Source: a virus
Lineage: Duplodnaviria > Caudoviricetes
Direction: 5' to 3' (one strand)
DNA: 54,016 nt
IMG/VR virus record: IMGVR_UViG_3300042332_001412
Location: 1-54,016 of that record
Positions 1 to 54,016 of this stretch are shown here, in pieces. A program made the translations under genes and the position numbers. A model generated the notes under the pieces. The model worked only from the letters and a program-made list of their open reading frames with translations, did not search any database and was not told the origin of the DNA. Position 1 is the stretch's first letter, and each line of letters opens with the position of its first letter.

Positions 1-1385
1 AGGTTGATGACTCTGGTTCTTCTGTAGTAAACATTGTCGTTTGCCTGAAGAGCACCAGAACGCTGGGTTAGACCACCTGCGAATGGGTTTGCAACCATGC
101 CGTAACGGGTCTTGAAGCCAATCTTTGGCTGGAAGGTGTCCTGACCGATGGAACGAACCATCTGGAGAGGAACATATGGGCAATAGAAGAGACCTGCATC
201 ATATGCATTGCTTCCCTTATAACCCATTACATAGTAATGATCGTTGGAGATATTTGCTGAATAAGGATCAACATATACCTTGATGCGACCATTGATTGTA
301 CCAGCTAGAGTTGATACGGTGTCGTCTGGGGTGTCTGAAGTGTTGAGTAGTGGGGTGTAATCCATTACCTTAGCAGCAGCTAGAGCACTTGCAACATCTG
401 CTGAACAGACGATGAAGTTGCCCTTTCCTCTACGAGTCTCATGACCGATTGCGTTTGCATCACGCTCAATCTGGAATAGTAGACCCTTGAACTTCTCTAC
501 TGACCAACGACCATTGGAGTCAACATCGAGGTCGAAAGTACCAGCGTTAGCAACATTGTTCTGAGCACCAGGCTTAGCAGTTACATAGATGGTACGAACT
601 ACTTCACGGTTGATTTCAGTTAGAATCTCTGAGCTTAGAATGTTAGCTAGCTCAGTCTCAGCATCAAGACCATGGATAGCCTTGAGGTCTTGTGCTAGTT
701 CTAGGGTGTACTCAGCTTTTAGAGCACGGCTCTTTGCTGTTACAGTAACCTTCTCGATTGAGAAGCTCATTTCACGGAACTCTGAACCTGCCTCGCCTAG
801 AGCTTCAGCAGCGTTGGTGTTCATACCCTGTACATAACCGTAGTTACCTGCAGGTGAAGCATTTAGTACGCCTGGGTTGGTTGCACCTTCGCCAGTTGCT
901 GCAGAGTATGCACCACCAGCAGCAGAGAAACCTGAAGGAACTTCGTTGAAGAAGGTCTCGTTGTCGAATACATTTGGAGTAGCACCGTTACCATTACGGT
1001 CAGTACCACGATGAGCACGCATTGCGAAGATTAGTCCAGTAGGACCGCTCATTGGCTGAACACCGCAAATGTCATAAGCAATTAGCTTAGGCATTGAACG
1101 GCGGATTAGGCTGATTAGAACAGGATCGAAACCAGCAACTGGACCACCAGCAGCAGCACCACCTGAGAAACCATGAGCGCCTGCACCAGCTCCACCTGAG
1201 GTGAATGAACCAGTGCTGTTAACGGCAACCTCGGAAAGAACGCCACGCTCTTCACGAAGGAATGACTCTTGGTTCTCTAGAAGAACTGCAGTTACAGCTT
1301 TACGATATCTGTCTGTAATTGGGTTTAGATCGTTGTGCTCCAAAATAGGAGCCCATTTCTTTTGAAGTGATTCTGAATTAAACAT
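1..1385 (-). CDS. gp23: Major capsid protein (T4 gp23-like), 3' end truncated by the window edge
   Basis: Not in the ORF track. Manual translation from ATG at 1385 gives MFNSESLQKKWAPILEH...; later motifs are GVQPMSGPTGLIFAMR and YCPYVPLQMVRSIGQDTFQPKIGFKTRYGMVANPF...NVYYRRTRVINL. It follows gp22. Confidence 0.97.
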   Translation of the reverse strand, partial: MFNSESLQKKWAPILEHNDLNPITDRYRKAVTAVLLENQESFLREERGVLSEVAVNSTGSFTSGGAGAGAHGFSGGAAAGGPVAGFDPVLISLIRRSMPKLIAYDICGVQPMSGPTGLIFAMRAHRGTDRNGNGATPNVFDNETFFNEVPSGFSAAGGAYSAATGEGATNPGVLNASPAGNYGYVQGMNTNAAEALGEAGSEFREMSFSIEKVTVTAKSRALKAEYTLELAQDLKAIHGLDAETELANILSSEILTEINREVVRTIYVTAKPGAQNNVANAGTFDLDVDSNGRWSVEKFKGLLFQIERDANAIGHETRRGKGNFIVCSADVASALAAAKVMDYTPLLNTSDTPDDTVSTLAGTINGRIKVYVDPYSANISNDHYYVMGYKGSNAYDAGLFYCPYVPLQMVRSIGQDTFQPKIGFKTRYGMVANPFAGGLTQRSGALQANDNVYYRRTRVIN

Positions 1386-1433
1386 TGGGGGGTAACTCCT
1401 GGGTTGTTAAATTTATTGTTAGGAATCTATTAA

Positions 1434-1441
1434 TATTTATA
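1434..1441 (-). promoter_or_regulatory. T4-type late promoter TATAAATA upstream of gp23
   Basis: Exact match to the T4 late consensus on the minus strand in the gp22-gp23 intergenic region. Confidence 0.8.
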
Positions 1442-1454
1442 TAAATCTAGACTA

Positions 1455-2597
1455 TCACTGAGCCCATCTGGAAACAGCTTGTACATAAGCTGCCATTGGT
1501 CCCTCGTAGAAGTCTTGATTTTTCTCAACTAGGTCTTCCACATAATTTGATTGAAGTCTTGGGAAATAGTTTTCCTTAATAGTCTCAACCTTGTCACGGA
1601 AAGATTCTTCACTAATAAACTCAACACCTTCTGAAAGGTTGAACAGTTTTTCTTTCTGTGTTTCTGCTAGACCTTCGGATACTTCTGCAATAATTCCATT
1701 TTTAATGTATGATCCGATTTCTTGGTTTAGCCCAACATTGATTTCAATCTGTTCGTTGAGTTTTTCCTCCATCTCATCTAGTTTAGTTGCCATTTCGGCA
1801 ACTACATCTTGTTCCTCTTCAGGGAGATCAATATTGTTCTCCAAGAAGAGATTTGCAAGACCTTGCATTAGATTTTCAGCAATTTCGGTCTTGATGCCAT
1901 TATCAATAGAAAGCTGGTTCTCAGCAATCCACTGCTCAGCAACATAATCAAGGTGAGCGTCTACACGAGTCTCTAGGGACTCAGCAATCTCTTCGATTTC
2001 TTCGATTAGACGCTGTTCGTATAGTGCCTCAAACTTTTGAACTTCTTCAACTACTTTTGCTTTTACTGCAGCTTCAAAAATTGTAGCTGCTTTTTGCATG
2101 AAGTGTTCGGAGAGTTCTTCTCCGTAGAAGAGAGCATTGAGATCGTCGGTTACATCGACTTCAATCTCTTCTGCCTTCATTTCTGTTTTTTCTTTTTTAG
2201 AAGATTTTTTCTTATCTTCCTTCTCATCTTCATCTTCTTCATCTTCATCATCATCTTCTTGAGCTTCATAAATTAGCTCTTCATCATCTAGCTCTTCCTC
2301 TTCTCTCATTCCCTTTTGACCAGGAGCTGAGCCTTGGAGGCGAGCCATACCATCTGGTGACTTTGCACCAGCATTTACTTTAGAAGATGACTTACTCATT
2401 CTTGAAGAAGCCTTCTTGCCAATTTCATCACCTTCTGGTTTAGTTGTGGAAGAACCACCTAGTTCCTCTGGGGATGCACCCTGGCCAGGAGTGCTGTGCT
2501 GTAATTTTTGCATACGGTCTCCTGGTTTTGCGTGAGCAGTGACAATGTTTCCTTCTTCTAGAAATTCGTCAAATTCTGTATTTAATACATTGGACAT
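1455..2597 (-). CDS. gp22: Prohead core scaffolding protein (gp22-like)
   Basis: Acidic coiled-coil protein with ELSEHFMQKAATIFEAAV, YVAEQWIAEN, LAETQKEKL and KVETIKENYF; lies between gp21 and gp23. Confidence 0.93.
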   Translation of the reverse strand: MSNVLNTEFDEFLEEGNIVTAHAKPGDRMQKLQHSTPGQGASPEELGGSSTTKPEGDEIGKKASSRMSKSSSKVNAGAKSPDGMARLQGSAPGQKGMREEEELDDEELIYEAQEDDDEDEEDEDEKEDKKKSSKKEKTEMKAEEIEVDVTDDLNALFYGEELSEHFMQKAATIFEAAVKAKVVEEVQKFEALYEQRLIEEIEEIAESLETRVDAHLDYVAEQWIAENQLSIDNGIKTEIAENLMQGLANLFLENNIDLPEEEQDVVAEMATKLDEMEEKLNEQIEINVGLNQEIGSYIKNGIIAEVSEGLAETQKEKLFNLSEGVEFISEESFRDKVETIKENYFPRLQSNYVEDLVEKNQDFYEGPMAAYVQAVSRWAQ

Positions 2598-2636
2598 CGA
2601 AAAAACCCTCTAGAAATATGTGATATTTTCTACTAT

Positions 2637-2644
2637 TATTTATG
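2637..2644 (-). promoter_or_regulatory. Late promoter-like CATAAATA upstream of gp22
   Basis: nATAAATA overlapping the gp21 stop codon, about 40 nt upstream of the gp22 start. Confidence 0.6.
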
Positions 2645-3293
2645 AAATTTTGATATTACGAAGAAAACTTTCAAAAACTTGTAGTTTTCTTTCGGATAAT
2701 TGATTAGAAGATGCTCTATTAATTGCTTGTTTATAGCGATTAATTACCCTCTCTTCTAACATTCCATTGTTCCAAATCCATTCTCTACCTTCCATAATAC
2801 CTTGCACGAAAGCATCTGGAGCAGAGGGATCTGCAACAATGTCAGCAGCAGTAGATAACATAAAGTCATCTTTTACTACATTAACGCCATTTCTTTCCTC
2901 AATAGATCCAACTCCTCTTGAAGAAACACCAAGACAAACGCCAGACTCAAGTAGAGACTTAGCGATTTTGCCCATTGGAGTTTCTAGAATTTGAGCCTTA
3001 CCAATAAAGTTTGTTCCTTCTGAACGAAGAGAAACAATCTTATGAGATACTCTATCTAGATTAATTGTTGGACTATCTGGATGGCCTAGTTCGCCTAGAG
3101 CACGACCTTTGGCAACATAGTTCTCGTTATAAGAACCAACCTCTCTTTCAAGAGTTTCCATCGGATACATTCTGCCATTGCGGTTTTTTAGTTCCGCTTG
3201 GAGAAATACTCCTTCAATATATAGGTTTTTTCTACCACCTCTTTCTTCGGTGATAACCTTAATATTTTCTATAGTTTCTGTGATTAGTTTCAT
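2640..3293 (-). CDS. gp21: Prohead protease (gp21-like)
   Basis: MKLITE..., YIEGVFLQAELKNRNGRMYP, ALGELGHP, GVSSRGVGS and DIVADPSAPDAFV. Confidence 0.96.
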   Translation of the reverse strand: MKLITETIENIKVITEERGGRKNLYIEGVFLQAELKNRNGRMYPMETLEREVGSYNENYVAKGRALGELGHPDSPTINLDRVSHKIVSLRSEGTNFIGKAQILETPMGKIAKSLLESGVCLGVSSRGVGSIEERNGVNVVKDDFMLSTAADIVADPSAPDAFVQGIMEGREWIWNNGMLEERVINRYKQAINRASSNQLSERKLQVFESFLRNIKIS

Positions 3294-3541
3294 TGTTCGT
3301 ACTCTTCTTCTGGTACTTCGTCGTCGTACTCTTCTTCATATTCAATTTCTTGGTCATCATCTTCATAATAATCATCATCACTCTCGTAGTTTCCAGTTGC
3401 AAACATATTTTGAGCAATTTCAACTTTTCTCATTCCAATCTTTTCAGAAGCTTTTCCAAAAAGGGTATCATAAATTTTTTCATTTGCATTTACATTGTTT
3501 CTAGCAATAATACTATCAACAATTTCTTGTGACAAAGACAT
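3290..3541 (-). CDS. Small acidic prohead-associated protein (gp67/gp68 position)
   Basis: 83 aa with a very acidic C-terminus, between gp20 and gp21; ATGA overlap with gp21. Confidence 0.65.
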   Translation of the reverse strand: MSLSQEIVDSIIARNNVNANEKIYDTLFGKASEKIGMRKVEIAQNMFATGNYESDDDYYEDDDQEIEYEEEYDDEVPEEEYEQ

Positions 3542-3575
3542 AAAAACTCCAATAATATATTAAAATTACAATAAC

Positions 3576-3583
3576 TATTTATT
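3576..3583 (-). promoter_or_regulatory. Late promoter-like AATAAATA
   Basis: nATAAATA at the gp20 stop, upstream of the 83-aa ORF and gp21. Confidence 0.5.
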
Positions 3584-5243
3584 AAAATTTACCTCTTCCA
3601 TAATCTGATGGAGAAATAAAGTTTTTAAAATCATTATCAACTCCACCTCCAGCAGGGCCAGCTTCCCCAGATGCAGCAACATCAGTTTGCATTTGCTGAT
3701 CTTGTCCTGGAGGTAAAGCTCCTTGTTGGTCCATCATCATCTGAGTTGGATCTTGAATAATTCCTAATTGTTTTTCTTGTTCAATTTGCATATCAATCTC
3801 TTCAATTTCATCATCAGTTTGTTTTAGTATTTGTCTACGAACATATTCCACAGAGAAATATTTACCTAGATATGGTTCTACTTGATTTACAATATTTAAT
3901 CTGTCATTTAAAATTTCAGTATTTTTGAGTTCAGTGAAATGATTATCAAAAATATAATCGTATTGAATATATTCTTTCATTTCTTCCCAATCATCTGCAG
4001 TAATAATTCCTTTTAGAATTAACTGAGTTCTGAGAAGATCATTAAATAGATCACTAAAACGCTTACGAAGTCTGCCTACAAATTTGGCAAACTTTAGTTC
4101 ATCTCGGGTGATCTCATTAGTTCTTCCGATGGTAAATGAAGATTCTTGCTCTAGTCTTGAGAGAGGAATATTCAGAGACTTGTATAGTTTCTTCTGGAAA
4201 TACTTAACATCCTCTAGTTCTCCAAGATTCTGTCCGCCAGGTAGTGTAGTAATTTCTGTACCACGACCACCTTCACGACGAGGAAGCCAGAAGTCCTCAA
4301 GCATACTCATGTGCTTTCTGTCGTCTCTAATTTCACCAGTTGCAGAATCATATACAACTTTGTTTCTGTATCTTCCCATTACTTCACGAAGATACTGCTC
4401 AGCTTTAATTTTAGGTAGATTTCCTACATCAATATAGAAAATTCTACGCTCTGGAGCACGAGATAATCTATAAATTACTAGAGAATCTTCGATCATTCTT
4501 AATTGGTTTACTGACTTAATTGCCTTATACAGGTAACTAAGAACCATATTTCTATTATGATCAAACAATCCAGATGTTACATAAGTTACTGCATCATTTG
4601 AAATCTTGATGCCATTTGCATCTGAACCTTTATATCCCTTTGGAAAATAAATGTAATATTCAATAAACTCACCATAGTCATATTTTTGACCTTCCATGGT
4701 GGTTAGAGAATCTACACTTTTTTGCCTTTTAATTTCTCTGACTCTTTTAATTTTAAGGGAGTCTATATATCTAAGTTCTTTGATGCCTTCTTTTGGTTTA
4801 TCAAAATCAATAATTTTATGGTAATATAATCTGCCGTCAATATACCAGCGACGGAAAATATTGTGGCATTTTTTATCAAAATTTAGAAGCCTTAAAATAT
4901 TTCCAAATTCTTCTTTAATAGATTTTTTAATTTTATCACTTGCTTGCAGTGTAGAAAGTTCTACGGATACTGGAGCATAGTCCAAATCACTACTGATAGA
5001 TTCATTAATAATATCATCAATAGCACTATCAATTTCTGGGTGAAGTGCAATTTCTCTATACTTTCTAACTAATTCAAACTCGTTATTGTGCTGTCCTACT
5101 CCATCTAAATCTAGATACTGACCAAAATAGGCACCTGCGGCGACTACCGAGGTGCCATCATCATCATTAGGAGGCGCTGGTGAAAACGCCTTTGCTGGTT
5201 TCTTTTTTCTATCTTCAATGGAGAAACCAAATAATTGGGTCAT
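3582..5243 (-). CDS. gp20: Portal vertex protein (gp20-like)
   Basis: FRRWYIDGRLYYHK, NQLRMIEDSLVIYRLSRAPERRIFYIDVGNLPK and MLEDFWLPRREGGRGTEITTLPGG. Confidence 0.98.
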   Translation of the reverse strand: MTQLFGFSIEDRKKKPAKAFSPAPPNDDDGTSVVAAGAYFGQYLDLDGVGQHNNEFELVRKYREIALHPEIDSAIDDIINESISSDLDYAPVSVELSTLQASDKIKKSIKEEFGNILRLLNFDKKCHNIFRRWYIDGRLYYHKIIDFDKPKEGIKELRYIDSLKIKRVREIKRQKSVDSLTTMEGQKYDYGEFIEYYIYFPKGYKGSDANGIKISNDAVTYVTSGLFDHNRNMVLSYLYKAIKSVNQLRMIEDSLVIYRLSRAPERRIFYIDVGNLPKIKAEQYLREVMGRYRNKVVYDSATGEIRDDRKHMSMLEDFWLPRREGGRGTEITTLPGGQNLGELEDVKYFQKKLYKSLNIPLSRLEQESSFTIGRTNEITRDELKFAKFVGRLRKRFSDLFNDLLRTQLILKGIITADDWEEMKEYIQYDYIFDNHFTELKNTEILNDRLNIVNQVEPYLGKYFSVEYVRRQILKQTDDEIEEIDMQIEQEKQLGIIQDPTQMMMDQQGALPPGQDQQMQTDVAASGEAGPAGGGVDNDFKNFISPSDYGRGKF

Positions 5244-5266
5244 AATAATCCTAAAACTCTTTTATA

Positions 5267-5274
5267 TATTTAGT
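5267..5274 (-). promoter_or_regulatory. Late promoter-like ACTAAATA upstream of gp20
   Basis: TAAATA core in the gp19-gp20 intergenic region. Confidence 0.5.
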
Positions 5275-5275
5275 A

Positions 5276-5908
5276 TCAAAGATTAGTGGTTGTATTCTCA
5301 AAGAAGTTGTATTGGAATTCTACAGTGAACTCTTCGATCTGATCATTTGCTTCAAATGATAGATCAATTGAAGAAATTGCTGAAGGCCAAGCATCATAGA
5401 ATTTATATGCACGGATTACATCCATTCCATCAACTCCTACATTGTTTGGATTTGCGGGAGTTCTGTTTGGAGTCTGACCATCTCTGCTTAATTGAAACAC
5501 AGTCATATCCACACAATATGATGCTCCACCATCTGCACCATATCCTAACTGAGAGACATTCTCTGTTAGAGCGTTGATACCTCTTGACCATGCCTCAAAC
5601 GCCTGACGGATTTGAAACTGACCATCGTTTACAATGGTTACTGACCATGGCTCAAATGTTCTGTCTCCAGCAACCTTGAGCATTCTTCCACGAAAAGGAA
5701 CTTCGATAGTTCCAATGTTTGAAGCAGGAATTTGAGCAGTTTTAACCATGAACTCAGCTTGAGTTGTTAGGTTATTTGCAGAAGTGATAGGTCCGATGTC
5801 TGCAATTTGAGAGATCTGTGAAGGGAAGTTAAGTCTAACTAGAAATAGATTAGGTCTAGCACCACCCTTCTTTAGATATGATTTGAAATCTGAAATACTC
5901 TTAGCCAT
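5276..5908 (-). CDS. gp19: Tail tube protein (gp19-like)
   Basis: GGARPNLF, VPFRGRMLKVAGDRTFEPWSVT and IEEFTVEFQY. Confidence 0.96.
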   Translation of the reverse strand: MAKSISDFKSYLKKGGARPNLFLVRLNFPSQISQIADIGPITSANNLTTQAEFMVKTAQIPASNIGTIEVPFRGRMLKVAGDRTFEPWSVTIVNDGQFQIRQAFEAWSRGINALTENVSQLGYGADGGASYCVDMTVFQLSRDGQTPNRTPANPNNVGVDGMDVIRAYKFYDAWPSAISSIDLSFEANDQIEEFTVEFQYNFFENTTTNL

Positions 5909-5939
5909 TGTTTTCTCCTAAATGGTTTACGAAAAATAA

Positions 5940-7958
5940 TTACTGAGTTAATTCGCCAAAGGAAACACCAGTTCTTGTAGCTACGAAGGTGATGGTGATG
6001 AAGTTAATGCTTCTAGCAGGCTTGATATAAATTTCAGCATTGAATTCATTTCTGTCAATAACATCTGGTGTGTTATTAGTTTCATCACAAACAACAAGGA
6101 AATCATAAATTCCTCTTCTACCTTGAACCCCTCTGAGATAAGGCTCGACAGCAGCTTTAAATGAACTTCTGGTTACTTCGTCATTAATTTCAAATAGCTG
6201 GAACTTGGAGAAGTTCGCAACATTTTTCTCAAGCTCAATAAAGAGTCTGCGAACATTAATTCTATTGAAAGCACTAGGAGATGCTAGAGCAGTTTTATCA
6301 CCAAATAGAACGATACCTTGTCCTGGGAAAGAAACAATAGGATTGATTCTATTTGTGTATAGTCTATCTCTTTCTGACTGTTTTGGTGAGTATGCAAGCT
6401 TAGTTGCATTCTTTAGATTGCCTCTGTTATATCCTGCTGGTGAAAACCAAGTTTCAGAATTAATAGTGGCATTGATGCAAAGACCAGCAACATCAGCAGC
6501 ACAAGGAACATAACGATATGTGTCATTAAACTTATCGTAGATATACTTGTATCCAGAATCAAAGATTGCAAATGAACTGCTTGTTATATTGCTAAAGAAG
6601 TCAATGATGTTTTCTGTCTTAATAGCACTAGTTGAGCTATTGATTACATCACTTCTTCTTGGTGAAATGACTGCCATGCAGTCTCTTCTTGATTCAGTAA
6701 TATCAATTAGCTTAAGTGCTCTATCAAGACTAATTTTTCCTGGTACTAAGAAATCAACATCATTAAAGGTTTCTGAATCTCTTAGAATTTCATAACCAGC
6801 AGTGACAGCAGCTTCGATATCGGCAGCGTCAGAACTGAACAGATAATCTGCTCCACCAGTTAAGCTAAAACCTAATACTGAAGATCCTGAACTTGAAATT
6901 AGTGAGAATACTTTGTTTGAGCTATTAGTCTCGCCAATATTTGCAACTGTTGTACCTTCTAGGGTAGGAGTTTTTGAAGTTCCAATAAAATCAATTCCAG
7001 TTGAGTAACCTGGGAATACATACTTAGATCTTTCTGCTAAAGCTGAATGGAAATAAACTAGTGAACCATCTAGAGTACTTGCATCTTTTGCTTTTGAAAC
7101 AAATAGATATTTCTCAAGAACTGTATTTGGAGTTCCAGTAATGATTCCGTCTTCATCTAGAACAAGGATGTGCATTTCATCAAATTTTCCTCCCTTGGAA
7201 GCTACAGAAGATGAAGTTCCTGGCTGAGGTGCAATATCTCTCCACTTAAGACCAGAAGCATACTCAAGTGTGTCATAGTAAGTATTATCAACTGCACTGA
7301 TTGTACCTGCAGCAACTAAAACTACTGGAGTTCCAGCATTATCAGTAATGCTGTAAGTCTCATATCCTACACTTGCAATTCTTTTTGTGCTATCGTTTAG
7401 AACAATGTATAGCTTATTTGCAGTTGCATCTAATTTATAGATCCAACCAGTTCCTACTGTGTCAGATCCATTTTTGATTACAATAGCATCTCCAGCAGCT
7501 ACTGTAGGATCAGTGCCAGTGTAAGTAATTACTTGATCTACACCGTGATCAACTGCGACTACTTTAAGTGAATTTAATTTTGTCCCAGCACTTCTACCAG
7601 CAAATTTAAATGCTGCTCCAGAATAATTATCATAGTCAAATTTACTCTTAATAATAAAAGTTGTTAGTCCAGCATCTGAAGCTGAATTAAGAACAATATT
7701 TGAACTTGATGGTCTAATAACAGCAGCAATTCCGCCATACTCAATGATGGTTGATGCAGCAAACCAAGACTCATAGTTGTTATCATTTGGTCTGCCAAAT
7801 GTTTCAACTAATTCTCTTTCGCTAGATACAAAAGTTACTGTATCTACAGGACCAGTTTCTGCAGCAATTACAACTGCACCGACATTCTGGTCAGATACAT
7901 TAACTACAGGAGTTAAGTCAATTTCTTTGATGGATACTCCAGGTGAAGCAAACGCCAT
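5940..7958 (-). CDS. gp18: Tail sheath protein (gp18-like)
   Basis: SPGVSIKEIDLT, WFSPAGYNRG, FGDKTAL, SAFNRINVRRLF and IYIKPARSINFI. Confidence 0.97.
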   Translation of the reverse strand: MAFASPGVSIKEIDLTPVVNVSDQNVGAVVIAAETGPVDTVTFVSSERELVETFGRPNDNNYESWFAASTIIEYGGIAAVIRPSSSNIVLNSASDAGLTTFIIKSKFDYDNYSGAAFKFAGRSAGTKLNSLKVVAVDHGVDQVITYTGTDPTVAAGDAIVIKNGSDTVGTGWIYKLDATANKLYIVLNDSTKRIASVGYETYSITDNAGTPVVLVAAGTISAVDNTYYDTLEYASGLKWRDIAPQPGTSSSVASKGGKFDEMHILVLDEDGIITGTPNTVLEKYLFVSKAKDASTLDGSLVYFHSALAERSKYVFPGYSTGIDFIGTSKTPTLEGTTVANIGETNSSNKVFSLISSSGSSVLGFSLTGGADYLFSSDAADIEAAVTAGYEILRDSETFNDVDFLVPGKISLDRALKLIDITESRRDCMAVISPRRSDVINSSTSAIKTENIIDFFSNITSSSFAIFDSGYKYIYDKFNDTYRYVPCAADVAGLCINATINSETWFSPAGYNRGNLKNATKLAYSPKQSERDRLYTNRINPIVSFPGQGIVLFGDKTALASPSAFNRINVRRLFIELEKNVANFSKFQLFEINDEVTRSSFKAAVEPYLRGVQGRRGIYDFLVVCDETNNTPDVIDRNEFNAEIYIKPARSINFITITFVATRTGVSFGELTQ

Positions 7959-7992
7959 GTTTATTACCTCTATGAGATTTTTTTCTCAAAAC

Positions 7993-8000
7993 TATTTATT
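7993..8000 (-). promoter_or_regulatory. Late promoter-like AATAAATA upstream of gp18
   Basis: nATAAATA, with a tandem copy at 7997-8004, in the gp17-gp18 intergenic region. Confidence 0.6.
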
Positions 8001-8017
8001 TATCTTTATATTTTGAA

Positions 8018-9694
8018 CTACCTATATTCCCACATGTACGCCATGTCTCCATATTCATCAGTATTCCATTTATTATCAGCAGCAGAAGTCCAATAATCTC
8101 CTTTATTATCTACAAATGTAGTTTCTGAATCTGTTAAGCCATCCAGTATAAAACCAAATGGAGCCATATCCTGCTCAATAGCCTCTCTTTGATCTTCAAA
8201 AATTCTTTTTCTAACATCATTTGAAGTAAGCTCCCTAAAATAAGGTTGAGTTGATAGCCAAGAGAAAATAACTAGACACATTGCCAAGTCATCATTGCAA
8301 CCTTCTTCTGCCGAAAAGGTATCACTTTTTTGAATAAAAGTTGTGAGTTCACTAATAATATCGTAGTCAGGTATTAATAATTTATCATCTTCAATCATTG
8401 CTTTCAAGTTGGCACAACCATATTTCTTAACTGCCTTGGTCATTTTGACTCCAAGTTGTGCCTTATTGGAGAATCCAGTTCCAACAATCTGTCCTGCACG
8501 ACCCTTCATTGCACACATAAGAAGATTATCATATTCAAGATCAAATTGAAGAATATCAGCTACCTGCCCTCCAATGTCATTAACCTCTACTAGGACATTT
8601 GAATTGTTATAACTTCTACCTACAGTATCAATGATATTTGGGAATAAAATAGGTTTGATTTCGTTATTTTTATATTTTGCAACTAACTTATATGGAATTG
8701 TAGTTACATCCATAACAGTAAATGCAGAGTAGTCATTTCCAACACCTCTTGCCACATCCACAGTCATTACATAATCATGACCTTCTATCGGATCTTCATA
8801 TACATCTAATCCTGCACTTCTCTTCAATGGATCATCATAGACCATTGTACGAAGTTTATTAGGATTGATTAAAGTATCAACAGATCCCAGGAAGGTACAT
8901 TCAAATTCCTGCTCAAACTGTCTTTGAGAAGTGTTTGAAATAGTTTCTTCTTTCCACTTCTGGTCTCTTCCTGGAACATCCCACCAATTAACTTCCAATG
9001 GTGTGTAACTGTTCTTTCCTCGTTCTGCATCGTGCCAGAACTTATAGAACATGTTCATTCCATTTGGAGTGGAAATGATAATAACTTTGGTAGTCTTACC
9101 AGATGAAATAGTGGGATATACAGAACTGAAAAACTGTTCTGCAATATGGTTTGGAATGAATGCAAATTCGTCCAGGAAGATGATGTTAAAAGAGTTTCCT
9201 CGGACAGCAGATGATGAGGTAGAAGCAGCAATAATCTTGGATCCGTTCTCTAGCTCCAGTGATCCACGGTTCCAAGAACCCACGCCCTGCTGTAGCCATT
9301 TAGGTAGGTTTTCGTATGATAACTGCAATCTGGATAGAAGTTCCCTTGAGGTCTCTGCTTTGTTTGCAAGAATTGCGATTTTTACATTTGGATTGAACAA
9401 AGCATAATGTAACAGATAGGAAACAACCGTAGTTGATTTTCCAGTCTGTCTTGGAAGCTTTGCGATATTAAATCTATGCCTATGAAAATTGTCAATCAAT
9501 TTTTCTTGGAAGTCCCACATTTTAAATGGGACTAGACCATCATCAAGAGAAACAATTTTGATGTATTTTTTTGCAAAGTAGATTGGATCTTCTTGGCACT
9601 TCAAATACTCTTCTAGCTGTTCAGAAGTAAATTGAATCTGAACATTGGAAGGTTTGAGATTAGGATTACCCTTATAACTAGATCTTTCACTCAT
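8018..9694 (-). CDS. gp17: Terminase large subunit (gp17-like)
   Basis: Walker A PRQTGKST, Walker B IIFLDEFAF, ISTPNG; nuclease motifs VDVARG..D and DDLAM. Confidence 0.98.
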   Translation of the reverse strand: MSERSSYKGNPNLKPSNVQIQFTSEQLEEYLKCQEDPIYFAKKYIKIVSLDDGLVPFKMWDFQEKLIDNFHRHRFNIAKLPRQTGKSTTVVSYLLHYALFNPNVKIAILANKAETSRELLSRLQLSYENLPKWLQQGVGSWNRGSLELENGSKIIAASTSSSAVRGNSFNIIFLDEFAFIPNHIAEQFFSSVYPTISSGKTTKVIIISTPNGMNMFYKFWHDAERGKNSYTPLEVNWWDVPGRDQKWKEETISNTSQRQFEQEFECTFLGSVDTLINPNKLRTMVYDDPLKRSAGLDVYEDPIEGHDYVMTVDVARGVGNDYSAFTVMDVTTIPYKLVAKYKNNEIKPILFPNIIDTVGRSYNNSNVLVEVNDIGGQVADILQFDLEYDNLLMCAMKGRAGQIVGTGFSNKAQLGVKMTKAVKKYGCANLKAMIEDDKLLIPDYDIISELTTFIQKSDTFSAEEGCNDDLAMCLVIFSWLSTQPYFRELTSNDVRKRIFEDQREAIEQDMAPFGFILDGLTDSETTFVDNKGDYWTSAADNKWNTDEYGDMAYMWEYR

Positions 9695-9700
9695 AATAAA

Positions 9701-10705
9701 TTATTTTAATTTTGGTTTTTGCCAATCGGGACCTTTTAATTTTGATTTTGCTGCAGATTGTTCTCCTGCACTTGTTGTTCTATCTGCAAGATTTCTAATC
9801 TTTGCTTGTCTCTTAGCAGCACTATGTCCAGAACCAATTTGGAAACTTACATTATCTGCCTCATTCATGAACTGAGAGAAAGATTTTGATTCACCTCTTA
9901 GTTGACGATAATGAGCTTTTAATTCTGCTCCGCCAGAAGCTCTAGCTCCTTTGAGCCAAGGATCTTCATCTGAATCATTTGACTTACTAACTGGCTTGGT
10001 GCTTGATTTATACTTAACTTTTGACGAAGTTGGTTTGCGAGGCATATAGACTTTTCCGCCACTTGCAGTTCTCTCACCAGTATCTACTCTATTCTTCAAT
10101 CTATCTACAATTCTGCTAAGCACTCCTTCATCAATTTTCTCATCTGATGCCAGATATTCTGCAGCAGTATCTACAAAGTCTGCGGCTCTTGTAATTTTAG
10201 ATTGAACCCATGCAGGAAGTTGTTGATCAGACTTGCGAATAATTCTGCGAAGCATTGCAATAGATCTTTCCATTTGATCTAATTCAAGCTTTGCCATATA
10301 TCCTTCATGGTCTTTTATTTTACCAGAAGCAATTTCTTTATGATCTTCGTTCATTTTTAATTGTCTGGTATTCATTTCCCATGCACTTGGTCCATAGGAA
10401 CATTCAGATTTAGTTTCTTTTTTTTCACATAAATGGCAATAACGAACTTCTTCTTTCTCTTCTTTGACGGATTTTTTTCCATCTTTCCATTGAGACTTTA
10501 GTTGCTTTTCCATCTTTAATAAATGCTTGTAATAGTTAGGAAACTCAGCAATATGCTGGAGAGCAATTCCATAAGCCTCATCATGAGTGGTTACATGCTC
10601 TCTTTCTACAGTAGAACCGACTTCTGCTTGTCTAACAACATAATTAACAGAAACGCCATGTTTTTTGGCGATTTCCTTTTCTGTAGGGACTCTAAGCTTA
10701 GCCAT
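9701..10705 (-). CDS. Hypothetical modular protein, probably head-associated (N-terminal VEREH...IALQHIAEFPNYY domain, DUF5661-like)
   Basis: Long ORF between gp16 and gp17 with a KDHEGYMA...LPAWVQSKIT module and several hydrophobic-x-E candidate gp21 cleavage motifs. Confidence 0.7.
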   Translation of the reverse strand: MAKLRVPTEKEIAKKHGVSVNYVVRQAEVGSTVEREHVTTHDEAYGIALQHIAEFPNYYKHLLKMEKQLKSQWKDGKKSVKEEKEEVRYCHLCEKKETKSECSYGPSAWEMNTRQLKMNEDHKEIASGKIKDHEGYMAKLELDQMERSIAMLRRIIRKSDQQLPAWVQSKITRAADFVDTAAEYLASDEKIDEGVLSRIVDRLKNRVDTGERTASGGKVYMPRKPTSSKVKYKSSTKPVSKSNDSDEDPWLKGARASGGAELKAHYRQLRGESKSFSQFMNEADNVSFQIGSGHSAAKRQAKIRNLADRTTSAGEQSAAKSKLKGPDWQKPKLK

Positions 10706-11226
10706 TATCCACCTACAACTTGAACTTGTTCAAATACTACACTAGCACCAATAGCTTCTAGTTTTGCTACCTTTACAACCTGTGGAGACACACCAGTTGA
10801 ATAAGTATAATCTTCAGTTGCAGCAGATGCATCTATATTTGTGGTGATGGCATTGCCAGTTTTTGCGGTAACTTTTTTTCCAGCAGAAGCAGCAGATTCA
10901 AATGCAGCAGGGAGAACTGATCCAGAATCTACAACAGCAATGTAATCTCCAACTGCAAACGGATGTGTATCTGTTGTTGCACCAGCAATACCTAGAGTAT
11001 ATTCGCAAGTAGCAGAATCAGTTGCTTTATAAATTGGAGCTTTTCTAGCTTTTCCTCCAGAAAGTAACAGTGATTCTGATGCTTTTACTACTACTGCAGG
11101 ACCATCATTAATTTTTACAGTGCAATCAGTAGTTGCTGTGATGCGAAACACTCCGCTGGTCATTTCGACATAACCTGTACCACCAGATGCTACTGTATTG
11201 GTGGAGATTACATTAAGTACAGACAT
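10705..11226 (-). CDS. Hypothetical protein, probable virion structural protein
   Basis: 173 aa, rich in A/T/V/G and likely beta-rich; TAATG coupling to the next gene; late promoter-like AATAAATA at 11252-11259. Confidence 0.7.
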   Translation of the reverse strand: MSVLNVISTNTVASGGTGYVEMTSGVFRITATTDCTVKINDGPAVVVKASESLLLSGGKARKAPIYKATDSATCEYTLGIAGATTDTHPFAVGDYIAVVDSGSVLPAAFESAASAGKKVTAKTGNAITTNIDASAATEDYTYSTGVSPQVVKVAKLEAIGASVVFEQVQVVGG

Positions 11227-11237
11227 TAAAATACCCC

Positions 11238-11657
11238 TTATTCTTCTTTATTATTTATTTTTGATTGTTTTAGAAACTTTTGAAGTTCTGCAGTACTTCC
11301 AACAAACATAGTATTATTTACAGTAGTAGGACCATTTTGCTTTACAATATCCTCATCAATGGTTTTCATTTTCTTTTGTAAATCAATTAACTTATCTGTC
11401 ATGTCTGCAATGTTTTTCATTCCCTGGAAGGCAACTTCATATGCTCTTGGATGATCGCTATTTTTAGCAACATCCATAATTCCATCAATTGCTTCTTGTC
11501 CTTTTTGAATTAAATCGTAAAGTTGCCCTCTACTATATTCATAGTCAGATTTAATATCATCAGAATCTGATTCCTCATTATGTTTTACAATTTCTACTGA
11601 AACTTCTTCATGAGGAATTATATTAAAAGTATCATCCAATTTATCGTAAGCTGACAT
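11238..11657 (-). CDS. gp16: Terminase small subunit (gp16-like)
   Basis: DYEYSRGQLY, HPRAYEVA and NNTMFVGSTAELQKFL. Confidence 0.95.
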   Translation of the reverse strand: MSAYDKLDDTFNIIPHEEVSVEIVKHNEESDSDDIKSDYEYSRGQLYDLIQKGQEAIDGIMDVAKNSDHPRAYEVAFQGMKNIADMTDKLIDLQKKMKTIDEDIVKQNGPTTVNNTMFVGSTAELQKFLKQSKINNKEE

Positions 11658-11659
11658 AA

Positions 11660-12457
11660 TTATTCAGTCCAAAGTTCATTAAATCCAAAGTCATCATCTG
11701 CTTCTACTAAAGCATCATCTGCAGCATTAATTTGTCCATCATCATTTAAATCTTCTAATGCTTTTGGAGTTACGCTATATGTAATGTATCTATTAGCATT
11801 AATTGCAGTTCCAATATCAACATTGACTTTTTTGATGACATCAGAAGTTGTAACTGGCCCGTAGATGTATGACTTTGCAGTAAATATTAAAGTATAAATG
11901 ATAGTTCTTCTAGTGGTAAAATCTCCTTCATAATCATCTTGAATAGATACATTATTCAATAAAATAGGAATATCTTTCTTTTCATCTGTTTCTGCAACCA
12001 TGTTAATAGTGATTGAAAAATATGGCTGAAAGAAAGGTAAAATCTGTTCTAAAATTTGTACTGCATCATCATTATTTTTACTGATAATAGAAACTTCAAA
12101 ATCTAAATTGTATGGAACTGGCAAATAATGAGAATATGATTTTTCTGTGTCTCCGTTTTTTGGAGTTCTGCATACTTGAGTGGGACCAAGTTTTCTTCCA
12201 GCATCATATGAGATTGATTTCATTTCAAAAGAAATCCTTGGAAGCTGGATTTGAGTAGGTCTCCTTTTATCTAAATTTGGTTCTGCTTCGATACGAGCAA
12301 GAAATTTTTCAGTAGGACCATATGCTAGTGGAACTTTGATAGTCTGCTGAACAGCTCCATCTTTGTCCTTTCTTCTCAATTCAATATTATTAAAAAGAGT
12401 TCCAAATCCAATAATTGTTTTACGAATTGATTCGTTATAAAAATGTGTACCTAACAT
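11660..12457 (-). CDS. gp15: Tail sheath stabiliser / tail completion protein (gp15-like)
   Basis: FGTLFNNI, KVPLAYGPTEKFLAR, LPRISFEM, QILEQILPFFQP and DDYEGDFTTRRTIIYTL. Confidence 0.95.
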   Translation of the reverse strand: MLGTHFYNESIRKTIIGFGTLFNNIELRRKDKDGAVQQTIKVPLAYGPTEKFLARIEAEPNLDKRRPTQIQLPRISFEMKSISYDAGRKLGPTQVCRTPKNGDTEKSYSHYLPVPYNLDFEVSIISKNNDDAVQILEQILPFFQPYFSITINMVAETDEKKDIPILLNNVSIQDDYEGDFTTRRTIIYTLIFTAKSYIYGPVTTSDVIKKVNVDIGTAINANRYITYSVTPKALEDLNDDGQINAADDALVEADDDFGFNELWTE

Positions 12458-13554
12458 TAAAATTCTCCCATATTTGTATATTCACCAAATGGATTTCTTT
12501 CGGTCCAATCGAGAAGTTTGTCTCCTTCATCTTCAAACCATTTATTTTCATTGAAATCATCATTTTCATTTTCAATAGAGCTAAAGGTATTGACTACCCA
12601 TTCAGCTCCGCTAGTTTGGCCAATTAAAGTTTCATTATCTTTAAAAGTTCCTACTATATCTATAAGTTCAAGCTCTTTATTAGTAACATCATAACGAATT
12701 ACTTTTCCAGTGGCTCCACTTATAGATCCAGTTACTGTTTCTTCGTATTTATAAGTTCCTTTAGGAGCCAATATTGCTTGTGCAGTAGCTCCATTTCCAG
12801 AACCAGATATTGCAACTCCAGGAACACTATTGTATCCAGTTCCTGGATCAATAATTTTAATGCCAGTTACAATACCTCCAGATATTACAGCAGAAGCTCT
12901 TGCACCAGATGCACCATTCACCGAACCAAGTGCGACAGTAGTTCCAGAAGCTGTATATCCAGTACCTCCAGAAAGTACATTAATTTGTTTAAGTCCCTCA
13001 GTAAGTTTGAATGTAATTGAATATCCTTCGTCTCTTCTAATTTTATCAATTTCTTCAATTCCAGTTTCAAATCTTTCGCTGGAATCTTCCATTACTTCAC
13101 AAACTAGTTGATAAGTTGCAATCTGTCCTAGTTGTCTAAATGGTTTATTGTGCTCTACAAATTTAATTTGGAATAATTGATTCGTGAGAGGGAAATAAAT
13201 TACATCTCCTTCATTTGGCCTATGGTTAGATAGTAAGTTGTTTGAAGAAGATATTAAATCTTCCCATCTTCTTTTGGATATAATAAATGTAGCTTCTTCT
13301 GCAATTCTAACTCCAAATTTAGTTAGTAAAGTTCCTTCTCCAGTAAATCCTTCATAGTTAGAAACATACATTTCGATCATGTAGTTTTCATCAAACATCG
13401 CAAGAGGATCTTCTCCAAATAATCTTTCATCATTAGAAAATTCTCTTGGCAAATAATAAACATCAAAGCCATAAATTTTTAAAGACTCTATGATTAGATC
13501 TTCGTAAAGTTTTTGCTCAGAAGAAGTTCCGTGAGAAAAATAAACATTTTTCAT
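12457..13554 (-). CDS. gp14: Neck protein (gp14-like) with a Gly-rich insertion
   Basis: EQKLYEDLIIESLKIYGFDVYYLPRE, RPNEGDVIYFP, FQIKFVEH and a C-terminal ERNPFG. Confidence 0.94.
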   Translation of the reverse strand: MKNVYFSHGTSSEQKLYEDLIIESLKIYGFDVYYLPREFSNDERLFGEDPLAMFDENYMIEMYVSNYEGFTGEGTLLTKFGVRIAEEATFIISKRRWEDLISSSNNLLSNHRPNEGDVIYFPLTNQLFQIKFVEHNKPFRQLGQIATYQLVCEVMEDSSERFETGIEEIDKIRRDEGYSITFKLTEGLKQINVLSGGTGYTASGTTVALGSVNGASGARASAVISGGIVTGIKIIDPGTGYNSVPGVAISGSGNGATAQAILAPKGTYKYEETVTGSISGATGKVIRYDVTNKELELIDIVGTFKDNETLIGQTSGAEWVVNTFSSIENENDDFNENKWFEDEGDKLLDWTERNPFGEYTNMGEF

Positions 13555-13555
13555 T

Positions 13556-14377
13556 TTATCCGACCATATCTAATGGAGGTAGTTCATATGTAGTTTTAAG
13601 ATCTTCCATTAATTTCTCTATTTCTCCTATTGCATCGTCATACATTTGACGGCCATTGAAAGTAACTCCACCTGGCATTTGAATACCTTCAAATTTTGAT
13701 AAATTCTGTCCCCACTGCCTTTTAATTAATGCAGTTAAATAATTTTTAACCCATCGTTCATTATACAATCCAGTAAATTGATTGGGGTCAAGTGCTCGGT
13801 AACAATCAATGACAATAAAATCATCCTTGGATTGCATTCCCCAATCCAAATCTATATAAAGTCTATTTTGAACTTTATTATATCTAATATCTTTATTGCC
13901 CTCTAGCATAAAATCTAAAGTCTCAAGATAAGTCAATACCATGTAATAATTCATGATATCATATGAATAAAAATTATAAAAATCATTCAGGAAAAATTGG
14001 TATCTAAAACCAAACATGTTATTAACAAAGGCATTGGATACCTTAAAAATTCCTTGTACTCCAACAATGTGATCAGGGACAGTTAAATATCCTCTTCCTT
14101 CTTCAAAATTAAGTGTTCTTGAATTATCCGAATCGTTAGTATCTGTTTTAGTAGTAATAAAATTTCTCTTCTTTCCATTGTCAATATCTTCTTGGGTAAG
14201 TTTGTACTTTAAGTACATTCTTTCCATTCCATTATATGCTCTATCATTATATAATGAGATCGTATCATCAATTAAATCTTCAATTTGATCATCATCAACA
14301 TTAATTTCGATCACTGGTTTCCCAAGTCTACGAAGACAATATTCTTTAAGTTGTGTTCTACTACTTGGTTCTGCCAT
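13556..14377 (-). CDS. gp13: Neck protein (gp13-like)
   Basis: LKEYCLRRLGKPVIEINVDDDQ and KRQWGQNLSKFEGIQMPGGVTFNG. Confidence 0.96.
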   Translation of the reverse strand: MAEPSSRTQLKEYCLRRLGKPVIEINVDDDQIEDLIDDTISLYNDRAYNGMERMYLKYKLTQEDIDNGKKRNFITTKTDTNDSDNSRTLNFEEGRGYLTVPDHIVGVQGIFKVSNAFVNNMFGFRYQFFLNDFYNFYSYDIMNYYMVLTYLETLDFMLEGNKDIRYNKVQNRLYIDLDWGMQSKDDFIVIDCYRALDPNQFTGLYNERWVKNYLTALIKRQWGQNLSKFEGIQMPGGVTFNGRQMYDDAIGEIEKLMEDLKTTYELPPLDMVG

Positions 14378-14604
14378 TATGCTGACCTTCTAGTTTTGGG
14401 AGATTCTTTTTGAGTAGATGGAGAATCTTCACCAAAAGCTCCTCCATCAGATACTGAAGATTCTGTATTCATCTTAGTAATAACATTATTGAGGTAAATT
14501 ATTTTAGCCTCAAGCATAATATTTTGTGATGTCAATTCATTGATTTTCTTTTGCATCACCGATAACAAATTGTTAATTTCATCTTGATTCATAATTTTCT
14601 CCAA
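14377..14604 (-). CDS. Small coiled-coil hypothetical protein
   Basis: 75 aa with KINELTSQNIMLEAKI; TAATG coupling to gp13. Confidence 0.75.
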   Translation of the reverse strand: MEKIMNQDEINNLLSVMQKKINELTSQNIMLEAKIIYLNNVITKMNTESSVSDGGAFGEDSPSTQKESPKTRRSA

Positions 14605-14611
14605 TTAATAA

Positions 14612-17014
14612 TTAGTAGGTTCCTCCGTCGAGGGTTGTGGTCCAAACTGGAACTCCAGATCCATTTACAGTTAGAATTTGGTTTGAAGTTGATGCATCTG
14701 CAGTTCCTGCAGCAGCAGTGCTGGTAACTCTCTTATATGCATCAAAGAATGGAATACCATTGTGAACACCATCATCTAACTTTACAGTTTTGAAGTATGC
14801 ACTACCTCTAGTTCCACTAAAAACATTTCCACTGTTTGTTGCATCTGGAATGTATGTAAAGTAGTATGTTATTACATCCTCGCTAATTCCAGATTCATCA
14901 TAACCAAAGAAACCAGTTTTTAGACTATCACGATAGTATCTATACTCGATACCACGATCCATATTATCGTCTGCACCTTGAGTAAAGGTTAGTGCAGTTC
15001 CAGATGCAATTCCACCAGTTAGTGGATTGTTTAGAGTTACTTGAGTTCCTGAAGTAACAGTAATCGTTGTTCCTGGAGTGATATTAGCATCACCACTAAT
15101 AATATCTCCAGTATTCAATCCTGTAGTATTATCTAAAGTTAAAGTTGTTGCTCCATTTGAAGCAGATGCAGTTAGTACCTTCTCACTGATCGCATCTCCA
15201 AGAGTGAAGACAGGATCATTAACCGTCATTACTGTAGAGTTTACAGTAGTAGTTGTACCAGTTACCTTAAAGTTGCCTCGTACAACGACATCACCACCAG
15301 CATCTCCACCAGCAGGATAAGGGTCAAGGGTAATAGTTTGGCCATTTGTATCTCCATAAATTGTAGATCCGTTAATTTTTAGATCTCCAAAATCAGTTGT
15401 AGTAGCAGCAGTACCAAAATTAATGGTTGTTGCAGCACCAAATGCGTTTACTGTTGTTGCAGTTGTGTTTGCAAGATTGAAAGTGGTTGTCGAGACAGTT
15501 AGATCCCCACCATCAATGTTTACATCACCATCAACATCAAGATTATTATTGATATTAGTAGTACCAGTTGCAGCACCAATCTCAATGGTAGTTGCAGCTC
15601 CAGCGAAGTTTACTGTAGTTGCGTTGGCATTTGCAAGATTAAAGGTTGTTGTTGAAACGGTTAGATCTCCACCGTCGATATTGACATCACCATCAACATC
15701 AAGATTGTTATTAATGTTGGTTGTGCCAGTTGCAGCACCGATCTCAATACTAGTTGCGGCACCGAATGCATTTACGGTAGTTGCATTGGCATTAGCTAGA
15801 TTGAAAGTTGCGGTTGAAACTGTAAGATCTCCACCGTCAATATTGACATCTCCATCGACATCAAGATTGTTATTGATATTTGTAGTTCCACTTGCAGAAC
15901 CGATTTCAATAGTTGTAGCGGCACCAGCAAAGTTTACTGTAGTTGCAGTAGAGTTTAATAGATTAAATGTTGTTTGATCTGTGGTTAGATCACCACCTTT
16001 TACTTGTAGGTCTAGATCAACAACTAAGTTATTGTTAATATTAGTAGTTCCACTTGCAGCACCAATTTCGATGGTAGTTGCAGCACCAAATGCGTTTACT
16101 GTTGTTGCATTGGTATTAAGTAGATTAAATCCAGTCTGATTAGTGGTTAAATCTCCACCATCAATGTTAAGGTCTCTATCAATATCTAGATTTGCAGTAG
16201 AGAATGTAATTAGTTCTCCACCATTAGTTGTAGTAATATTGATGTACTCATTTACACCTTCTTTGATGATTAAAGCGCCTGCAGTATTATCCCTTAGATT
16301 AATATCTGTAGCAACATCAGTTAGATTGATATCTCCACCTTGTACAGTGAGATCTCCAGAAATTGTAAAGTCTGAAGGAGCAGCAAGAGTTCCTACATAT
16401 GCTGATCCAGCAACATAAAGATCTTCACCAATACCAACACCACCTGTTACTACAAGAGCACCTGTAGTAGTTGATGATGATGGAGTATTATCACTAATAC
16501 TGATTGCAACTCCATTTGCAAAATTCCAATCAGCACCTGTTACTTCTAGTCTATCATCAGAAGCTTCATCATATCTAATTTTAGTATCTTTACTTGTACC
16601 AAAAGTTAGAAAAGTGTCATCTGGAATGACTACTTCACCTGCACCGTTTGGATCAATATTAATATCTCCGTCTACATTGGTTGATGAAATAGTATTACCA
16701 TCAAAACCAAGATTATCTACATAAAACTCATTAATTTTCTTGGCAGAGTCTACTACCAGTGCAGAGTTGGCAGTTAGAGTTCCGTGCCCATGATCGAGCA
16801 TGTCAGTGAAGTATTTACCTCCAATGACTTCGATGTTGGCAGCGATACCTCCAGTTTCAGTTCCAGTACCCAAATACATCTTACCATAAGATGCAACTGT
16901 TGCATTTTGTGCATCAGTATAGGTAGTAGAACCCCAGGAATAACCTAATTCACCTTGTCCAAGGTTTGGTTGTCCAGTTCCAGAGGATCTTTTAATTTTA
17001 ATGATAGTTGCCAT
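14612..17014 (-). CDS. Fibre-like virion protein with five 54-aa tandem repeats
   Basis: N-terminal IKIKRSSG...GELGY fibre-anchor-like motif, T/G/N-rich repeats and a C-terminal LDGGTY; it sits where T4 has wac. Confidence 0.8.
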   Translation of the reverse strand: MATIIKIKRSSGTGQPNLGQGELGYSWGSTTYTDAQNATVASYGKMYLGTGTETGGIAANIEVIGGKYFTDMLDHGHGTLTANSALVVDSAKKINEFYVDNLGFDGNTISSTNVDGDINIDPNGAGEVVIPDDTFLTFGTSKDTKIRYDEASDDRLEVTGADWNFANGVAISISDNTPSSSTTTGALVVTGGVGIGEDLYVAGSAYVGTLAAPSDFTISGDLTVQGGDINLTDVATDINLRDNTAGALIIKEGVNEYINITTTNGGELITFSTANLDIDRDLNIDGGDLTTNQTGFNLLNTNATTVNAFGAATTIEIGAASGTTNINNNLVVDLDLQVKGGDLTTDQTTFNLLNSTATTVNFAGAATTIEIGSASGTTNINNNLDVDGDVNIDGGDLTVSTATFNLANANATTVNAFGAATSIEIGAATGTTNINNNLDVDGDVNIDGGDLTVSTTTFNLANANATTVNFAGAATTIEIGAATGTTNINNNLDVDGDVNIDGGDLTVSTTTFNLANTTATTVNAFGAATTINFGTAATTTDFGDLKINGSTIYGDTNGQTITLDPYPAGGDAGGDVVVRGNFKVTGTTTTVNSTVMTVNDPVFTLGDAISEKVLTASASNGATTLTLDNTTGLNTGDIISGDANITPGTTITVTSGTQVTLNNPLTGGIASGTALTFTQGADDNMDRGIEYRYYRDSLKTGFFGYDESGISEDVITYYFTYIPDATNSGNVFSGTRGSAYFKTVKLDDGVHNGIPFFDAYKRVTSTAAAGTADASTSNQILTVNGSGVPVWTTTLDGGTY
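15380..16189 (-). repeat. Five tandem 162-nt (54-aa) coding repeats
   Basis: The unit is LDVDGDVNIDGGDLTVSTxTFNLANANATTVN(AF/FA)GAATTIEIGAATGTTNINNN; tcaacatcaagatt recurs at 15531 and 15693 (period 162). Confidence 0.92.
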
Positions 17015-17031
17015 TTCCGTTTCCCTGATGG

Positions 17032-17238
17032 TTAGTAGTTACCGCAATTAATGGTTAGTCCATTTCTTTCTATGATATTAGAAGCAACCCAAGCCCCAAC
17101 AGTGGCATCATATTGTAAAAGGGCTCCGTGTTGTGCATTTAATGCATCAACATCACTTAATGATGATATTTTTTGTGCTGCGTTTGCCGCAACAGTTATT
17201 ACTTGTGGCTGATTTGAAACCGTTACTTTTGTTTTCAT
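17032..17238 (-). CDS. Small fibre-associated hypothetical protein
   Basis: ISSLSDVD...GALLQYDATVGAW motif typical of phage fibre segments; ATGA overlap with the upstream gene. Confidence 0.75.
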   Translation of the reverse strand: MKTKVTVSNQPQVITVAANAAQKISSLSDVDALNAQHGALLQYDATVGAWVASNIIERNGLTINCGNY

Positions 17239-17567
17239 GTTACTCCAGGATTGATAGTAACAATTCCCTCTATTACTCTAGTTTTTTTGCCAGAAGAATT
17301 AGTTAAAACTACATCATACAAGTATCTACCCTGTTCTAATGAACTGGTTTGTGCAGAAGTCAATTCAAGGATAACAATTCCGGTGGTTCGGATGGCTGTA
17401 AAACTTACAGTAAAACTTACTGAATTTGTGCTATAATAAGATTTCCTTATTTTAGCAGCTCCAGTATAGCCAGTTAAATTCCAAGGGGCATTATTATCGT
17501 CAGAAATGGTAATTTGAGCATTAAAATCAGAGCCTTGGTCAATATATAAGTTTTTTACAGCGGCCAT
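17235..17567 (-). CDS. Conserved virion structural protein (beta-rich)
   Basis: NLYIDQGSDF...LTGYT...IRKSY...GRYLYDV...RVIEGIVTINPGVT, a pattern I recognise from T4-like cyanophage tail regions. Confidence 0.8.
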   Translation of the reverse strand: MAAVKNLYIDQGSDFNAQITISDDNNAPWNLTGYTGAAKIRKSYYSTNSVSFTVSFTAIRTTGIVILELTSAQTSSLEQGRYLYDVVLTNSSGKKTRVIEGIVTINPGVT

Positions 17568-17574
17568 TTAAAAA

Positions 17575-17607
17575 TATTTATATAGAGAGGTCTCCCTAGT
17601 ATTTATA
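17575..17607 (-). promoter_or_regulatory. Two T4 late promoters TATAAATA (17575-17582 and 17600-17607)
   Basis: Two exact matches; the upstream one lies in the loop of a 10-bp inverted repeat. Confidence 0.65.
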
Positions 17608-17618
17608 AGGAGACCTCT
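17586..17618. terminator. Inverted repeat AGAGGTCTCC / GGAGACCTCT (terminator-like or regulatory hairpin)
   Basis: Perfect 10-bp stem with a 13-nt loop, just downstream of the NblA-like ORF; the U-tail is weak. Confidence 0.5.
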
Positions 17619-17625
17619 TCTTGAA

Positions 17626-17784
17626 TTATTTTTTTATGAGTAAATTCATAACTACATGTTGTTGCATATGATATAATCTAGCAAATTCTTTTGCTATTTT
17701 TTTAGCCCCTTCTTCATTCAAAGTATCTATGTCATTATAAATTTTTTGAAGAGTGAATTGTTTAGTTAGTGGTAGTTCGTTCAT
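17626..17784 (-). CDS. NblA-like phycobilisome degradation protein (candidate), 52 aa
   Basis: Below the ORF-track cutoff. MNELPLTKQFTLQKIYNDIDTLNEEGAKKIAKEFARLYHMQQHVVMNLLIKK has the size and the L-x-L-x-x-QF-x-L ... two-helix ... Q-x4-LL pattern of NblA. Confidence 0.5.
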   Translation of the reverse strand: MNELPLTKQFTLQKIYNDIDTLNEEGAKKIAKEFARLYHMQQHVVMNLLIKK

Positions 17785-17995
17785 TTAATTTCAAAAGCAA
17801 GTTTTTAATTTCACCAATTTCAGACTTGAGATTGTTCAAGTCTTGCTCAATTCTATCAATTTTTTGAGATTTATTCTGTCTCATTTGATAGTTTTTCATA
17901 TAAGTTTCATATTCATATGAATTGTCATTTATTATAGCACCACTGGTCATATCTCTATAAAGACCAGGGTGCCCATCAACCATTACCTTTTTCAT
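17762..17995 (-). CDS. Small hypothetical protein with a C-terminal coiled coil
   Basis: VDGHPGLYRD..SGAIIN...LKSEIGEIKNLL; coupled (TAATG) to the 2101-aa gene. Confidence 0.85.
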   Translation of the reverse strand: MKKVMVDGHPGLYRDMTSGAIINDNSYEYETYMKNYQMRQNKSQKIDRIEQDLNNLKSEIGEIKNLLLKLNERTTTN

Positions 17996-20900
17996 TATAC
18001 TGCAAGTGCAAGGGCTCTAAAGTTTCTAATTATTGGAATGTTTGTTTGATCTGCACTAATCATACAAACTTTAATTGCAAACTCTTTAAATTCTGGTAGA
18101 TTTTTCAATTCAAAGTCAAATGCTTTATATTCATTGGAATTTGAAGATCTTGGATATGAAACTGCAGGAATTTCAATATAATTCATTGAATCAAATATTC
18201 CTAGGTTTCCATCACTATAAGTTTTTACAAATACTTTAATATCTGAGTATTCTCCATTTAGACCCTGAGTTCTAACACCATCTAATAAAACTTTAACTGA
18301 AGTTGATGTATTTTGTAAAGTAATTTTTTTAGTTATGTAAGATGAATAAATTCCAGATGAAGGTGTCAATTCTGCAGATACATCTACTTGCCCATTTAGT
18401 GTCTTCTTGATAATTCTATTGGAAATAGCAATTGCAGAAGAACCTTGTACATCTATTGCAGGGCTTATATTATCTTTTTCAGTTGATAAAGATAAATTAA
18501 ATGTTAGAGTAGATGCAGTAGGAGATCCATAATACTCGACAGAGTTTGCTGGAGATGCAACTAACCTTGATGCAGTAAGTTCATTATACTGTCTGTTTTG
18601 AACAGATTGTTCAGAAAGAACTGTAAATGAAGATGCAGTCTGATAAGGACTATTTCCACTAATACTTTCAATTCCTACAGATACATTAGTTGATGGAATT
18701 GATAAAATATTTAAATTTGGATATAGTTCTTCATATTGTATATTTCTTGAAGCTTTAATAAAAGTTCCTCCTGAGATTAAATTAGAATTTGCATTAATTG
18801 CTGAACTAATTTTATATCTATCAAGGTCAATAACTTCAGTAATTTTATGAGTTTTATTAATTTCAGATAATGGAATTCCATTTATGGAGTAGCAATATAA
18901 AACAGATCCTGATGAATGGGTGGTAGCAGTTGTTCCAAATTGACCTCTTCCTCCTGCAGGAATAGTCAGAGTAGTTCCAGCAATTGCAGTATACTTAATA
19001 ATTTCATCATTTACTAGAATATATCCTGGATTTGAAACTGAAACAGCAGATCCACCTATAGTTGTCCATGTTGTTTCAGATGTATTTCCAACATTGATTG
19101 GGCCAGTTTGAGTAGCACTTGTAATAGCTGTATTCAAACTAGTTTGTAAAGCATCTGAAAATACTGAAGAAATTTTCACATAATTTTGGACACTATTCAT
19201 GCCATGGTTTGGATGATATACTTCAATAGATCCTGAATTTTGAGTAAAAGATAATGCATTTGCAGGAAGATTGCAGTCTGGAATTGGGCTATTTTTTAAC
19301 TTACATGTGTATGTACTGTTTGTTGCAAATTTAGCTCTATTTAAAGTAAATTTAATATCTTCAAATTGATCAGGAGTCCAAACCGACATGTTTTGAGACT
19401 TGTATAAAGATCCAGAATATGGTTGTTTATCAATAATAAATCCTCCAAGAATATCAACTTCAGAGAGTCTTGAGACCCAAATTTTATAATTTTTAGAAAC
19501 ACTTCTTACCATAAATGCATATTCAGTGTTCTGATTTAAATAAATTGGAGACGCAAATGTAAATCTTGTTGCTACAGAGCTAGTTTTTGAAATATTAACT
19601 TCAGATGATTGTTTAGTAACAATACTATTTGGAACAACTGTAGTGGTAAGAGTTCCATTTTCCATAGTTCTAATTTCAACAGATACTGGAAGAGTATCAT
19701 CTTTTGATTGGAAATACAAATCTACGGAAGTTGCAAAAATACCACCCTCTACATCAACTAGGAAAGATTGTGCTAATGGATCTCTACCTGGAGCTGGTTC
19801 TGCTGGGGGTTCTGGTGGTGGATCTGGTATGAATACAGTTCTAGTTCCTCTAATTGCAGCTGAAGTAATTTGTGGAGTAGTTAGAGATAGTACATTACTA
19901 GTAAGTGATACTCTTGTACCTAATGTATCATATATTGTTTGTGAACTAGAATCTGAAATTCCATAAATTGAAGTTCCAGTAATTTCATCACATAGTTTAA
20001 ATACAGTTTCGCCTGTTTGATATGTATTTGGAGGAATAATGACGAATGCTTTTACAGTTCCTCTTGAATCTGATCTAACACGAGCACCATTAAATGATAC
20101 TACGCCAGTTGCTCTTGAAGACAGTCCTCTAATTAAAATAGAATCTCCAAGTCTATCTGGATTAATTTCTGTTCCATCAGCAGTAGTAATGTTATCAATA
20201 TCCAAGAATGATGTAGTAGATGTATATAAACCAAGAGATGAGGTTACTACAGTAGCTCTAATTGGATTATTAATTGGTGATACTGATGGAGTTCCTTGTG
20301 GAGCAGTAAATCTAATTTCGACAGTTTCTCCGTTAATAAAAGTTCCAACTCTATTGGTCATCCCTGTGATGTTTTTAGGAAAAATTATTGAATTATTTAA
20401 TCTATCATCAACAAAGAAATGGAATAGTGTGTTAGGTTTTAATTTTGTTGAAGTTAATTCTACAACTCTAGATCTAATAAATTCTACCGCTGTAATAGAG
20501 TTAATAGAATCTCCAACTTGAATATCTTGTGTTAAAGTTGAGAATGTATTATTTACACCAGTTCTTTGTTGGAATACATTTGTACCACCTCCTGTGCTGG
20601 CAGATCCAGTAGTTGTCCAAGCCCCCCACTGTTCTCCTCTAGCACTGCTATTATCAAATAAAAATCTAATAGGGGCACTTAAATCTATACGCTGAGTTTG
20701 TGATTGAGTTTTTACTGTATCGAACCAAACATCCTTTTCTGGATTTAATACAATATCTCCATACCATTGAATAATTTCAAATGGTTGTAGGTTTTCCACT
20801 CTGCTAGCATAATTTTGAATTATGAAAGGAGTTTCAGTATATGGAATGGTAACAAGAGATCCAGTTTGTTGTGTAGTAGAATCTGAATTTGATGCATTTA

Positions 20901-23900
20901 ACTGAATATTAGTCACATATGGATATGGTCTTAATAATGCTCGTTCAGTATCAATACATGCAGTATATGCTACATTATTTAAATCTGCAAGGGAAGTACT
21001 TTTAAAGTTATCTGCAACAAATCCAGTTTTAAATCTATTATTTCCATCTTCATCTACAACAGTTAAACTGTTAGTACCTATTTCAAGAAGATTTAAAGAA
21101 GTTAATTCTTCAACAGTTTGAAGTCTCTTATCAATAGAACCAATATCTTTCATAGTATAACGCTTAGATTCAACTAATTGAAGAGTTGAATCCAATACAG
21201 ATTTCATATATGGAGGAATTGTTAAAGTTCCTAAGAGTAAAGCATTTGGAATGTCTTCTGGCTCTTTTGGACTTAATGCCTCAGAACCTTTTGATATTAC
21301 TACATTTCCGTTTTCATCTAAGAAAATTTTATCTATTCTACCAAGATAGTAATCATAATCTAAGTTTACAATTTCCCCTGGGAAAGCAAAATTAGGTATT
21401 ACTCTAGTGAGAGCTAATGAATCAAATGCAGAAATAGTTTCTTGGTATGGAGTAATTATAGTCCCACCAGATCCTGAAGATGGAATAGTATCATATCTAA
21501 AATCTACAATATCCGTATATGATGTCCCTTCAAATGTGGACGGAATTTCAGAATATGATAATTCTGCTGTATTATATGAATTAGTAGAGTAAAAATCGTT
21601 ATTGATGTTATTGTGAATAAAGTAATCAAATACAACAATAAATTTAGTTTGTGGAACCGGACTATTTTGTAATCTAGTTAACTTAGAAATATTGTAAAAC
21701 TCTTGTCCATCATTTTTATTTAAAATAAAATCACTTGTAATATCTCTGTAATTTCCGTTTGTCACCGAAGTAATAAATTTTCCAACAACTGGAGTCTTGG
21801 AAGATACATCTACAGACAAAGTTAAATTGTTACCAGATTGAAGCTTTTGATCTGAAATATAAATTATATAAAGAGTATTTCCACTAATTGAAATAATTTT
21901 TGCACTAATATTTTGATATGTGATAATATCGCCTATTGTAAGTCCTGTGGAATCATTGATTGATACTCTATCAAATAAATTTTGATTGTTATCAGATGAA
22001 GATAAAGCTTGACGAATAGCATGAATTTTATACACATCAGAGAATTTTAGAGAAATATCTTTATCTGAAATTCTAGTTCCATAAATTGTGTTTGCGGAAT
22101 TTTGTAGTTTATCTACAAGTAAGAAATTAAATTTACTTGCAGATTTTGTTTTTAATGTGGGATTATTTACCCTTACTTTATAAGTTACATATACTAAACT
22201 TCCATTTAAAGAAGAGTTTACTAAAATATTTGCAGAAGTAGATGTGAGTGTTTCAGTTTCTATAGTAAATGGAACGACTCCATTAGAATTTGTGATAATG
22301 ATATCTGCAGGAGATATAGTAAAATTAGATGTTGTGGAAATTGTAAATGTGGCACCAGATACTGTTTTTGTTTCAGTTATTGTTTTGTAATATGTGAAAT
22401 CTGTTGAGGATTTTACACTTTTATTTGTAATTTTTGAGAAGAAATTTGATCCTGTGGTTTTAATTTTTGGAACTAATTTTTTCACATTATAATATGTTCC
22501 AGAAGTTACAGAACCAATAAAAGTAATGGATGTTGATGTAATTGCTGTAGTTGTTACTGTTGTAGTACCAATTAACAGCTTCATTGGTACTTGAACTTCG
22601 GTGGAAAAATTTGTTCCCACACCAGTCAAAGTAGCTCCATTAACAATAAATGAAGATCCAGAAATTCCAACTGCTTCTAATTTAACTGCAGCACTAAAAT
22701 TAGAAGAACTTAAATCTGTTATACTTTCTATTTTATTAGCAGTTGCACTAGAGATTGTGTAACTCGTAGTGTTTCTGCTGTTAGTAAATGTAGATCCTGA
22801 TAATATAGTTCCTGTAGTTTGTCTTACAGTAAGTGTATTTCCACTGACTGATTCTACAACTGCTGTTGCTCCAGTATTAGTAAAAATAAAATCTCCTGCA
22901 GAAATTGCAAGTGAAGATTGAGATGTAACAATTGTAGTAAACATTGTTATATCTGCTAGATATAACTTTTGTCCAATTATTAATGATAATGCTACTGCCT
23001 TACCAATAGTTGTTTCAACTTGATTAATAGTCTTTTTGAGAGTTACTAAAGACCCAGGAAGAACAGTTCCATTAATTGTACTTGGCTCTAGTTCAATATA
23101 ATTACCAAATGCAGATACTAAGCCTTGATTATTAATTGATAATGATTTTCTTGGTTTTTCTACAGTAACATATTTTTTATCGGTATTATTAATCTCAAAT
23201 CCCTTCACATAAGCTTTAATTGGAGATAGCTCTGCAGTGTAATAATTTCTACCATCAATCGCTTTCCCATCAGAAACAACAGGGGTTCTATTTAATACTT
23301 TAGTTCCATCCAGTAAAGTATCATTAAATGAATATACTCCATTATTCTCTTTATCATTATAAGTTTCTTTTACATTTAATGTGTATCCGTTTACAGTATA
23401 ATTGCCAGATTCATCAAATGTTCTTCGTGCTAAATTCTTTTCTAGTTGGTTATATACAGAATTTTCAACTAAATTAATTAACTTGCCATTATCAAGCCTT
23501 AGTAGCTCAATAAATGATGGGTCTGTTGGAGAATCAATATCTTGTTTTGATAAAATAGCTTCAATTTTTAATCTATCTGCACCAGGAGCAGTGAAGTTTG
23601 GAGATCCTACTGCATTATCATATAAAGAATTATCTTCATCCGTAGTAATTAGAGATTCAACTACTGATAATCCAATTTTATATGAAGAAAAGTTATCATA
23701 CTGATCTAAAATAATATTTTGATCTGGAACCTCAACAAAAAATCCACGAATAAAAAATACTCCAGATGTAATATAAGCAGCACTTCCAACATATGAAGAT
23801 GCATTTTGAGTCGATGTTACAGCTACTGGATTATTATTCTCATCTCTTAAAGTTTCACCGTTTGAAAATTTAGTTATCTGAACTCCATTAGCTACATTAC

Positions 23901-24300
23901 CAGATGAAATATATTTTACATATAATGTAGCTACATTTTTATTAGATTCGGTTGAACTAATAGTGTTTAATATTTTTGCCTTTACTCCAGAAGACTCTCC
24001 AATTACAGTCTTACCTACTAAATTGTTTCTAATGGTTTCAAATGCAATTCCATTTACAGTAGATTGAACTAAAACTGCATTTAACTGAAGATCATATCCA
24101 ATTTGACCTGGAATAACTACCGAACCTTCTTTAAAAACATGCTTTCCAAATTTTTCAATCTGACCTTGAAGGATTGATTGTAGAGTCGTTAGTTCTCTAG
24201 CTTGTACAGGATAATTTGGTTTGAATAATACCCTGTAAAAATTTTTAGATGACTCAAAATCGTCAAAGTATGGCTGCAAATTAAGATTTGTATCTTGCAT
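17995..24300 (-). CDS. Large virion structural protein (DUF4815/VrlC-like)
   Basis: PYFDDF...FYRVLFKP.YPVQARELTTLQSILQ, APGADRLKI, LARRTFDESGNY, YYLGRIDK, RFKTGFVADNF, DPLAQSF and a C-terminal FRALAL. Confidence 0.9.
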   Translation of the reverse strand: MQDTNLNLQPYFDDFESSKNFYRVLFKPNYPVQARELTTLQSILQGQIEKFGKHVFKEGSVVIPGQIGYDLQLNAVLVQSTVNGIAFETIRNNLVGKTVIGESSGVKAKILNTISSTESNKNVATLYVKYISSGNVANGVQITKFSNGETLRDENNNPVAVTSTQNASSYVGSAAYITSGVFFIRGFFVEVPDQNIILDQYDNFSSYKIGLSVVESLITTDEDNSLYDNAVGSPNFTAPGADRLKIEAILSKQDIDSPTDPSFIELLRLDNGKLINLVENSVYNQLEKNLARRTFDESGNYTVNGYTLNVKETYNDKENNGVYSFNDTLLDGTKVLNRTPVVSDGKAIDGRNYYTAELSPIKAYVKGFEINNTDKKYVTVEKPRKSLSINNQGLVSAFGNYIELEPSTINGTVLPGSLVTLKKTINQVETTIGKAVALSLIIGQKLYLADITMFTTIVTSQSSLAISAGDFIFTNTGATAVVESVSGNTLTVRQTTGTILSGSTFTNSRNTTSYTISSATANKIESITDLSSSNFSAAVKLEAVGISGSSFIVNGATLTGVGTNFSTEVQVPMKLLIGTTTVTTTAITSTSITFIGSVTSGTYYNVKKLVPKIKTTGSNFFSKITNKSVKSSTDFTYYKTITETKTVSGATFTISTTSNFTISPADIIITNSNGVVPFTIETETLTSTSANILVNSSLNGSLVYVTYKVRVNNPTLKTKSASKFNFLLVDKLQNSANTIYGTRISDKDISLKFSDVYKIHAIRQALSSSDNNQNLFDRVSINDSTGLTIGDIITYQNISAKIISISGNTLYIIYISDQKLQSGNNLTLSVDVSSKTPVVGKFITSVTNGNYRDITSDFILNKNDGQEFYNISKLTRLQNSPVPQTKFIVVFDYFIHNNINNDFYSTNSYNTAELSYSEIPSTFEGTSYTDIVDFRYDTIPSSGSGGTIITPYQETISAFDSLALTRVIPNFAFPGEIVNLDYDYYLGRIDKIFLDENGNVVISKGSEALSPKEPEDIPNALLLGTLTIPPYMKSVLDSTLQLVESKRYTMKDIGSIDKRLQTVEELTSLNLLEIGTNSLTVVDEDGNNRFKTGFVADNFKSTSLADLNNVAYTACIDTERALLRPYPYVTNIQLNASNSDSTTQQTGSLVTIPYTETPFIIQNYASRVENLQPFEIIQWYGDIVLNPEKDVWFDTVKTQSQTQRIDLSAPIRFLFDNSSARGEQWGAWTTTGSASTGGGTNVFQQRTGVNNTFSTLTQDIQVGDSINSITAVEFIRSRVVELTSTKLKPNTLFHFFVDDRLNNSIIFPKNITGMTNRVGTFINGETVEIRFTAPQGTPSVSPINNPIRATVVTSSLGLYTSTTSFLDIDNITTADGTEINPDRLGDSILIRGLSSRATGVVSFNGARVRSDSRGTVKAFVIIPPNTYQTGETVFKLCDEITGTSIYGISDSSSQTIYDTLGTRVSLTSNVLSLTTPQITSAAIRGTRTVFIPDPPPEPPAEPAPGRDPLAQSFLVDVEGGIFATSVDLYFQSKDDTLPVSVEIRTMENGTLTTTVVPNSIVTKQSSEVNISKTSSVATRFTFASPIYLNQNTEYAFMVRSVSKNYKIWVSRLSEVDILGGFIIDKQPYSGSLYKSQNMSVWTPDQFEDIKFTLNRAKFATNSTYTCKLKNSPIPDCNLPANALSFTQNSGSIEVYHPNHGMNSVQNYVKISSVFSDALQTSLNTAITSATQTGPINVGNTSETTWTTIGGSAVSVSNPGYILVNDEIIKYTAIAGTTLTIPAGGRGQFGTTATTHSSGSVLYCYSINGIPLSEINKTHKITEVIDLDRYKISSAINANSNLISGGTFIKASRNIQYEELYPNLNILSIPSTNVSVGIESISGNSPYQTASSFTVLSEQSVQNRQYNELTASRLVASPANSVEYYGSPTASTLTFNLSLSTEKDNISPAIDVQGSSAIAISNRIIKKTLNGQVDVSAELTPSSGIYSSYITKKITLQNTSTSVKVLLDGVRTQGLNGEYSDIKVFVKTYSDGNLGIFDSMNYIEIPAVSYPRSSNSNEYKAFDFELKNLPEFKEFAIKVCMISADQTNIPIIRNFRALALAV

Positions 24301-24336
24301 TTATTTAAACCTTCAAAGTTTATAGTCGTTTCGTAT

Positions 24337-24344
24337 TATTTATT
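24337..24344 (-). promoter_or_regulatory. Late promoter-like AATAAATA
   Basis: Immediately after the gp8 stop, upstream of the 2101-aa gene. Confidence 0.55.
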
Positions 24345-25976
24345 TTAGAATTCTATCACCAATTTAATATCTTCAATTTGATCGTTAGATCTGAAAACAG
24401 GTTTTCTATTTTCTACATAAAGAATTTTTCCACTATATTTTTTAATTTCGCTTGATGAATAACCGTTTTCAAATGCGGTTCCTGATAATACTGTACCAGG
24501 AGAAGTACTGAAAGATGTAAGAGGCTGAAGTGAGACTCCACTTGTACGCCCTACAACACTATAATTTCCAGAAAATGCAATAAATTTATTTTTATTGTAG
24601 TCTCCTTCTTGTGTAGCACTAATATATTCATTCTGATAATATCTTAAAATTTTATTTACAGAATCCCAATGGATTACTCTACCTCTTGCCTCTGTAATAT
24701 TTTGCTCAATAATTTCTCCATTTTGGAAGTCCGCAGTAGAATTAGCATCAAATTTAATTGCCCTACAAACAGTTGCAGTAGGAGCAGTAAAATCTAGATT
24801 TCCAACTTGGGGATCTTCAATAAGTCCAAATCTTCTAAATTGCATATTAATTGGAATATCTCCATTTCCATCCAAGAAGTCAAGACTCTTATTAATCATT
24901 ACTCTATATCCACCAAGTTCATGAATTGCATTTGATCCATGTCCACCTGGGGGAGAAATTATTACTTCAAGGTTTGCTCCAGCACCGCCAGGAGATATCT
25001 CAGTGCCAGACCTAGTATTTGCATTTGCAGCACTAGTGTAGCATTTAGATAAATCAATTGTGCCATAAGTATATCCAGCGCCAACATAGTTATTTTCAAC
25101 TTCTACTGCAGTAATTCTTGAAGATGAATTTAAAGATGAAACAGTAATTTTAACAACACAATTTGAGGTGCCATCTCCAACTACTGGAGTATAATATATG
25201 CCATTAGTAAGACCTGTTCCTCTATTACTAATTAAAATTTGATGAATCGCTCCATCTACTGCAGCATTTTGAACCGAAGTATCTTTTCTTACTGGAATAA
25301 AATCGGATGAAACAAATTTAATATAATCTGAAATAGAAATAGTATACATGTACTTCCACTTATAGCCATCTGAAGTAGTAAATATGCTAGTACTAGTTCC
25401 AGTTGGTTCTACAGTTGAAACTATGCCATTTTGGTTTACATCAGGATCTTGGCCATTGTAAATACACTTATAGACTTGAAAATCTTTATTCATCACATAA
25501 AACTGAGAATCATATAATTTAGATTGCCCAGTAGCAGATAATTTTACAACATTGTTAGTAATTGTGCCATAATCATGTTTGTACATATCATAAACTACCC
25601 CAGGTTGCCAAACTCTTTTTCTGATTACTTCAGATACATCACTTCTAGTAACTCTTTTTACTGCAATCATATCATCATATATTTCACTTAGTTCGTCAAG
25701 TGAATCTACTGGATTTGGTGGGGAAAAATCAGATACAGTAGAAACGCCTGCATACTTTTCTCCGATTGCATTCGCAGTTGTATCATTCCAATTATATGAA
25801 CGACCAATAAATAGATAAATTTTACTTCTATATGCTTGAGATGCCGCAGCTTCAGTAGGGTTGGCACCAGAATCTTCTGATGATGGATTGGAAGAACTAT
25901 TGTAAGGTTCTTCTAAAGACTCTATGAATTGTTGAGACGCAAAAATTCTAAAATTATCTGATACTAATGAAGGCAT
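24345..25976 (-). CDS. gp8: Baseplate wedge subunit (gp8-like)
   Basis: YLFIGR, VYDMYKHD, VYKCIYNG, DGYKWKYMYTI, PPGGHG and KYSGKILYVENR...QIEDIKLVIEF. Confidence 0.94.
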   Translation of the reverse strand: MPSLVSDNFRIFASQQFIESLEEPYNSSSNPSSEDSGANPTEAAASQAYRSKIYLFIGRSYNWNDTTANAIGEKYAGVSTVSDFSPPNPVDSLDELSEIYDDMIAVKRVTRSDVSEVIRKRVWQPGVVYDMYKHDYGTITNNVVKLSATGQSKLYDSQFYVMNKDFQVYKCIYNGQDPDVNQNGIVSTVEPTGTSTSIFTTSDGYKWKYMYTISISDYIKFVSSDFIPVRKDTSVQNAAVDGAIHQILISNRGTGLTNGIYYTPVVGDGTSNCVVKITVSSLNSSSRITAVEVENNYVGAGYTYGTIDLSKCYTSAANANTRSGTEISPGGAGANLEVIISPPGGHGSNAIHELGGYRVMINKSLDFLDGNGDIPINMQFRRFGLIEDPQVGNLDFTAPTATVCRAIKFDANSTADFQNGEIIEQNITEARGRVIHWDSVNKILRYYQNEYISATQEGDYNKNKFIAFSGNYSVVGRTSGVSLQPLTSFSTSPGTVLSGTAFENGYSSSEIKKYSGKILYVENRKPVFRSNDQIEDIKLVIEF

Positions 25977-26011
25977 TATTCTTTGTCCTTATAGTTAGTC
26001 TTTGTTATGAT

Positions 26012-26019
26012 TATTTATT
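26012..26019 (-). promoter_or_regulatory. Late promoter-like AATAAATA upstream of gp8
   Basis: Overlaps the gp7 stop codon. Confidence 0.55.
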
Positions 26020-29000
26020 ATATAAATTTGTCATAATATACAATGTCATTCTGATTGTGTGCAGCTGCTGTAATAGCTCTAGTACATCCTATCAGTTGAT
26101 TTGATACTATATTTGTATACTCAATAATATCATTATCAATAATTACTCTGTAAGTATCATATCCTTCACCTGAATTTCTTACTATTATAGAAGTAACTCT
26201 TCCCATACTGTCTAATACTAATTCAAGAATACATCCAACTCCACCTCCTCCAACTACAATCACTTCAGCATCTCTATCATCATAACCTATTCCTGAAGTT
26301 AAAACTTCAACTTTTCTAATTCTACCTTTGCTAATGAAAGGTCTAAATGTGGCACCTGAACCAGTAACAGATGAAATTGCTATAGCAACATCACTTTGTT
26401 CAAAATTTTGTGCGTTTGCAACTGGAATTATTTCTGCGGATGGCAAAATATTTGAAGATAATTTAGTACCTATCCTTACATTTGAAGTGCTTAATGGCAT
26501 TTTTGTATAAGAATAGGCATATGATGTAGCAACTACAGATGGTGCTTGGTATTGATTATATCCAGGATATTGAATTATAACTGGTGCCTGAATAGCTCCA
26601 CCTAATGTATTATTTACTGAAGCTGTAGCTTTGGCACTATATCCAACACCAAGTGTCCTTAAAATTGCTGGATATCTGTAACCAGAACCTCCATTGGTTA
26701 TAGAAACAGAAGTTACCTTTCCACCAGATACAGCTGCAGATCCTACAAAACCAGATGGTTTTGGTCCAGTATACTGTGTAGTTTTCACTACAGTTGGAGA
26801 TATAACTTGAGTAATTGTTCTTTCGCTTTGCTCACCAGAAATTTGAATTTTATCGTTTACATTAATTTGATATGAAACACTATTAACCGCAACATCTGTT
26901 GTAGTTCCTCTAAAATCTAAAACAACTAACTTACCTGCAGTTACATTTGATGTAAATACAATTTTATTATTGTCAATGTAGTAATCATAAAGAGGACTTT
27001 GAATATTTCCATCCCTAATTACTAAAATTTGATTTTCATGAGGTCTTGGTCTTTCAATATCTGTATTAGGGTAATAATCTGCAGAATTTTGTTTCTTTAA
27101 ATTATAAATTCTTCCACCAAATCCAGATGTAATAGACAATAACTTCAAGAAAGTACCTACACACTTGACTGAAATTATATCAGTTGATATTGGAGCAATA
27201 CTAAATTGAATTTGACTCTTAATATCTCCTTGTAAAGTATACTCTACACCAGGATCTAGAATTTTTCCATTTTTAATAACAATTAAACTAAACTCTGAAG
27301 GAATCATATCATTCTCAACAGTTCCAGGAGGCATGAAGTTTTCTTGGTTAAAGAACAGATTAAATTTAGTATTGATTCCATTATATGGTGTATTAATTTG
27401 ATCGAGTAAATGGAATGTTCCTGCAAATTTAATTCCAAAAATATAAGTTGAAGTATTAGCTGAGGATAAAGTAATTCTAGATGATGTAGTATAATTGTAC
27501 TCATTCAGTTCGTTAAACTTCCAAGTATTATTAGAAAATACTACTAGATTTTCCTGATCATCATTGGAAAAAGATTGACTTAAATTATATACAGTATTTG
27601 AACCAGAAACAGGGGATAAAATGATTAATTCATTGCCACTCATTTTCACCATAAAAATTTGATCTAAAGACTGAGGTGGTGTGGCAAATTCTATAATTCC
27701 TCTGTTTGCAGAAATGGTATACTGAACTCCTGGATATTGAATCACTTCATTTACTGAAACTAATATATCAGCATTTTGAAGAATGTCCGATGCAATTATA
27801 TTTTGTTGATTATAAAATAGTCTAAATTTAGTTCTAAAACCATTTGGACAATCTTCAACTGGATCTATAAATGTAATAGGAGCATATTTAATTACAAAAA
27901 TTGAATTTATATCAACTAGAGATGGTAAAATTATAGTATTTCCAGCAATAAAATAATTTACTCCATTAAATTGAGGAACACCATTAAGATGTACCACTAC
28001 ATTATTATAATCACTTGGTGATACAGAAGTAGCTAAAGTTATAGTTGTTCCCGAAATATTAGTAATTGCAATTTCATTAGATCCATGTCTATATGAAATA
28101 TAAACATCCTCATTTGGAGTTATATTTGTGTCAAATGTTATGTAACCATTTCCAGTAGTGAAATCTTGTCCTGGATTTTGTGCAACTCCATTTCTAAGTA
28201 CAAAAACATCTGATGTTGCTGGGGGGTTGAAACTCTTATAGTTTACTTGTAATTTATATGTTGATTTTAGATAATTATCGTCAAGATAATCTATAATTTC
28301 AGTATCAAATGAGGAAGATCCAATTTGATAAGCATATAATACAGATCCCACAGGAAGATTTGAATCTATTAAAGTTATAGTAGATCCAGATACAGTATAT
28401 GCAGATGTTGGAATTTGCTGAACTCCATTAATACTAATTACTAAATCAGAACTTCTTAATGGTAAATTGGCAGTTATGGTAGAACTATTTACTTGTAGGT
28501 TATATGTAAAAACTCCTGATGAAATTGTGATTGGATCAAAAGATCTCTTTTGAGTTTGGAAACCTAATATTTGTACTTTATCGAGACTCAAACTTACGAA
28601 CCCACTAAAAATAAGAGTATTTGTGTTAGTATCGAATGTCCAAGCATTTCCAACTTGCAAAATACCATTTACATAAATTAAAAATGTTGTAGTATCTATT
28701 GATGGAGATTGTGAAGTGTATTGTAAAGTATTTGTATTAATCTGAGTAAATCTATTGGTTATATCTACAAGATCTTGAGATTTATAATTTATAATTGAAA
28801 TTTGATCTGTTGTAGTTGGTGCGGTGACAAAATCAATGTATCTGGCATCAGAAGGTCCACCAATCGTGTAATCAATATTTGGATACTGATACGCACCATT
28901 TCTAACTACTTGGAGATGACTAGAGCTGAAAACAGTAGTACTGACATAATTTGATGTCAATCCAAATCTTGTTTGAGAATTGTTGAATAATCTTAAATTA

Positions 29001-32000
29001 TCAAATTTGAAATTTTGATTAAGGCCATCATAAGAATAATAAATTGAAATATCCTCAAACTGCTGTGGGACAGTTGTAAATGTTATATTTGATCCAGATA
29101 TAGTGTAGTCAGTAATTGGTTTTTGATACACACCATTTCTGATCACAAATAAGTGATATGAACTTATTGGAGAGAATAAAATTCCATTGATGGAAATTGG
29201 GAAAGTAGATCTAACACCATCGAAACATATTAATGAATCTAGAATAACATTTTTTGTTTTTGCAGGATCTAACTGTCTATTGAAATAGCATAGTTTAATA
29301 TTATCAGATGCAGTTGGAGCATCTACGAATGTAATTTTATTAGCTGATACAGAATGGGTTTGAGAATCTGGTCTCTTTAAAACTCCATTTTTGATTGTAA
29401 ATAAATCTTCTACATTTTTAGCGTAATGTGGAACTCCTCTGTCGGATAAATTAAATGTTTTTCTTGTGCCATTTTGAGAAACATTTAGTCTATCTAATAT
29501 TGCAGATTTTGTTGAAGTATTATTTGCAAGATATTTGCTGTTGAAATCTATAATTGTACACTTGCTTGATGCAGAATATGCTTGATTAAATGTTATTGTA
29601 GATCCAGAAATTGAATATTGATCAGGATCTAAAACTTGATTGTTAACATAGACTAATAGAGTATTTTTACCGTTTACTGGAGTATACTCAGCACCATCTG
29701 CATACCTTAAATTAAAAGTAGTAGCAGATCCATTAAAACTTATTTCATTTAATACTTCTACATAACTTGTAGAATATTCTGGGTTTGAATATTTAAATCT
29801 AGTATCAACCCCATATACGGTTGTATTATCGGGATCTGCGTACACAGTACCATCAATTAAATTTTTGGTAATTTGATACAAAGACTCAGGATTTTTTGTA
29901 GCAGCAGATTCTACATATTGAGTCAGTTTTTTAATTGCACAATTATCTACATGAAGGATTTTATTCCCCAGTAAGACAGTAGTATCTAATGCATAACAAT
30001 TAATAGTTTCATCTATATACCATCCAAAGATATTAGAATCAGTTAATGGTTCAGATAAAACTAATTGATTTCCAGTAATTGAAAAGTCTGTTACCAGTTG
30101 AGATTGATAAACTGAATTTGCAAAAACCAAAAGTTTGCAACTAGAATCAGGAGAGTAATTTAATGTGTAATTAGCTCCAGAGCCAGTAAAAGTTATTTTC
30201 TTTAGATTTTGTTGATGTAGTACGAATATTGAATCACTTTCTTTTAAATTGGTGTCTAAGGTTACAATATTTCCATTGACTGTAAATGTCGGCGCTTGAA
30301 CAACTCCATTTATAGAAATTAATAAATTTTCTGCAGAGCCCGAATTGAATTCTAGTTTGTCTTTATATAATTTTAAAGTATTATTTTGATAAGTAAAATC
30401 TAAAGTCGTAAAATTATTAGTTAATCTATGTGCAATAATTTGATCGAAACTAGAAAATTCAAAGAATGGAATAAAATTATTATCTACAATATAATATGAA
30501 GTTATTGGCTGCTGTAAGATTCCAGAATAAAATACCAATACATTATTGGAATTATGAACTCCAGTAGTAGCAAATGTCCTATCTACTTCAAATACATATT
30601 CTCCAAATATAAAAGATGAAGATCCAAAAAGGTATACTTCAATATAACTTTCGGATATAGATTTAATTATACCAATAGACTTAGATATATTTCCATAAAC
30701 AAATTCCCCTACTGAGTAAGAAAGATAGTTGTCTATTAAAATTTTCTGTGTATTGCACTCAGATAACTTAAGATTTAAATTTGCAATATTTGATAATGAA
30801 GCTTTAAATATTACTGAGCTACTAAGTACATCTTGACTATTATTAAATAGAGATTTTTGATTTTCTATTAAATTTTTACCAAATAGTTTAAATCCACTAG
30901 GGTGAGTATTTTGAATTACTTCATTTTTCCATTCAGAAGTATTTCTATTTGATGCAATAGTATACGACCAATCTTGATAATAATTACTGTCATGAATTCT
31001 TTGAGTGGTATCATTTAAAAATCCATAGTTATCTAAGAATTTATGGGGGAATGATACTGTGGTAGAAATATTAGCATATGCAGATGCTACATTTACTGAA
31101 AAAATAGTTCCGTAAATTGATCCATCAGCATAATAAATTGTAGTATTTTCAGTTACTGTTCCTGTCAATTTTTCAAATTCTAATACAGATGACTGAGCAT
31201 CAAAATTCAATACTTTAATAGTAGCAGTAGGAGTTGTTGCAGAACCTAATTTTAAAATAGTATCAGAAAGTAATAATTTTCTATTTAACTTTGCTTCTAA
31301 TATTGCTCCTGTTCCATAATCACTTTCTAATGTGATAGATGGAATCTCACTTAAATTATTGCCACCATATAAAATTTCAATATTGGTAATGATACCAGAA
31401 GATGTTATAATTTTAAATTGATAATTATTATCAATAATTCCATTGACCTTAATTTTATCGGTAGGTCTATAATTATTTCCTCCAGAAATAACTTCAATTT
31501 TTGATATTTGATAGTTATTTTTAATTTTTGAAGTGCTCGGAAATTTCACACTAAATTGTGTGGTTTTATCACCAATCAACTCTCCACTGATTGATTCGCA
31601 TTCAATTGATGATATTTTTCCAATAGTCTTGGAATTTAGCTGTAGTAACGCATTCTTTCCATTTATAGAATCAATAGTTACAATTTCAGGAAGTTTTTTA
31701 TAATTATTTCCTTTATTTGAAATTGCAATTTTTACAATAGATCCCTGAGCAGACTTTGATGTAGTGGTATACGATAGTGAAAGATCTTCAGCATTAACTA
31801 ATTTTGGTTTAGGAATTAAAAATGCAGTAAGAGACTCTACTGAGAAAACTTTCTGTTTGTTAATTGAAGAATTAAAATATACTACATCATTTGTCGAAAT
31901 GTTGTGGGGCTGAGAAGTTATTACCCTAATATAATCAATTCCCAATATAGAAATAAAATCATAATCAACTACAGGAACTCCCTGAATTTCTGACACATAA

Positions 32001-34054
32001 GCAGAAAATCCAGCCCCATATGTAAAGGTATTGTCTATAACTAATTTATCATTTACTCTATAGTTAATTCCAGCATTTTCAATAATTACTTCATCTACAG
32101 ATCCAAAATTATATTTTTTAGCTTTTAAAATAGTATTTGTGCTAGAAGAGTTAAATTTAAAAATAGAGGATGTATATAAAGAGCCTCCATCTGTAATATT
32201 AATTTTTGAAGGTACAGATACTATTCTGAATTCTATTGGTTGAGAATTTCTATCTCCATTTACATAACCAAATAAGCAATATGTTGCAACATTATTGTCT
32301 GCTAAACAATTTCTTCCATATAAATGGGCAGTCACTCCATTATAAACTCCTAATGGAGCCGATCCACGAATTACTTTACAATTTACAAACTGAGTTGATG
32401 TTTTTGATTGATATTCTACTAATCTACCATCAATAAATAACTTTCCTTTTGTTGTTGGGAAATTTGCTGTACTTGAAACGGTTATGTTTGTATATGAATT
32501 AGATTGTATAGTTGATGTTTGAGTTATTGTTGTTGAAGGTGGTAAAAATATCTTTTTATAGTCTAAATTAGATCCCAATTCAAATTCATAGTTATTGTTA
32601 TCTAATTTTTGAATCTCTGATATCTCTAATGTTGCTCCTTGTATTTTATAAGTTAAATCTCTCTTTTGTACTAATTCTAGTAATTTAACATTTGATAAAT
32701 CTAAAGATCCAGAAATTAATTCGCAGCGAATTACCTTTCTTCGGTATAAAGATGCTGAAGAAGCTTTAATTACATTATGTTTTGGTAGTTCTATATTTGG
32801 ATCTACCGAAATAACTTCGACTGAAGGATTGCCCTTAGTATTTAAATCATTTAAAGGATATGCTTCTGATACTTTTGCCTTAGGGGTCTCTCCACCCTCT
32901 CCAATAATGCTGTATCTAGGTAAGAAATACCCAGAAATTTGATATAAAATTAACTCTCTTGTTGTATCACTCCAACTGTAGACTTTTCCAGTGCCAATAA
33001 TGGTGTTATTTTCATCTACACATTTTACTGTTTGATCTTGAGTAAAATTTCTATCTCGTACTCGTGCAGTAATTGGACCAACATAATTAGTTCCTTTATT
33101 TACAACTTGAACACCAGGAATAGCGTCTTGTTGAGTCGGTTTAAAAATTCCTCCAGAAGTAGTCATCTTGGTGACTACCATTTTTGCTACACTATCAGCA
33201 ATAGATGTAGTTGGATTTTTTACTCCAGTGCCAGAGCCAATTATATCAATAAGTGGAGGATATTGTAGTTGACCGTTTACAAGTTCATAATAATAGCCAC
33301 TTCCAGAAGAAAAAACTTCAAATGCACTGATATTACCTGAATAATTTAAAATATTAATAATAGCTCCTGTTCCTGCAGGTTGCAGTTTTAACTTAACTCT
33401 TTTTTCATTGAAAAGAATTCTGAATAATAGCTTATGTGAATTTTTAGTTCCTTTTGCACGATAAAAAGAACTGATGTTTTTTAGAAATGATGAAATGTTT
33501 AAATCTTGAGCTAAGACTTCTGGTATATTTGGAGAAATCTCATTCTTAATTTTATTTAAAAATTCTATTGCAAATTGATACGAAATATTATATACTAAAG
33601 TTCCATTAGGGTGAATTGTATTTGTTCCACTATTTTTATAAGTTACATTAGATGTTGGAAACTTCTCTAAAATAAATGCCCCAGTAGAACGAACACAATC
33701 TAAGAATTGAGTTTTTGTTTTTGATTTATAAAATATAATTTCGTCGTCAATCTGAATATATCCATTAGATTCTGGAAATCCAGTAGTATCAAAAACTCCG
33801 ATAGTAGTTGAATTTGTTCCTACTGTCGAAGTTAATTTGGTAGTTTCCTTTAATTTGGATGGAGAATAATGTCCAATATTATAATAATCTATTAAATTCT
33901 CGACAATATCCAAAGAATTGTATTTAACTTCTTGGGACTCGTAATAAGAAGTTAAAAATGATACAAATTTTGGACTAGACTCTCTTACAAATGACGGAAG
34001 TTGTTTCTCAATTAATACTGAAGTATCAATAATTTTTTCGTCTAAAGTTGTCAT
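26018..34054 (-). CDS. gp7: Baseplate wedge initiator (gp7-like), 2678 aa with many internal repeats
   Basis: QLPSFVRE..PKFVSFL..YYES, FYRAKGT, RIHDSNYYQDWSY...HPSGFKLFG and repeated NGVxQxP..Y.ISG..ITF units; lies between gp6 and gp8. Confidence 0.9.
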   Translation of the reverse strand: MTTLDEKIIDTSVLIEKQLPSFVRESSPKFVSFLTSYYESQEVKYNSLDIVENLIDYYNIGHYSPSKLKETTKLTSTVGTNSTTIGVFDTTGFPESNGYIQIDDEIIFYKSKTKTQFLDCVRSTGAFILEKFPTSNVTYKNSGTNTIHPNGTLVYNISYQFAIEFLNKIKNEISPNIPEVLAQDLNISSFLKNISSFYRAKGTKNSHKLLFRILFNEKRVKLKLQPAGTGAIINILNYSGNISAFEVFSSGSGYYYELVNGQLQYPPLIDIIGSGTGVKNPTTSIADSVAKMVVTKMTTSGGIFKPTQQDAIPGVQVVNKGTNYVGPITARVRDRNFTQDQTVKCVDENNTIIGTGKVYSWSDTTRELILYQISGYFLPRYSIIGEGGETPKAKVSEAYPLNDLNTKGNPSVEVISVDPNIELPKHNVIKASSASLYRRKVIRCELISGSLDLSNVKLLELVQKRDLTYKIQGATLEISEIQKLDNNNYEFELGSNLDYKKIFLPPSTTITQTSTIQSNSYTNITVSSTANFPTTKGKLFIDGRLVEYQSKTSTQFVNCKVIRGSAPLGVYNGVTAHLYGRNCLADNNVATYCLFGYVNGDRNSQPIEFRIVSVPSKINITDGGSLYTSSIFKFNSSSTNTILKAKKYNFGSVDEVIIENAGINYRVNDKLVIDNTFTYGAGFSAYVSEIQGVPVVDYDFISILGIDYIRVITSQPHNISTNDVVYFNSSINKQKVFSVESLTAFLIPKPKLVNAEDLSLSYTTTSKSAQGSIVKIAISNKGNNYKKLPEIVTIDSINGKNALLQLNSKTIGKISSIECESISGELIGDKTTQFSVKFPSTSKIKNNYQISKIEVISGGNNYRPTDKIKVNGIIDNNYQFKIITSSGIITNIEILYGGNNLSEIPSITLESDYGTGAILEAKLNRKLLLSDTILKLGSATTPTATIKVLNFDAQSSVLEFEKLTGTVTENTTIYYADGSIYGTIFSVNVASAYANISTTVSFPHKFLDNYGFLNDTTQRIHDSNYYQDWSYTIASNRNTSEWKNEVIQNTHPSGFKLFGKNLIENQKSLFNNSQDVLSSSVIFKASLSNIANLNLKLSECNTQKILIDNYLSYSVGEFVYGNISKSIGIIKSISESYIEVYLFGSSSFIFGEYVFEVDRTFATTGVHNSNNVLVFYSGILQQPITSYYIVDNNFIPFFEFSSFDQIIAHRLTNNFTTLDFTYQNNTLKLYKDKLEFNSGSAENLLISINGVVQAPTFTVNGNIVTLDTNLKESDSIFVLHQQNLKKITFTGSGANYTLNYSPDSSCKLLVFANSVYQSQLVTDFSITGNQLVLSEPLTDSNIFGWYIDETINCYALDTTVLLGNKILHVDNCAIKKLTQYVESAATKNPESLYQITKNLIDGTVYADPDNTTVYGVDTRFKYSNPEYSTSYVEVLNEISFNGSATTFNLRYADGAEYTPVNGKNTLLVYVNNQVLDPDQYSISGSTITFNQAYSASSKCTIIDFNSKYLANNTSTKSAILDRLNVSQNGTRKTFNLSDRGVPHYAKNVEDLFTIKNGVLKRPDSQTHSVSANKITFVDAPTASDNIKLCYFNRQLDPAKTKNVILDSLICFDGVRSTFPISINGILFSPISSYHLFVIRNGVYQKPITDYTISGSNITFTTVPQQFEDISIYYSYDGLNQNFKFDNLRLFNNSQTRFGLTSNYVSTTVFSSSHLQVVRNGAYQYPNIDYTIGGPSDARYIDFVTAPTTTDQISIINYKSQDLVDITNRFTQINTNTLQYTSQSPSIDTTTFLIYVNGILQVGNAWTFDTNTNTLIFSGFVSLSLDKVQILGFQTQKRSFDPITISSGVFTYNLQVNSSTITANLPLRSSDLVISINGVQQIPTSAYTVSGSTITLIDSNLPVGSVLYAYQIGSSSFDTEIIDYLDDNYLKSTYKLQVNYKSFNPPATSDVFVLRNGVAQNPGQDFTTGNGYITFDTNITPNEDVYISYRHGSNEIAITNISGTTITLATSVSPSDYNNVVVHLNGVPQFNGVNYFIAGNTIILPSLVDINSIFVIKYAPITFIDPVEDCPNGFRTKFRLFYNQQNIIASDILQNADILVSVNEVIQYPGVQYTISANRGIIEFATPPQSLDQIFMVKMSGNELIILSPVSGSNTVYNLSQSFSNDDQENLVVFSNNTWKFNELNEYNYTTSSRITLSSANTSTYIFGIKFAGTFHLLDQINTPYNGINTKFNLFFNQENFMPPGTVENDMIPSEFSLIVIKNGKILDPGVEYTLQGDIKSQIQFSIAPISTDIISVKCVGTFLKLLSITSGFGGRIYNLKKQNSADYYPNTDIERPRPHENQILVIRDGNIQSPLYDYYIDNNKIVFTSNVTAGKLVVLDFRGTTTDVAVNSVSYQINVNDKIQISGEQSERTITQVISPTVVKTTQYTGPKPSGFVGSAAVSGGKVTSVSITNGGSGYRYPAILRTLGVGYSAKATASVNNTLGGAIQAPVIIQYPGYNQYQAPSVVATSYAYSYTKMPLSTSNVRIGTKLSSNILPSAEIIPVANAQNFEQSDVAIAISSVTGSGATFRPFISKGRIRKVEVLTSGIGYDDRDAEVIVVGGGGVGCILELVLDSMGRVTSIIVRNSGEGYDTYRVIIDNDIIEYTNIVSNQLIGCTRAITAAAHNQNDIVYYDKFI

Positions 34055-36252
34055 GAGCAGGTATCTGGATTTACTGGTGTGAAGTCTTCTATGTCTGGAT
34101 CAGGAGGTGGACATCCTAATATTGCAATCTGTTCAAGAGTTGCAGAATCTGCATAATTTTGAGCCTTAATTTTTGCATATAGTTTTTCACATTCTTCAAT
34201 TGTGGCTGTTGGCTCGTCTATTGTGGTACTTCCATCTGGGTTAGTTGTCGTTGCAGTGCCATCTTCATCAACTACAGTTACACTTCCGTCAGGATTTGCA
34301 GTAGTACTTCCTGGAATGTCATTTGTTGGGTTTTCACCTAATGGATCGCCTGTAATATTAGGATCTATCGGTGTTACATATGTAGTTGGTAGAGTTGCCT
34401 CTGTATTCAAGTCATTATTTGTATATTCACCTATGTCCAATGGATTGATATCTGTAATTTCAATGCTTGGATATGTATCTGGTCCAGTTGTAATATCTGG
34501 ACTTTCAGGAACTGCGTAAATATTTATTGGGTCATCCTGGCAGGAAACTACTGTAAAATTGAATTCTCCTGTTTCGTAATTAACTTTTCCAACCTTTGCA
34601 ATTACTCTTTCTTTCAAAGTAAGTAGATATAAATCTACATTTTCTCTGATTGAACAATCATTGATATTATAACCTGCGAATTTATCTCCAAATGCTGCAA
34701 TAAAGACAGGTTCATTAAATCCTTTGATGCAGAAAGGATCACTTATTATTGTATATTTTCCTTCAATATTATTTTTTATCTTGGAATAAAAATTTAATTT
34801 GTATTCATAAAGTAAATTGTTGTATAATTCTACGGTTCTCTTAAAGTATGGTTTAATGACAACAAATTTAATGGCAGAATCTATATCACGAATCAAACAA
34901 ATTAGTTTTGAAGATGAAAATATTCCATTAAAAGTTTTAAATTCATCATCAAAATTATAATTTGCAATTTGCTGATTGATCAAACTAGTTAAAGTAGCAA
35001 TATCATTCTTGGTTCTATTTTTATCGTAGATTACATTTACACTCAACATAATATAGAACGGAATTGCATCCTCAATGACTGGAGTAATAGAACCTACAGT
35101 ATAAGTTTTAATTTCTTCTGATATTCTTCTTTTTTCTATATCAGAAATTTTATCACCAATTTTTGGTTTAATTGAGATAAAAACTTTTCCATATTCAGGT
35201 GGAGATTTAGTCTCTCCTCCAACAACACGAACTAAATCTGCATTAGAGTAAATATTTTGTAAAATACTTTCATAGTCAGAATTCACAACAGCTCTTTGCT
35301 GTGCAGCATAGTATCTTGGTGCTCTATATTTAATTGATTTTATGGGTTCAAACTCTGATCCGCCATCCGTTTTTGGCATCAGAGGAGTAAAAGTTATATT
35401 TGAAGCTAATATGTTATCTTCGCCACTAGACTTTACACCTTTTATAGCTCCAGAATATTTTAATTGTGATGTAGCAATGGCATTTGCAGCAGAACCACTA
35501 GTAATTACATAGCTTATAATAACTTCTTCTCCATTTTGAAGCTTTCTTCCAATTACATCGTCTCCAAAAATAATTTCATACTTTTGATCTTGTACTTCCT
35601 CAACAAAGAAAATATTGTCTGATGCACTAACTCCAACAATACTGGTTTTTTTCTGATATTCTACTTCTAAATTTGTCGATGGATCTGATACTACTGAAAC
35701 TTTTATAGAATCTGCATCTATAAAATTGTTAGGAATAAAGAATCGTTGATTTTCGTTGCTATCATCTACTGTATATCTAATAGAAAATTCTCTACCTTCT
35801 TTTACTTCAACATTTGAAAATGTTACAGATGAATTTCCTTGAGTATTTACAATTAACTTGTTTGTACAGATAAAAGTATATGTTTTGTTATTTTGTGAAA
35901 CGGAAAATAATGGTCCAGGAGAAATATAGACGCTTTGATAGCCAGAAACATTATTTACAGTAATATTGAATTCTGCTCTTGCTGAAGTATATGAGTTTGG
36001 TGTATATCCTAGTCTTTTTGCATGAGAAACTACATTATCTCTAAGTACAGCAGTATCTAAGTTAAGTTCATTTGCCGCCATATTGATGTTATATGACGAA
36101 TACATGCTATTATATGCCAAAATGTCCACCAACATGGACAAGTTGGATCCCTCAAAGTCGTAATCTTTAAAATCAGTTTTAGTTTTAATATAATTTTTGA
36201 TAGATTCTCTGATTTGAGAAAATTCTAAAGCAGAGATAGTAGGTAGTTCCAT
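34051..36252 (-). CDS. gp6: Baseplate wedge subunit (gp6-like) with a C-terminal extension
   Basis: FKDYDFEGSNLSMLVDILAYN, FGDDVIG, AQQRAV..DY and PPEYGKVFISIKP. Confidence 0.95.
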   Translation of the reverse strand: MELPTISALEFSQIRESIKNYIKTKTDFKDYDFEGSNLSMLVDILAYNSMYSSYNINMAANELNLDTAVLRDNVVSHAKRLGYTPNSYTSARAEFNITVNNVSGYQSVYISPGPLFSVSQNNKTYTFICTNKLIVNTQGNSSVTFSNVEVKEGREFSIRYTVDDSNENQRFFIPNNFIDADSIKVSVVSDPSTNLEVEYQKKTSIVGVSASDNIFFVEEVQDQKYEIIFGDDVIGRKLQNGEEVIISYVITSGSAANAIATSQLKYSGAIKGVKSSGEDNILASNITFTPLMPKTDGGSEFEPIKSIKYRAPRYYAAQQRAVVNSDYESILQNIYSNADLVRVVGGETKSPPEYGKVFISIKPKIGDKISDIEKRRISEEIKTYTVGSITPVIEDAIPFYIMLSVNVIYDKNRTKNDIATLTSLINQQIANYNFDDEFKTFNGIFSSSKLICLIRDIDSAIKFVVIKPYFKRTVELYNNLLYEYKLNFYSKIKNNIEGKYTIISDPFCIKGFNEPVFIAAFGDKFAGYNINDCSIRENVDLYLLTLKERVIAKVGKVNYETGEFNFTVVSCQDDPINIYAVPESPDITTGPDTYPSIEITDINPLDIGEYTNNDLNTEATLPTTYVTPIDPNITGDPLGENPTNDIPGSTTANPDGSVTVVDEDGTATTTNPDGSTTIDEPTATIEECEKLYAKIKAQNYADSATLEQIAILGCPPPDPDIEDFTPVNPDTCS

Positions 36253-36255
36253 TTA

Positions 36256-36672
36256 TTAGCTTTCTCTTACGAGGATAAAGTCTACGGTTTGTACGATTGG
36301 AGGGAGTCCAACAATAAAATATTCAATTATTACCGAAAATTCATTTAAATCATCTTCAACATCTACAGTAATGTTCTTTAGTGTGATTCTTGACTCATAT
36401 GTTGCAAGAGCATTTTCAATTTCTTCAATCAATGAGCCTGCAGAAAATGTGCTATTTAACTCAAAAAGATAACTTGTTGTATCTGTGCCAACATTTGGAT
36501 TAAAAAGCCTTTCTCCTAACTTAGTTAGTACTAAGTTTTTTACAGATTGCTTAATAGCTTCTTCATTTTTTAACACAACAACATCTTTAGTTATTGGATT
36601 CATGCCAAAATTAAAACTAATGTCTTTAAAAGACCTAGAAATTTTACCTAACTCTTTTGAGACAGTAGACAT
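36256..36672 (-). CDS. gp25: Baseplate wedge subunit (gp25-like)
   Basis: FKDISFNF...NEEAIKQSVKNLVLTKLGERLFNP. Confidence 0.95.
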   Translation of the reverse strand: MSTVSKELGKISRSFKDISFNFGMNPITKDVVVLKNEEAIKQSVKNLVLTKLGERLFNPNVGTDTTSYLFELNSTFSAGSLIEEIENALATYESRITLKNITVDVEDDLNEFSVIIEYFIVGLPPIVQTVDFILVRES

Positions 36673-36697
36673 TGATGTAAAAATTAAGGATTATAAA

Positions 36698-36853
36698 CTA
36701 TTTAGATGTATCCTCAAAATATTCACAATAGTCTACATGATAAATTTTCTTTGATTTTTGCTTTTGAGGTGCATAATCAGTAATTAATCGTGTAGTACCC
36801 CACATTTGCTTCATATATGTGACATCCCTATCGGGATTTGGGTGAATTGCCAT
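36698..36853 (-). CDS. Small hypothetical protein (51 aa)
   Basis: Not in the track: MAIHPNPDRDVTYMKQMWGTTRLITDYAPQKQKSKKIYHVDYCEYFEDTSK, with a GGAGA Shine-Dalgarno and an upstream late promoter. A TAAATA site at 36699-36706 overlaps its stop and may serve gp25. Confidence 0.75.
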   Translation of the reverse strand: MAIHPNPDRDVTYMKQMWGTTRLITDYAPQKQKSKKIYHVDYCEYFEDTSK

Positions 36854-36913
36854 CTGTTTTCTCCAAAACTGGGTCGAACAGAACTTTTAAAGGGGTTGCT
36901 ATCCCTTCGGTAG

Positions 36914-36921
36914 TATTTATG
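36914..36921 (-). promoter_or_regulatory. Late promoter-like CATAAATA
   Basis: Directly after the terminator, upstream of a structured leader and ORF 36698-36853. Confidence 0.65.
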
Positions 36922-36924
36922 GCC

Positions 36925-36949
36925 AAAAAAAGGGGGTCTTTCGACCCCC
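36925..36949 (-). terminator. Rho-independent terminator
   Basis: Minus strand GGGGGTC-GAAA-GACCCCC followed by T7, just after the stop at 36955. Confidence 0.9.
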
Positions 36950-36954
36950 AAGTA

Positions 36955-37098
36955 TTATCGTCCTTGACCTCTGTATTTCTTCTTGGCACCATTACGACTT
37001 GATGCAGAGAGTCGGGTGTTTTTTGAACGACCCTGACGAGTCATTTTGGGATTTCCTGGGGTGTAACCAGACTTGTTGAAACTAGGTGCTTTTGCCAT
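36955..37098 (-). CDS. Small basic protein ending KKKYRGQGR (47 aa)
   Basis: Not in the track: MAKAPSFNKSGYTPGNPKMTRQGRSKNTRLSASSRNGAKKKYRGQGR; it fills the gap between PAAR and the terminator. Confidence 0.8.
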   Translation of the reverse strand: MAKAPSFNKSGYTPGNPKMTRQGRSKNTRLSASSRNGAKKKYRGQGR

Positions 37099-37099
37099 A

Positions 37100-37423
37100 T
37101 TAGTTCACGAATAGGTTTGTGGGAACAGGTAATATTGTACGAGGAGTTGCTGGATTTGTCAAGTCCCCCACATGGGCTGATGGGCGTCCATTAACAAAGA
37201 CCTTACTTGGGGCAATGATAGTTCTCGCTAATGGGGGACAAAAGGTATCTTTACAAACTGGAAAGCCTGGTGCAGGAGTCAAAACATCACCTGCTTTGGC
37301 TCTAGGACGACCTTGGGAGAAAACTGTAGCTACAATAGGAGTAACTACATTTTGTGGATAAACACAACAAGGTCTAAAAGAAACTGAATCTGGATTTCCT
37401 AAAGCTGCAATTGGTCTAGTCAT
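37100..37423 (-). CDS. PAAR-domain spike tip protein (gp5.4-like)
   Basis: RPIAALG, TVFSQGRPRAKAGD and KVFVNGRPSAHVGD repeats, with Cys/His residues. Confidence 0.88.
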   Translation of the reverse strand: MTRPIAALGNPDSVSFRPCCVYPQNVVTPIVATVFSQGRPRAKAGDVLTPAPGFPVCKDTFCPPLARTIIAPSKVFVNGRPSAHVGDLTNPATPRTILPVPTNLFVN

Positions 37424-40400
37424 AGTACATTTTTGTTTTGAATTTCTACTGGCCAGTATTGAGACAAGTAATTGTTTTTTTGATAACTATGACTTACAAA
37501 TGTACTACCTTCAAATGGAACAAGAATACTTCCAAATAAGTAAACTTCTCCAGATTCATTAGTTCCAGAGCCATCTGCAGTAGCCTTAAATACGGTTCCT
37601 ACTCGATAGCCTTCTGGAGCACCATACTGCTTCCAATCCACATTTCCAAGTGTCTTAATTATATAGGTGATGTCAGATTCAATGAAACCAGAGTTTGAAG
37701 AATCTTCAAATGTATATGTTGTATCGAACATTTGTCTGGTACAACCTAAAAATTCAGTTTCTGTTTTATCCTTATAGTAAATAATTTCTTCTCCTAGGTA
37801 ATAATGTCTAAGAGTTTCATTTTTGGTTTCTAAATTTATTTCTTTTTTGATAATAAATTTTGGAATGATTAAATATCCAGATGAAATAAATTGACTGGTA
37901 TCATCTACTTTAATTGTATTATCTGTAGACTTTAACTCTTGAGTTAGCTTTGCATATGGAGGTTCATCCATAAATGGATTGCCTTTGTTTTTAACTGCAT
38001 TTGCAATTGTTCTACTTACTTCATTAACTCTAAAGTTCAGAACTTTTGGATATCCAGATTGATAATTTGTTCCATAAGGATCATTTGCAGTATTTGCTTC
38101 ACCATGCCAAATATATTGTGGTGCTGGTCCAGCTGCCCAAGATTTAGTACTTCCAACTGGAATGCCTGGAAGTACTGGAACTGCACCAAAAGGTTCTGCT
38201 TGTGTTGTAATACTGGTAACAAATCCATTGGAATCTTTATTTGTAACTATGAGAAGTCCATCCATTGGATTTATAGTTGGTCCAGTTTGACCTCCAGAGC
38301 TAGCATTGCCAGTCCATCTAGGAATAGACTTTAGTACAATAGTTATTCTATTTTCTTCAGTATCTGGAATTATATTGGAGTCACTAACAAAACTGAAGTC
38401 ATCAATTATGTATTCTAGTGATTTAAATCTTGGAGGAATACGATAACCAGTGAAAGTTTTATAAATTTTACCTGATTGGTCTTCTCCTTCGATAAGAGGA
38501 GGAAGATTTGGAATCGTTGTACTCTTTGGAACTGATAATTCAATAGTCTTTACGGCATTGATTAATATGTTCTGTAGAGAATTTTCGTTAGAAATGATGC
38601 GTTTATACATTTCTTCAGGAAGAACGATATTCGACATATTAAAACTTTCTTGCAGATTAGTAGTAATTCTGTTAGAAATCTCTTCTGCAGTGTATGCATC
38701 CGCACTTTTTACATCTATACACTCATCATATGATGGTTGTGTCTGTACTGGATTAAGATATTCGTTAAAAGTATCAATTTCTTGATATGGATAGTAGACT
38801 TTCGTGTAATCTGGAGTAATAGTATTGTCACATTCAACATCTTTTACGGATAACACAGTCTTATTATTGAGAATTGTCTTCTCAGAATCTACAATTTCGT
38901 TCTGTATCAGTAAGAAATTAGAACTTTTTAGCTTTGGAACCCACTTTTCGATCTCATCTTTGTCTGCAGGTCGCTGAAAATTGGTCCAAAAGATGCTATT
39001 GATCTCATATGCTTCATTATTTCCAGGACTTACGCACAAAAACTTCTCTTTTATACGAAAAGATCCGTCATTTAGTATCACATTCCCCAAAATATACTTT
39101 CCAGTAGCATCTTCAAGAGCGGAAGGCTCACAAAATGTATCTCTAGAATAGAATAATGGAGTATAAGTGTAGAATTTTTTGTCATTACTGATATAAACTC
39201 CGCAAACTGCGGAGCGATCTATAATTCCTTTGCCTGCAACAACCTTAATTCTGTTGCTGCCAAGAACTGCTTGACCTTGAACTCTAGTTACAGACCACCC
39301 ACGAACATATCCATTGTCTCTATTATCAAGTCTTCTAAACCAAACTCTAAAAGTTTTAGTATTTACGATGTCTATTTCAGAGACAAATGATTTTCTATTG
39401 ACTCCAGACGCAGTTTGATCATCTGTAATGGAGATCTGAATGTCATTTTTACTTGTAATTGTAGTTCCATCTAAGAAAGTTACTTCATAGTGCTTTCTAT
39501 TTGTGCTATCATCACTTCCACCAGAGTCATTTTGGCGTTTTGCTACAACTTTAATATCCTTGCTTGTGGTCAATTGTATGTTTTTGTTTTTATCATCATC
39601 AAAAACATGATAAATCGTACTTGTATACTGGGGTGTTGAAGGAATATTTTTTGCATAGTATGCATCCTTCGCAAAGTTTGCACTGCCTCCACTGATCTCA
39701 GCATAGCAAAGAATCTGATTTGAGATATTATTGACAAGATCTGTTTTTGTAAAAGCTACATTACGAACTTTTCTTCTATTTTTGTACTTTAATGGTCTAG
39801 ACAAAAAGATCTTTAGTCCTTGAATGTTTTCAACTACAGTATCAGGTTGAATGCCATAACCAGATACTTTATCTCCAATGTTAATAATTCTATCTTCGGC
39901 ACCATTATTATTGTTTACAAAGATGAAACCTGGAGTTTTGTTTTTATCTGATACTTTAGATACTCTTCTTCGTACTGTTTCGGTGGTGCGAACAGACTTT
40001 TCATTTAGATATTCTGAGTTATAGTTTACAACTTTATCAACAGTCCATCCATTGATAACATCACCAACAGCAATCATTTGTTTGTTGGTGGTATTTTCAT
40101 AGAAGAAAAAGATCTTATTATCAGTTGTGCCACCATGATACACAATGGCACCTTCTGGAACTCCTGTAACTTGACTATCAACTCTTGCTAGGTTTAAAGT
40201 ACCAGATACATCAACACTTTCAACTGCATAAGTTGGACATGAAACTTCACCACCTTCACTATTGGGCGGAGGAGGGGGAGGGGTAACTACAGTAATTCCT
40301 CCAGCTGGCCTAGAAGGTAAAGTATGACTTAATGGCCATTCAAAAATATGATAGAAGTATTGCTCATCATAAGATGCATCAGCTTTACAATATCTTCTAT

Positions 40401-40743
40401 AAACTGGACGAGATGTAATTAGGTCATCACTAGAGTTTACAATCTCGTATTCCTGTTGATAATAAATGGTATCAATAAAGTTTACAACATCTCCGTTGGC
40501 GTTCTCTGGATTGTTTAAATCTGGAACCTGAATTATGGACTTCTTTAGTTTCTCTTGCTTAGTTCCATTTATAATGGTCTTTCGGCCTTGATCAGGTGGC
40601 CTAACTTCAAACCAATATTTATCTATATACTCAAACTCCAGAGTAATTTTGGCTGGAAGCCCTTCCTCTGGAGGAGGACATTCATCATAAGTAAAAGTTA
40701 TTTTTCCATCAATAGGATCTTTTTTAGCACTACAATTTGACAT
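37420..40743 (-). CDS. Large hypothetical protein, probably tail/baseplate-associated (1107 aa)
   Basis: ATGA overlap with PAAR. Its C-terminal module (AKLTQELKSTDNTIKVDDTSQF..GY...EIIYYKDKT..FLGCTR) is shared with gp7. Confidence 0.75.
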   Translation of the reverse strand: MSNCSAKKDPIDGKITFTYDECPPPEEGLPAKITLEFEYIDKYWFEVRPPDQGRKTIINGTKQEKLKKSIIQVPDLNNPENANGDVVNFIDTIYYQQEYEIVNSSDDLITSRPVYRRYCKADASYDEQYFYHIFEWPLSHTLPSRPAGGITVVTPPPPPPNSEGGEVSCPTYAVESVDVSGTLNLARVDSQVTGVPEGAIVYHGGTTDNKIFFFYENTTNKQMIAVGDVINGWTVDKVVNYNSEYLNEKSVRTTETVRRRVSKVSDKNKTPGFIFVNNNNGAEDRIINIGDKVSGYGIQPDTVVENIQGLKIFLSRPLKYKNRRKVRNVAFTKTDLVNNISNQILCYAEISGGSANFAKDAYYAKNIPSTPQYTSTIYHVFDDDKNKNIQLTTSKDIKVVAKRQNDSGGSDDSTNRKHYEVTFLDGTTITSKNDIQISITDDQTASGVNRKSFVSEIDIVNTKTFRVWFRRLDNRDNGYVRGWSVTRVQGQAVLGSNRIKVVAGKGIIDRSAVCGVYISNDKKFYTYTPLFYSRDTFCEPSALEDATGKYILGNVILNDGSFRIKEKFLCVSPGNNEAYEINSIFWTNFQRPADKDEIEKWVPKLKSSNFLLIQNEIVDSEKTILNNKTVLSVKDVECDNTITPDYTKVYYPYQEIDTFNEYLNPVQTQPSYDECIDVKSADAYTAEEISNRITTNLQESFNMSNIVLPEEMYKRIISNENSLQNILINAVKTIELSVPKSTTIPNLPPLIEGEDQSGKIYKTFTGYRIPPRFKSLEYIIDDFSFVSDSNIIPDTEENRITIVLKSIPRWTGNASSGGQTGPTINPMDGLLIVTNKDSNGFVTSITTQAEPFGAVPVLPGIPVGSTKSWAAGPAPQYIWHGEANTANDPYGTNYQSGYPKVLNFRVNEVSRTIANAVKNKGNPFMDEPPYAKLTQELKSTDNTIKVDDTSQFISSGYLIIPKFIIKKEINLETKNETLRHYYLGEEIIYYKDKTETEFLGCTRQMFDTTYTFEDSSNSGFIESDITYIIKTLGNVDWKQYGAPEGYRVGTVFKATADGSGTNESGEVYLFGSILVPFEGSTFVSHSYQKNNYLSQYWPVEIQNKNVL

Positions 40744-40766
40744 ATTAATAAGAACGGATAAAGCTT

Positions 40767-40949
40767 TTAGTCTCCTACTTTATGTATGCGAATGCCAGGA
40801 GTATCGTGATGATCAAAGTACTCAAACTCTAAAGTGTCTCCCTCAATCCATTGCATCTCATCGAGGATCTCATCGGGGAAAGTAATGAAATATTCACCAG
40901 ATTTATTATCGTACTGTACTTCTGTGGTAAACGAAGAAAATGTAGACAT
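40767..40949 (-). CDS. Small AbrB/SpoVT-like protein
   Basis: EYFITFPDEILDEMQWIEGDTLEF matches the swapped-hairpin pattern I-x-x-P-x-x-I-x-x-x-x-x-x-x-EGD-x-L. Confidence 0.6.
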   Translation of the reverse strand: MSTFSSFTTEVQYDNKSGEYFITFPDEILDEMQWIEGDTLEFEYFDHHDTPGIRIHKVGD

Positions 40950-40976
40950 AGTTTGTATAATAGTTTACAGTATATA

Positions 40977-41102
40977 TCAATGTTTTTCAGAAATTTTTTT
41001 CTGGAAAAATTTTTCTGAGATTATTTGAAGTGTCTCTGAAAGACATAGGGCAATGTATGAAAATTGCTCTCGGAGACTTGTGTTTGTTGGGAGGGGGGTC
41101 AT
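40977..41102 (-). CDS. Possible small hypothetical protein (41 aa, MTPLPTNTSLREQFSYIALCL...)
   Basis: The C-terminal part of track ORF 40977-41333, read from the internal ATG at 41102; the upstream part of that ORF runs through regulatory repeats. Confidence 0.35.
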   Translation of the reverse strand: MTPLPTNTSLREQFSYIALCLSETLQIISEKFFQKKISEKH

Positions 41103-41233
41103 ATGGAGGGTGGTGGAGAGGCTTGGAGGGTGGTGGAAATTTTTTGAGTTGATTGAATATCTCTCTGGCTCGTTTGGTGCGGTATAGCTTTGAGGGACCC
41201 AACGATTTTCACGGCCCGGCGGGCCGGCGACCC

Positions 41234-41347
41234 ATAAGGCCCGCTTATACTGCCCTGCCCGACTGATCAGGACTGCTGATGGATCAGGAATGCTGATCTG
41301 TCTTGCCACTGGCTGATAAGCACTGCTGATCAATCAGGATTGCTGAT
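41234..41347. repeat. Cluster of five AT(A/C)AG-N5-CT(T/G)AT dyads
   Basis: Copies at 41234-48, 41266-80, 41283-97, 41316-30 and 41333-47; the last four form two pairs with 17-nt offset and 50-nt period. Confidence 0.85.
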
Positions 41348-41351
41348 GGAA

Positions 41352-41367
41352 GGGGGCCGAAGCCCCC
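41352..41367 (-). terminator. GC hairpin with a C(UUCG)G tetraloop downstream of the last early gene
   Basis: Minus strand GGGGGC-TTCG-GCCCCC; the U-tail is short (TTCC). Confidence 0.55.
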
Positions 41368-41378
41368 CTGGCTGCTGA

Positions 41379-41576
41379 TCACCAGCCTGTTTTTACTCGT
41401 TTGCCTGTCCAACTGGCAGCAGTAGCGTACTCAACAGCGAAGCGGTCAACATCCCACATGTTGGCCTTGGCCCGCTCAGCCGCACAGCGTGCCAGGTTGA
41501 TCTGATCAAACAAGTTAAGCTTTTTAGGTGCCCGATACAGGGTGCCAGCGGCTGAACAGATGGTGTGGTCGGTCAT
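41379..41576 (-). CDS. Hypothetical early protein (65 aa)
   Basis: Track ORF with a C/A-rich leader (CAACCACACCACACCAGCACCATG), bounded by hairpins on both sides. Confidence 0.7.
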   Translation of the reverse strand: MTDHTICSAAGTLYRAPKKLNLFDQINLARCAAERAKANMWDVDRFAVEYATAASWTGKRVKTGW

Positions 41577-41611
41577 GGTGCTGGTGTGGTGTGGTTGATC
41601 GGTGGAGGGAA

Positions 41612-41633
41612 GGGGCAGCCGTCAAGCTGCCCC
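41612..41633. other. Intergenic GC hairpin GGGGCAGC-N6-GCTGCCCC
   Basis: Perfect 8-bp stem between two early ORFs. Confidence 0.6.
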
Positions 41634-41640
41634 GTAGGGG

Positions 41641-41964
41641 TCAGACCGTGGCGTTGCGATCCTGGCTCCAATCCCGAAGCCTGCGAGTGCTGGCCTTGCT
41701 GAACACTCGGTTCCCGATGGTGCGGCCATCAGCCAGGGTGATTACAGAGCGCCCAGCGGCGTCAGCCGCTACCTGGAGGGCCTGGCGGCCCAAGCGGCGC
41801 TCAGCAGGCAGAGCGGTGGGGCTCTCCCACAGATCCAGCAGCCATTGGGCACGGTGGCGGCCAACCACACACTGGTGGCGGATGGTGACCTTGGCCACCG
41901 CAACGGCAACAGCGGTGGGGATGCTGGTACGGGTGAGGCGGTCAGAGCGGTTGGGGTTTGCCAT
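41641..41964 (-). CDS. Hypothetical basic early protein (probable start MANPNRSDRL, 107 aa)
   Basis: Track ORF 41641-42018. The internal ATG at 41964 is preferred because a -10 (TACAAT, 42007-12) lies downstream of the track start and AGGA precedes this ATG. Confidence 0.65.
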   Translation of the reverse strand: MANPNRSDRLTRTSIPTAVAVAVAKVTIRHQCVVGRHRAQWLLDLWESPTALPAERRLGRQALQVAADAAGRSVITLADGRTIGNRVFSKASTRRLRDWSQDRNATV

Positions 41965-42006
41965 GTTCCTGGTGGTGTGCGGGGTCCGTTTGCCCCGCTT
42001 GAAAGA

Positions 42007-42067
42007 ATTGTAGGCCATAGGGGGACCCTGGCTATGGGTCAGGCCCCGGATTGTTGCAAAGCTTAAT
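42007..42067 (-). promoter_or_regulatory. Class A early promoter: HLR1-like repeat, 39-nt spacer, -10 TACAAT
   Basis: ATTAAGCT-TT-GCAACAAT (42050-67); its TTAAGCTTTGCAACA core is identical to the copy at 42892-42906. Confidence 0.55.
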
Positions 42068-42069
42068 CT

Positions 42070-42828
42070 CTACACTTTGGCAGAGAGAATCGGCTGCAGT
42101 TCTTTACGATAGCCTCCGAACTTGCCAGCCTTGCGGCGTGCCCACAATGCTTTGCCGTAGGTTGAACCTTTAGGCTGGGTTGAATGCACAAGCAAAGCAA
42201 ACGGATTGTCACCGAAACAGTGGCTATCATCGTGATCAACCTCTAGGCCCAGAGCCTCAGCTTCCTCGTCATTGTGAACCACTTTACTATAGCGAGGGAA
42301 CAAACCTTCGTCGATCATGTGATCGAACTTGCCCCCATAGCTGGCGGTCATGTAGAAGTTAGAAGGCAACTCCAAACCTACAAACAGCGGCAGGTTCTTG
42401 CTGTAGCAGTAGAACTTAAGGTCGGGATTCAGCTTGGCAACCTCTAGCCAAGCAAGCAGATAAGCGAGGCTAAAGAAATCACCAGACTCGTGTATTCTCA
42501 CCAGCTCGATCCTTTTAGTGCGAGCATTCTGCAGGCTGGTGTTGATCAGCTCCACTGCAGTGCTGGCTTTGATCGCATCCACGATCAGCTGCAGGTTCCG
42601 AGCCCGAGCATAGAAAGGGCCATCGTATTGTGCCTCGCTGGTGGCAGCAAAGCACCGAAACTGGGTCTGTGGGCCGTCTTGAATGTGGCGCTTGCCGTTC
42701 TCACCAACAACAGCAAAGCTCAGGCAGAAAAGGGCACCGGGACAGGTCTTGCCTGCCGGCAAATTAAAGATCAGGGTTTGCTTGCCAAGCTTGGCGTTGC
42801 CGGTGGAGAAGGTCAGCAGATCAGACAT
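42070..42828 (-). CDS. GP88-family protein (Cys-containing, radical-SAM-like)
   Basis: GNAKL, FNLPAGKTCPGALFC, CFAA, RIHESGDFFS and FYCYSK motifs. Confidence 0.8.
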   Translation of the reverse strand: MSDLLTFSTGNAKLGKQTLIFNLPAGKTCPGALFCLSFAVVGENGKRHIQDGPQTQFRCFAATSEAQYDGPFYARARNLQLIVDAIKASTAVELINTSLQNARTKRIELVRIHESGDFFSLAYLLAWLEVAKLNPDLKFYCYSKNLPLFVGLELPSNFYMTASYGGKFDHMIDEGLFPRYSKVVHNDEEAEALGLEVDHDDSHCFGDNPFALLVHSTQPKGSTYGKALWARRKAGKFGGYRKELQPILSAKV

Positions 42829-42855
42829 GGGTCTGTGTCGGTTGGGGACTTGAGA

Positions 42856-42907
42856 ATCTTAGCAGGTGGGAAGGGCCAGGCTGGCTGGCCCTGTTGCAAA
42901 GCTTAAC
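42856..42907 (-). promoter_or_regulatory. Class A early promoter: HLR1-like repeat, 30-nt hairpin spacer, extended -10 TGcTAAGAT
   Basis: GTTAAGCT-TT-GCAACA, then exactly 30 nt to TAAGAT (42856-61). The 22-nt block at 42873-94 is identical to 43167-88. Confidence 0.65.
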
Positions 42908-42909
42908 GA

Positions 42910-43131
42910 TCAGGGTTCCATCAGCACTCGGCTAAAGGTCCAACCTATGGGCAGGTTGATAGAGCACCACTGCTCCGCCGCCCACTCTATGGTGGCATCG
43001 AAATCCTCATCGAGATCCTCAGGATCAACCTCAAGCTCAACCCAGAGGCTCCCGTTAGGGATCCAGCTTGTGCTGTCACGATCCGTGAAACACTCTAGGC
43101 AAACCTCGACAGTGGTGGTGGCCATGGCCAT
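42910..43131 (-). CDS. Small acidic hypothetical early protein (73 aa)
   Basis: Track ORF with its own promoter cassette; acidic stretch ELEVDPEDLDEDFD. Confidence 0.7.
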   Translation of the reverse strand: MAMATTTVEVCLECFTDRDSTSWIPNGSLWVELEVDPEDLDEDFDATIEWAAEQWCSINLPIGWTFSRVLMEP

Positions 43132-43149
43132 TCCGTTTGGGACCCCTTA

Positions 43150-43201
43150 ATCATACAGCACCGGATGGGCCAGGCTGGCTGGCCCTGTAACAACTTGAAA
43201 T
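43150..43201 (-). promoter_or_regulatory. Class A early promoter: HLR1-like repeat, 30-nt spacer, -10 TATGAT
   Basis: ATTTCAAG-TT-GTTACA, then exactly 30 nt to TATGAT (43150-55). Confidence 0.65.
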
Positions 43202-43203
43202 AA

Positions 43204-43368
43204 TTATATTTTCTTCAGGCAATTGTCGATAAAGGCAAACAGCTCGCCCAGATCTATGCTACAATGAACCCAGCGAACAGCAGAGCCATATTCAGCCAAG
43301 AATTCATCAGCAACTAAACATCCAGCAGCAAAGTCTAGGGCCTGGGTGTATGTCAGGGTCGGGTTCAT
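43204..43368 (-). CDS. Small hypothetical early protein (54 aa)
   Basis: Not in the track: MNPTLTYTQALDFAAGCLVADEFLAEYGSAVRWVHCSIDLGELFAFIDNCLKKI; it fills the gap between two promoter cassettes and has the leader CAACCACACCAATG. Confidence 0.7.
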   Translation of the reverse strand: MNPTLTYTQALDFAAGCLVADEFLAEYGSAVRWVHCSIDLGELFAFIDNCLKKI

Positions 43369-43392
43369 TGGTGTGGTTGCAAGTGCCTGTTG

Positions 43393-43444
43393 ATCCTACA
43401 GCAATGGGTGAGCCCGAAGACTCACCCATGTAACATTATGTAAT
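43393..43444 (-). promoter_or_regulatory. Class A early promoter: near-consensus HLR1 repeat, 30-nt UUCG-hairpin spacer, -10 TAGGAT
   Basis: ATTACATA-AT-GTTACATG (43427-44); the spacer is TGGGTGAGTC-TTCG-GGCTCACCCA; the -10 is at 43393-98. Confidence 0.7.
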
Positions 43445-43446
43445 AT

Positions 43447-43641
43447 CTACATCTCCAGCTGCCAATCCTGGTCTTTAAGTATATTTACCCAGAAAAAGTT
43501 TCGTCCATTCATACTACGCAGGAACAATCTATCACCTACATGTTGCTCAACAATACAATGTTCGCATGATTCCATTAGATTAGCGAACCTGTTTTTGGCC
43601 TTTTTGGAAATAGGCTTGACGGTGATTGTGGTGTTAATCAT
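43447..43641 (-). CDS. Hypothetical early protein (64 aa)
   Basis: VKPISKKAKNRFANLM...VEQ...FFWV; extended -10 TGcTAAAAT at 43671-79 upstream. Confidence 0.8.
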   Translation of the reverse strand: MINTTITVKPISKKAKNRFANLMESCEHCIVEQHVGDRLFLRSMNGRNFFWVNILKDQDWQLEM

Positions 43642-43726
43642 GACATGTTAGAGTAATTTTCTCTTCACTGATTTTAGCACAGTGAGAAAGGCCAGAACGA
43701 ACAGAAGCTCAATTGTCACAATCTGT

Positions 43727-43778
43727 TATAGTTAATAATTTGGTGGGGAGTTGCCTCCCCGTGTATAGTTAATAATTT
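43727..43778. repeat. 15-bp direct repeats TATAGTTAATAATTT flanking a GNRA hairpin
   Basis: Repeats at 43727-41 and 43764-78; the hairpin at 43745-60 reads GGGGAG-GCAA-CTCCCC on the minus strand. Confidence 0.8.
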
Positions 43779-44040
43779 AGACGGTAACAGTTACTAATTC
43801 TTCAGTCTTTCGGCCATCAGCAATGGTAGAACCAATGCTAACATCTTTCAGCATCTGATCATTAGTAAGCAAATCACTCAGGAATTGTGCATAAGACTCA
43901 CTACATGTGAATGCATATGCTTTGTCTACATTACTGTGATAAGTGATAATAATATCAGTATTGTCTACAGTAATGGAATGAATAGCACTGGACTGTTCTT
44001 TAGTAAACTGACGGTGAACAGGAGAGATTGCAACGGTCAT
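43777..44040 (-). CDS. Hypothetical early protein, weakly KTSC-like (probable start MTVAISP, 87 aa)
   Basis: The track start at 44100 is the TTG of the -35 box, so the ATG at 44040 is preferred; SSAIHSI...Y.F...SIG pattern. Confidence 0.7.
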   Translation of the reverse strand: MTVAISPVHRQFTKEQSSAIHSITVDNTDIIITYHSNVDKAYAFTCSESYAQFLSDLLTNDQMLKDVSIGSTIADGRKTEELVTVTV

Positions 44041-44070
44041 GGTGTTCTGTGTGTTGTGTGTACAGTTAAT

Positions 44071-44129
44071 AATGTAGCTGGTAGGGGCTGAGGTTGTCAA
44101 CCCCTTTGGGCCAGTTTCAGAATTGGATC
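44071..44129 (-). promoter_or_regulatory. Class B early promoter: palindrome, then TTGACA-N18-TACATT
   Basis: GATCCAATTCTGAAACTGGCCCAAAGGGG-TTGACA(44095-100)...TACATT(44071-76); near-duplicate of 44413-44470. Confidence 0.75.
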
Positions 44130-44251
44130 TCGTCTAGAGTTGGCTCTGCAGAGTTTGTATCATCATCTGCAGTCAACATGTCCAGAATCGAGAGAATCTC
44201 ATTGCCAGTTTGGCCCTTGCGAAGCATTGAAATTAGAACTGCTGTAGACAT
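44117..44251 (-). CDS. Small hypothetical early protein (44 aa)
   Basis: Not in the track: MSTAVLISMLRKGQTGNEILSILDMLTADDDTNSAEPTLDEIQF. Confidence 0.7.
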   Translation of the reverse strand: MSTAVLISMLRKGQTGNEILSILDMLTADDDTNSAEPTLDEIQF

Positions 44252-44256
44252 AATAA

Positions 44257-44391
44257 TCAATAATCGTAGTTGGAGTTAATGAAAGCAACAAAATGTTGCT
44301 GGGCTTCGGCATCATCATCAGCAGGAATTAGCATATCATCCTGCCAATCATAAACCTCAGCTTCAAGTTCGACGAAATCGTAGGTGTCCAT
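44257..44391 (-). CDS. Very acidic small early protein (44 aa)
   Basis: Not in the track: MDTYDFVELEAEVYDWQDDMLIPADDDAEAQQHFVAFINSNYDY (13 D/E, no K/R), directly downstream of a promoter. Confidence 0.7.
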   Translation of the reverse strand: MDTYDFVELEAEVYDWQDDMLIPADDDAEAQQHFVAFINSNYDY

Positions 44392-44412
44392 GGTTCAGTA
44401 GTGAACATTGAT

Positions 44413-44470
44413 AATGTAGCTGGTAGGGGTTGGACTTGTCAACCCCTTTGGGCCGGTTTCGGAACTGTCA
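44413..44470 (-). promoter_or_regulatory. Class B early promoter: palindrome, then TTGACA-N18-TACATT
   Basis: TGACAGTTCCGAAACCGGCCCAAAGGGG-TTGACA(44437-42)...TACATT(44413-18). Confidence 0.75.
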
Positions 44471-44635
44471 GTCCAGGCAACCGTTGGCGTTCAGCCAGCC
44501 AGCACACCAGCCTTCACCAGTGTAGCATCCGACATAGTAGTTGCCAATTGAAATACCAAACTGTTCTTCCATGTGGTAGGTATTCTTCAGATCCCAGCCG
44601 AGATAGAAGAATTTGGTCTGAATGGAGAATTTCAT
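44468..44635 (-). CDS. Small aromatic/Gly-rich early protein (55 aa)
   Basis: Not in the track: MKFSIQTKFFYLGWDLKNTYHMEEQFGISIGNYYVGCYTGEGWCAGWLNANGCLD, between two promoter cassettes. Confidence 0.7.
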   Translation of the reverse strand: MKFSIQTKFFYLGWDLKNTYHMEEQFGISIGNYYVGCYTGEGWCAGWLNANGCLD

Positions 44636-44658
44636 GGCCTTGTGTGGTTGACTTGTTC

Positions 44659-44714
44659 AGTATGGCATGGGTTGGGGGCTGGTGTCAACCCCCTGACTGA
44701 TTAGGGTTGCTTAT
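44659..44714 (-). promoter_or_regulatory. Class C early promoter: LysR-type dyad, 11 nt, TTGACA-N18-CATACT
   Basis: Dyad ATTAGggttgCTTAT at 44700-14 (plus-strand reading), -35 at 44683-88 and -10 at 44659-64. Confidence 0.7.
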
Positions 44715-44899
44715 CAATCCTCCAGCAGTTCGGGATTGTATTCTTCAACCTCTGTAATCAATTCTTCATCAGAATAGGAAGAAAGATTGTCAATCAAAGT
44801 ATCATAAACCATACGCTCCATAGTCTTCATGTCCATACCATCAATAATCTGCTGAACATAGGTTTCAATCAGCGAATCACGGTCAAAGGTGTTAGTCAT
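44714..44899 (-). CDS. Small acidic early protein (probable start MTNTFDRDSL, 61 aa)
   Basis: Track ORF 44714-44920; the ATG at 44899 follows the shared leader GTTCACTTCTGAACCACTC; YVQQIIDGMDMKT...YNPELLED. Confidence 0.8.
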   Translation of the reverse strand: MTNTFDRDSLIETYVQQIIDGMDMKTMERMVYDTLIDNLSSYSDEELITEVEEYNPELLED

Positions 44900-44924
44900 G
44901 AGTGGTTCAGAAGTGAACATTAAT

Positions 44925-44980
44925 AATGTAGCAGGTGGGGGCCGAGCTGGTCAACCCCCTGATTGATTAGTAATACTAAT
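44925..44980 (-). promoter_or_regulatory. Class C early promoter: perfect dyad ATTAG-N5-CTAAT, 11 nt, TTGACC-N18-TACATT
   Basis: Dyad at 44966-80, -35 at 44949-54 and -10 at 44925-30. Confidence 0.72.
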
Positions 44981-45162
44981 CAGACATCATAGCAAAGGTA
45001 TTCCATCATCTCTTCTTTATACATTGCAGTCTCAGCTTCAGTATTAAAGCTAATACCTGCGAGGAAGTTGTAATGGTCAACCCAAGATGCACACCATGTC
45101 ATTTTGTAGTCATGATTTGCAACTGAGTTGTACTGATTGCAAGTGTCGAGAATCAGAGCCAT
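44980..45162 (-). CDS. Hypothetical early protein (60 aa)
   Basis: Track ORF with the same leader GTTCACTTCTGAACCACTC as its neighbour. Confidence 0.72.
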   Translation of the reverse strand: MALILDTCNQYNSVANHDYKMTWCASWVDHYNFLAGISFNTEAETAMYKEEMMEYLCYDV

Positions 45163-45189
45163 TGGAGTGGTTCAGAAGTGAACAAAGGT

Positions 45190-45266
45190 AACTTAACCGA
45201 TTTTCAGGGTCCTGTCAACCCTCTGACTGATTAGCTGTCCTTATGGTGTTGATAAGGGTTGCTAAT
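45190..45266 (-). promoter_or_regulatory. Class C early promoter with two dyads 22 bp apart, TTGACA-N17-TAAGTT
   Basis: Dyads ATTAGctgtcCTTAT at 45230-44 and ATAAGggttgCTAAT at 45252-66, -35 at 45213-18, -10 at 45190-95; it overlaps the 3' end of the upstream ORF. Confidence 0.7.
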
Positions 45267-45421
45267 TCAGTTTCATCTAATCCCAGAACATATTCCTCAA
45301 TTACATTCTCCATGAATGTGTAGTTGTTACTATAGAGCTGTTCTTGTAGCAGTTCGATAGCTTCGTCTTGATTCATGGAATGTAGATTAAAGAAACTAAT
45401 CACTTCAGTGTAGTCAACCAT
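45215..45421 (-). CDS. Small acidic hypothetical protein (68 aa)
   Basis: Track ORF; helical and acidic. Confidence 0.65.
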   Translation of the reverse strand: MVDYTEVISFFNLHSMNQDEAIELLQEQLYSNNYTFMENVIEEYVLGLDETELATLINTIRTANQSEG

Positions 45422-45543
45422 CAGTAATCACTCCCATCATTATAATGATCATAATTGGCCATTACAGCTGCAATAGCATTATAATAACCCACCTGGGAGT
45501 TATCATAAAAGATCTTGTGGAGGGATGCAATTAGGGCTTCCAA
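45421..45543 (-). CDS. Possible 40-aa ORF with a TTG start
   Basis: (M)EALIASLHKIFYDNSQVGYYNAIAAVMANYDHYNDGSDY; TGATG coupling to the next gene; directly downstream of a promoter. Confidence 0.4.
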   Translation of the reverse strand: MEALIASLHKIFYDNSQVGYYNAIAAVMANYDHYNDGSDY

Positions 45544-45567
45544 AGAAGGTCTCTCAGGGACATATGC

Positions 45568-45621
45568 AATATAGGCCATTTTCGGGTGCCTGTCAAGTGG
45601 TGAATGATCAGTAATGCTTAT
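45568..45621 (-). promoter_or_regulatory. Class C early promoter: dyad, 10 nt, TTGACA-N17-TATATT
   Basis: Dyad ATCAGtaatgCTTAT at 45607-21, -35 at 45591-96 and -10 at 45568-73; a further perfect dyad ATTAGcaataCTAAT lies at 45654-68. Confidence 0.75.
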
Positions 45622-45721
45622 GGGTGTATGATGTATAGTTAATAATCTCTGATATTAGCAATACTAATCGGAGGGGCTCGGAATGATTTGGAGTCCTTAT
45701 GGGTTTTTTGGGCCGGGGGGC

Positions 45722-45750
45722 TTGACAAATTCGGCGTGATGTGGTATACT
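45722..45750 (+). promoter_or_regulatory. Plus-strand near-consensus sigma70 promoter TTGACA-N17-TATACT with extended -10
   Basis: TTGACA at 45722-27 and TGgTATACT at 45742-50; divergent from the early array, with no credible ORF downstream. Confidence 0.75.
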
Positions 45751-45801
45751 GCGGGCCAAGACTGCTGAACCTCCGAACCTTTCTGAGACAACCAGACACA
45801 T

Positions 45802-45872
45802 TCGGAGGTATACAGTATATACTTAATAATCTATCACATATACTCGGAGATATACAGTATATACTTAATAAT
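45802..45872 (+). repeat. Two 29-bp direct repeats TCGGAG(G/A)TATACAGTATATACTTAATAAT
   Basis: Copies at 45802-30 and 45844-72 (period 42, one mismatch). Confidence 0.9.
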
Positions 45873-45943
45873 TTCTCTCTTTCATTCTCTCTCTACACAT
45901 CACAAACATATATTTTTTATTACATTTAATCTAATGTTAATAA

Positions 45944-46561
45944 TTACACATATTCATACTTACCATTCCGCATCACTTCTATCCACCTATTCAATCCTTC
46001 AATAACTCTTTGATCTGTTTCTTGTGGTAGATAATAATCTTCTAGAATAGCTATTTTCTTCTTCAAATATGCCTGATGTGCTTCTTCTGGTGTATAATAA
46101 TATCCAGCAGAGATAAACTTTCTATTCAAACTAACTCGTGATTGATATTCTTTATTCCTATGTTTGTTTCCTGTATGACGAATCACACCAATAGGATACT
46201 CAGTAGTAGCTACTTTTTTATAAGAGAAGAACATGTTCAATGAAGAACTTACAAAGATACAAGTATCTGGTCCATAGACTTTATTACCAGGATATAATAT
46301 ATCTTTGTCTAACTGTTTACCTGTTACATCACCTTGTTGCAAATACCATTTTTTGAAATTAGAGAATGTATGCCATTCTGGTGCAACACTACACCCAATA
46401 TATGATGGGCGACGCTGTAAATAGCAAGTATTATAACATCTTGCTAACATACTTTTCCATACACTATAAATTTTACATTCTACATATTTTCCATTGGCTC
46501 TTGATGTAACTACATAATCAGCATCATTGATGCCTACTCCATATAAAAGTGATTTTGCCAT
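45944..46561 (-). CDS. HNH-type (homing) endonuclease with an AP2-like C-terminus
   Basis: YGVGINDADY, WKSMLARCY, YIGCSVAPEWHTFSNFKKW, QLDKDIL.PGNKVYGPDTCIFV and GYYYTPEEAHQAY. Confidence 0.85.
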   Translation of the reverse strand: MAKSLLYGVGINDADYVVTSRANGKYVECKIYSVWKSMLARCYNTCYLQRRPSYIGCSVAPEWHTFSNFKKWYLQQGDVTGKQLDKDILYPGNKVYGPDTCIFVSSSLNMFFSYKKVATTEYPIGVIRHTGNKHRNKEYQSRVSLNRKFISAGYYYTPEEAHQAYLKKKIAILEDYYLPQETDQRVIEGLNRWIEVMRNGKYEYV

Positions 46562-46565
46562 AAGC

Positions 46566-46904
46566 TCATTTGTTTCGTTGGTTTAGTTTAACTTTTTTAA
46601 TAATCTCTTGATGTTCTTCTTCTCTATCTGCTTCTGCTCTCTTATTAGCACGATACCTTGCTACTCTATCTCTTTCTGCCTGTAGTCTTTCTCTTTGGCT
46701 TTGATTTAATTCCTTTTGTCTTTGTGATACATCTTCACCGAGTTTGTATTCTCTTGGGCCTCGGTCTGGGTTTTTGTCAATATACTTCTGTACTGCCTTT
46801 GCACCAATTCCACCTTGTTTCTTTAATTGCTTCTCAATATGCTTCTTAGAGTACAATGGCTTGACTTTCTTTGCTTCTTCTAGAAATTGCTTAAAAGTAA
46901 TCAT
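46566..46904 (-). CDS. Basic protein with a T4-like capsid-targeting sequence (candidate internal head protein)
   Basis: The N-terminus MITFKQFLEE-A resembles the T4 internal-protein CTS; late promoter-like ACTAAATA at 46932-39. Confidence 0.7.
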   Translation of the reverse strand: MITFKQFLEEAKKVKPLYSKKHIEKQLKKQGGIGAKAVQKYIDKNPDRGPREYKLGEDVSQRQKELNQSQRERLQAERDRVARYRANKRAEADREEEHQEIIKKVKLNQRNK

Positions 46905-46931
46905 TTTGAATGTTTTTGAAGGGCTATGATG

Positions 46932-46939
46932 TATTTAGT
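46932..46939 (-). promoter_or_regulatory. Late promoter-like ACTAAATA
   Basis: Same octamer as upstream of gp20; ends 27 nt before the ATG at 46904. Confidence 0.55.
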
Positions 46940-47005
46940 GGTGGAAGGTGTTTTAGTGTCAGAAAGTAGTGTTTTTTGGTCGTAAACACTGAGCTTTGAG
47001 ATGCT

Positions 47006-47683
47006 TTAGAAACACTTATATACATGAAACATCATGCTATGATAGCCTGATGTGTATTTCTTTCCTGATCCTTTCATTTGTAGATGAAATAACTTGTCTG
47101 AGTTAAATGTTTCAAAGTGTAATGTTGTTGGATTTAGAATCCATTTGCCTGAATGTACGAGTGACTTAATGCTTTCTATTGTGTGCAGGCTTGTTTGTTT
47201 TGTTTTTTTGGAATGCCATACTAAATGTGTGACTGGTGTGTTTTGCATTCCTTTTTCTAGAATCACTTCAAATATAGACATTCTATTGTCATTGAACCAG
47301 TCTAGGGCTTGGTTGCTTAAATTTGTGGGTATTTCATTTGTTGTGAGTCTGTGTCTTCGATTTGTTCCGCAGCTTATATCTTCATGCGGAACACCGAAGA
47401 ATAAATCAAACCAATTCCGCAGAGGTTGTTGAATATGAAAATATTCACACCAGCGAAGAGTTGAAGTTAGATGGCATTGTGTATGATTACTACTGACAGA
47501 CTTTACACTATAGGTATTTGTACTGTTGGAATCTAGAATGTCAATCTTGGTTTTATTGCCACCATGAACAATAAAAGTTCCTGGGTAGTTTGAGGCTAAC
47601 CAGGAACAGATTCGTTGTTCTTGTAAGTGACCTTCTTTCTTTGCTAGTGTACCTGCAATTATCTGTGCTTCTGTTGCTGACAT
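47006..47683 (-). CDS. PD-(D/E)XK restriction-endonuclease-like protein (HinP1I/MspI-like motif order)
   Basis: AKKEGHLQE ... TKIDIL ... YSVKS...HTQCH ... FHLQMKGSG ... MMFHV; a -10 TATACT lies at 47703-08. Confidence 0.6.
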   Translation of the reverse strand: MSATEAQIIAGTLAKKEGHLQEQRICSWLASNYPGTFIVHGGNKTKIDILDSNSTNTYSVKSVSSNHTQCHLTSTLRWCEYFHIQQPLRNWFDLFFGVPHEDISCGTNRRHRLTTNEIPTNLSNQALDWFNDNRMSIFEVILEKGMQNTPVTHLVWHSKKTKQTSLHTIESIKSLVHSGKWILNPTTLHFETFNSDKLFHLQMKGSGKKYTSGYHSMMFHVYKCF

Positions 47684-47773
47684 GATTCAATCATGTAGCT
47701 TTAGTATAGGTATGATAGGTGCCGAAGATCTTAATAGTCTTTGGCTTTGGATTGTGGTGATAGGGTTTCTTGC

Positions 47774-48046
47774 TCATAGTGTTTGTACCTCTTTTAGAAT
47801 GTTGTTAATGTCAGTTTCATCTTGGTGGCCTAATACATCTTCTGTGATGAATGTATCATAGCACAGTTCATATTTATCTGGTGTGCCTTGAAGAATGGCT
47901 ACTTCATACAGATCATCTTGAAATCCATAGGAACCAGGAAAGCGTACTACAGATACACCATAACCATTTGAAAAGAAGTGTACTGCCTGAATGCCATCAT
48001 CCTTGAAATACGGATGTGATTCAAATTTCAAATCAGTGAAGTTCAT
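47774..48046 (-). CDS. Conserved phage hypothetical protein (probable start MNFTDLKF, 90 aa)
   Basis: FSNGYGVSVVR..GSYG...LYEVAIL; ATGA overlap with the upstream ORF at 48043-46. Confidence 0.8.
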   Translation of the reverse strand: MNFTDLKFESHPYFKDDGIQAVHFFSNGYGVSVVRFPGSYGFQDDLYEVAILQGTPDKYELCYDTFITEDVLGHQDETDINNILKEVQTL

Positions 48047-48201
48047 TTGCAGTGATGGTGATTGGGATATTTGATGCAATACAGTTGGTGTACTGCTCGA
48101 TATTCTGTATCTATCAGTTTACCATTATCACGAAGAACAGCAAGAGTATTCCAACCAATGATAATAGCAAAAGCACAAATAGCAGTTGGAATCAGTTTCA
48201 T
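48043..48201 (-). CDS. Small protein with an N-terminal hydrophobic segment (probable start MKLIPTAI)
   Basis: Part of track ORF 48043-48240, with ATGA overlaps at both ends. Confidence 0.65.
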   Translation of the reverse strand: MKLIPTAICAFAIIIGWNTLAVLRDNGKLIDTEYRAVHQLYCIKYPNHHHCK

Positions 48202-48332
48202 GCATTGTACCCTTCGATTTGAAGTAAAGCACGACGGCAATCATATGCCTGTGTTTGTGAATTGAATGTTGCTACCTTTTGAAATGGTTTCAGTCTGTAA
48301 ATAGACCATTTCGTAGAACCAATCTCTTGCAT
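48198..48332 (-). CDS. Small hypothetical protein (44 aa)
   Basis: Not in the track: MQEIGSTKWSIYRLKPFQKVATFNSQTQAYDCRRALLQIEGYNA; ATGA overlap with the next gene. Confidence 0.6.
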   Translation of the reverse strand: MQEIGSTKWSIYRLKPFQKVATFNSQTQAYDCRRALLQIEGYNA

Positions 48333-48370
48333 AATCCTGTACGGATTGTCAATACCAAGTGGATAAGGTT

Positions 48371-48619
48371 TCATGCTTCGATGATAGAGAAGGAACCACA
48401 GAATTTGCGAACCCAGTTCAGAGTTTCATGGTAATTTCTGGGATTAGAGAGAACTGCAGTAGCATTATTGCGTGGATTGTGAGCAATAGCAACATACTGA
48501 TTGTCATCAACCTCTTCAATCCACATCTGATTTACATTACCATCTTGCCAATCCCAGCGAGATGTGGTGTAGTGATACACTTCACGAGGCTTGCGTTGGC
48601 TGGTGAATGTTTGGATCAT
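48371..48619 (-). CDS. Hypothetical early protein (82 aa)
   Basis: Track ORF directly downstream of a class C promoter, with the leader GGGAACCACCCATG. Confidence 0.75.
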   Translation of the reverse strand: MIQTFTSQRKPREVYHYTTSRWDWQDGNVNQMWIEEVDDNQYVAIAHNPRNNATAVLSNPRNYHETLNWVRKFCGSFSIIEA

Positions 48620-48644
48620 GGGTGGTTCCCTTGACTACCTTTGT

Positions 48645-48698
48645 ATATTAACCCACCTGAGGCGGAAGGTCAACCTCTGATTCATTAGTCTTCTTAAT
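48645..48698 (-). promoter_or_regulatory. Class C early promoter: dyad ATTAG-N5-TTAAT, 10 nt, TTGACC-N17-TAATAT
   Basis: Dyad at 48684-98, -35 at 48668-73 and -10 at 48645-50, embedded in the 3' end of the upstream ORF. Confidence 0.68.
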
Positions 48699-48833
48699 GG
48701 TGCGGAGACGCTTCCGCATTTCATACTGATGGTTCCGTGTGAATGCGTAAATAATCACAACAAGTGCTCCAGCCAGTCCTGCAACAGCAGCAATAGCATT
48801 GATCTCAGTGGGGAAAGTAGTGGTTTCAATCAT
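48648..48833 (-). CDS. Small single-pass membrane protein (61 aa)
   Basis: Hydrophobic AIAAVAGLAGALVVIIYAF followed by a basic tail. Confidence 0.65.
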   Translation of the reverse strand: MIETTTFPTEINAIAAVAGLAGALVVIIYAFTRNHQYEMRKRLRTIKKTNESEVDLPPQVG

Positions 48834-49050
48834 CTAGAATACCTTCTAAGCGTGGTAGTGTAAAAGTTATGTAGTCTGGATCTTCTTCAAGAAGTTCTCG
48901 ATACTCATTAAAGATTGCTAGAGCATTGAAAACATTCTTGCTGATCTTTTTGACCTTTTTAGTTTTCAATGCACGACGATCAAATAACTCCATTCGATTT
49001 CGTGCATTGACTTCAGACAAAAAGATTGAATAATCAACTGGGTCCATCAT
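48826..49050 (-). CDS. Hypothetical protein (74 aa)
   Basis: Track ORF in a tightly packed operon, with AAGGAG upstream. Confidence 0.65.
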   Translation of the reverse strand: MMDPVDYSIFLSEVNARNRMELFDRRALKTKKVKKISKNVFNALAIFNEYRELLEEDPDYITFTLPRLEGILDD

Positions 49051-49192
49051 TGTGAGGATCTCCTTTTCCTTCTAGTGATTTGGCGAAAAGTTCAACATAC
49101 TTTTCAAGATATGCAGTATCATAAGCTGCAAGATGATTCTTTGATAATTCCTTGTGCATGTTGTTCAGATTGGTCCAATCTTCGTCGTTCAT
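49034..49192 (-). CDS. Small hypothetical protein (52 aa)
   Basis: Not in the track: MNDEDWTNLNNMHKELSKNHLAAYDTAYLEKYVELFAKSLEGKGDPHNDGPS; ATGA overlap with the phosphoesterase stop. Confidence 0.65.
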   Translation of the reverse strand: MNDEDWTNLNNMHKELSKNHLAAYDTAYLEKYVELFAKSLEGKGDPHNDGPS

Positions 49193-49821
49193 AGTTCCAA
49201 ATCAATGTGTTCTAATTCACCCAGACCAATGTATTCAACACCATTGTGTATAGTGTGATGGTTGACATGCCAATGTCCATGAATGAATAGATCTGGTTTG
49301 TGAATCTCTAGTATATTATCAAGAAACTGACGAGTGATAGATGGATCGTCATATTTCGTTTTATTACACTTAGAGCACACTATGTATGTTAGACTCTCTG
49401 GCATTTCATGTGCCACAATGATAGATGGTTTGAGTTTCTCATATACATCGCACACAATGAGAAACTCTTTATATGATAATTCTTCATTCACCCACCAGTT
49501 GTAACCTTCTGTTCTGTAATGTGCATCAATAGATTTTGCACCACCAATACAGAAGATTTTATCATGAACCATTGTGCCATCAGGTATCCAGAATGGATGC
49601 TTTTTACATACACTTGGATTGTCATGATTGCCACGAATGAATCGGTGATCACCTTTTTTCATGGAATCATATGGTGGATTAGAATGAACTTGCTCAGTGA
49701 TCTTACTCACAAAGCCAACACCGAAGTCACCAACCTGAATCGAAGTATCGCATTCATTGATGATCTTCTTATACTTCTTCCAGTTACCATGAACATCACC
49801 AATGAAGCGAATACTTTTCAT
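49189..49821 (-). CDS. Calcineurin-like metallophosphoesterase
   Basis: All five motifs are present: GDVHG, GDFG, GNHD, AHE and HGHWH. Confidence 0.92.
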   Translation of the reverse strand: MKSIRFIGDVHGNWKKYKKIINECDTSIQVGDFGVGFVSKITEQVHSNPPYDSMKKGDHRFIRGNHDNPSVCKKHPFWIPDGTMVHDKIFCIGGAKSIDAHYRTEGYNWWVNEELSYKEFLIVCDVYEKLKPSIIVAHEMPESLTYIVCSKCNKTKYDDPSITRQFLDNILEIHKPDLFIHGHWHVNHHTIHNGVEYIGLGELEHIDLEL

Positions 49822-50144
49822 TTGTTAAACCATTTGTAGATATAATATATTGCAAACAAAATGATTGCAACTAGAATCACATAGCGAAACACATAGACAG
49901 CCATCATGGCACCGAAGAGTAGAATCCAGAACCAACTACCATCAGATGATCCACTAGAATATGATTCAGATGAGTTATTAGATGATGGTGAACTAATTGG
50001 ATTGCATGTAACAACTTCTTTTGCACCATAAGTTGATTTAACTTGTGCAATAGCATCTTGTCGTACAATACCAGGAGTTTCAATCTCGATGTTCTGAAGA
50101 ACATTAGATTGAGTTCGGATTGTTGCTCTCCAGCGTTGTCCCAT
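49818..50144 (-). CDS. Hypothetical membrane protein (108 aa)
   Basis: A soluble N-domain, a Ser-rich linker and two C-terminal hydrophobic segments; ATGA overlap. Confidence 0.75.
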   Translation of the reverse strand: MGQRWRATIRTQSNVLQNIEIETPGIVRQDAIAQVKSTYGAKEVVTCNPISSPSSNNSSESYSSGSSDGSWFWILLFGAMMAVYVFRYVILVAIILFAIYYIYKWFNK

Positions 50145-50145
50145 G

Positions 50146-50322
50146 TTACTGTCCTACTTTGTAAATGATGCAACGCTTAAACTCTTGCCACTCAGTATCG
50201 CTAAAGTTGTCACTAGCATAAGGAATACCAACATCACTGGCACATTGCCTTGCAATACTTTCAGGAACAGGAGTCGATAGGAAATCATACTGAATGATTG
50301 TGGCCAGAAGAATTGGAATCAT
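50146..50322 (-). CDS. Small hypothetical protein (58 aa)
   Basis: Not in the track: MIPILLATIIQYDFLSTPVPESIARQCASDVGIPYASDNFSDTEWQEFKRCIIYKVGQ; it fills the gap and has an ATGA overlap. Confidence 0.68.
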   Translation of the reverse strand: MIPILLATIIQYDFLSTPVPESIARQCASDVGIPYASDNFSDTEWQEFKRCIIYKVGQ

Positions 50323-50543
50323 GATTCAGAAATGAAACGGTCAGACCAGAGCAACCCAAAGGTTTCTTTGAGGTTGTCCAGCATAGTGTAGCGTTGAATC
50401 AGGGTATTGTCAAGTGGCAATTCATGCAATCCATCATCATAGGGTGCCAGTACCTGAACTGACTGCAGAGCGTGCATGATAATGTCAATCATGAGTTCAT
50501 GTTGTGACTCAGTAAAAGTCACTGTGATGTCACCTTGGTTCAT
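50319..50543 (-). CDS. Hypothetical protein (74 aa)
   Basis: Track ORF in a packed operon. Confidence 0.7.
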   Translation of the reverse strand: MNQGDITVTFTESQHELMIDIIMHALQSVQVLAPYDDGLHELPLDNTLIQRYTMLDNLKETFGLLWSDRFISES

Positions 50544-50545
50544 AA

Positions 50546-50809
50546 TCAGTTTTTGTTAATAGTTACAATTCCACCAAATGCAAGACGGAGACCAATTAGA
50601 ATCCCCCAAACTTGCCATAGTGAGAGTACAGTGTAATTAAATAGATTTACAAGAATCCAGTGCAGTACCCATGCAACTGGAATCATTAGAATTGCACCAA
50701 GAGCAACTGCAACAATTACAACTCCAATGATTGCAACTCCAGCACCTAGGATTTCTGCCCAGGTGTAATTTTTGTTTGGCATAATGCGTCGGCGTCGTGA
50801 ATAGGTCAA
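50546..50809 (-). CDS. Small membrane protein (87 aa)
   Basis: Two long hydrophobic segments; GAGGAGG Shine-Dalgarno before the TTG start. Confidence 0.75.
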   Translation of the reverse strand: MTYSRRRRIMPNKNYTWAEILGAGVAIIGVVIVAVALGAILMIPVAWVLHWILVNLFNYTVLSLWQVWGILIGLRLAFGGIVTINKN

Positions 50810-50833
50810 GGAATCCTCCTCGTCAACAAAGAT

Positions 50834-50892
50834 AGATTAGGACAGACTGCATGGTGTGTCAAGGGGTCTGTGACACTCGGCAAACTGGTTCA
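50834..50892 (-). promoter_or_regulatory. Class B early promoter: palindrome, then TTGACA-N17-TAATCT
   Basis: TGAACCAGTTTGCCGAGTGTCACAGACCCC-TTGACA(50857-62)...TAATCT(50834-39). Confidence 0.72.
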
Positions 50893-52131
50893 GTCAACAT
50901 AATACTCTGGGGGGATACCCTGACGAAATACAAAGTCCACAACAGATTGCAGTCGTTGTTGTGTATTCTTACCATAGTTCTTGTGGACTGGCACAGTCAC
51001 AAACCCATGAGACTTGCGATATGACATGTAATCACCAGGAGTGAGTACACCATTGGCCATATCCTGTGCATCTTCACGATCAACACGAATAACTCGACCA
51101 ATAGTTTGACACATTTCAATCACATTGAGATTTCGCAGGAGCACAGAATGTGTGAGTCCTGGACAGTTGATACCTTCACTGAGAATAGAATAGTGAAACA
51201 ATACAAACTTCTTCTGTTTGTCTTGCCCCCACTTAGTCATTGTCTCAAAGAATACTTCACGATTTACTTTCTTGTCATTGACATATGCACCCTCTTTAGA
51301 TGTAATATGAAGAATCTCATAGCCACGCTGCTTGAACTGATTCATTACATCAGTACGAAACAACATCTGACACAATACTTTGGTGCTAGGTGCAGCTACC
51401 AATACTTTTTGTGCTTTGGTGTCATCAAGACCATCTAGAATATCCAATAGAGTCTTAGCATCATGCTTTGCAGCATTATCTTTCTCACGAACACCATCAA
51501 CCTCATGGATTTGCACCATAGGAGGAATGATGCTACCATTCTCAATCAGTTCAGGTGCAGGAACATTCTCGATCACCTGACCAAACACAATAGAGTTATT
51601 CATGCCACGACCTTTAGGATTCTGTGACAGTTTAGGTGTAGCAGTGAAATAGTATGAAGACTCTGCATGTTGAGACATCATTGCAGTAGAATAAAAGAAG
51701 TCTCGCTTACAGGCATTGTGAGCCTCATCAAAGTAGACTGTATCAATGTGTATTCCACTGTCAATAACACGATGAAGAGAATGATAAGTAGTAAAAAGTA
51801 ATTGGTGTTCATTGTTTTCTTTAACCATGTTGTGAAACATGGTGATATGATCAGGATTAGTTGTAGAGAAATGCTTAGTCTCACCAGAATGAACATGGGC
51901 AACCACAGCATTGGTGATCTGCTCAGTGAACTCTGCACAGAGCTGATTGGCCAGAAGGATCCTGGGAGCCACCACAAGGGCTGTGAAGGGCTTCTGTGCC
52001 TCATTCAGACGACGAATCAGATCACGGATCATGATCAGGGTCTTGCCACCGCCAGTGGGCACATACACCTGGCCCATACGAACCAGTTCCATCTTGGTGA
52101 GGCTACGGCTTTGGTGGGGTCGAAGCTTCAT
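50890..52131 (-). CDS. Superfamily 2 (DEAD/DEAH-like, ResIII-type) helicase; probable start MKLRPHQ
   Basis: Q motif LRPHQ, PTGGGKT, DEAH, TATP and QTIGRVIR. The track start at 52182 coincides with a -35 TTGACA. Confidence 0.92.
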   Translation of the reverse strand: MKLRPHQSRSLTKMELVRMGQVYVPTGGGKTLIMIRDLIRRLNEAQKPFTALVVAPRILLANQLCAEFTEQITNAVVAHVHSGETKHFSTTNPDHITMFHNMVKENNEHQLLFTTYHSLHRVIDSGIHIDTVYFDEAHNACKRDFFYSTAMMSQHAESSYYFTATPKLSQNPKGRGMNNSIVFGQVIENVPAPELIENGSIIPPMVQIHEVDGVREKDNAAKHDAKTLLDILDGLDDTKAQKVLVAAPSTKVLCQMLFRTDVMNQFKQRGYEILHITSKEGAYVNDKKVNREVFFETMTKWGQDKQKKFVLFHYSILSEGINCPGLTHSVLLRNLNVIEMCQTIGRVIRVDREDAQDMANGVLTPGDYMSYRKSHGFVTVPVHKNYGKNTQQRLQSVVDFVFRQGIPPEYYVD

Positions 52132-52152
52132 GGGGAAAACAGCAATGGGTCC

Positions 52153-52182
52153 ACCATACCATGGCAGACCCAAGCTTGTCAA
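52153..52182 (-). promoter_or_regulatory. Sigma70-like promoter TTGACA-N18-TATGGT upstream of the helicase
   Basis: -35 at 52177-82 and -10 at 52153-58. Confidence 0.5.
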
Positions 52183-52189
52183 GAGTTAT

Positions 52190-53986
52190 TCAGGACATGT
52201 AGAAATGAGGTACAGTATCAAACTCTTTTATACTCTTCATCATACTTTTAGTTACTTGTGCTTTAATTGCACCTATTATTTGTGTTGATTTAAAAGCTCC
52301 ACTTGGATTATTCTGCAAGAACAGTTTGTATGATTTTTTAGTGATCACACCAAACACAGTTAGGAATATTCTCTGCTTCAAATATCTGTGCATTTTAATG
52401 CCACCCCTAGTTAGAAAATATGATACTTGAGCATTCTCATAATGGGTCTTAATCATGGAATCTGAAGTATTCATTCCTGATGATAGTGGATTCTTTAAAA
52501 TTAAATTCACTACTGCAACTCTGTAAGTATTCAAAATATTTTCTCGTTGAGTAACTTTTTCATACTCCTCAATAAATTTAATCAAACTATCTTGTCGTTC
52601 AGAACCTACAACAAAAAGTGGTTTTGATATATCTCGTTTTGCTCTGGCATATAGTGTTTGTAAATTCTTTATTTGCATTGAATAATTCTTTGTATCTTTA
52701 CTAGGGCTCTTTCCATAATCATATTTTCCATGCTGACCTTTCTTGTAAGTCATTTTGGAATACATACCATCTTTTGTATAGGATGTTTGTGGATCTGTTT
52801 TCTTTAGTTTTCTATATACTGGAGTTTTACCTGCTCCTGCTGGTTTTGATACTTGAATATCAGTATTAATTTGTTGTGTTAAATTAACTGATTTGTTTAT
52901 GCTACCAGACAATGCATAGTTTAATGCTTTCTTGCGAATAGATATTAGTTCATTATTAATTTTATCAAATTCTGGATATTTGAATAGAAAATTCTCTAAT
53001 GGCTTAACTCCTGTTCCTCCAACCCATTGAGTACTATAGCCAGGAGTATTGAAAAACTGACCATTAAATCCTGCAGTTCCACCTCCATCTTTCTGTGCCT
53101 TTGGCCATGCCAATAGATTGAATTTTACATCATTTTCATATAATCCTAAGCGTTTATATCTGAAGGTAACTGGAAACTTCCATTGACCAATTCTATTGAC
53201 ATCAATTTTAGTATGAAGAAATACAGTTTCATCTATCATCTTATCTATATTTGTTTTAGGATCCGAAAGCATAGCAATAAATTTGCTATATGGATCAACA
53301 TGCTTAAGCATCTTCTTGCCAACTGCATTGCCTGGCTTTCCTACTATTTTGATATTCTTCGTTCCATTAGTTGCAGGCAATTTCAATGAAACTCCAAACA
53401 ATGTATGCTTCTTCCAATACATTTCTAGTAGTTCATTATACTTATCAAAATTATTGATTAAATATATGTCACTTTTGTTTAATATTTCAGCTTCAAATGT
53501 TTCCTCTATATTATTCTTTGCAGTCTTCTTTACAATGTAAATATCTGCACTGGATAACACATCCTCTTTTATTGGAAGTTTAGTTGCTTTAATTATTTTT
53601 CCCAAACATCTATTCTTTATCAATTTCATGAATGGATCGGTTTGATCCAAGAACTCATACATTTGAAAATTTTTAGAGATCAAATTTCTATGATAAAAGT
53701 TCTTAGCAACATCATATACTATTTTCACAGAAATATCTATACTCTTTTCATTTGTAGATGGGGTAGTAGTTGTTGGCCAATTTTCAAATACTTTTTTGAA
53801 TAGAAAATTCTGACCCAAATACTTCTCATATGCACTGGTATCACTAGTGATATCTGAATCAAACAAATCATAAAACGATTGTTCATGTTGAGCTTCGGTT
53901 TGTTTAGAATACTTATATACAGCAAAATGAGCAAATGCAAGACATTGCATAAGCTCTTTGCCTAAATCCCATTTTTCTAGTGCCAT
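52190..53986 (-). CDS. Large basic hypothetical protein, possible PD-(D/E)XK nuclease (598 aa)
   Basis: ELMQC ... LSSADIYIVK ... LFGVSLK motif arrangement; Lys-rich and more AT-rich than the neighbouring helicase. Confidence 0.6.
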   Translation of the reverse strand: MALEKWDLGKELMQCLAFAHFAVYKYSKQTEAQHEQSFYDLFDSDITSDTSAYEKYLGQNFLFKKVFENWPTTTTPSTNEKSIDISVKIVYDVAKNFYHRNLISKNFQMYEFLDQTDPFMKLIKNRCLGKIIKATKLPIKEDVLSSADIYIVKKTAKNNIEETFEAEILNKSDIYLINNFDKYNELLEMYWKKHTLFGVSLKLPATNGTKNIKIVGKPGNAVGKKMLKHVDPYSKFIAMLSDPKTNIDKMIDETVFLHTKIDVNRIGQWKFPVTFRYKRLGLYENDVKFNLLAWPKAQKDGGGTAGFNGQFFNTPGYSTQWVGGTGVKPLENFLFKYPEFDKINNELISIRKKALNYALSGSINKSVNLTQQINTDIQVSKPAGAGKTPVYRKLKKTDPQTSYTKDGMYSKMTYKKGQHGKYDYGKSPSKDTKNYSMQIKNLQTLYARAKRDISKPLFVVGSERQDSLIKFIEEYEKVTQRENILNTYRVAVVNLILKNPLSSGMNTSDSMIKTHYENAQVSYFLTRGGIKMHRYLKQRIFLTVFGVITKKSYKLFLQNNPSGAFKSTQIIGAIKAQVTKSMMKSIKEFDTVPHFYMS

Positions 53987-54016
53987 TTACCTTCTTCTAC
54001 GAATTGTTGGTGATGG

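Follow-up and report, generated by a model that had tools for sequence, protein, structure and literature searches.

Putative gene-linker cassettes with a hairpin nested between an upstream module and a -10-like box in a fragment of a T4-like cyanomyovirus

Four sites on the minus strand of the analysed viral DNA (the window, i.e., the whole stretch of 54,016 nucleotides) share one composite architecture, in which a stop codon is followed by an upstream module, a hairpin, a -10-like box, a leader and an ATG. Across homologous cassettes of related viral contigs, this architecture is strand-specific, the module is held at a rigid distance of 30 ± 1 nt from the -10-like box, and gene swaps break within the units. 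The four sites are probably composite linkers between genes that belong to the PeSL (promoter-early stem-loop) type and are situated among the small genes of a hyperplastic region in a T4-like cyanomyovirus. Their consensus and the analogy with PeSLs suggest that the units may act both as promoters and as terminators.

Genome Context

By its gene content, the window represents a part of the genome of a T4-like cyanomyovirus. The PHROG matches comprise a T4-type structural module, every gene is encoded on the minus strand and Synechococcus myoviruses give the best matches to the capsid. Small ORFs occupy the region at 40.7–45.6 kb, upstream of the baseplate module, and the units sit between these ORFs; the intergenic hairpin-plus-TAnnnT units on the gene strand of the window concentrate at 42.8–45.0 kb. 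The sole nuclease seen in the scanned ORFs was an HNH endonuclease (45944–46561).

The megablast comparison of the 40–46 kb part of the window with the phage collection gave no match. At the level of single loci, 80 GP88-homologue loci with the layout of these units were found. In the cultured phage S-SRM01, the region 5' of the GP88 homologue carries GTGACAATTTATTAAGTGTCACAA, followed by a hairpin, 10 nt and TATACT; the genome paper of this phage mentions no promoter, terminator, stem-loop, hairpin, motif or intergenic feature. A description of this layout was also not found in the literature on cyanophage early promoters and stem-loops, S-CRM01 promoters, Syn9 start sites and palindrome or hairpin motifs. 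The public RNA data comprised six runs, kept as contigs and covering shares of 0.05–0.15 of the stretch, and a comparison of the contigs of four runs with the stretch yielded only variant joints and no transcript starts or ends, so that these contigs are uninformative on expression.

Architecture of the Four Sites

All features described in this section are located on the minus strand. An earlier note on this DNA had described four 18-mers with TAnnAT boxes at spacings of 30, 30, 30 and 39 nt; all of these elements were reproduced at the positions given there, and TTGACA was absent, as had been claimed, from the stop-to-ATG intervals of all four sites.

Site 1 begins at the TAG stop codon of a 64-aa ORF (43449–43447) and consists of the upstream module ATTACATAATGTTACATG (43427–43444), the hairpin GGGTGAGTCTTCGGGCTCACCC (43406–43427), which has nine pairs, a UUCG loop and a folding energy of -15.7 kcal/mol as RNA, and the -10-like box TAGGAT (43393–43398), followed by the ATG of a 54-aa ORF (43368–43366). 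The TAA stop codon of the latter (43206–43204) opens site 2, where the module ATTTCAAGTTGTTACAGG (43184–43201) precedes a 19-nt hairpin (43167–43185), the box TATGAT (43150–43155) and the ATG (43131–43129) of a 73-aa ORF. This ORF (42910–43131) lies between sites 2 and 3. At site 3, the TGA stop codon (42912–42910) and the module GTTAAGCTTTGCAACAGG (42890–42907) are followed by a hairpin (42873–42891) with the same letters as that of site 2, by the box TAAGAT (42856–42861), which is preceded by TGC, and by the ATG of a GP88-family gene (42828–42826). At each of these three sites, the box begins 30 nt after the second hexamer.

The GP88-family gene (42070–42828; 252 aa, PF17338, E 4.2e-43), which encodes a product with N-terminal Cys residues at positions 29, 35 and 59, separates sites 3 and 4. 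Its TAG stop codon (42072–42070) is followed by the site 4 module ATTAAGCTTTGCAACAAT (42050–42067), an imperfect hairpin GGGGCCTGACCCATAGCCAGGGTCCCC (42021–42047; -11.0 kcal/mol) and the box TACAAT (42007–42012). Site 4 is the exception in geometry, as its box is located 39 nt after GCAACA, and another hairpin, GCGGGGCAAACGGACCCCGC (41979–41998), is present in the leader behind the box. The true ATG of the gene after site 4 is likely that at 41964–41962, since the first in-frame ATG (42018) sits upstream of the -10 box. Site 4 also contains a weak TAGCCA-16-TACAAT match (9/12), and sites 1–3 have the -10 alone. The modules of sites 3 and 4 have the 15-mer TTAAGCTTTGCAACA in common, the distance from the first base of the stop codon to the end of the module's ..ACA is 21 nt at all four sites, and the leaders of the units are short.

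The GC-rich hairpin that fills the gap between the module and the -10 box at each site was not mentioned in the earlier note. It ends 5–11 nt before the box and covers the position of a -35. The hairpin GGGCCAGCCAGCCTGGCCC of sites 2 and 3 occurs twice in the window, while no copies were expected based on 100 shuffles. The hairpins of the four sites are stable by themselves (-11 to -15.7 kcal/mol), and the RNA folding of sites 2–4 in a 66–73-nt context was no better than that of shuffled sequences (z = -1.3, -1.6 and +0.5, respectively). As they are T-poor downstream, with just 2–4 T in 8 nt at the four sites and five or more T in only 46 of 206 family members, these hairpins are not canonical intrinsic terminators.

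Neighbouring hairpins at 44959–44937, 44693–44674, 44446–44426 and 44104–44084 belong to units that resemble the four sites in their position between small genes, a hairpin-to-box distance of 6–8 nt and an association with indel junctions. Unlike those of the four sites, these hairpins contain TTGAC(A/C), which is separated by 18 nt from TACATT or CATACT. In two of the neighbouring units, the upstream module is of another, palindromic type, TGATTAGTATTACTAATCAATCA (44982–44960) and TGATAAGCAACCCTAATCAGTCA (44716–44694). In cassette L (hairpin 41633–41612), the box is lost and a gene is still present downstream.

Spacing and Strand Specificity in Related Cassettes

The distance between the module and the -10 box was 29–31 nt in 70 of 82 homologous cassettes retrieved from related viral contigs, while in 5000 permutations this share averaged 47% and reached 60% at most. 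The hairpin length ranged from 14 to 27 nt across the cassettes and was compensated by the length of the tail; hairpin core and tail lengths were correlated with r = -0.64 in the 82 units with the module versus -0.10 in 124 units without it. Since so many cassettes keep 29–31 nt despite the varying length of the hairpin, the fixed spacing is a genuine and conserved property. Site 1 has nine further orthologues, and its module is additionally found in site 2 of the window and in the L003 copy; the six orthologues that were counted by hand keep 29–30 nt with different stems. The upstream stop codon is located within the module in 79 of the 82 units. These counts describe loci that share descent and were gathered via two genes, and they do not represent independent events.

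The strict search yielded 206 units on the gene strand versus 75 on the other strand. Among the gene-strand GGG..CCC hairpins, TAnnnT was present 4–13 nt downstream in 214 of 365, with a sharp peak at 6–11 nt, and the corresponding result for the other strand was 75 of 262 with no peak. The commonest forms of the box were TATACT, TAGGAT, TACACT and TACAAT, with the reservation that TAnnnT was demanded by the scan; likewise, the last seven positions of the module were preset by the regular expression. The position matrix built on all 381 units of a looser definition gave no information, since many of the matches lay inside genes, and the scan was narrowed to GGG..CCC stems.

Two other structural readings were considered. 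A cruciform model, in which extrusion would bring GTTACA to the distance of a -35, was rejected because the total distance is constant while the hairpin measures 14–27 nt, so that the distance after extrusion would vary. The reading of the module as an UP element was also considered; the module of the main family is not an A/T tract.

Comparison of the Module with HLR1

The earlier note had proposed promoters without a -35, built on an upstream element at a fixed distance, and had likened this element to HLR1, the site of the host regulator RpaB. The former part is supported by the comparison of the related sequences, which is consistent with such promoters, while the latter is not, as site 1 alone fits. 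Scored by the consensus (G/T)TTACA(T/A)(T/A)-N2-(G/T)TTACA(T/A)(T/A) and not by the published weight matrix, site 1 has two mismatches, and sites 2, 3 and 4 have five, seven and six, respectively. The proportion of 18-mers of the window scoring as well or better is 1.6% for site 2, 14% for site 3 and 5.4% for site 4. The window contains 56 matches with up to three mismatches, compared with 58.5 expected, so that no enrichment is seen, and site 1 is the sole site among them. In the related cassettes, such matches were present in 3 of 206, and two of these three are site 1 itself and the orthologue of site 1 in L003.

The consensus of 77 distinct homologous modules, tGTGACAgTcTga.AAsTGGCACA, is not HLR1. 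Its core is TGTGACA-N10-TGGCACA, whose TGTnACA ends are roughly two-fold symmetric, and it has no 10-bp direct repeat. The orthologues of sites 1 and 2 conserve ATTWCR-N3-TGTWACA; the fourth position of the first TTACA is T, not A, in six of nine aligned orthologues, and TGTWACA, the 3' element that is conserved, is palindromic in its own right. All these features speak against the modules being HLR1 sites that place RpaB in an activating position and let light or redox status switch the genes.

On the other side, site 1 departs from the HLR1 consensus at just two outer positions, a score equalled by only four 18-mers of the window, and its match is kept in the orthologues L003/L084, L085 and L086. 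If transcription starts 7 nt past the box, as we infer, the centre of the 18-mer would lie at about -49.5, which would agree with the peak near -51 reported for activating HLR1 sites of Synechocystis in PMC6525291; this paper also mentions reports of HLR1 occurrences in cyanophage genomes. Weak matches with up to four mismatches were found in 12 of 206 cassettes versus 1.3% of random 34-mers, i.e., a mild enrichment. Taken as a whole, HLR1 is a weak reading of these sequences; we regard RpaB control of the modules as unlikely, and direct light-sensor gating of sites 2–4 via RpaB, which would be the striking claim if true, was not borne out.

In the class II promoters of NtcA, GTA-N8-TAC is centred near -41.5 and replaces the -35. 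The NtcA box was rejected here, as no exact GTA-N8-TAC is present in any of the four sites. Site 1 contains TTA-N8-TAC, with one mismatch to NtcA and a predicted centre near -50, and one-mismatch sites of this kind occur 6.1 times per kb in the window.

A wider proposal holds that the modules are operators for host signal regulators, placed exactly three helical turns from a -10 that has no -35, and that the shuffled early genes are sorted by light, redox or nutrient status. RpaB would then read ATTWCA-N4-GTTACA at sites 1 and 2, other factors would read TGTGACA-N10-TGGCACA and the palindromic TGATTAG..CTAATCA, and the terminator of the previous gene would be packed in the gap between activator and polymerase. 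We consider this arrangement improbable.

Gene Replacement at the Units

Gene gains and losses relative to L004 and L003 place 11 of 14 junction ends inside the units; the earlier note had not considered the units as joints of recombination. The relative L004 lacks the 73-aa ORF, and its junction combines the 5' part of site 2 with the 3' part of site 3, fused within the hairpin that the two sites share. At site 4, L004 has an extra gene of approximately 350 nt with TTGCAACAAnCCGGG on either side, and it lacks the gene at 44714–44920, with the crossover within CAGGGGGTTGAC. In addition, run X2 contains one contig of 151 nt in which the hairpin tail at 41608 is connected directly with the box of site 3 at 42861. 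The three crossovers that were read are located in a hairpin, at a module–hairpin border and at a -35-bearing stem, each in a patch of local identity.

Such boundaries might be expected of a gene-cassette system like integron attC, in which the units are targets of a site-specific recombinase and their geometry is set by that enzyme and not by transcription. The units bound gene-sized indels, the stop codon is embedded at a fixed place in the module, and the authors of the PeSL work raise the possibility that a recombinase acts on the GGGG..CCCC stem (PMC2839356). However, the crossovers fall at differing positions of the unit within identity patches, as predicted by homologous recombination, and no integrase-like match was found when 16 ORFs were compared with Pfam and 27 with PHROGs, a set that covers a part of the small ORFs. 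We hold a recombinase origin of the geometry to be highly improbable.

Proposed Function of the Units

In the preferred interpretation as PeSL-kind linkers, the host RNA polymerase would start the transcription of the next gene at the -10 box, and a sequence-specific protein reading the module at about -43 to -66 would replace the -35 contact. The hairpin, standing at the place of the -35, may end or protect the transcript of the preceding gene, and the short identities between units could allow homologous recombination to transfer a gene along with the signals that control it. T4-like cyanophages are not known to have the MotA/AsiA system.

It is also conceivable that there are no promoters at these sites, and that the small genes are co-transcribed from upstream while the units serve as exonuclease-stop or processing hairpins in RNA, TAnnAT being an AU-rich cleavage site or spacer. 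The stability of the hairpins, the absence of a -35, the short leaders and cassette L, where a gene follows in spite of the missing box, would all suit such a role. This reading, however, hardly explains why the module is kept 30 ± 1 nt from the box at any hairpin length, and it is opposed by the TAnnnT form of the box with T at position 6 and by TTGAC inside the hairpin in 28 of the 206 strict units, with units C–F having TTGAC(A/C) there at 18 nt from the box. The Rfam search of 39–50 kb of the window (E up to 1) also returned no family. We consider a purely RNA-level function very unlikely.

The start of early-gene transcription and the gene exchange in hyperplastic regions are poorly known in T4-like cyanophages. 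The units offer a precise, testable layout, consisting of a module, a length-compensated 30-nt gap with a hairpin and a -10 box, and at least one cultured phage, S-SRM01, carries this layout. Should the module be read by a protein, the identity of that protein would reveal whether dozens of small genes of unknown function are timed by the host or by the phage, and the hybrid junctions may show how small genes travel with their own signals.

Comparison with Known Systems

The HLR1/RpaB promoters of cyanobacteria (Riediger et al. 2019, PMC6525291) resemble the four sites in having no -35 and in carrying an upstream element, for which a centre near -50 would be predicted at the present sites. They differ in that a hairpin fills the spacer here, and three of the four sites as well as the modules of the relatives are unlike HLR1.

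The closest known kind is the PeSLs of T4-type phages. PeSLs are promoter plus stem-loop cassettes of hyperplastic regions, which are reported to work as promoters and terminators and to mediate shuffling, and they have been described in RB49/phi1, T4/PST and KVP40/nt-1 (Arbiol et al. 2010, PMC2839356; Comeau et al. 2014, PMC4122927). Like PeSLs, the units described here are intergenic and lie among the small genes of a T4-like hyperplastic region; they combine a GC-rich stem-loop of the GGGG..CCCC type, a host-type -10, an AT-rich upstream stretch and a short leader, and indels or gene replacements of close relatives break in them. The promoter, terminator and mini-circle activity of PeSLs has been shown. 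In PeSLs as published (PMC4122927), the stem-loop directly precedes a complete -35/N17/-10 promoter. In contrast, the -35, which in PeSLs stands about 17 nt from the -10, is absent in the four units, and the hairpin is located not upstream of the promoter but inside the length-compensated 30-nt gap that runs from a specific module to the -10. The four units thus seem to represent a variant of the PeSL in which the hairpin is nested in a -35-less promoter.

Anatomy of the Four Sites

The earlier note had described four consecutive minus-strand promoters without a -35, and every element that it listed was present at the position assigned to it. The upstream modules lie at 43427-43444 (site 1), 43184-43201 (site 2), 42890-42907 (site 3) and 42050-42067 (site 4), the gap between the second hexamer and the -10-like box is exactly 30, 30, 30 and 39 nt, the boxes read TAGGAT, TATGAT, TAAGAT and TACAAT, respectively, and TTGACA is absent from all four intervals. 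The gap of each site is occupied by a GC-rich hairpin, which had gone unnoticed and which begins 0 or 4 nt past the ..ACA end of the module: GGGTGAGTCTTCGGGCTCACCC at site 1 (43427-43406), the identical GGGCCAGCCAGCCTGGCCC at sites 2 and 3 (43185-43167 and 42891-42873) and the imperfect GGGGCCTG..GGGTCCCC at site 4 (42047-42021). For the 19-mer hairpin of sites 2 and 3, no occurrence is expected (100 shuffles), and sites 3 and 4 have the 15-mer TTAAGCTTTGCAACA in common. The preceding ORF finishes at the same point in all four sites: its stop codon starts 21 nt ahead of the ..ACA end.

Directly behind the site 4 box there is a leader hairpin, AAGC-GGGGCAAACGGACCCC-GC (41998-41979). Because relatives carry different stems at the same place (GCGGGCCGAGAGGTGCCCGC and GCGGGCCGATCGGTGCCCGC, seen among the related viral loci L003, L004, L007, L010 and L013), it may be a 5'-terminal stabilising stem. 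In the ORF at 41641-42018, the first ATG (42018) precedes the site 4 box and is not found in L004; translation more likely starts at the in-frame ATG 41964-41962, which gives a product of 107 aa instead of 125 aa.

Gene Neighbourhood

The contig of 54,016 bases is the entire record, with a completeness estimate of 30%. The minus strand carries all of its long ORFs, which match T4-type head, portal, sheath, tube, terminase and baseplate families, and the capsid protein is 67-72% identical to Synechococcus myovirus capsid proteins. The stretch at 40-44 kb contains successive small ORFs and lies upstream of the baseplate genes; its G+C content is 0.47-0.48 (40001-44000) compared with 0.28-0.37 over 2-40 kb, and the block may come from higher-G+C phages, e.g., the relatives in loci L012-L082. 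Pfam matches were obtained for only two of the 16 products scanned, a GP88-family protein (42070-42828) and a DUF7326 protein (44714-44920). The order of small genes followed by the baseplate wedge is also found in the cultured phage S-SRM01.

A 1107-aa ORF (37420-40743) without a match in Pfam or PHROG separates the small-gene block from the PAAR and baseplate genes. An HNH endonuclease gene (45944-46561; phrog_953, E 1.6e-79) is situated at the upstream edge of the cassette run, and HNH genes likewise adjoin the GP88 region of S-SRM01. The small-gene block of that phage is annotated with genes (9106-9471 and 680-1378) for a cAMP phosphodiesterase and an AbrB/MazE/SpoVT DNA-binding protein, the latter being a possible candidate reader of the modules.

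Cassette Family in Related Viruses

Related loci were collected from viral contigs, 80 via GP88 homologues and 80 more via the 64-aa ORF preceding site 1. They present one layout, both ahead of GP88 and in many of the gaps between adjacent small genes: a module ending in ..ACA, a GC hairpin, 4-11 nt, TAnnnT, a leader and ATG, the leaders being conserved as AGTCAACCAC.., AGTTCACACC.. or AAGCGGG..CCCGC. Considering only GGG..CCC stems, 206 units were found on the gene strand versus 75 on the other. When the box was not required, TAnnnT started 4-13 nt past the last C in 214 of 365 gene-strand hairpins, with a sharp peak at 6-11 nt, whereas on the other strand it did so in 75 of 262, with no peak. 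In S-SRM01, the GP88 homologue is preceded by GTGACAATTTATTAAGTGTCACAA, a hairpin, 10 nt and TATACT; the genome paper of this phage makes no mention of promoters, terminators, hairpins or motifs. TTGAC occurs within the hairpin in 28 of the 206 units, and in the window units at 44.08-44.96 kb the hairpin includes TTGAC(A/C) at a distance of 18 nt from the box.

Another type of upstream module, which is palindromic (TGATTAGTATTACTAATCAATCA and TGATAAGCAACCCTAATCAGTCA; 44982-44960, 44716-44694 and ~45240-45222), stands directly before TTGACA-bearing hairpins and is probably the 'LysR class' of the earlier note. Tandem ATCAGCAnTCCTGATC-like copies are located at 41345-41262. In the stretch 41633-41560, the hairpin GGGGCAGCTTGACGGCTGCCCC has TTGACG in its loop and is followed by no TAnnnT box in the window, TACAAT being there in L003 and L004; a replacement junction lies right after it. 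Further repeats are ATTATTAACTATA, on both sides of the hairpin 43760-43745 (43790-43725), and a 42-nt tandem repeat with TATACAGTATATACTTAATAAT at 45876-45793.

Spacing and Sequence of the Module

The spacing was analysed in 82 units, chosen for a module that terminates in TGnCACA or TGTTACA no more than 3 nt from the stem. Between ..ACA and the box lie 29-31 nt in 70 of them, 34-37 nt in nine and 24-25 nt in three. Hairpin cores of 14-27 nt and tails of 4-13 nt are negatively correlated in length (r = -0.64, 82 units), and permuting the tails among units placed on average 47%, and at most 60% (5000 trials), at 29-31 nt versus 85% observed. The core-tail correlation is r = -0.10 in the 124 units without such a module, and the spacing picture is the same with one unit per distinct hairpin (n = 67). 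Module and box are thus coupled at a fixed B-form distance, which is the strongest support for the structural idea of the earlier note, and the spacing is a constraint on the family as a whole. Extrusion of the hairpin, moving a displaced -35 into range, is disfavoured because the module-box distance is fixed.

The 77 distinct modules give the consensus tGTGACAgTcTga.AA(c/g)TGGCACA, in which the filter had fixed the last seven positions but not the left half (TGTGACA at -24 to -18). At its two ends the module carries TGTnACA heptamers with approximate two-fold symmetry and a separation of 17 bp, rather than direct repeats of 10 bp. In 79 of 82 units the module contains the stop codon of the gene ahead of it, mostly 14 or 21-22 nt before the module end. 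Nine distinct site 1 orthologues, recovered through the 64-aa gene, have the form ATT(T/A)C(A/G)-N3-TGT(T/A)AC(A/G), as do window site 2 and the L003 copy of site 2. The 3' element TGTWACA is palindromic, and the A of TTACA is replaced by T in six of the nine orthologues. In other contigs TGTGCCA..TGGCACA..TGTCCAC occupies the corresponding position behind that same gene.

These data bear on the proposal that the modules are HLR1 repeats bound by the cyanobacterial light/redox regulator RpaB. Against the consensus (G/T)TTACA(T/A)(T/A)-N2-(G/T)TTACA(T/A)(T/A), sites 1-4 have 2, 5, 7 and 6 mismatches. Site 1 is a good match, as only four 18-mers in the window reach 2 mismatches, and for it and its nearest orthologues the inferred centre, near -49.5, fits the activating HLR1 position of about -51 reported in Synechocystis (PMC6525291). 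Of all window 18-mers, 14% match the consensus at least as well as site 3 and 5% at least as well as site 4, and at ≤3 mismatches the window holds 56 matches versus 58.5 expected, including site 1 alone of the four. Among the 206 units, 12 (5.8%) are within 4 mismatches versus 1.3% of random 34-mers, and three are within 3, two of these being site 1 and its L003 copy. From the module consensus, the orthologue bases and this last count it follows that HLR1 is not the conserved feature of the module family. The RpaB interpretation can apply at most to site 1 and its nearest orthologues, which are possible RpaB sites, and is not supported for sites 2-4.

Recombination Joints

Locus L004, ~92% identical to the window between 46.0 and 41.6 kb, is set apart from it by gene-sized indels. 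Base-by-base reading revealed that it is without the 73-aa ORF 42910-43131, the 5' part of site 2 being fused to the 3' part of site 3 inside their shared hairpin. At site 4, L004 has an additional gene of ~350 nt with TTGCAACAAnCCGGG on both flanks, and the DUF7326 gene is missing, the crossover there falling within CAGGGGGTTGAC of two -35-bearing hairpins. Other replacements start and stop at the hairpins 41633-41612, 41367-41352 and 41226-41212. Junction ends fall within a unit in nine of 10 cases against L004 and two of four against L003, the units covering roughly one seventh of that 5 kb (estimated by hand). As weak evidence, a single 151-nt contig of run X2 joins 41608 (hairpin tail) to 42861 (site 3 box).

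Proposed Function and Comparison with PeSLs

What was directly observed comprises only the anatomy, its conserved geometry and the junctions; we take the units to be putative terminator-promoter linkers. The box would be a -10 for the host polymerase, the module would bind some protein at about -43 to -66, an UP-like contact being less likely, and the hairpin would end or protect the upstream transcript. This mechanism has its limits: the hairpins of the four sites have no U-tract (2-4 T in the next 8 nt), and at least five T follow the hairpin in only 46 of 206 family members. RNA folding in context was no better than in shuffles for sites 2-4, and an Rfam search gave no match.

Literature searches yielded no description of this module-hairpin-box layout in cyanophages. 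The promoter-early stem-loops (PeSLs) of T4-type phages are reported as intergenic promoter and stem-loop cassettes in hyperplastic regions, with promoter and terminator activity in reporter assays, which mediate modular shuffling and mini-circle formation (PMC2839356; PMC4122927); they are reported to be sparse in cyanophage S-PM2 (PMC4503421). The units resemble PeSLs in location, in the GGGG..CCCC type of stem, in the AT-rich stretch upstream and in being associated with indels. Unlike PeSLs, the four window units are without a -35, their stem-loop is inside the promoter and not upstream of it, and they hold a sequence-specific module at a fixed distance. Judged by these sequence features, the four sites appear to be a cyanophage variant of PeSL-type cassettes.
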